This document shows positions 1 through 34,995 of a stretch of 34,995 nt of DNA, one piece after another (position 1 is the first letter of the stretch; every line of letters begins with the position of its first letter). The position numbers and the translations under genes are program-made. Below the pieces are notes generated by a model that saw only the letters and a list, made by a program, of their open reading frames with translations, ran no database searches and had not been told where the DNA came from. Origin of the DNA: Folioceros fuciformis (lineage: Eukaryota); assembly GCA_049999805.1 (NCBI GenBank), contig JBNGIO010006293.1, positions 174,171 through 209,165 of the forward strand, read 5' to 3'.

Positions 1-174
1 GTCCACATCCTCCTCCCCTTACCGCATCAACCGCTCCTCCCTCCTCATAATCACCCTACCGCCCACCAAACCCTCGTCTTCCCCCGGCACCAACCCGTCA
101 CTCCCTCACTTCCTCCTCCATTCCCCGTCGCGCACCCCTGCCCGCCCGCTCTAGGAGCGCGCCCACTCACTCAC

Positions 175-700
175 CTACCGGCTCCGACCACCGGCAGGCC
201 CTCCCTACCGAATGCCGAGCTACCTACCGGGAGCAGCTTCCTCTGGCCCCGGTAGGAGACGGGCAGACGGAGATCCTTCGCTCCTGGGCAGTGCGCACAT
301 CCGCTCCTAGCGTATCACGCCAAGCGTGGGCTACTGACGGGGCCGCACCAGCAACAGCAACACTACACGACTGCCCCGCGCCTTCCCGCATCGGCAGCTA
401 CCGCAGACAAGAGCGAGCCGCACATCAATCTGCTCGCCGCTGCCAGCCGCGTCCAGATCCGTGGCCAGCCTGCAAATCCGCCACGATCGCGTCTGGGGAT
501 TGAAGCCACCACAGAAAACGCGCTGGAGGATCCGCTTGCTTATGCCGCTTTCTGGCTGGGCAAACGACGCAGCCGTCTTCCTCCGCCGCGAATTGCGAAT
601 CGCGATTCCGCCTCCCCGGCGATACTGGCGATACTCGCAATTGGACCGGGTGCGCCGGACATGGCTATAGCAATCATGGGGGCCATGGATTTCCCGTGTT
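175..700 (-). other. Probable first (5' UTR) exon of a gene continuing leftwards out of the window
   Basis: GC-rich, with a canonical minus-strand donor AG|GTGAGT at 175/174. No recognisable protein in the ORFs. Confidence 0.25.
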
Positions 701-962
701 TCCCCATCGGACAGCCCTGGAAATTCCTGCCTTGCATCATGACTTGGCCTGGCCTGGCCGCTCGACCTGGAGTTGTGGCATGCCATCCATTCTGCACTCC
801 CCTTCTTCTGCAGTAGGTAGACTTTTTTAGGTACAGTATGTGTACCTTCACTCTCGCCTATCCCAATAAAAGGAGTTTTCACTCGCTCCGTCCTAAGCCT
901 AAGCATGGTCAAATTTTAATTTAATTTTAATTCAAAAATTCTTCTATCATCCTGCATGCTTA

Positions 963-1066
963 ACCCTAGAGTTCTTAGAAAGTTGTGTCCACATATCTTA
1001 GGCCAAATCACAACACCCTAGAGTTCTTAAGAACTTGTGTCCAAATAGCTTAGGCCAAATACACAC
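963..1066. repeat. Imperfect ~52-bp tandem duplication, possibly a TE subterminal repeat
   Basis: accctagagttctta...ttgtgtcca...ttaggccaaat starts at 963 and again at 1015. Confidence 0.85.
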
Positions 1067-1300
1067 ATCCTATATGAAGAGGGACCAAGAGAAGAAATCA
1101 CCAAGGAAGGGTATCAATAATTTATCATTGACCAACTAAAAAAATGCGAAGAGGTTGCTTGTGGAGCATAGCATCAACGAAGGTTAACTTAATCTTCTCT
1201 AACTTATAAACCGCCTCCTCCATGGGTAGGTATGATTCTAGTGCAAATCTTTTCTAGCCGTGAGAAATCCTACCATCCTCCATTCCTTCCATTTGAATTT

Positions 1301-1311
1301 GTGAGGACTCC
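1301..1311 (+). repeat. LINE target-site duplication, left copy (GTGAGGACTCC)
   Basis: Identical to 3753-3763. Confidence 0.92.
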
Positions 1312-3752
1312 AACCCAGACGGATCGCAGTTAAGGGTCTTCGCGTTTGCCGATGATACCCTTCTTTTTTGCTCGGCAGAGGAGGCTTCTTTGAACGCTCT
1401 GCTCTAGCAAGTCAAGGTCTTTGGGGAGTTGTCGGGTTGCAAGGTTAATTGGAATAAGACTCGTATGATGTGTTTACACATGGAAGGGGAGCTTCCTCTA
1501 TGCATTTGGCATATTCGGCGAGTGACACAAGGGTCCTCTCACAAATATTTGGGACTTCCCTTCCATGAGGGAGACGAGAATGGTGAGATAGGTAAGTATG
1601 TGTGCCTCAGATTCATTCGTAAAGCGGTGAGCTTGCAGCTGTTGGAGCTTAACCTTGTAGGAAGGTTGGTGGTGATTAACCATATCCTCACAGCCTCTCT
1701 ATGGTATTATTTGTTCTTGTGGGCCCCTTCCAACACGGAGGTAAAACAGTTGCAACAGGTGTTGACTTCATTCTTGTGGAAACGCGCGGGGGATAGTTCG
1801 ACTGGGTGCTCTAAGGTGGCTTGGCAACACATTATCCAGGCACGTAGTTTGGGGGGGCTTTGGGTGGATGATCCAGTTGCCAAGATGAAAGTCTTGCATG
1901 CTCAATGGGTTGTCAGGGCGGCGGATCCGGCCTTCTACCCGTGGAAGAGCTTGCTAACACAACATTTGGAGTGTACTCAAGTTGTCCCTGGGGGAAGGAG
2001 GTCTATCGACAACATCCTTGCGGATAAACCACTTCTTGATACGATAGAGTGCTCTCCACTCTTCAAGTCAATCTAGAGTAGCTACTTAGAGGTTAAGCGA
2101 TGCATTCTCCCTAGTTACCCTCTGCAAGTTGATGACGTTCTGGGTATTCCTTTGCAAGGTTTCTCGAAGTTGTGGGCTCAAGAATTTAGGGCAACGGTGT
2201 ATCAGTCACAAATCTTCGGATTGGTGTGTCGGAAAGGAGTTATCCAGCTTGGTCACCTATGGAACAGATCAGAGGCCCGTTGGAAAGAGGTGGAGGAAGT
2301 TAAGGGTGAATTTGGTTTAGGGACTAGACATGTTCGGCACATTTTCTCACAGCTGCAAGAGGGGTTAGAGGAGAAGGTTCAACGGGTGTTAAGGCAACAA
2401 CCTGCCTAGAGCAGCGAGGGTTGGCATGTGTATACCATGGATAGTAAGGGAGCCGATTCTAAGGAGGATGAACAGGAGGAAGTCCTTGAATTGGATAGGG
2501 CAGTTTGGCTTACAGGCATGGCTGAAAAAGAAGAACTGGGGTCATTCAAGGTCCTTGCACCTGAAGGGCTTTTGGAGGATAAGAGTAGGGATGACGGTGA
2601 TATCCAAAGAAGGGAACTTAGGTCCATCACAGTCCTCTCTTAGTCTGTTCGCGCAAGGCGTTGGTGCACCCAAGTCGAACGTTCTAATGGGCCACAAACC
2701 TCGGACAAGCCAGGAGTTCGATGTTGGTTTCAGCTTGCGGAAAATTGGGAGTTGGCCTTAAGACCTGATCTATACAATTGGCCTAGGAGGCCTGGTGCAA
2801 GGCGGTCAACCTTCGGTCTTTCTTCAACTTCCCAATGGTGAACCTCTACTTATGGATGGTACGAGTGCAGAAACTCAAGCAACGGCAACCAATGGCTCCC
2901 AGGCTATAGCTATTTGTGCGGAGGCAAAAGGAAGCTATCAAGCTGCTTTGGAAGTCAGTGGGAATTCCTCCCAAGGTTAGGACGACGGTTTGGTGTTTTT
3001 TTCAAGCTTGTTTGCCTAATTTGGACCGGTGGGATGGCTTGTTGGCTACTACGAGGGAAGACCAGTGTCGACTGTGCTCCTTTGGTGCCCCAAATAAAAG
3101 CCAACACACGTTCTTCTCCTGCAATTTTGCCCAAGAGATATGGAGTGAGGTGGGCAATTGGTTGCAAAGGATTCTCTCTGACGCCTGCCTCAGGATCACG
3201 AAACAAACTGCCCTTTTTGGGTTGGATGCAACCTTGGGCAAAGCTCTACTTCAGGCGCAACGGTGGGGTTTACTCTGGTCTTCTTGCCTTTTTCATCTTT
3301 GGGTCAACTGATCTTCTGTGGTCTGTGGAGGTAATGAGCCAGTCTCATCTAAGGCTCTGCTATGGCGCATCTAGGAGCATTTACTAATTGCAGCAGATAG
3401 TCTGAGGCAAGCTGATCGAAAATAGTTCAAGCGGAGTGAATGGAGGTCAACGGGTTTCCTAGTTAACCGGAATAATGAGCACTGGAACCATGCCTGTCCT
3501 TGGGGAAGGTGAGCCTCCATGATCCCAGGGCGAGTTTGAGGTTAGTCTGGATGGTCTTAGCAGTCCGCTAATATTAGGGTGATGGGGAGCATTTCCCGAG
3601 GCCTGTCCAAAGGGCTAGACACGGGGCCGGATTTTTACTCTTCTGAGTGTGGTACGCATGCTATGTAAATACGTAGGAGGGGTCCCCTTAGTACTGTAAG
3701 AGGACAACACTATTAATCAGAATCCTTTTCTTCGCGAAAAAAAAAGAAAAAA
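1312..3752 (+). mobile_element. 5'-truncated L1-type LINE (RT C-terminal half plus zf-RVT), inactivated
   Basis: RT motif FADD at 1345-1356, then SGCKVNWNKT, KYLGLP, KVAW and GGLW. Zinc knuckle CRLC-x-HTFFSC at 3066-3122. A-tail at 3737-3752. Exact TSD. Several in-frame stops and frameshifts. Confidence 0.93.
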
Positions 3753-3763
3753 GTGAGGACTCC
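3753..3763 (+). repeat. LINE target-site duplication, right copy (GTGAGGACTCC)
   Basis: Directly follows the poly(A) tail and is identical to 1301-1311. Confidence 0.92.
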
Positions 3764-4019
3764 TCGCCCTTAATCCTTCTGCAACAATTAAGAGATGTTC
3801 ACAAATACACCCAAGCAATGCTGTGGAAGTCATAGGATCGTTGCCCCCATAAACCACTACTGTCCAATTAGACCACAAGCCATGCAAGCAAGAGCTCTAG
3901 ACCACAACCCACCATTGATTTTGCAAGAGCGCGTTACTTAACACTTTGTCTAGACCAAAGAGGGCAATCTGTTCTATAACAACTATACTCTTCACAAGGA
4001 AGAGGTCTTGCAATGAAAC

Positions 4020-5061
4020 AATGAAAGCTTGGCATGCAGATGGGACATTCTTCATGATGCTCAATGGTGATTTGCATACAAAATGTCCTACCCCAATTTT
4101 ATGGGATTGGTAAATCTACTACGACTTTATACTATTTTATCTTCTCTCTGCCAACCTCTTCACTTAGATCATGCAATTGCTATGGTACTTCATAGACTTG
4201 CTGGAGGCTTATCACCTCACATCTTTGTTGACATGTATGGAGTTGGTGTGACTACTATGGTGCAATACTCTTTACATATCACAAAAGTGCTAAGCAATCC
4301 AAAGAAGTTGTTCTCACAATTTGTTGCATGGTCGTTTATTTACACATAATAAGTCATTCCTGCCAAGTTTCAAGATCTTATAGGATTATCTAACATGGTG
4401 GGCTGCATTGATGAATCACATATCAAGTTAGCAACACAACCTGACAAAAAGGATAACCCTATTGTGTATTGGTGTAGATGTGATATACATCCTATTGTCT
4501 TGCAAGGTGTATGGAATGTAGACAAAGGATTTTTGGATGTTTGTTGCACTCATTCAGAGGGGGTTCACGATGCTACCATTTTGAAGGAGAGCAGTCTTTG
4601 GAAGAGAATGATGAAAGGAGACATTTTGAGTAAGCTTATAGTCCAAGTTCAAGGCTATGCTATTACTATGTACATTGTTGGAGATAGTGCATATCCTCTT
4701 ATGCCTTTTTTGTTGAACAACAAGTGGGCAGGATGAGAAGACAAGATTCAATAGAAGCATGCACAAGGGTCGGGTAAAGATAGAGAATGCATTTGCATTG
4801 TTAAAGAAAAAGAGGAGAATTTTGAAGAACTTGAATATCAAGTTGAAATATGCATCCCATATGGTTATGACTCGTTGTGCTTTGCACAATTATTGTATCA
4901 TAGTGGATGAGCCTCAACCCATGGATATAGATGCAAATATATATCCATTACACGAGGAAGGACATATCAATATATGGCAAGGAGTAACCACTAGAACATT
5001 GTACAATGAGGCAAAGGCTAGGCAGGAAGCATTATTTGAAACTGAGAAGAGGAATTTCTAA
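4020..5061 (+). pseudogene. PIF/Harbinger (HARBI1-like, DDE_Tnp_4) transposase pseudogene
   Basis: Motifs in order: W*FAYKMSYPNF, LHRLAGG, VGCIDESHI, VLQGV, GVHDA, YIVGDSAYPL, RVKIENAFALLK, CALHNYC. Broken by stops and frameshifts. Confidence 0.92.
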
Positions 5062-5141
5062 ATGGATTTCAAGTAGGATGAGTTTGCAATTCCGACGACC
5101 CAAGCTAGAGCGTGATAGCGTAAAATATATTTTTATTAACT

Positions 5142-5400
5142 TCAATTATAAATAAATTTTTGTAGTTTTGATATTATGAGGTTCTCAAGCTTTTGCTTGC
5201 ATTCCTTTGCTGAAAGACGTTGGAGGTGGCAAATACTCCCAACTTCCTTTGCACTCTCACTACAGTGTTTGGTAGATAGATTTCCAACCTTGAGATACAC
5301 CACATGCATCTCGTGGTAAGCATCTATCGGGGTGGATGTTGCTTCATCCATCTAATTGACATAATCGGTTCTTCTAGCTTTTGCTACTTGATATTTTGTA
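5142..5400 (-). pseudogene. Trihelix-type Myb/SANT-like DNA-binding ORF (Harbinger second protein), decayed
   Basis: N*MDEATSTPIDAYHE...GNLSTKHCSESAKEV...SAKECKQKLENL matches the pattern W-x-E/D-A-T-x-x-L-I-D-A...GNL..KHW.EVA...CK.K.ENL. The TAG at 5352-5354 sits at the conserved Trp. Convergent with the transposase. Confidence 0.75.
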
Positions 5401-5840
5401 GGGGAGCCTACAACAACGTCGTATGGGTCTTCATGCTCTCCAAGATTTGAAAAGATATGGAGGCTTGCTCCATCACACTCATTGCAAATAACATAAGCCA
5501 CAAGAACTTGAGCTCGAAGCCAAGTTGAACATGGCTTATCGAACTGAAAGCCATGCACGACCGAAAGAGTTCAATATGGTGCAAGAGTTCACTATGGTGC
5601 AAGTTGGGCACTTTTGTACTCCAAATCATTAGATATTAGGGCATAATTTACTCAATAAAAACCCAAGCTTAAAAATCATGGGTGCACCCATGTGACCAAG
5701 TTCTACTAGTTATAATATCAATGGGACCTGCTACAACGATTTTGGAGATGAAGGTGTGATTTGAAGGCGCACTCTACACACAGAAAGATGAAAAAAAGAT
5801 ATGCTAAATATAACCTTTTCCTATCTTTTTACCCATTGAC

Positions 5841-7019
5841 TATGAATGTGCCTTTATGTTTGTCGTCTACGTTATGAAAGGGCTCTCAATAAACAAAGTT
5901 GTTGCACGGTTCCAATTGTCATTTAAGGGAAAGGTAGGCATGCAAAGTTCTTCGTGTTGCTTGTCGTTATGACGCTTTACTAACTTGGATTTTTTCCTAT
6001 GTGTAGCAAGTAAAGAATGTAGAAGATGTGAAAAAGACACTAGAAGCATTATAGGCTTTCATCTTGGAGGTCCATACATGGAAAGGACTCGAGAACGAGC
6101 ATTGTGCTTTGGCGTACTTGGATATGGAGGCTAGGTTGCAAACGTTCATGGTCCCACACACCAAAGCTGTTATGTAATCTCAAGTGGTGGTAAGAGATGT
6201 GTTGGATATACAACATTGATCATGGATGTCCTCAGAGGGTTTCAAAAAGGACCATATGATAGTTGTATGGAACAAGCACATTTGTCCACTATATACCAGT
6301 TTTTCAATGATATGACAATCTCATAAGTCATAAAATTCATTATCATACATGTTTACTTTATATCATGCATTCAGCTAAGAGGCTTAAGCTAGAAAAACAT
6401 AACACAAAGACAAAGTACTTTAATGAAGAAAGAAGTTCTTATATAAAAAAATTGAGATGTCTCTTGAGTTATAAATCTAACCCTTAGTCTACGAACTAAG
6501 GTATAAACTGTATTAGTGTTTCATTCCTATTGGGATAAGACCAACATGCCCAATGACTTGGGGGGTTTCAATAGAGTGATAAAAATCAGTTGGGGCACTT
6601 CATCAAGCAACACAAAGACAAAAGTCGTTATGCAACCCATTATATCGCAAGGATCCTTCAACAATGGTAGTGCTGTCATGTCTCATGATACATACTGTTG
6701 TGAGGAAATTGTTATACATGTCTCGCAATAAGTTGGTTTTAAGTCTTACCAATGCCCACTTGGTCTTATGATGAAGCTTATCACAATGTTCTCAACGGAG
6801 GGCGATTGGATTGTTGATGTTTGTTCAAGTAGTGGGTCCACAACATTGGCAACATTGTTATGTAGGTGTAGTTGCTCCATTGCCATTGATGTAAACAAGC
6901 GATGCATCGAGTTTATACCACAACACATCCATGGATATGAGGTTTTATCATATGTGAATGAGGAACTAACATACGAGCCGCATCGTCGGGAACTTCCCAA
7001 TTCTTGGCCAAAGAAGTGA
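5841..7019 (+). pseudogene. Decayed beta-class N4-cytosine/N6-adenine DNA methyltransferase-like gene (N6_N4_Mtase type)
   Basis: QCPLGLMMKLITMFSTEGDWIVDVCSSSGSTTLATLLCRCSCSIAID (6750-6890) matches QKP..L...LI..FS..GD.VLD.F.GSGTT..A....R..IGIE. Upstream in the same frame are YWDKTN (~6528) and a degenerate motif IV-like LIMDVLRGF...YD (6216-6260). Likely GT-AG intron at 5934-6006. Several stops. Confidence 0.72.
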
Positions 7020-8819
7020 GCCAACTAGAGAAAAAGACGTTTCCGTCTCCCAGATTGTGCTTTTGGGACTTAGCAAGTTGAAGGAGGAGATGGGTGGTCT
7101 TAGTGCATGCAACAATGCAAAGCAAAAAGAAGCACTAGTGCAACCCGCCTTCGAGACCACATGTAAGGGTGATACTACACCAGGCAACGCCATGGAAGAC
7201 AGATGTATTTGAGGAGAACGACATTCAGTGGCTCCAAGGCATCGGCGTAGTCCCATATAGCATATCGATCCCTTGCCCTATAGAGTCACAATGTCAAGAG
7301 GAGCTTTTCATCTGTTTGCTGTATTTGTGGGATGTTAAGTTTAAAGCAAAGGCCTTAATATTATTCGCATTGTGGGGCTCGTAATCACCTTGGAGGGGAG
7401 GAGAACGCTGGCATGCTGGTGCCCCCCTTATTTCCTCCTCATTTTAAGGTGTAGTCAACCGGAAAAAATGGAATTCACCATTAACTATTTCAAACAATAG
7501 TCTGAATATTTTCCCACCTTGCCAAGACCGATAAATGGGGCCTATTCATCCTAAAGGATGATGGACAAAAGGGTTGGTGAAGGGTATTTGGCTATCTCGA
7601 CCCTTTGTGAGAAGGCTTGTCTCTAGACTCATCAACTTTTGCTCCCTACTCTTTTGAGATCGAATCAGCCAATTGGAAACAATAGAGGTATAGAAATTAA
7701 AGAAAGACTTGGAGGTGGCATTATTGTTCCTCTCTCGTGATGGCCACTTGAAGAGATCAGGTCTAAGCGTTTATTGCCAATTTTTTGCAAGCTAGAACCA
7801 GCACAAAGCTGGATCTATGCTCGAGGGACTGCGCCTCTCTAACACTTCTTCTTGGGTGTGCCACCAACTTGTTCTTGAGGTTCTTGTGAGAATGGTAATT
7901 AGGTGCAGCATTCTGCTGCAAATATCCCCCTTATCCCTCTCGAGATTATCTAGTGTGCTAGATGGAGAAACAACTTTGAATGATGTAGCCACCCGAAGTT
8001 AAGCGAGACTTGCACCACTCTATCAAACTTCAGGGGTCTACTCCTAATTTGAGGATTGCTTCATCCACCATGGCCTCAAGAGCAACAAGCACCCCATGCT
8101 CCATCTGCGACCTCCCTTTGCTTCAGAAGCGCATGACAAACTCATGCCTGCATTCCTTCTGAAACTATGTCGATAGTCGTCTACCCTATGTAATCTCTTC
8201 TACAACCTAAGGTTTCTTTAATCTGATTTTTCTTCCAATAGTGAATACTATTAAGAAGAACATGTATATTGTGCTGACCTCTCATTCCCATCTATGGATT
8301 AATTCTAAATTTTAAACTATATTACCGTAGTTGATATATCCATTTAGCGGAAAATAATTATTTTTTACACTGGCCGAAAAACATACATATTTTTTGGGGC
8401 TTTGCCTAAATTTACATAAATCCATATAGAACTTTGCCGAAATGGGTGGATAATGTTTGCTTGTGGGCACATAACGCGTTGTGGGCGCGGCTTTGCTTGC
8501 GGGCACGGCTTTCGGGTACGTTCACTGGTGTATATGTTGTGGCTGCTCCAGTCCTCCACGAGCTTGGCATGGCGGGAGGCAGGCTCGTTGCAACTGCAAG
8601 GTGGAGCGAGCTCCTCCTTGATGGAGCTCTGCAGCTCGTAAGCTGTAGCGCCAAGCTGCAACCTACAGGGGGGTGGATAGCTCGGGCCTACCTGTAGGCT
8701 GACAGCGTCTCTAGGCTGCTCCAACAGCAACTTGGAGGCACTAATCTGCAGCTTGGAGGCCACATGTTTAATCCAGCTTAGGTTGATGACCAGCTCATTT
8801 ACTTAGATTTGCAGATGGG

Positions 8820-10880
8820 TCACAGTCCATGGACAACAAAGCCTTTAGGTGCAGCACTGAGGAGCCGAGCACTAACACCTCTAAAGGTACACGTGCTTCC
8901 ACTCTTCTCCAACTCCTGCCCTGTCTTGGAATGCCTTTCTATTGCAGCAATTTGTGCTTGCTGACGAAGGTTTTGTCTTGCAGCCCGTACTGGAGGAAGG
9001 ACTAGTGAAGAAGATGCGTCTTCCAAGCACCTGGTCATAACTTCAACAAGTTCTAGGTCATAATCTGCAAACATAACTTCAACATCATCCTCTCCGGGCA
9101 TCATCTTCCAAGGCATCATTATGTCCAGCTGAGAATAGTGGAGTTTTAGCATTCATCTCCATAGCTGCAATTTGAAAATCTGCATCGAATGCTTGCAAAA
9201 TCTTGCAAGTCTGCCACCCTTTGATAAGCATAGCATCCATAGCTTTAACGTGAATCCAAGCCTTAAGTAGCCAATCACACACAAACTTCTTCAGGTTTTT
9301 AATGCTCAAGTCTAGTGCCACTTTCTCTCCCCTTCCTAGCTGATCCATAACAATTGTGGCTATCTACTTGTTGAAATCTTCCTTGAAGGCATGTTTCAAG
9401 GGACGCTGAAGGATAACATCAACTGGTTGGAGTTTGCTAGTGCAGTTTGCGGGAACATATAGCAAGCAAATGAAAGGGTAAGCTTCCTTCATCCATGTAG
9501 TAAACTCAGCAGATGTATGAACGCTCCAGCAATCTATCAACCACACCATTTTTTGCCTTGGGCCAAGCTGAAACTGTTCCACATGCTTGTGATAATATGG
9601 GACTAACACATGCTCAACAAAATGCTTACACGTTGCTATGGTGGACCAATGTGTTTCAGAATAGGTGATGTGGAACTTAGCATCTTTGGCTTCCTTACTC
9701 AGCGAAGGAAGTGAGCTTGCTGTCTTGCCTTGTACAATAATTTGCAAGGGTAAGAGTCCTCCATCCGTTGCAGATGATACAACTGCTATGATCTGTCTTT
9801 TGTCATCCTTTCCTAACACCTTGACGTCCTTCGCTCCTTTCTTCTCCCAAGTGTGTTCGCTCAAAGGCACCAAATGTATGCCCGTTTGGTCAGAATTAAC
9901 CACTAACACTGCTGGAATTGTATAGGCCTTTACAAGGTATGCAATCCGGGACGCCATTCTGGTGCCTTGTGTTTCCCAATCCAAAGGCAACTTGGAAGCT
10001 GTAGTTGTCGTAATCCGGAATGACCAGCCAAGTTCCTTCTTCATGAAAGTCCTAACCGATTGCAAGCTGACCTTGAACCCTCCATGTTTTCCTGTTGTCA
10101 ACAGCTCTAAAGCCCTTGCCTCAACAATACCTCGGATGATAGGCTGCACTATTGGAGCAGACAGCTGTAGCCCTATTGTGTCGGATCTCAATGTAAGAAG
10201 GACATCACAAATTTCTTTTTTCAAGTCTGGATAATCCTCTAACACAGCTAGGTGGTGAAGATTACTAGCAAATCCTATCTTACGTTCAATAGCTCGATTA
10301 ACATGAGGCTTCAACTCACTAGATAAATCCTATCTTATGTTCAATAGCTCGATTAGCATGAGGCTTCAACTCACTAGATAAATCCTATCTTACGTTCAAT
10401 AGCTCGATTAGCATGAGGCTTCAACTCACTAGATAATGTGAACTAATCATTTAAGGTACCACTTGATAACTTTATATATGGACTTTCGCCTCTCACTTTT
10501 CGGTGTGCTGTCTACAAGTAATTCAAAGTTCATGAGATGTTCTTCTAAGATGTTCTTCTAGGGTCTTCATGGCTGCAACAATTGGAGGCCATAAATCATC
10601 TGTAAACCAATTAGTGTATGGACCCCGGTGTTTCCTTTTGTTCTTTCCAACATCTCTTAAAGCTAGGGCAGGACCATCCTCTTCATTAGTGCTTGGAGGC
10701 ACTAATGCTGCAAATATTGTCTTTCTTGGCCTCCGTACAAGACACTTCACAAATGATGCCTTTGGGACCATCCTTGCCAACTCCTCTTCGAACATCAAGC
10801 TCCTCTTCTCCAATTCCAACTATTTCTCCTCAGCATTGATTTTTGTAAAATTTAGAAGGGTCTGCTGGACAAGTGCCATT
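8820..10880 (-). pseudogene. pogo-like DDE_1 transposase, disrupted
   Basis: ORF 9364-10314 has NSDQTG, LIDCWSVH and VPANCTSKLQPVDV (37 residues between D2 and D3). It continues in frame past the TAG at 9364-9366. The N-terminal part (10523-10819) is separated by a tandem triplication. Confidence 0.88.
10271..10435. repeat. 3 x 55-bp near-perfect tandem repeat within the pogo transposase
   Basis: aatcctatcttacgttcaatagctcgattagcatgaggcttcaactcactagata starts at 10271, 10326 and 10381. Confidence 0.97.
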
Positions 10881-12705
10881 CTAGCACCTTCCTAATCCAA
10901 GCTGGGAATCATAGAAGAACTACCTACCTATTTAGGTGTAGATGGGTATTTGATTCAGATGTGGAACCTTAATCAAGAAGGAGATAAGTAGGTAGGTACC
11001 TACTAAATCAAGAACGTACCTAATTATAAAATTATATATATTTTTAAACATGCTTAATTATGGAAATTATTTTAGCGTTGCCTAATGGACTACCCTAAAA
11101 AAAATAATCCATTAGACAGAAGTTGCCTAATGAATATATCAACTACGGTAGACCTCTAAACACATAAAACCCCCTTCAGTCTATATTAGAGTTAATTTAA
11201 ATTACGATTTGAGTGGAAGGGAACTATGTATGTACATATACGAGGCTGCGAAACTACGGCGGATATTTAAAACTGCAGCTGGGAAGAGGAAACTGGCGAA
11301 AGGCACCACATGTGGCTCAGCGCTTGACCTATCACCGGCCGCGCTGTATGCACATCTCTGGCGTGTCATCGTCTTCTTCCCCTTCCTCCGCCAGTCTATG
11401 CCGGGCTCCCTTCTCTTTTCCTCTCCTTCTCCTCTCCTGCCGCCCCTCTTGCGAGACTGGGCTGGACCTGACCCTGCTTTGTCTCAGTCCGCGCAAGGGA
11501 CTTCCAGGGCAAGCCTCTGGCCTCCTCCTGCTTCCGCTGTCCCTGTCGTCAGCGGCTGTCATCCTATCGCCGGTGTCGTCAAGACCGCTCTGAGCTGCCC
11601 GAGGTTTCTGCATCTGCAGCCCGACGTTGCGGTAACGACCAGCGGCCCTGTGGCGGTGGCGGTGGCAGGGCTTGCCCGTAGCTGTGTGCTTGCTTGGAGC
11701 AATTGCGGGTTTGGTTTATCCCTTCCTCGGGAAGAGTAAGGCACAAGATCTGGCCCTGAGGCCCAGCGTTTTCCCCTGTCCTTGTATCCTTTGTCCCGAA
11801 GCGCCTTGGCTCGGCCGTCGGTGCTCTAGAAAGGGGCTTTCTTGTTCTCGTTAGTTCCCCCGGCTGCGTCTCATGTGACTCCATCCCGCTGATCTCCGCT
11901 GGCTGTTCCTCAAGCGGCCGGAAACGAGTCTTGGCTGCCTCGTCTGGTTCTTTTGCGTTGTGATGCACCGAACGAAACCCTTGCCGTAGCATCATCCTTC
12001 CTCTAGGGTTGTGTCCTAGACGGCGAGTTTCGGATCTGGTCTGGAGCCAGAGGGACTCTTTCTTGTCGGATTGCCTCTTCACGGTCTGTATCAGGTTCTG
12101 CATTGCGTGATCGAAGAGAACGGGCCATCATCAAGGGAGCGGTGGTTCATGCAGTACGGTTTCCGTGCACTCTTGCTGTACTCCCTCGACGCTGCAGGTA
12201 GTCGATTTGAACAGGTGGCCGGGTTCGGCGGGATCACCGTATGTGGTGTGCTGAGTATGTGTGACGGGTTTCCCGGGCGCAGTCCCTTGAGTCACTAATC
12301 CTGTGGGACTCTTGCACTGAAAGGCGGTCGGTGCTCGAACGATTGGAGAGGCTGCCTTCACCTTGCAGTACGAATGTTAGGTCAAGAAGCCACTTCACTA
12401 GCAAACTTTTGCCAAGGTCGAAACCTGAGCTAGATGGGCCAAGTTGTCGAAGTCCCTCGAGCTTGTCGAATGCAAAAGCGCATCCACGCTGTAGCAACAC
12501 GGGATCGCCTGCAAATCCTTAGCTCCCCTGCTGATTAGAGTGTGGTCGAATTCCGGGACGTATCTCACGAAATCTCCTCATTGCACAAACTGCATCAGTG
12601 CAGCTTGAATCTGGTGTCATCAAATGTGTGGCTGAAGCGACATTCTTCTGGGGAATTGGTTCGGCTGGTGAATACACTTGCTTTCAGCGTGCTGGTACAG
12701 CTGAA

Positions 12706-13947
12706 ATGGACGATTTTGATCTTCCTCCAGGATTTGGAGGCCCCTCTTCAGTACGTTCCCACCCTGCCCCTGTAGCACCAGCTCTCCTACAGACCAGGAC
12801 TAAGAGGCCAAGGCCGAGGAAGGTGACATGGGCAAAAGATGAAAAGCTTTTCGAAGTTCGATTGTTTGCGGCGGAGGATGCTCCATATTTGGCAGGTGTA
12901 GGATACCAAGACAGGTTGAAGGCTAAGATGTCGAAGTTCATGCATGCAGCTGATCCTGTTGCTAGGGGCGACCTTCCTCCTGGTTTTGCATATGGACGCG
13001 AAAAGCAGGCACCCAAGAGGATGGTTGATGCAGCTGCAATTGCAGCAGTTGTTCCGAAGGTGGCTTGGCGGCGTCCTCCATTTGTGAGAATGAACGAGTC
13101 ATGGGGAATGATGGCTGGAGAAGCAAGTGAAGAGGTGAAGACTCAGCAAGATCGACAAGTTAGGCTTTTGGAGGCTGTTTATCCACGATCGTCCGCAATT
13201 CCGCATAGCCCAGCTGAGCCTCAGGAGCTTCCGCAGGACATCCAGGATGAGTATATCCCACAAATTCCCCTGGTGCCTGTGGAAGAGGATGCGGCCGAGC
13301 AAGATGAGGCAGCAAGGTTTCCGACGCCGCGGATCGTGAATAATGACGTTGGACGCCTGGGTGTCACCCAGGCTCCTGTTCCTGTGAATGGCACAACTAG
13401 CTATGCTGTTAGTAACGGCATGTTTGGGCAACAACCACCTGGAGCGTGGTTGCCACGGCCTGTGATGCCTCAAGATACGAGCAGAGGGATCGGCTTCAGG
13501 GGGACACCGCCAAACGCTGGCAGTATGGTGTTTCCTCCTGTGTCAGGTAGTATATCTTCAAGTCCCTTGTCGTCCTCCCAGCAAAGCACAGCACAAGGGG
13601 TCCCGAATGCTGCATCGGTTGTCGCTGAGGCTGTTGAGAAGTCACGAGAGGCTGGCAGCCAGATTGACAGTGAGCTTCTTCTGAACATTCTTACCAATCC
13701 TTCATTAATCCAAGCACTCCTAGGCAAGAATGGCGGTGCTGAAGGTCTAAATTTGTCTCAAACAGTGGGTGCTGGTGCACCCCCCTTGCCACACTGTGTT
13801 GGGGGTACTAAGCCTCAGGATAACAGGGCTGATTTTCAGCATTCTGCACCTGCACCTGCATTTGTCCAGCATCCATCTCTACCCCCTCTTGCATATCCTA
13901 CATCGACACAAATGCAGGGTGGGCATGTTTCCACAAGTTGGAGGTGA
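12706..13947 (+). CDS. Plant C3H6-like / PNUTS-like putative PP1 regulatory protein (RVxW motif), apparently a single coding exon
   Basis: RKVTWAKDEKLFEVRLFAAEDAP, QDRLKAK, DLPPGF (twice), GEASEEVKTQQDRQVRLLEAVYPRSSAIPHSP, IPQIPLVPVEE and IDSELLLNILTNP resemble Arabidopsis zinc finger CCCH protein 6-type proteins. First ATG at 12706. Probable 5' UTR intron from 11736. Confidence 0.8.
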   Translation: MDDFDLPPGFGGPSSVRSHPAPVAPALLQTRTKRPRPRKVTWAKDEKLFEVRLFAAEDAPYLAGVGYQDRLKAKMSKFMHAADPVARGDLPPGFAYGREKQAPKRMVDAAAIAAVVPKVAWRRPPFVRMNESWGMMAGEASEEVKTQQDRQVRLLEAVYPRSSAIPHSPAEPQELPQDIQDEYIPQIPLVPVEEDAAEQDEAARFPTPRIVNNDVGRLGVTQAPVPVNGTTSYAVSNGMFGQQPPGAWLPRPVMPQDTSRGIGFRGTPPNAGSMVFPPVSGSISSSPLSSSQQSTAQGVPNAASVVAEAVEKSREAGSQIDSELLLNILTNPSLIQALLGKNGGAEGLNLSQTVGAGAPPLPHCVGGTKPQDNRADFQHSAPAPAFVQHPSLPPLAYPTSTQMQGGHVSTSWR

Positions 13948-15063
13948 TATGAGCCTACACTCCGCCACCTATTTTTGTCATCAGCTCCTATCGTCCGCAG
14001 GGCCAACGACTCAGGCATCAGAGTTGAGATCAAGATGTCTATGCCAGGACCTCCAGAATGGCTAACGAGGAATGAAGCATGAGCTGTGGAGGTGATGACT
14101 CTGGAATGCTGGACGTGGGTTATTTGGTCTTATGAAGCTAGTGACTCAAGGAGTGCTCTGGTCAGCTGTTGGTAGTTGAGGAGGAGGAGGAGGGTGCAGT
14201 TTCATTGACATGATAGGATGGAGTGCCCGACTTGAATGGCTGTCAGAAGAACGTCCCTCAATCCGCAGGTGAACTGGACTGGTAGAAGGTGCATGTTCTG
14301 TTTGTATTCTGCTCGGCAACAAGACTCTTGGCCCGTATCTGCAGCTCGGGTCACTACAGGGACTGCTCCTTGTCCTCAAAGTTCTGGTAAGATATTGGTG
14401 GAAAGCTGAAGGCTGGTCTTCTCTGCAACTCAATGCCACTGATTCTCTGGTCTGGAACAAAACAAATCATTGGGCACATCCCAACGTGCTGGGAGGTGAT
14501 GCGCTTGCTCACGGCATGACATTTACGTGGAGTAGCTCAGCTTAGGTGTGATCTGATTTGTCTTGGCCGAAAAGATGTATTTAGTGAACAGAAAACGACA
14601 ATCAACCTGTTCTGCCGAAATGGGCAGGCGGTCTTGGAGGATTTTTATCATCCTGTGCATCCTTGTTCACTCCCCTATGCTGGGCAGAAACTCGTCGCCC
14701 TAGATTGGCTGCTTGCTTGCTTGTAATCCCTCACAGCTGTGTGTGCTATCGGTAGGAGCCCATGGTTTCGACGTTCGTGTTGGGTGTCCTTGTGGTTGTC
14801 ACATTCTGAGTGTACCTACTGCTATTGTAAGGTAGGTTGCACACAGAGCTATGAAAAATCAATGCACTTATCATTCCGGTTACATAGACAAAACTGTCCG
14901 TCCCTTGGTATGGCGTCAAAAATCATTTACTCCTAGATCATTTAGTCGTTTCGTTACTTTCTACGGCCTCATAGGCACCCGCTAGTATCCTGTACACGAA
15001 AGGAGGCGGTTGTCTGGCCACATGGTTGAACGCTCTACGCTTACGCGTACGCCTACGCCCTCG

Positions 15064-17350
15064 TTAGTCGGCATTGACAACGGAAGCAACCGAGATTTCA
15101 CTCTTCAGCTTCGCATCCAAATTGGGCTGCACTCCGTTGGGCAAAAATATTGGTTCCGAGGGAGCGTCACGTTTTTTCATGTTTCTCTTGATGTAGGGAT
15201 CAACTTCCCCAGCCTCGTCTACAGCCCCCATTCTTCGAAACTTGTCTACACGATGCTTCATCAGTGTCTCAGGGTCTAGCACCAGTAGTTCCTGTAAGCC
15301 AGGGGGAATCAGCAAACACACTGAAGCCTACACTGCTGAGCACACGTTCAAGCTGCTTACTCGCATGTATCTCAAAATGGCTTCCTTGATGTTCCTTGAC
15401 GTTTGCTCTGGATTGCTGTGCGCGCCTCCCACAGGTTCCTGTACACCACGCCCATGGTGCTTGGTGAGTTTCCAGCCTCAGCCAACAAAATCGAGGCGCA
15501 GGATAGATAGTAAACAGTAGTCATACCGGAAGAACTTCGTCAACGATTCCCAACTTGTGTAGCTCATGTCCAGTTATTCGCAAAGCCTCCGCAGCCTACA
15601 AAAAACGGAGCGGGCCAAGCAGGCGGGAGATATTAGCTTGCTTGCAGAGTAGTGGTGGGTCCTTACTGATCAACCGCACGACTGTGATTCTTCGAATCAC
15701 CTTGTGAGCAGCCTCTGCTGTCTTCCATAGAATTGCAGCGCACGCTTCAGGACTGCAGCCAATACGTTATTGGTAAGATTCTGGCACCTTTTTTCGGTTC
15801 ACACACTGCACATTGAGCACGGATGACCCTATCCGCAAGAACAGCCAAACGAAACGCACCTTGCTACATAGTAGACGGAATTTTCCAGCATCAACATCTT
15901 GTCACAGCAACCAATAGCGAGAGCACCACCGGAGCCACCTTCTCCTATCACAGTTGTGATGATGGGCACCCGGAGGCCGAACATCTCTCTCAAGTTATGG
16001 GCAATGGCTTCTCCCTGTGCAAAGTATGGATCCGTACACCATCAGTTCTTCATTTGTGGGCAGCTCCAGATGATCCAGAGGGAATGTGCCTCTACTTACT
16101 TGGCCCAGCTCCTCTGCCTTAAGGCCGGCGTACGCTCCTGGAGTGTCAATGAAAGTCAGGATAGGAAACCCGTGATGGTCAGCATGCCGCATCATCCGCA
16201 GGGCCTTTCGATACCTGCAATCGAAATGATGATGAGTTCCAAGACAGACTGTTTTGGCACAGAAGTACGCATCGCATGATAGTTTCATGAAGCTGCAGCT
16301 TGCTGCAGACCATACCCATTGGGAGTTGGCATGGCAAAATTGCGGTAAATGTTCTCTTTGGTATTGCGCCCTTTCTGGTGGCCCATGAACATGAAGCTCA
16401 TTCCTTCAATCTTGCCAATCCCACATACTAATGCTGGATCATCGTACCCACCTCGGTCCCCATGAAGCTCCACCCACTGGTGGCGCGTCCCCGTTGCAGT
16501 CGGTCAGAGAAAGCATTGTGCCCTGGGTGGAAACTAGAGTAAACGCGTACGGCAACCAGGTGCTTACCTTGTCTGTGATGTTCAGTACATGGTCCAGAAA
16601 GGTCGGTCTGTTCGGATGTCGAGCTACGCTAAGTCGTTGAACAGGGGTGAGTTGGGTGTACAAATCGCGTCGGACCTGCAAGCTTAGGCGGATTCCACAA
16701 TCAGGATAGGCTAACTCTTCGTTGCCACTTTCACACTTTCTTCAAACCGAAAGGCCAACAATCCAGCAGCGATTCTGGAGGTACCTGCTCATATTTCTGT
16801 CGCAGCTCCACAACCTGGTCGCTGAAGTCCATACCGGTTTTCTCAGCAAGTTCCGTTATCTGCCAAAGGGAGCCGCAAAATGTTGGAATTTGGAGCCCAC
16901 AGTAAGGAGGAGAACCACGGCCACGCATCACCTTACCTCTCTAATTCTATTCTCCAGATCCACGAGGGGCAGCTCGAAGGGCAGAGTGACCGGCTTGGGC
17001 TTGGATGGCAACGGCTTAAACCTTGACAAGAAGGCCAAAGACCCATCCGGCTCGGCGTCCACATTCAACTTTTCCGGCCACGGATACTCCGTCTCGGAGC
17101 CGGACCTCTTGCCCTTGCGAATTTTCGCGATTGCGATCACGGTCCTGCTGCGACAGACCCTCGCAGCTCTCCCCAGTAGCGGGCTGCCCACAACGACCAC
17201 CTTGCTGCTCACGCCATTCTTGCCGCTGGACAGCTTTGCTGCTCCAGGAGCTGTAGCTGGAGCTGAGACTGAGACTGGAATTTCACGCTGAGCCTCGCTC
17301 CACCGAGCAACATCCCTCACACTGGCCTGCGCTGCACAGAGGCTCTGCAT
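15064..17350 (-). CDS. CAC3: Acetyl-CoA carboxylase carboxyltransferase alpha subunit, plastid (accA homologue), 484 aa, 10 exons
   Basis: Exons 17350-16937, 16859-16785, 16675-16568, 16476-16316, 16214-16100, 16014-15860, 15752-15701, 15595-15527, 15438-15361 and 15291-15064 are all GT-AG and in frame. Motifs [48 protein letters not shown]. Transit-peptide-like N-terminus. Confidence 0.97.
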
Positions 17351-18151
17351 TGTAGAACACGCACCAAATCACGGGCCCTGCTCAATTCCCACAGAGTCTT
17401 CCGAAATTGGGCACCCAGTGAAACAAGTCAGATGTTCCAGATCCCGGGCAGAGCACTGCCAAGCTCCTCCAGCTGAAGGGGGCGAGTCTGGGGCGGAGTT
17501 AGAAGGTGCAGCCGGTGGCGCTGGGCGCAGCAAATTCTTGAGGGCCTGGCGCAGAAGTCGCACGTGTCTCAACCACTCCGTAATGGGTACAACTACAACA
17601 GCAAGGAAGGGCGAGGGCGACTGGGAGATGCGCGGAGGAGAGGACGGCATTAGAGAGGATGCGAGACAAAAGGTAACGTGGTAAGGCGACATTGGAGCAC
17701 GCAGCATCGTAGGCGCCGCTCTTGGTCGCTGCGGACAAGGCTCAGACGCCATGGCCGATGCCCAATTTTGCCTCAGCCTCGACAATGCATGCAGCCAGGC
17801 CCTCCGGCCGGGGTCCCACCGTCTCACGGCCCCTGGCTGGCCTATTCCCATTTACCATTCGTTTTAATGAACTCTCAGACTACTTGTTGTCGATTCGATT
17901 TGGTCTGTCAGATGCGGCTTCCGTTTGCGACAACCTGTTGCGCGTCTCGAATGTCGCATTAGCATCCGGGATATTTAACATCTTGAACAGTTAAAGCTCT
18001 TGACGAAAGAATCCTCTTACATCCCAAGACATGAGAGATGATATATCTATACATATATATATGAGCACGTATATGCCTCGTTATAGGCTATCGATAGCAA
18101 GACATGCGCCATGACGTTAAATGAATATTAAGAAAACAAAGGCACAGATCA

Positions 18152-21100
18152 TTATGTGGTCGCGTCTTCTGGTCTTTGCTTGGCGAACGAAAGGAATACC
18201 TGCTCCAACGTGCTCTGGCTCACGCTGTAGTCCACAACTCCGACTCTCTCCTGCTCCCTTTGGATGGCACCAAAGATCAGGGAGAGTGGGGCCCCCTCGG
18301 AAGGTAGTCTATATGTCAGCCTCTGAGAGTGCTGCTCCACCAGCTTTGCTCCTGAGAAGTTGGAGCGCATGAACTCTGCGATCAGTTCGGGAGCCTCGGG
18401 AGATGAATATTTCATTTCCACAGTGTAGCCTGCGGGAAGACCGGTCGAGAGGGTTCAGGACGGAGCAATTGAGGGGATGAGATGCGATGAGGAGCAGCAG
18501 AAGAGATCTGATACCTTCACCGAAACGAGATTTGATGTGTTGTATGGGACCCAAACATACGAGGCTGCCCGCAACCATGACCCCGACCCTGCTGCACAGT
18601 GCCTCACACTCTTCCATGCTGTGGGTGGTCAGTACCATGGCTACGTTCCGTTGAGACACTGCCTGCACGATCAGATCCCACATGGCTCTTCGGGCCACCG
18701 GATCCATCCCACTTCCAGGCTCATCGAGGAATACCACGGCTGGGTCTCCTATCTGCACACAAGCGTGACAAGGCCTTTGTTAGTACTTCAATGTGAAATG
18801 AGGAAGCAAGGGACAAGGAGCGGAGCGGAAACGATTGCCCTCACCAACGCGATTGCGAGGGACAATTTGCGTTTGTTCCCACCACTGTACGAGCTTGACA
18901 CAGCATCTGCATACTTCTCAAGCCCAACAGATTTCAACATCTCATCTACCACGGCACTTACTGCACTTTTGGGTACACCCTTAAGCCTTGCGTACATTTG
19001 CAGGTGTTCCCTTGCAGTCATGAGATCGAGTAATGGGTCGAACTGAGGACAGTAACCTATTTGCTTCTGCACTAAAGGTAGATCAGTCAAGACAGAGTAG
19101 CCATTTATGAAGGCGTTGCCACCACTTGGCTTTAAATCACCAGTTAACATTGACAGGGTTGTCGTCTTTCCTGCACCGTTCACTCCTCTGTACAGAATCA
19201 CAACAGCAACATAAGCACAGAGAGAAAACACTCTTTTCTAAACCCAACGTCCAGCGAGAAGATCTCAAGGAGCCTTACAAAAAGCCAAAACATTCCCCAG
19301 CGGGAATACCGAGGCTGAGGTCTCTCACAGCAGTCTTGCTTGATTCACCTTTGTTACCAGGATATACTTTGCGCAGTCTTTGCATTGTAACTGGATCCTT
19401 CTTCACGCTTCCTTCAACACGCTTTCTCTCGGTCAATACATCCACGTCTTCCGCTATGGACACCTTACCTGCAAAGGGTATGAAAGTTACATCAGCAGTA
19501 TCCTAATAGCCCTTTAAACGGTTGGTGGCTGATGCACAAAGCAACTCAACAGAGGGCAAATCATTGGCCCGAAAGTATGTGCTGAAGGATGTACCTGGAA
19601 CGAAACTGTGCCGCTGGAGATGCGGGCACGACGCAAAATGAGCCCAGGCCCTTGCAAGGGCATCACTGTCAATCAGCAGGGTTAAAATCATATAGCCTAG
19701 AGCTTCAAGGACCATGAAGCACAGTGGCTGCCCAATGATGTCCCACCGGTAGGGATTTGCTCTCTCCCCCAACACGGATACCTCAAGCTGCAACGCTGAC
19801 AGGCTCAAGAGGCCCCTTCCCAAGTTGTACGGAGGGAAAAGACGGTACAAATGAACAAGCACGTTATTTACTGCCTGCAAAGAGGGCAACTGAACGCATG
19901 AGAACATCGTCACGGCACATGCTGGATACACGGACCCATAGACAAGCTCCAGCACATTCTGTTCACTAACCTTCGTTTCCTCGAGAGCTTCCATTACAAT
20001 GCTTGCAACCACCATAACAAAGCCCGAGACAAAATGTATCCCCGCAATAGCAACCTGCAGAGTGAATTGGAAGAAATGCTTCACATTTTGAGAATTACTC
20101 CAGCACATGAGAACCAGCAGCCTAACAGGTCAGGGTGACAGCTTCCATCAACTCCCATATAACTCACAAGTTTGACAAACTGAAGGAGCCCCTGGTTCCA
20201 AAGCTTTTACCTGTGCACTTGCATGGTTGGAGAATCCAAAAGCATACACGTAGGACAGAGGCACCACAGAGAGCCCAAACGCGACCAGGAGGCTAGTCAC
20301 AGCAGAAGCTGATAACCAAGTGCCAATAAAAGCGTCATCCCGGTAAATAAAAAATACGAGCAGGGTGATGGCCACAATGGCTACATAGTTAACCATGTCC
20401 CAGGTATAAGTCGCAAACCAATAATTGTACACGTTTGCCCCACTGACCATCTGCCACAGAAGAGTCACTGTACTTTAAACTGGCAATGGCATGACAGCCA
20501 CAATCAATTTTCCCCTGTTGAATATCTCCCAGACAAACAGATTCTTATCCTTCAATCCAGAAGAAAAATACCTGAAGAAGCTTCGCCTTCACAGCTCTTT
20601 CCCGGACCACAAAAACAGCAAAGCTGGCTGCTAGGTAACAAAATGGGATGAGTACAAACAAAGCAGCCAAGATAGCTAAGACTGTCTGAATCTCTAAGGC
20701 TTCATCCTTTGTAAGGGGCAGGGGATGACTGGAAGCCTTCAAATAAGCACTTGGTCTCCTTAGAGTTGCACGTAATCTTGCCTGGGCAAGTTCCTGTATA
20801 AACGCTGGCAAGGCATGATCAGATGATGTGTTGTGCAGAATGGTCAAAGGGACCACCAATTCTCTTCCAGATACTCCTGGGGCAAGGAGATTTTCGTTGC
20901 TGATATTAACACGTGATTCCCAGCCCTTGGGAGGTTGCGGGGTGCCACCAGGAAACATATTTGTCATGTTGATGTCACTCATCGCGGAAAAGTTTTGATC
21001 CAGCAGCACTGTATCATTGAAAACAAGGGCTCCTGCAACGGCGGGCATAAATCGTCACACAACATCAAGTCACTCTGCAATTGACTGACTTTCAATGTGC

Positions 21101-24100
21101 AAGTTCTTACCATATTTTGCAGGATCGTGAGGAGCAGACAAAAGTGCAAAACTCATTTCGACACTGTTATTTATACTACTTATGACCTGAATGTCCATGG
21201 GGCTGTCATCACCCAATCTTGCTACAGAAATTGCATTAGTTCCAGCAACAAAAACTGGAACTCTTTGGTCTGGTCGAGCTTGTGACTTGTACATATCATA
21301 ACTCAGTTGCAACCTGGGCCCCGCAGGGTTGACGCTTAGCTTCAGAATAAGCATAACAAAGGCAATAACTGCAACTGGCAGGAAAACTGAGTTGAACAAC
21401 CCCTGCAACAAGGCCAGCACAGGAACAAAGATGTTAGAGTAACAACGAAGCCCAAAGAATTTTGGGCAACCAATGCTCTCCACTGCTGAGGTTTTAGGGT
21501 GCAAGAAGTGCAATGACGGCAAACGTAAATGAAAGATGCTCCTTTAACCTTTAAGTCACGCCGTGCTATAATAACGCGCTTCTTAAACAATTCGAACCAT
21601 GCTTGCCAAAAGCCACAGCCAGCTCTCTTTTCCAATATTCCAGATGAATATTGGCCATCGTTTCCTGATGTCTTAACAGGGACAATAAGTGAGCCCAACA
21701 CAGACTCTTCCTCTAACTCATCCTTGGTATTTTTAGTTTCACCTTCAGTAGGTGTAAGTGGGTGCTGCATGTCCCCTTCAGTAGCCAAACGAATAAAAAC
21801 TTCTTCCAAAGTAGTCATCGACACGCCAAAGCTACCTGCAGACAAGTACATTCATAAAAAGTTCGCTGCCAGCTGTGCATTCACAAGCCAGTACAGGGAG
21901 TAGGGCAGCATTCATTTTTGGTCATAGTTTACCTATGTGCAGGTCAGCTTTGCGCTGTTCAAGCTGGTGAAAAAAAACTGCAAATACACTCTTGCTCTCA
22001 ATTGGCAATTGAAAACTGATCTCGCCTCCTGCACAGCTCAGAGGAATAGCCTGCGGCACGTGGCTAAGAACAAACCCTTCCACAGAGGACATATTGCTGT
22101 CTGGGCTGTCCTTTGTCATTATCAGATGATACCCTACACCATATTGTGCCTACCAAGCCATGAGATTTGTTAGACCAAGGTGTGGCAATCTCCCTCAGCA
22201 AACAAGAATGCAAGGCTGGTCAGATCAGAAAATAACATACCTTCAGAAAGAGGCTACTGCCACAACATCTCAGCCGCCCATCACTCATTATAGCTATGCG
22301 GTCACAAAGGACGTCAGCCTCATCCATATAGTGAGTAGTTAGAACAACAGCACGTCCATGCTTGAACGTGTGCAGAAGTTGCCACATTCCACGTCTTGCA
22401 TGAGGGTCCATGCCCGAGGTTGGCTCATCCAAAAAGACAACTCTTGACCCTCCAATCATAGCCATTCCTACCTGCAATTTGGCACCAGTACTGAAGGGAT
22501 CATCATTCTAGCAACCACTTGTACAGGGCTGTGTCAAACAAGTGAAAACCCTGCACCAGATATGTACCTGCAACTTCCTTTTCATGCCGCCAGAAAGGCT
22601 AGATGCAAGCGACAGACGCTTATCTGTTAGTTCAACTCTGGTGACCATGTCACGGACTGCCAATTCAATAAGCTTGTCAGGGACCCCCTTGATAGCAGCA
22701 TAAAGCTCTAGGTGTTCCTCCACAGTTAGATGCTGAAAAAGTACGTTTTGCTGTGGGCAGACACCAATCATCCTGAATAGCGAAACGGAGTCAGTGAAAT
22801 CCCACCCATGCAAGTTCCTGCCATCAGCAAAGTTAGAAGATGCACCTTCGAATCTCCTTCATATTTGTTAAGATGTTGTAGCCCCCGATTTGCGCCTGGC
22901 CTGATGTGGGCTTTATAAGGCCAGTTAGCATGGAGATAGTGGTTGACTTCCCAGCCCCATTGTGACCTAAAAGACCTGTAATTTGACCTTCAATTATGTC
23001 CAAGTCCAACCCTTCTACAGCCACCTTGCCTCCAGCATAAACCTTCTTCAGGCCCCTTATTTGAACTGCTGGAGTACTCTGACAGGTTATAGGTTCAAAG
23101 TCTCTATGCCCATCCTGTTCTGTTTCCTGTGTTGGTATCTGCAGATTCAAAAATAAAACGTGGCAAACGAAGTGTTCACACACAAAATTCCCTGGAATCG
23201 TACAACTGCTCTACTTCCACATCGATCAGACGTACCTCGTATTTCAGCTTGCTTGAGATCCTAGCATCCCCCAACCAGTAGGATCGGCTGAACATAAACC
23301 AAGGTCGTAACGGTGCTCCATATTCTGAGGGGAGAACCTGTTCCAAGTACCTGTTGAACATATGCCAAAGCTTCAGTTACTAGACCCTCATGACACACCC
23401 AAACAGAGAAATAGCGGCTGAGGTAGAGACTTTTGAGTAATAAAACACATCTTTTAATCCATAAAAAAGATCAGCATAGCAAGTGCAGAGTAATACCAAG
23501 CTAAGATAGAGTAGATAAAAAGGTCAACGAGGAGGAGCATCAGTATGTGCGCGAACGAAAACTCCTCCTCCATAAAGTTTGCCCAAGTCAATCCAAAGTT
23601 CGCACCCTCATATTGTCCAAGCATGTCAATACCTGTGAGCCAGAGAACAGAAGTTTGCTCTCAGGCCAACACCTAGGGAGGAACACACATGTGCTGCCAA
23701 GAGATATATACAGTGCACCGTAATGCCTGTGAGGTACCAAAGGTGAAAGCTGTAGATGGCAAAAGTGCCGCCACAGCTTTGCCTGGAATGGCCTGTCCAC
23801 TACTTGCCCTAAAGAAAATGTAACGTGGCATGATCGCTGCGAAGTGCACAAACGGAGCAACAATGGCCGCCAACTTGGACTTTGAGAAGAAAACTGATAA
23901 GAAGAAACCTGAGAAACACGAGAAAAGCTTTCCATGAGCAAACGAAATAAGCTTAAAACCCCGTACAGAAGATGATGATTAGACTCGTTTAAGTGTCTTA
24001 CCAAATGGGATCAGTGAGCTTGTGAACAGAAGGAAAAGAACAAAAATTAAACTGGGATCGCTGTAGCCCAGATGACCACCAGGCATGTTAGCTCTTATAA

Positions 24101-26959
24101 AATGTACGAAACGTGTGAATCAAACATAACCAGGTCATTCACGTCTGGCATACCTCTTTGGGAAGAATGTGCCCGACACAAGCATTGTCACAGACAAGGA
24201 GATAGTGACGAAGACAACCTGGGCAAGTCATATACATCCGACCATCAGCTGGACTGCCATCTATAGAGCCGACATTGTTACTACCCACAAATAAAAATTA
24301 TGACATGATGGACTAAGCAGAAGCCAATCCAATGGGGACAGACCAAGTATGTGATGAACCATGCAGAATAGAAGATCCATGGCCTTAGACCCATGATTAA
24401 CATCGTCTCTTTTGCCTTGGTTTCCTTTTCCTCAACCAATGCCTGAGGCAGGGAAAAACTTCAGTTCTAAGGGAATGAGTTCAATCGAGCCCAGCAGACA
24501 CGAACATAATCAACCATTTTGTTCCTAGACAAATGCTTGAAATCAAAATGAGAACAACAACCTTGACGAGCATAGCAAGAGGATAAAGTGTGCAAAGGCA
24601 CATCATCAGCCCCATCAGAGGTCCTACCTGCCAAAGAACTCAGACAATCACCAAAACGTACTCTTTTTCAACCCACCAACAAAATAAAGAAATAAAAAAA
24701 ATTGTTCAATGGTACAACCACTCTGTGTCTACTCTACACTTGTGTCACGAGCGCAACCACTGTACAGAGTTCTCAGCCACCACTTACAAGATGAGTGAGG
24801 AAATTCATTCTAAACAGCAGTCAGTCAGACATGATGGAAACGGTCCCAAGAAAACCAGGTCAAGAGCAGTACTGCGTCATAGAATTTGTTGTGAGAATAT
24901 TCAGAGACTGGAAACGGAACAGCCCACACTGGATGCTCTGAATAAATAGCAGCCTCTTTTGGTGTCATTGAAAGGTTTTGAAACACGTAAGAATTGATAG
25001 CGTCCTGCCATGACCAATAACACACTCAAGTTATTTGGCAAGGTGGATGGCAGGCTCTGAAGAGTCTAAGAAGATTCCAAGCACCTGCAAGCTGAGGAAC
25101 CCGGAAGTGTAGTAGTGCTTATAATATCGAAGGAGCCCATGACGATGTTTATGAGTAACACGCCATGTATTAGGAACTGTTGTGTAGTTCATTCGGATTG
25201 TGTAACTGATCTCCCCATTCATTGGATCAAGGCGATCTACAACCACTACTGCCCATAGTTGGTTCTCAAGGTCGGATAATGCTGCAGCAATAGCATCCTA
25301 CAGTGTACAGGACATAGTTGAAACATTATACATGAAACCTGGAAACAATGGCAGAAGGAATTGTCTCAATACCAAAAAACTACCTCCTCAGAAGCAAACG
25401 TTCCACCATAGTAGTCCGCAAAAGACTGCATGCATACACCAGAAACCATATGAATATGTTCACCATTCAGATTGAGCAGCCAGGAAAATCCACACCACGT
25501 TGCAGCTGACAAGGATCGGAAGGTTTAAAGAAGAAACCTCATAACTGGCTCGCATGTGATCTACGAGAGCTGCAACCTCTGATGAGTTGGGAGCAAAAGT
25601 GATCAGGCCCAAGTGAAGCAAGTTCCCTACCTGTAACATCGGATGCACACAAATCCCAAGGTGTTACAAGCGAACGCCTCGGTTAGAAGCAAACTACATT
25701 TGACAAGTCAATAATATGTCTAGCATGTGCTTAACCAATTAGAAAGTAGATTCAGTTTTCTGAACAAACCATATTTCCAAGCTTTTTCTCAGCGCGTACC
25801 ATGTCATCGTAGGTCTCATTCCCCCTCCCTGCAGGCCCAGCAGCGAGAAAGCCAGTTGAGTAATTACCAGTAGAAAACAGCGCAAGATTCAACTGTAGAT
25901 GGACCTACACGGGTCGGAGAGTAGATTTGTGTTGACATACCGAGTGCATTTTTAATCATCTTGTGAGATGCAACAAAGGCATCAAAGGTCGGCACAGGGA
26001 TAAGTCCATTGTAATGTCCAAACAGACTTAGTGTGGTGAACGAATCCTGCAGTGCAGTAAGACACTGCAGCACACTGAACATCAATTCAGGGGGGATTGG
26101 AAGTTGCTGGGGTAGGAGCTTATCCATTTTAGTTCCATTAATCGTGAGGCCCGTGACACCAGGCTGGAAACCAGGCTGCAGCATGCGTCTCAGGTACTCC
26201 TGCTGAAGAAAATGAAGTATAGCCTGTAGCTCCTCCTGGGCTGGTTGCTGTCAATGTTCATCATTCAAGCGTTTAGCCGCAAGCATTCCAATTGTTGAAA
26301 TGAAGAAGAACCAGGAGACAACGTACCTGTTTCAACAGGTCCGCTGCAGGACAGAATTGCAAGAGCGCATCAGTGTTGGAAAACACAGCATTGAAGCTCT
26401 CCATCAGAGGTACACCAGTTTCCGCAAAAATAGTGGTCTTGTACTGGACTGGGTTAGACAGAGACCAGCCTAAAACCAGTAGGGACATCATGAGAATTGG
26501 ACTAACAAGCTCCATAGCCGTTTGCATCCACCCCCGTTTCTGTATCAAGAAAATGATGACACGGTCATGCTTGATGAAGGCAAAGTGCGGACTTCATCTA
26601 AAAACCTGTGCTGCCTGTACCCACTCGGTAGCTAGAAACTCAGCAAACTGGTCTCCACACTTGAAGTAAATGATCTTCCCTGCATGCATTTTTGACAAAC
26701 CTTCATGCTACTTCTAATCCAGGTGAAAACAAACCTTGAATAGCCATTGACGGCGTAGCATAGCTTTGAGCTGCTGTTTTCTGCTTGCCAAATCTGGCAG
26801 CTGGCGACTGTCCACGGTGTCATATTCACTTGATCCTTGAACACCAAGAAGGCTTTCTGTCTCTCCCGCAGGACCTGACTCCTCATCTTGCCATCCATGG
26901 TGTGCAGGCGAAGTCGTGCGCGTGCTCAGCTCCACAGCAGACCTTGCCTCCATATTCAT
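18152..26959 (-). CDS. ABCA1: Full-size ABC transporter subfamily A (ABCA1-like), about 29 exons
   Basis: Two TMD-NBD halves. NBD1: [41 protein letters not shown]2: [39 protein letters not shown]. Also LVEEKETK and TTLEEVF/STLEQVF. Short GT-AG introns. Confidence 0.95.
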
Positions 26960-28627
26960 ATGGCTCTGACGTCTGACCCGTACAGCCCGGCTGGTCTTGC
27001 AACATGAGACCTTGAGCTATTGACTACTACATCAGTAGAAAGCCTCCTGCAACATTAACCTGTCCGGACATTACCAAAGCAACTGATTAAGACTCTGATG
27101 CAATCCGTTTGACCTGGAATGCCCACGACATTGACAAGAACTTGCCATCGTTTTGAGCCGGACCATAGCAGCTGGAGTCCAACTCCACTACGATTTCACC
27201 ACTGCTTTTGTCCAAGCTCTGCCTACCAAACCTGACCCCATTCCATCAAAGCCAGTCACAATTCAAACTCAACCGAAAGCGGATTTCTGTGTCCGGATCC
27301 ACTCGGAGGCCAAACCTGTGCGGGACGACACTACATACAGCAGTAAAATTTCCTTCTTGTACACTATCCAGCACCTGAAAACAAGTTGCATGCACTGAAG
27401 GCGACCTGTAAATTTCCAGGCGATAACAAACCAGCTCTTCAGGCCACACTATCCCTGGTCAAGTTCAATTCCATAGAAAACCCAGGATTCAGCGAGAAGA
27501 CAGACCATCCGTCCCTGGAATGAAAAACTGGTGCACTCTGAGCACGCATCCTGCTCACACTACCTCTCTAACCGCACACTCAGAAATTCCGAAAGAGGCC
27601 TGACACTCAGCGAGCAGCCCGCTTCCAATGGCAGCAGCAGAAAACAGCGTCTGATCCACCGGCAATCACCTGAGAGCGTGCGGAATCCTGTGCAACTAGA
27701 ATCCTCAACCTCCCAGCGTATTGCATCAAATGGAGCGCGAATTGCTCCAGGAATACGCCACCTGAAGAAGCTGGCCAGCCTTGCCACCTGATTGTCGAAG
27801 GGGGTGATCGCGCGCGGTCAAAGAAGCCGTGTGGGCGAGAACAGGCTCCCCGAGAGCTTGCGCTCAAAAACTTTCCAGGACCCTGCGGCCGAGTGTTGCC
27901 TCCACGTTTCGCCGGGAAGGTCGTTTCGCCAGTTGGAACTTGTCCGCTTGTTGGGAAGGGTTCCGCCAGGACGACGCTCCCGAAGTTTTCCCGACGCGTC
28001 TGTGGACACTTTCACAGACGCCTGCCCAAGGGATGAAAGTTTCATGGAAGATGGCGGGCTCGCAGGATACGGGTCTACTGTAAGCTCCTGTCACTTGTCG
28101 CATGTGGCTTCCGAGGACTTCGTCTTCAACGTGATTATTCCTTAACTCCTAGTTTTTCTAGCTAAAACCTGACCGTTATTAGCACTCTAAAATGCCCATG
28201 TACATAAATTGTTACTATTTAATGATTATTTATTTATTTATAAAAATCAAGAGAAAAAAAAATATTTCTAAAGGTCATGGACTTGTAAGCTTTATATTAT
28301 GCAAGTGCTTAATTATCTAGAGAAATAGATGCACATGAATAAGAGATGGCAAAGCTCATGTTATATATGTGGAGCTTTGTTCCAATACAAATAACTAATC
28401 CTCTATTTAGTTTAGAAAAACAAAATAAAAAAACTAATTTATTCTAGAGAGAGATAAAGCATGATAAGGACTCCATGAGCTAACCCCTTGAAACGTAATG
28501 ATTACCAATAGCACCTAAAATATCATGGTTTAGATAGTTAAGAAGGAAAAGGGTCTACCTATTGTTGGAGTTGCTAACACCACCTCATGCCAATGTTGTC
28601 ATCTTGTATGAATCAATGTGAAGTGTG

Positions 28628-29052
28628 ACAATGTTAAAAAGTATGTGAGACCCTTTTTTTTTTGTCACCCTAAACCTTAAACCTTAAACCCTAATCCCTA
28701 ATCCCTAAACCCTAGCATTAGTGTTAGGAAGGAAGTCTTAATGCATAAAAACCTAGGTGCTAATATGAACTTGGGAGACTTAATTAAGGAGTTCCCTTAT
28801 GACTATGTATACCAACCAAGCTATCCAGACTTTGCCAAGCTTATGGTGCAAAACTAAAAGTTTTATTTATTTTAGAATAACAAAATAAAAAACCCATTTA
28901 ACAATTAATTATTTTGTTGTAAAAAAATCAAAAGTATAGACATAATAAAAAGTTTAGAAAAGTATCCACAAATATCTTAAAGCTTACTCGAATCTTCCTA
29001 ATTTAGCAGTTATTCTAAATATAGAAGGGTCTCACATCCTTTCTAACATTGT
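28628..29052. mobile_element. AT-rich segment bounded by a 28-bp inverted repeat (non-autonomous/MITE-like remnant)
   Basis: acaatgttaaaaagtatgtgagaccctt (28628-28655) versus the reverse complement of 29025-29052, 2 mismatches. No TSD identified. Confidence 0.55.
28668..28714 (+). repeat. Interstitial plant telomere-like tract (CCCTAAA variants)
   Basis: ccctaaa ccttaaa ccttaaa ccctaat ccctaat ccctaaa cccta. Confidence 0.85.
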
Positions 29053-29389
29053 TGTGCACACACTCTTTTTTGACTCAACTCAACATTCTCAAGTCCTTTT
29101 ATTCAACACTTTTGTCTTCTTAGAGCTACTTAATTAGCATTAACTTTCTTAAAATCACATCACTTTCTTAAGAGGTTATTGGAAGTGTTAAGGTTTGTAT
29201 GCGAGTCAATGTCGTCAGAGAATAGTGGGTAACTTGAAGATTCAATTTTGTGGGTCCCATATGATCATCCTCGGAAATTACACAATTACTCTCAATATGA
29301 TTTTAAGATGTGTGCTATGAGTTCTATATATGTTAGAATATCAAACTAATTACTTACGTTGTTTACATTGATTACATAGATACAAGAAA

Positions 29390-29875
29390 ATGAACGAAAT
29401 TAAACAGCGGAAAAGCAAGAGAACGCAGAACATGATATACCAGAGAGTGAGATCAAACACAGAACATAAGAACAATATAACAAGAAAGACAAGTCGTGCC
29501 CTAAGCATGAAGAAAGAAGAGTGGCGAGACAAAGAACTTCAAATCATTAGAAAAGTAGAAGCATTGAACCTTGGACAATCAAATCTAGAAGAAAATAAAC
29601 GTGAACTTCAAATAATAAAAGGAATAGAACTTTTGAACTTGGGACAGTCTAATATAGAAGAAAAAAAAAATCAAGACAATATTGAAGTTCTTCAAGACTT
29701 AAAAGATTTTAACATGGTAGAAAATACAAGCCCATGTAATGTTCAAGAGTCACAATATCCTAGAAGTAATGACACAACAAAAACTGTAAATCCAAATGTT
29801 ATTCGGGTAGTAGAGTACCCTGAAGATTTTTCATCCGACCTTGTTCCTGATTTTTTCGTGAATATTTATTATTAA
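29390..29875 (+). other. AT-rich 161-codon ORF with an internal 23-aa (69-bp) duplication, probably TE-derived
   Basis: ELQIIRKVEALNLGQSNLEENKR / ELQIIKGIELLNLGQSNIEEKKN at 29534 and 29603. Composition differs from the host genes. Confidence 0.4.
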
Positions 29876-29929
29876 CATATATATTCCGATGTCCAAGTTA
29901 AGCTATTTAGGGTTTTGTATATCAAGTAA

Positions 29930-30270
29930 AGTACTTAAGTTTTTCTTCCTTGCTCTTGAGATTCATGGGGCTATGCATAAGGACTTTTCAAGGTTTATCA
30001 AGGAGTGCACCAAGGTTTATCAAAGTGATAGGAATGGTGTTCTCCTCTTTCCTTTGTGGCCTTCTTTCGACAACGTATATCCATTGCTTTGTGGCCTTCT
30101 TTCGACAACGTATATCCATTGCTTTGTGGCCTTCTTTCGACAACGTATATCCATTGCTTTGTGGCCTTGTTTCGACAACGTATATCCATTGCTTTGTAAA
30201 GAGCATTGCCCAATACAATTTTTAGAAGATCAATAAGAACAGGTCGAGCAACTTCTTCAACAGTAGTAAT
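29930..30270 (+). pseudogene. 3' fragment of a CRE-like (restriction-like endonuclease) non-LTR retrotransposon ORF
   Basis: FFLALEIHGAMHKDFSRFIKE...AFFRQRISIAL*RA resembles the RLE C-terminal pattern F.P.A.E..G......F.....RQRISIALQR, with CAA>TAA at the Gln. Confidence 0.65.
30052..30197. repeat. 4 x 35-bp tandem repeat (plus 6 bp)
   Basis: ctttgtggccttctttcgacaacgtatatccattg at 30052, 30087, 30122 and 30157. One substitution in copy 4. No spacers. Confidence 0.97.
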
Positions 30271-30376
30271 AGGTAGGCCTTATGTTGTTTCAACATGACA
30301 TTTTGGCTGCATTAGATATTTTATTGAGAATAATGTTCAAAGGGCCAGGAATTCGCATCCACCACATAACGTAAAA

Positions 30377-30414
30377 TATGACTAGTTTACAATGCTATGA
30401 CTAGTTTACAATGC
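30377..30414. repeat. Exact 19-bp tandem duplication
   Basis: tatgactagtttacaatgc twice. Confidence 0.9.
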
Positions 30415-30657
30415 AGAAATTCAGTTCGGATTCCAGTGTTATCAGTATTGCATCGCAGAGTTCATATTTTGATGCCAAAAGGCTGTCTTTCGCAAAAAGT
30501 GATCACTAAGCACTTACAAACACAAAACTGGTGCTCTCTACGCGCGGGAGCTGAAGGCTCAGCCACAGACGAACTGGGAGGTACCGGCCATTGACTGATC
30601 CCGCAGTGGGCTCAACGAGCATGACACACTGATAGTTGTATTCTCACGGGTTTGAAC

Positions 30658-30685
30658 CAGCAGCAACAGCAGCAGCAGCAGCAGC
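30658..30685. repeat. (CAG)n microsatellite
   Basis: cagcagcaacagcagcagcagcagcagc. Confidence 0.85.
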
Positions 30686-31541
30686 CAGTCCAGCAAGATG
30701 CAGCAGCTGGGTCATACAGTTCACTCACTTCAACAGAGGGTCTCGGCAGGGGGAATTGTTAAAGGCCCTACCACCACATAAGCAAGAGTATCTGTGCCTA
30801 CCATTCAAGATAATATATCCTGCAGGCACAGAGGAAGCACACAAACTTGTGTTTCATGGAACGAGCCAGGAAGCGAAGAAAAACATAAGCACACTTCAGG
30901 GAACAAGAAAGATGAAATCTGGCTCTTCCCATCGCAGCCACACCTGGATATGCCCTTGGATATTAGAAGAAAATTATATGCAAAGTCTCATTGGCCGAAA
31001 CAGCTTAAGGTACAACGGACCCTTTACATGGCAGCTACATCTTAGCACTGGCCTCATATTATCACTGCAGACCATAGTGACCGATGATTGTACGTACTAC
31101 TTAATCCATTGCCCCATCCATTGTCATTGACTGCCAATGGACATCAACCGGTTAAATTCCACAAAGACCAGCTCTCCTTTCAGTCCAAGTGGATTCCTCC
31201 TCTCCTCATGCAAAAGCACTGCCTAGAAAAGATACAAGATATGATCTTCCCATGCACCCCGCCACGGACAGGGCATGCTATGACAGCTTAACAAGAGGGG
31301 GATATTAATTACTGTTCTACATCAAATGGACACAATCAGAAGATATCAGAATACAGCGACAAGGCCCTACAAGTATACCTGGTCCTTAAACTTGCAAGGC
31401 TTCTTGCATGAGCGCACCGTGCTTGCACGTATGTGTACTGGCAGGCAAGCCCTGCCTCTCACCACCAACAGTGACAAATACAAGGGTAGAGAGCCCAAAA
31501 ACAATACATTCTACAGAAAATCCCCCACAAGCCACTGACTT

Positions 31542-34500
31542 TTATGTGTCCTGGAGCTTGCCATAGCCCTCTGCTATAGTAGAAGGCTTTCCATCTTTCT
31601 CCGACTCCCTTGTTTCCCCAAACCTCTCTGCTCCTGGGCGAGACTTGTTCCGTTTCATGTGATGACTCAGGTTGGACCCCACCCCATTTCCCGCTTCCGT
31701 CTCTTGGTTCTCATTTGCTCCATTTCTCCCATGATGCCAATTCTTGTGGTCATACACTTTTTTTTCCGAGTTGCGCATGTTCTGACCTGTTTCTGCTGCT
31801 TGTGCTGCTCGCCGTGCGGCTTGCTGGAGTTGACGTTCATGGTCCTCTAAAAGTTCTTCTATATCTACCGTGTAGCCTTGATGAAGCAAAGGACCCGAAT
31901 GGTACATTCTCTCGGCTTGACTCTGGTAGCTCTGCAAACAAATGAAGGGAAGCGTTAATTCACAATGGGCCATTTGGAATCCAGGAGTGGAGGAGTGCTG
32001 AAGGACAAAACTAATTACCCAAGGTTGATGGTTCCTTTGGTACTCCACTGCACTCAAAGGAACCGTCAACCAGCACTTCATAGACTACGTTGCCAACAAA
32101 CAGAAAAATCACCATGGTTGATGGTTCCTTTGATACCCCACGGCTCTCCCTGTGGCGAGTCTCCGTGGCCTGAGCTCCTTCGACATTCTTGTAACTGTCT
32201 GACACCTGGTCACGCTTGTATGAGGCATCGGAGCGGTGAGCGTCCAGCTGCTCTCGCTTTACATCAGGGCGGTCCCGCCTATTTCCTGATTCCACCTGCT
32301 CCCGCCTACTGCTGCTGTGCGCATCACCCCGGCGCACACCTTCACCCTCTGTGATTCTCTCTCTTTGCCTGGAACTGCCACGCTCCCGGGGATGGTCTCC
32401 GGCAGCACCGTTCCTGGGTGGTGCTCCAGCACTGGGTGCATCTGCAGCGGGTTGCTGCCCATAGGTCGACTGAGTGGTGAAATCAGAAACCGTCATAGAC
32501 TTCGTCGACCTTGAACTCGGACGCGTAGACGCATTCCTCATATCCTCATCTTTTTTTTTATTCCATGTTCCTCCTGTGCTAGGATTAACAAGGGGCTGCG
32601 GTCCTGACCTCGTCGAGGCAGGGTGGGCATAGGGACGCACCACTGGCGGGGCTGGTGAGGTCGCTTGACCCCCTCTAGAGCTATCGATACCATAACCACC
32701 AGTTGAGTCTTCGTGAACAGGGGCAAATTTCTCGCTTTTGCTCTTTGACGCTGGCTGGTTACGTCTTTTCTGCATACGCAAAGACCATGGCAAAATTTTT
32801 TACGGTTACAATTGACATGAGGACTTCTTGCAATGCCTCGAGAAACGGGGCGAAGCTTCCACATTCACGATCAGTGTCAGAAGACAAAGAACCACCCAGA
32901 ACTCGAAGACGTCCCAAGCATACATTCCATCATCCACATCCCCCATAATCAACAAGTGCACAGGACGAAAAAAAAAACTCACACAACACAGGGCTAAATG
33001 AACCACAAAGTTACCTGCATTCCAAGTGGCACGTCAGGGTTTGCATCAGGTGCAGGAGGTGCCTTCCCAATGCGGTCACCACGAGAGGGACGTCTAGCAG
33101 CATCTCCACGCGATCGTCCACCAGCAGCTCGTTGCCTACAATCCCGGGGTACAATAATAGCTCTCACGGACAGTTCAGAAGACCACGCCAAAAAAACACG
33201 AAAAACACAGCTCAGGTCAGGAGAAGCATACCTCCGATTCTCTTCATCTCGAATTTTGGCATCAAACTCTTTGCTCGGAGGGTATTGGGGCAAGCTTGAA
33301 GGATCGCACGCAAGTGGTTTAGAGGTGAAGAACTGCAACAAAGCTGCCAGTCATCACTACACAGCTCTTCCACCTCGGTCTCCTCATACAAAGACCAGTC
33401 AATCTACTATTCAATGCTTTAGCTCGGGAGGACGATTACACAATGGTATCTAGTGCCTCGGCATCGTACCTCACTCTTCAGTGCAGCGGATGCCGTACCC
33501 CTGTCGGCTGGCTCAATGGCAAGGAGAGTGTCTAAAAGCGCCAGGGATGACTGAGGAAAATCCTTGAAAGTATCAGAAATGCATCGCTTGTAAGGCTGCT
33601 GAGGCTTGAAAATGGTTGCATGAGGCAACTTGGACTTGCGCCAGTATTCCTCAGATGGGGAGCCACATAGCTTGAAGATCTTATGCAATTGCTCAACCTG
33701 CCGACATCACACAACACCAAGGACGTTAAGCAACGGCAAGGGGGATTCCGGCAATTTGCCTCAGAACACTCATGGAGTTCCGGTCACGTACCTCTGTTCT
33801 GCCTGGCATTATCGGCTTCCCAGCTAGAAGCTCTGCCAATATGCAACCCGTACTCCACAGGTCCACGGCAACCCCATACTCAGTAGCCCCGAGCAGGAGC
33901 TCAGGCGGCCGGTACCAAAGGGTGACAACACGACTCGTGAGAGGAACCTTCTGATCTGGATGGTAAAAGGTGGCAAGCCCAAAGTCAGCGATCTTCAGGC
34001 TCCCACCATTATCCAGAAGGAGGTTGGAACCCTTGATGTCACGATGCAGCACACCCCGTGTGTGGCAATGTTCGAGACCCCTCAGGAGCTGCTGCAAGTA
34101 GCACTTAACCTGCAAAGATGGGGAAAGCATCAGCACAAGAAGGATAGACATGGCGAAAGAGAAGACAAAGGACTGAGAGAGGCAAAGGGCATCCGTACCT
34201 GAGCCTCGGTAAAGCTTATACCAGGACATGCAGCCAAGCCTGCCAGGTCATGTTCCATATACTCAAACACAAGATACAGGCTGCAGGACATCCTAGACGT
34301 GACAAGCCCCTCCAGCTTGACAACATTGGGATGATCCAGCCTGCGTAGGACCTGGATCTCTCGTGCCATGAACCGCACGCTCTCAGGCTCCCCGTTATCG
34401 AACCTGACTTTCTTGAGTGCCACAATCTTCAAGGTATCAAGGTCACGAGCTTTGTAGACATTGCTGTAGGTTCCCTGGCCAATCTGCAACCGCGCACAGC

Positions 34501-34983
34501 AGCACAGGGACACAGCTCACAACCTCGCCGTACAAACATGACAAAGAAGCGGCTGAGCGACTCACTCACCTTGTCAAGCTTCTCGAAAGAATCAGCCCGG
34601 CGCGGAATCCAGCCCTTGATAGCCTCCCCCGCCACCTGCGACAGCCACTGCGGCCAGCCCGCCGCCACCTGCTCCCCTTCCGTGTTCTTGATAGGATTGC
34701 TCAACCGGGGATTAGGTTCCGCCTGGGCATGCCTTTCCATGTGGCCCCTCCGCCTCTCCGGGACCTCGTCCTGCGCAGCCACGACAGTGCCATTCTGCTT
34801 AGGCTGCTTCACCTTGGCCCGTTCTTTCTCCTTCTCAAACACTCCATTCGGGATTTCCACCGTCTCCACCTTAGCACTGGCATTGGAGCGCCTCCCAGAC
34901 GACCTGGCCGATGGCGCCTTGTCCTGCTTGGGACTCTGAGACTCCTCTCGCGGCGACCCCTCCTTCGAACTGACACAGCCCAT
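31542..34983 (-). CDS. CDKC-related (CKL / At1g54610-type) Ser/Thr protein kinase, about 837 aa, 8 exons
   Basis: Exons 34983-34570, 34483-34199, 34109-33792, 33697-33470, 33332-33232, 33135-33015, 32769-32113 and 31931-31542 are in frame. N-terminus MGCVSSK. Motifs GEQVAAGWP, IGQGTYSNVY, ESVRFMAREI, HRDIKGSN, DFG, VVTLWYRPPE, YPPSKE, HSGPL. Confidence 0.96.
32013..32144 (-). repeat. Duplicated exon end/donor with an interposed inverted copy in the kinase's last coding intron
   Basis: ggttgatggttcctttg at 32023-32039 and 32116-32132. Inverted copy caaaggaaccgtcaacc at 32055-32071. Confidence 0.9.
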
Positions 34984-34995
34984 CCCTGCTCACTC

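Follow-up and report, generated by a model that had tools for sequence, protein, structure and literature searches.

Algae are where a class of transposon cargo that modifies DNA has only recently been recognised. How mobile elements evade or use silencing by the host is one question on which transposons with a DNA-modifying enzyme of their own have a bearing; another is the origin of the 4mC and 6mA writers of eukaryotes. In Ectocarpus, the element Sola1-1_Ec32 is described as encoding a 1104-aa accessory protein with ParB-like and DNA-methyltransferase parts (PMC12477816), and red-algal Plavaka, Mutator and Zisupton elements are described as carrying PAG2 (PF01555 and SET) and PAG3 (ParB-like and 2OG oxygenase), the accessory PF01555 and ParB genes moving between transposon superfamilies (10.1101/2025.02.11.637652). 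Published cases of transposon-borne ParB-methyltransferase cargo come from red, brown and green algae, and the rarity in eukaryotes that the initial annotation of the locus described here ascribed to methyltransferases of this kind has been overtaken by these ParB-like and DNA-methyltransferase proteins (PMC12477816; 10.1101/2025.02.11.637652). As for Harbingers, one group with cargo is mentioned, HarbingerS, with a SET domain (10.1101/2025.02.11.637652), and the autonomous Harbingers of Ectocarpus are reported to have a second ORF and the transposase arranged tail to tail (PMC12477816). In the article texts searched, we found neither a Harbinger with a PF01555 gene nor a land-plant case of such cargo; the Riccia genome paper makes no mention of methylases or Harbinger.

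Within a stretch of 34,995 nucleotides (the window) from a host that is apparently a land plant, we analyzed the relic of a PF01555 gene lying close to the relic of a Harbinger transposase (Table 1). The locus is like the algal systems in that a PF01555 gene would figure as non-transposase cargo of a cut-and-paste transposon and in that sister clades of the relic have ParB-like parts and lie beside a DDE-like gene; it is unlike them in that the relic and its closest clade have no ParB or SET part and show D-L-P-R-G where a DPPY-type motif would stand, the neighbour is a Harbinger and the host is apparently a land plant, the likeness being drawn from published descriptions of the algal proteins. 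Methyltransferase cargo on transposons is known already from algae, and the candidate case described here is a relic only. Measured against PIF/Harbinger elements (PF13359, PF04827), of which the transposase is a clear member, the locus shares the tail-to-tail arrangement of second ORF and transposase described for Ectocarpus; unlike them, the block holds a third gene, and the element is truncated and dead, with no readable TIRs or TSD pair.

Table 1. Features of the inserted block and of the LINE sequences around it (positions in the window).
Feature	Position	Strand	Details
LINE(-), 3' piece	1214-1297	-	left of the nested younger LINE; tblastx: LINE(+) 3426-3509 vs 1297-1214, E 7.8e-8
LINE(+), younger, nested in LINE(-)	1298-3767 (approximate)	+	zf-RVT 2910-3308 (Pfam E 4.8e-10); 3' A-run
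LINE(-), middle piece, abutting truncated Harbinger	3768-4035	-	tblastx: LINE(+) 3162-3407 vs 4013-3768, 51% over 82 aa; second HSP to 4035
PIF/Harbinger DDE transposase relic	4050-5061	+	5'-truncated; 3 in-frame stops; +1 frameshift near 4717-4736
ORF tail to tail with transposase	5142-5570	-	one in-frame stop; lies where the second (Myb-like) Harbinger gene is expected, by position only
Spacer, minus-strand ORF to methyltransferase gene	5701-6134		match to other genomic copies begins at ~5885
Beta-class (PF01555) amino-methyltransferase gene relic	6135-7019	+	7 in-frame stops, no frameshift
Motif IV variant DVLRG	6225-6239	+	same frame as the next two motifs
WDK	6531-6539	+	same frame
QCP and motif I (VDVCSSSGST)	6750-6842	+	same frame
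AT-rich stretch in methyltransferase frame	6315-6495	+	GC 0.25-0.30; 6 of the 7 stops; GT 6328-6329, AG 6515-6516
Block tail	7020-7364		GGCC 7351-7354, then TTA 7355-7357: possible Harbinger-type terminus and target-site copy
LINE(-), upstream piece, right of inserted block	7627-7983	-	tblastx: LINE(+) 2542-2811 vs 7983-7714, 42% over 90 aa; 2814-2897 vs 7710-7627

The transposase, the minus-strand ORF and the methyltransferase gene occupy one gap of an older LINE. Three pieces of this LINE are colinear with the younger one (7983-7627 with 2542-2897, 4013-3768 with 3162-3407 and 1297-1214 with 3426-3509), and across the younger LINE its coordinates are nearly unbroken, with 3407 on one side and 3426 on the other. 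On the right, colinear extrapolation from tblastx matches of 35-51% identity puts the junction at ~7362, and the 263 nt from 7364 to 7627 match the 265 nt of LINE coordinates missing there. This agreement, together with the colinearity of the pieces, indicates that the block is a single interruption at approximately one position of the LINE, and Harbinger is the sole transposase within the gap. LINE similarity was undetectable in 7364-7627, minus-strand BLASTP of 7261-7770 against the zf-RVT ORF of the younger LINE was non-significant and Pfam found no zf-RVT in the older LINE pieces flanking the block; the right junction is therefore placed only within ~7300-7627, the LINE copies being too diverged at the DNA level for alignment to fix the breakpoints. 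A processed retrocopy was considered and rejected on the ground that the right end of the block has no A-run.

That a Harbinger DDE transposase is present, as initially annotated, was borne out by domain and protein searches. The downstream part (4717-5058) matched Pfam DDE_Tnp_4 (PF13359) at E 5.8e-6, with 26.5 bits vs a cut-off of 24.8, the upstream part (4353-4733) matched the same domain at E 2.8e-3, and the read-through of 4026-4733 matched 8 PF04827/PF13359 proteins, of which the top one reached E 1.6e-44 with 41% identity and 97% coverage. BLASTP begins at residue 60 of a 382-aa relative (P0056), so that ~59 N-terminal residues have been lost, and the D, D and E positions are still legible (GCIDESHI, VGDSAYPL, RVKIENAF) despite the broken frame. 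By comparison, the trihelix Myb/SANT identity given to the minus-strand ORF found no support in Pfam (no match at E ≤ 10), in PDB (no meaningful match) or in Atlas, and only its tail-to-tail position fits.

The motifs attributed to an amino-methyltransferase were recovered at the coordinates originally given (LIMDVLRGF at 6216-6242, the others as in Table 1), all in one frame and in the permuted order, with DVLRG upstream of VDVCSSSGST (~6813-6842), as in the relatives. The search against the PF01555 HMM, proposed as a check, gave a divided answer: neither 6732-7016 (22.7 bits, E 1.1e-4) nor the whole read-through (20.8 bits) reached the cut-off of 26.7, and the assignment was carried by homologues and by profile alignment. 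Of 1.84 billion proteins searched, 11 matched the read-through of 6135-7016 at E ≤ 1e-3, with E 1.1e-9 for the top match; 10 of the 10 nearest homologues kept pass the PF01555 cut-off, scoring 30-66 bits; and hhalign of the relic protein against the alignment of homologues gave a probability of 98.9% and E 1.3e-17 over 219 columns, all three motif blocks included. A protein search with a 95-aa piece of the relic, limited to longer proteins, gave no match. These comparisons support the descent of the relic from a bacterial or phage-type beta-class amino-methyltransferase, and the claim of an amino-methyltransferase can be upheld. One could object that there is no methyltransferase at all and that the motifs are a chance likeness to a generic Rossmann SAM-binding loop, given the fragment score below the Pfam cut-off and the outcome of PDB phmmer and NCBIfam with the relic protein, where the only matches were weak and generic SAM-loop ones (NSUN, RsmB, CbiT). 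Relatives at E 1.1e-9 against 1.84 billion proteins, an hhalign match that includes the N-terminal motif IV block and the uniform PF01555 membership of the homologues refute this objection, to which we give practically no credence. Two VFHS-like strings were also seen, and internal duplication does not explain them.

Active beta-class enzymes carry (D/S/N)PP(Y/F/W) as motif IV. The relic reads D-V-L-R instead, and all three closest relatives holding the region (P0002, P0003 and P0009) read D-L-P-R. Reading the catalytic motif from a consensus, another of the proposed checks, yielded D-[LV]-P-R-G in the family. Two of the three single-base repairs first suggested agree with the family, that of DVLRG to a DVP form (CTC from CCC) and that of CSSSGST to CSGSGST (AGT from GGT); the third, to QRP, is at odds with a family consensus of QKP. 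In the motif I region the family reads YQKP...DxCSGSGST with invariant G's and the relic YQCP...DVCSSSGST; the loss of one motif I G and of the K of QKP fits decay, and the motif IV proline has been lost as well. The AT-rich stretch that holds most of the stops is either an intron or decayed coding sequence: hhalign aligns straight through 6315-6495, and the relatives inspected (P0002 and its group; the ORFs of loci L001 and L003-L005) are single uninterrupted ORFs.

The fold was assessed on the nearest intact homologue, P0002, and not on the relic protein: with its AlphaFold model (mean pLDDT 74.4), the top PDB matches of Foldseek were all beta-class DNA methyltransferases (E 3e-11 to 5e-9). 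The bacterial enzymes M.RsrI, M1.HpyAVI, CcrM and M.MboIIA (N6A) and M.PvuII (N4C) have the same motif order and the same fold as the P0002 model, and the family profile finds beta-class bacterial enzymes at E 1e-10 to 3e-7; they differ in sequence (14-19% identity) and in motif IV, which the clade of the relic has as D-[LV]-P-R, and the family, in contrast to them, consists of multicopy eukaryotic genes. The domesticated N4C methyltransferases of eukaryotes, MpDN4MT1a/b of Marchantia and N4CMT of bdelloids, belong to the same Pfam family as the relic. The N4CMT structure 8s9o is among the fold matches of P0002 (E 3e-10; profile E 8e-7), but the bacterial enzymes are at least as close as N4CMT, which has a chromodomain; DN4MT1 was absent from the matches of both protein searches.

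Outside the window, the family is multicopy in the liverwort Riccia sorocarpa, with 18 paralogues on 7 chromosome-sized contigs. The closest clade (P0002, P0003, P0009) has no ParB or SET part; in sister clades, a ParB-like N-terminal part with a GGNH motif occurs in Riccia proteins and at the metagenome loci L001-L005, L018, L019 and L022, weakly supported at E 8.6e-4 for HTH_ParB and E 0.0076 for hhalign. Motif IV follows the clades, being D-[LV]-P-R in that of the relic, D-[IV]-P-Y in the sister clades and DPPF in one clade. On all three contigs with at least 900 nt downstream (L001, L004 and L006), the tail-to-tail neighbour of the gene is a DUF7869 DDE-like ORF, for which PDB phmmer gave no match. 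The Riccia paralogues and the ParB-fused metagenome relatives beside this DDE-like gene make the family look transposon-borne, behaving like cargo. As to linkage to Harbinger, proposed as a check, the methyltransferase and the transposase share one LINE gap at the locus itself. Neither this Harbinger transposase nor the minus-strand ORF has a relative (tblastn, E ≤ 1) at any of the 27 metagenome loci encoding relatives, three of which pair the gene with DUF7869 instead. No common contig was found for the 8 transposase relatives and the methyltransferase relatives (a weak test), and no methyltransferase relative was found on viral contigs. Conversely, ParB-like and DUF7869 pieces were not found in the window, tblastn with 7 ParB-like ORFs or proteins giving nothing below E 0.09.

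Whether the Harbinger carried the methyltransferase gene is, in our estimate, evenly balanced. The single LINE gap with its sole transposase, the uniform decay, the candidate right-hand terminus beyond the methyltransferase, the cargo character of the family elsewhere and the published hopping of such cargo between superfamilies argue for one element; the missing TIRs, genomic copies restricted to 5885-7364, 27 metagenome loci without a relative of this transposase and an ORF without Myb support argue against it. The search for element ends at the locus, also suggested at the outset, turned up neither TIRs beyond chance for any pairing of ends (the observed score was attained in 19%, 17% and 3% of shuffles) nor a TSD pair, an absence to be expected with the left end deleted. 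At the right junction, TTA (7355-7357) follows a GGCC, the left junction being lost; GGCC occurs only 3 times in 3700-7700, and with TTA may represent a Harbinger-type end of the mPing/Pong kind, a short cue that was found post hoc.

It is quite possible, if not what we would expect, that two relics lie side by side: a two-gene Harbinger with its right end at ~5700-5885, and an independent methyltransferase repeat of ~1.5 kb (~5885-7360). The repeat would then have come from another transposon family, as a fragment or a non-autonomous derivative inserted at or within the Harbinger end. Other genomic copies (at least 80% identity) cover only 5885-6316 and 6745-7364, one copy record covering 5885-6149 and 6207-6316, and a paralogous contig matches 6745-7364 and beyond that point no longer resembles the window; matches that start at ~5885 and stop at ~7364 fit such a separate repeat as well as they fit deletion derivatives of a longer element. 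Depth is approximately single-copy over 5005-5805, and no second copy of the stretch with the minus-strand ORF reaches 80% identity. The pairing of relatives elsewhere with DUF7869 instead of Harbinger, the reported hopping of red-algal cargo between transposon families (10.1101/2025.02.11.637652) and the GC of the tail (0.47 in 7020-7450 vs 0.38 in the rest of the block) point the same way. Two relics would nonetheless require that two elements inserted at one position of the LINE to within ~30 nt, or that a nested insertion shared the right end of the block, and the 1.5-kb unit has neither a transposase nor detectable TIRs. The decay signature, moreover, is the same on either side of 5885: GC is 0.375-0.40 for transposase, ORF, spacer and methyltransferase alike, and their CWG observed/expected ratios are 0.20-0.46, vs 0.64-0.92 in the LINEs and >1 in genes. 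Depletion of CG and CWG extends over the whole block, the pattern that prolonged cytosine methylation with deamination is expected to leave. A pseudogene of a host gene, for instance of a domesticated DN4MT1-like enzyme merely adjoining the transposon, appears very improbable: PF01555 enzymes are reported as domesticated in liverwort and rotifers (10.1101/2021.02.12.428880; PMC8885841), but the gene sits inside an insertion into a LINE, diverged extra genomic copies exist and the relatives are multicopy in Riccia and lie beside transposase-like genes.

According to the reading that we prefer, that of one element, the sequence from ~4036 to ~7360 would be the relic of a single DNA-transposon insertion into the older LINE. 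The element would be a PIF/Harbinger with three genes: the DDE transposase, the tail-to-tail ORF, presumably its Myb-like partner, and an accessory beta-class amino-methyltransferase of bacterial or phage origin. Transposase and methyltransferase would have moved together within a single pair of Harbinger ends. If the ParB-methyltransferase accessory proteins of algal transposons are a guide, the cargo protein in live copies may bind S-adenosylmethionine and go on to mark DNA, or at the least to bind it, to the advantage of the element, any enzymatic activity being supposed on the same analogy. The present copy is dead, its transposase having lost the left end and the first ~59 codons and acquired a frameshift and 3 stops, and its methyltransferase having acquired 7 stops. 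What stands of the proposed Harbinger-borne 4mC/6mA writer is the PF01555 descent, the shared inserted block and the cargo-like family; a TIR/TSD pair and a canonical catalytic loop do not accompany it, the closest clade having D-L-P-R-G.

We regard as rather unlikely, yet worth stating, a wider reading in which a land-plant PIF/Harbinger lineage gained a ParB-less beta-class methyltransferase with a D-L-P-R loop, by which the element marked or shielded its own DNA, and which, with the ParB-fused Riccia relatives, would bring the algal class of self-modifying cargo into land plants and into a further superfamily. The conserved loop would then point to a changed activity, or to a role in DNA or SAM binding. 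If linkage and activity held true, no earlier case of such cargo would be on record for land plants or for Harbingers, and if the gene was Harbinger cargo, such elements would be a plausible reservoir for the domestication of enzymes such as DN4MT1. As a dead relic the locus has no function today and is of value for the family to which it points; shown here are the multicopy relatives in a liverwort genome and a ParB-less clade with an altered catalytic loop, of which a relic lies in a Harbinger-containing insertion of a plant-like genome. Contigs of a sequencing run presumed to be of RNA matched 14 of 30 bins, mostly LINE, a lack of cover in the other bins carrying no weight as evidence. Summed contig depth was high across 1267-3936, over the region of the younger LINE.

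All coordinates and motifs in the initial annotation proved correct. The C-terminal ORF of the METHYLTRANSFERASE relic alone scores 22.7 bits on PF01555 (E 1.1e-4, profile positions 164-217 only), and neither of the two N-terminal ORFs gives a profile match. A frameshift-free read-through of the relic, with seven stops read as X, was scored with HMMER against 1.84 billion representatives and retrieved 11 proteins at E<=1e-3, the best being P0002 (E 1.1e-9), the nearest intact homologue. P0012, a repetitive protein matched in five short stretches, was left out. The window piece lies below the PF01555 cut-off (26.7 bits) but all ten retained homologues pass it, with 30-66 bits. Alignment of the window protein with the homologue alignment by hhalign (probability 98.9%, E 1.3e-17, 219 columns, residues 21-279) places the three annotated motif blocks at homologous positions: window YTTLIMDVLRGF against family YSLLVLDLPRGL in block 1, WDKTNM against WHKTNV in block 2 and SYQCPLGLMMKLITMFSTEGDWIVDVCSSSGST against SPYQKPVRLMKRLISLFSEEGDWVIDGCSGSGST in block 3. 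Motif IV precedes motif I, the beta order that had been proposed. An AlphaFold model of P0002 (mean pLDDT 74.4, 28-row alignment) matched M1.HpyAVI, CcrM, M.MboIIA, bdelloid N4CMT, M.RsrI and M.PvuII in Foldseek (E 3e-11 to 5e-9); its predicted fold is that of beta-class DNA amino-methyltransferases, which the family profile also finds by sequence. P0002 is placed beside phage PF01555 clusters in the Atlas. The N6A and N4C specificities are indistinguishable here.

The initial annotation had read this ORF as spliced. Six of the seven stops fall within an AT-rich stretch (6315-6495, GC 0.25-0.30) flanked by a GT (6328-6329) and an AG (6515-6516), which may be an intron or decayed coding sequence. 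Splicing of 6328-6516 would cost the protein a helix and a portion of a strand, both well modelled in P0002; the hhalign alignment runs through the stretch, and the relatives examined (P0002 with its group, plus the ORFs of metagenome loci L001 and L003-L005) are single ORFs.

In a quick maximum-likelihood tree, 22 eukaryote-like rows were split from 24 other PF01555 matches (SH-aLRT 99), the latter being mostly unnamed, some with ParBc and one named bacterial by source. The window methyltransferase falls on a long branch in a 20-row group, beside a clade A formed by P0002, P0003, P0004, P0005 and P0009. Motif IV reads DPPF in L018, L019 and L022, D-[IV]-P-Y-G in metagenome and Riccia forms and D-L-P-R-G in all three clade A members that have the region; the D-V-L-R-G of the window is, as annotated, a single C-to-T change away from a proline form, D-V-P-R-G. 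In every D-L-P-R member that has the region, arginine takes the place of the motif IV aromatic residue, which stacks against the flipped base; for this clade, altered chemistry or binding without catalysis would therefore be as likely as methyl transfer.

The annotated Harbinger DDE transposase was also borne out. Of the two DDE_Tnp_4 (Pfam) matches, the second is above the gathering score; both match Plant_tran weakly as well, and the frame shifts by +1 near 4717-4736. The transposase read-through, with three stops read as X, retrieved eight proteins, all with PF04827 and PF13359 (best E 1.6e-44, 41% identity, 97% coverage). Since BLASTP against P0056, a 382-aa transposase relative, starts at its residue 60 (window 4050), about 59 codons, the promoter and the left end of the element have been lost. 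We conclude that this methyltransferase/transposase copy is dead. The minus-strand ORF and the transposase are arranged tail to tail, as is canonical for the second Harbinger ORF in the portion of PMC12477816 consulted; apart from this position, its assignment as a trihelix Myb/SANT protein found no support, with no Pfam match at E<=10, no meaningful PDB match and no support from the Atlas.

Coordinates of features in the window and in metagenome loci
Sequence	Feature	Position	Strand	LINE(+) coordinates or E-value
Window	LINE(-) piece	7983-7627	-	2542-2897
Window	LINE(-) piece	4013-3768	-	3162-3407
Window	LINE(-) piece	1297-1214	-	3426-3509
Window	LINE(-), extents as listed	1214-1297, 3768-4035, 7627-7983	-	
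Window	LINE(+), younger, same family	1298-3767	+	
Window	Transposase read-through	4026-4733	+	
Window	DDE_Tnp_4 match	4353-4733	+	E 2.8e-3
Window	DDE_Tnp_4 match	4717-5058	+	E 5.8e-6
Window	Minus-strand ORF	5142-5570	-	
Window	Methyltransferase read-through	6135-7016		
Window	Methyltransferase C-terminal ORF	6732-7016		
Window	DDE_1 transposase ORF	9367-10329	-	E 3.8e-8
Window	Stop-free frame	12535-13947	+	
L001	Methyltransferase gene	492-1622	+	
L001	DUF7869 ORF	1945-3081	-	
L004	Methyltransferase gene	1276-2646	+	
L004	DUF7869 ORF	2994-3539	-	
L006	Methyltransferase gene	71-271	+	
L006	DUF7869 ORF	966-2981	-	
L019	DPPF-type gene	1776-2390	+	
L019	DPPF-type gene	3082-3564	-	

The window is nuclear DNA from a plant-like eukaryote; the ORF translations were read as ABC transporter and protein kinase exons, and a LINE with zf-RVT and a DDE_1 transposase are also present. 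An old LINE copy, LINE(-), is interrupted by two nested insertions, the opposite-oriented LINE(+) and the Harbinger/methyltransferase block, and its three pieces are colinear with LINE(+). LINE coordinates are nearly unbroken across LINE(+), passing from 3407 to 3426, and this clean fit into the second gap validates the colinearity reasoning. In the first gap, the minus-strand ORF and the methyltransferase accompany a single transposase, that of the Harbinger. The 263 nt between 7364 and 7627 match the 265 missing LINE positions, which puts the end of the block near 7360. A paralogous contig (matching 6745-7364) stops matching the window at this point. A GGCC followed by TTA also lies here, and 3700-7700 has just two other GGCC sites; mPing/Pong ends begin with GGCC and the target duplication is TTA/TAA.

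Whether the methyltransferase was Harbinger cargo, as had been proposed, is an evenly balanced question. In favor of carriage, one LINE gap encloses all three genes, and decay is alike, with similar GC and CWG depletion across all four block parts (GC 0.38 in the block region versus 0.43-0.58 in the surroundings). Against it, no TIRs were found for any pairing of ends, the left end is lost, window 7364-7627 shows no detectable LINE similarity, and none of the 27 metagenome loci encoding methyltransferase relatives holds a relative of the transposase or of the minus-strand ORF. The methyltransferase could instead sit in a separate nested or adjacent element, a somewhat less probable reading that the shared gap and like depletion speak against; diverged copies in the same genome are limited to 5885-6316 and 6745-7364, with 5005-5805 near single depth, a pattern equally consistent with a separate 1.5-kb repeat and with deletion derivatives. 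Minor alternatives share the remaining probability. The initial annotation was largely right in what it observed and is supported in part in its interpretation, the odds of a Harbinger linkage for this relic standing at one in two.

Relatives of the methyltransferase elsewhere also have a mobile appearance. Searched with the family profile, 5.8 billion proteins yielded 45 matches, 18 of them from the liverwort Riccia sorocarpa (P0010, P0013-P0025, P0027, P0028, P0033 and P0047), on seven chromosome-sized contigs. These are annotated as 'hypothetical' or 'DNA methylase N-4/N-6 domain', and all are variants of a single long protein that joins a ParB-like part to a D-V-P-Y-G methyltransferase, several of them clearly truncated or fused. 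Such dispersed variants give the picture of a transposon gene, and the set looks like an unrecognized transposon gene family, which the Riccia genome paper does not mention. By reading, nine of the 27 metagenome loci (L001-L006, L018, L019 and L022) encode eukaryote-like members. In these and in Riccia a ParB-like part with a GGNH core precedes the methyltransferase; this part is absent from clade A and matches HTH_ParB weakly (E 8.6e-4), as it does bacterial ParBc-methyltransferase fusions (hhalign E 0.0076, probability 5%). Three contigs (L001, L004 and L006) extend 900 nt or more downstream of the methyltransferase, and on each of them it lies tail to tail with a DUF7869 ORF (Pfam E 8.9e-50 for the 672-aa ORF of L006), in which a D...D...E-like pattern can be seen by eye (DGMDQ, LDNTSRENKN, GHTHDQID). 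The DUF7869 ORF probably encodes the transposase of a cargo-carrying DNA transposon not yet described; the ParB-like + PF01555/DUF7869 contigs come from one metagenome sample. L003 and L005 have an extra upstream ORF without a Pfam match, and the two genes on the 3.6-kb contig L019 are diverged from each other.

Transposon-carried methyltransferases are already known in algae, and the window holds a relic of a new form. In the sections consulted of these papers, the accessory protein of Sola1-1_Ec32 combines ParB-like and DNA-methyltransferase parts (PMC12477816), PAG2 (PF01555+SET) and PAG3 (ParB-like+2OG oxygenase) move among Plavaka, Mutator, Zisupton and Fanzor elements and HarbingerS carries SET cargo (10.1101/2025.02.11.637652); DN4MT1 (10.1101/2021.02.12.428880) and N4CMT (PMC8885841) are domesticated single genes. 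The list in section 8 of PMC4738411 contains no land-plant transposon clade, and the literature searched, supplements excluded, holds no Harbinger or land-plant case of PF01555 cargo. In the mechanism that we infer, live relatives would be element-encoded, SAM-binding, DNA-directed proteins, and the ParB-fused clades (D-x-P-Y or DPPF) would most naturally be active writers of 6mA or 4mC directed at their own element DNA, a self-marking proposal also made for algae in the part of PMC12477816 consulted.

Elsewhere in the window, the DDE_1 (pogo/Tigger-type) ORF, 321 aa and unbroken, belongs to another DNA transposon, apparently a younger one, 2 kb rightward of the block, and the stop-free frame encodes 470 aa rich in proline, alanine and serine. 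Nearly all differences between run X3 and window 1000-9000 are C>T (456 places) or G>A (346 places), a pattern suggestive of bisulfite conversion, so that this run may carry the 5mC state of the locus.
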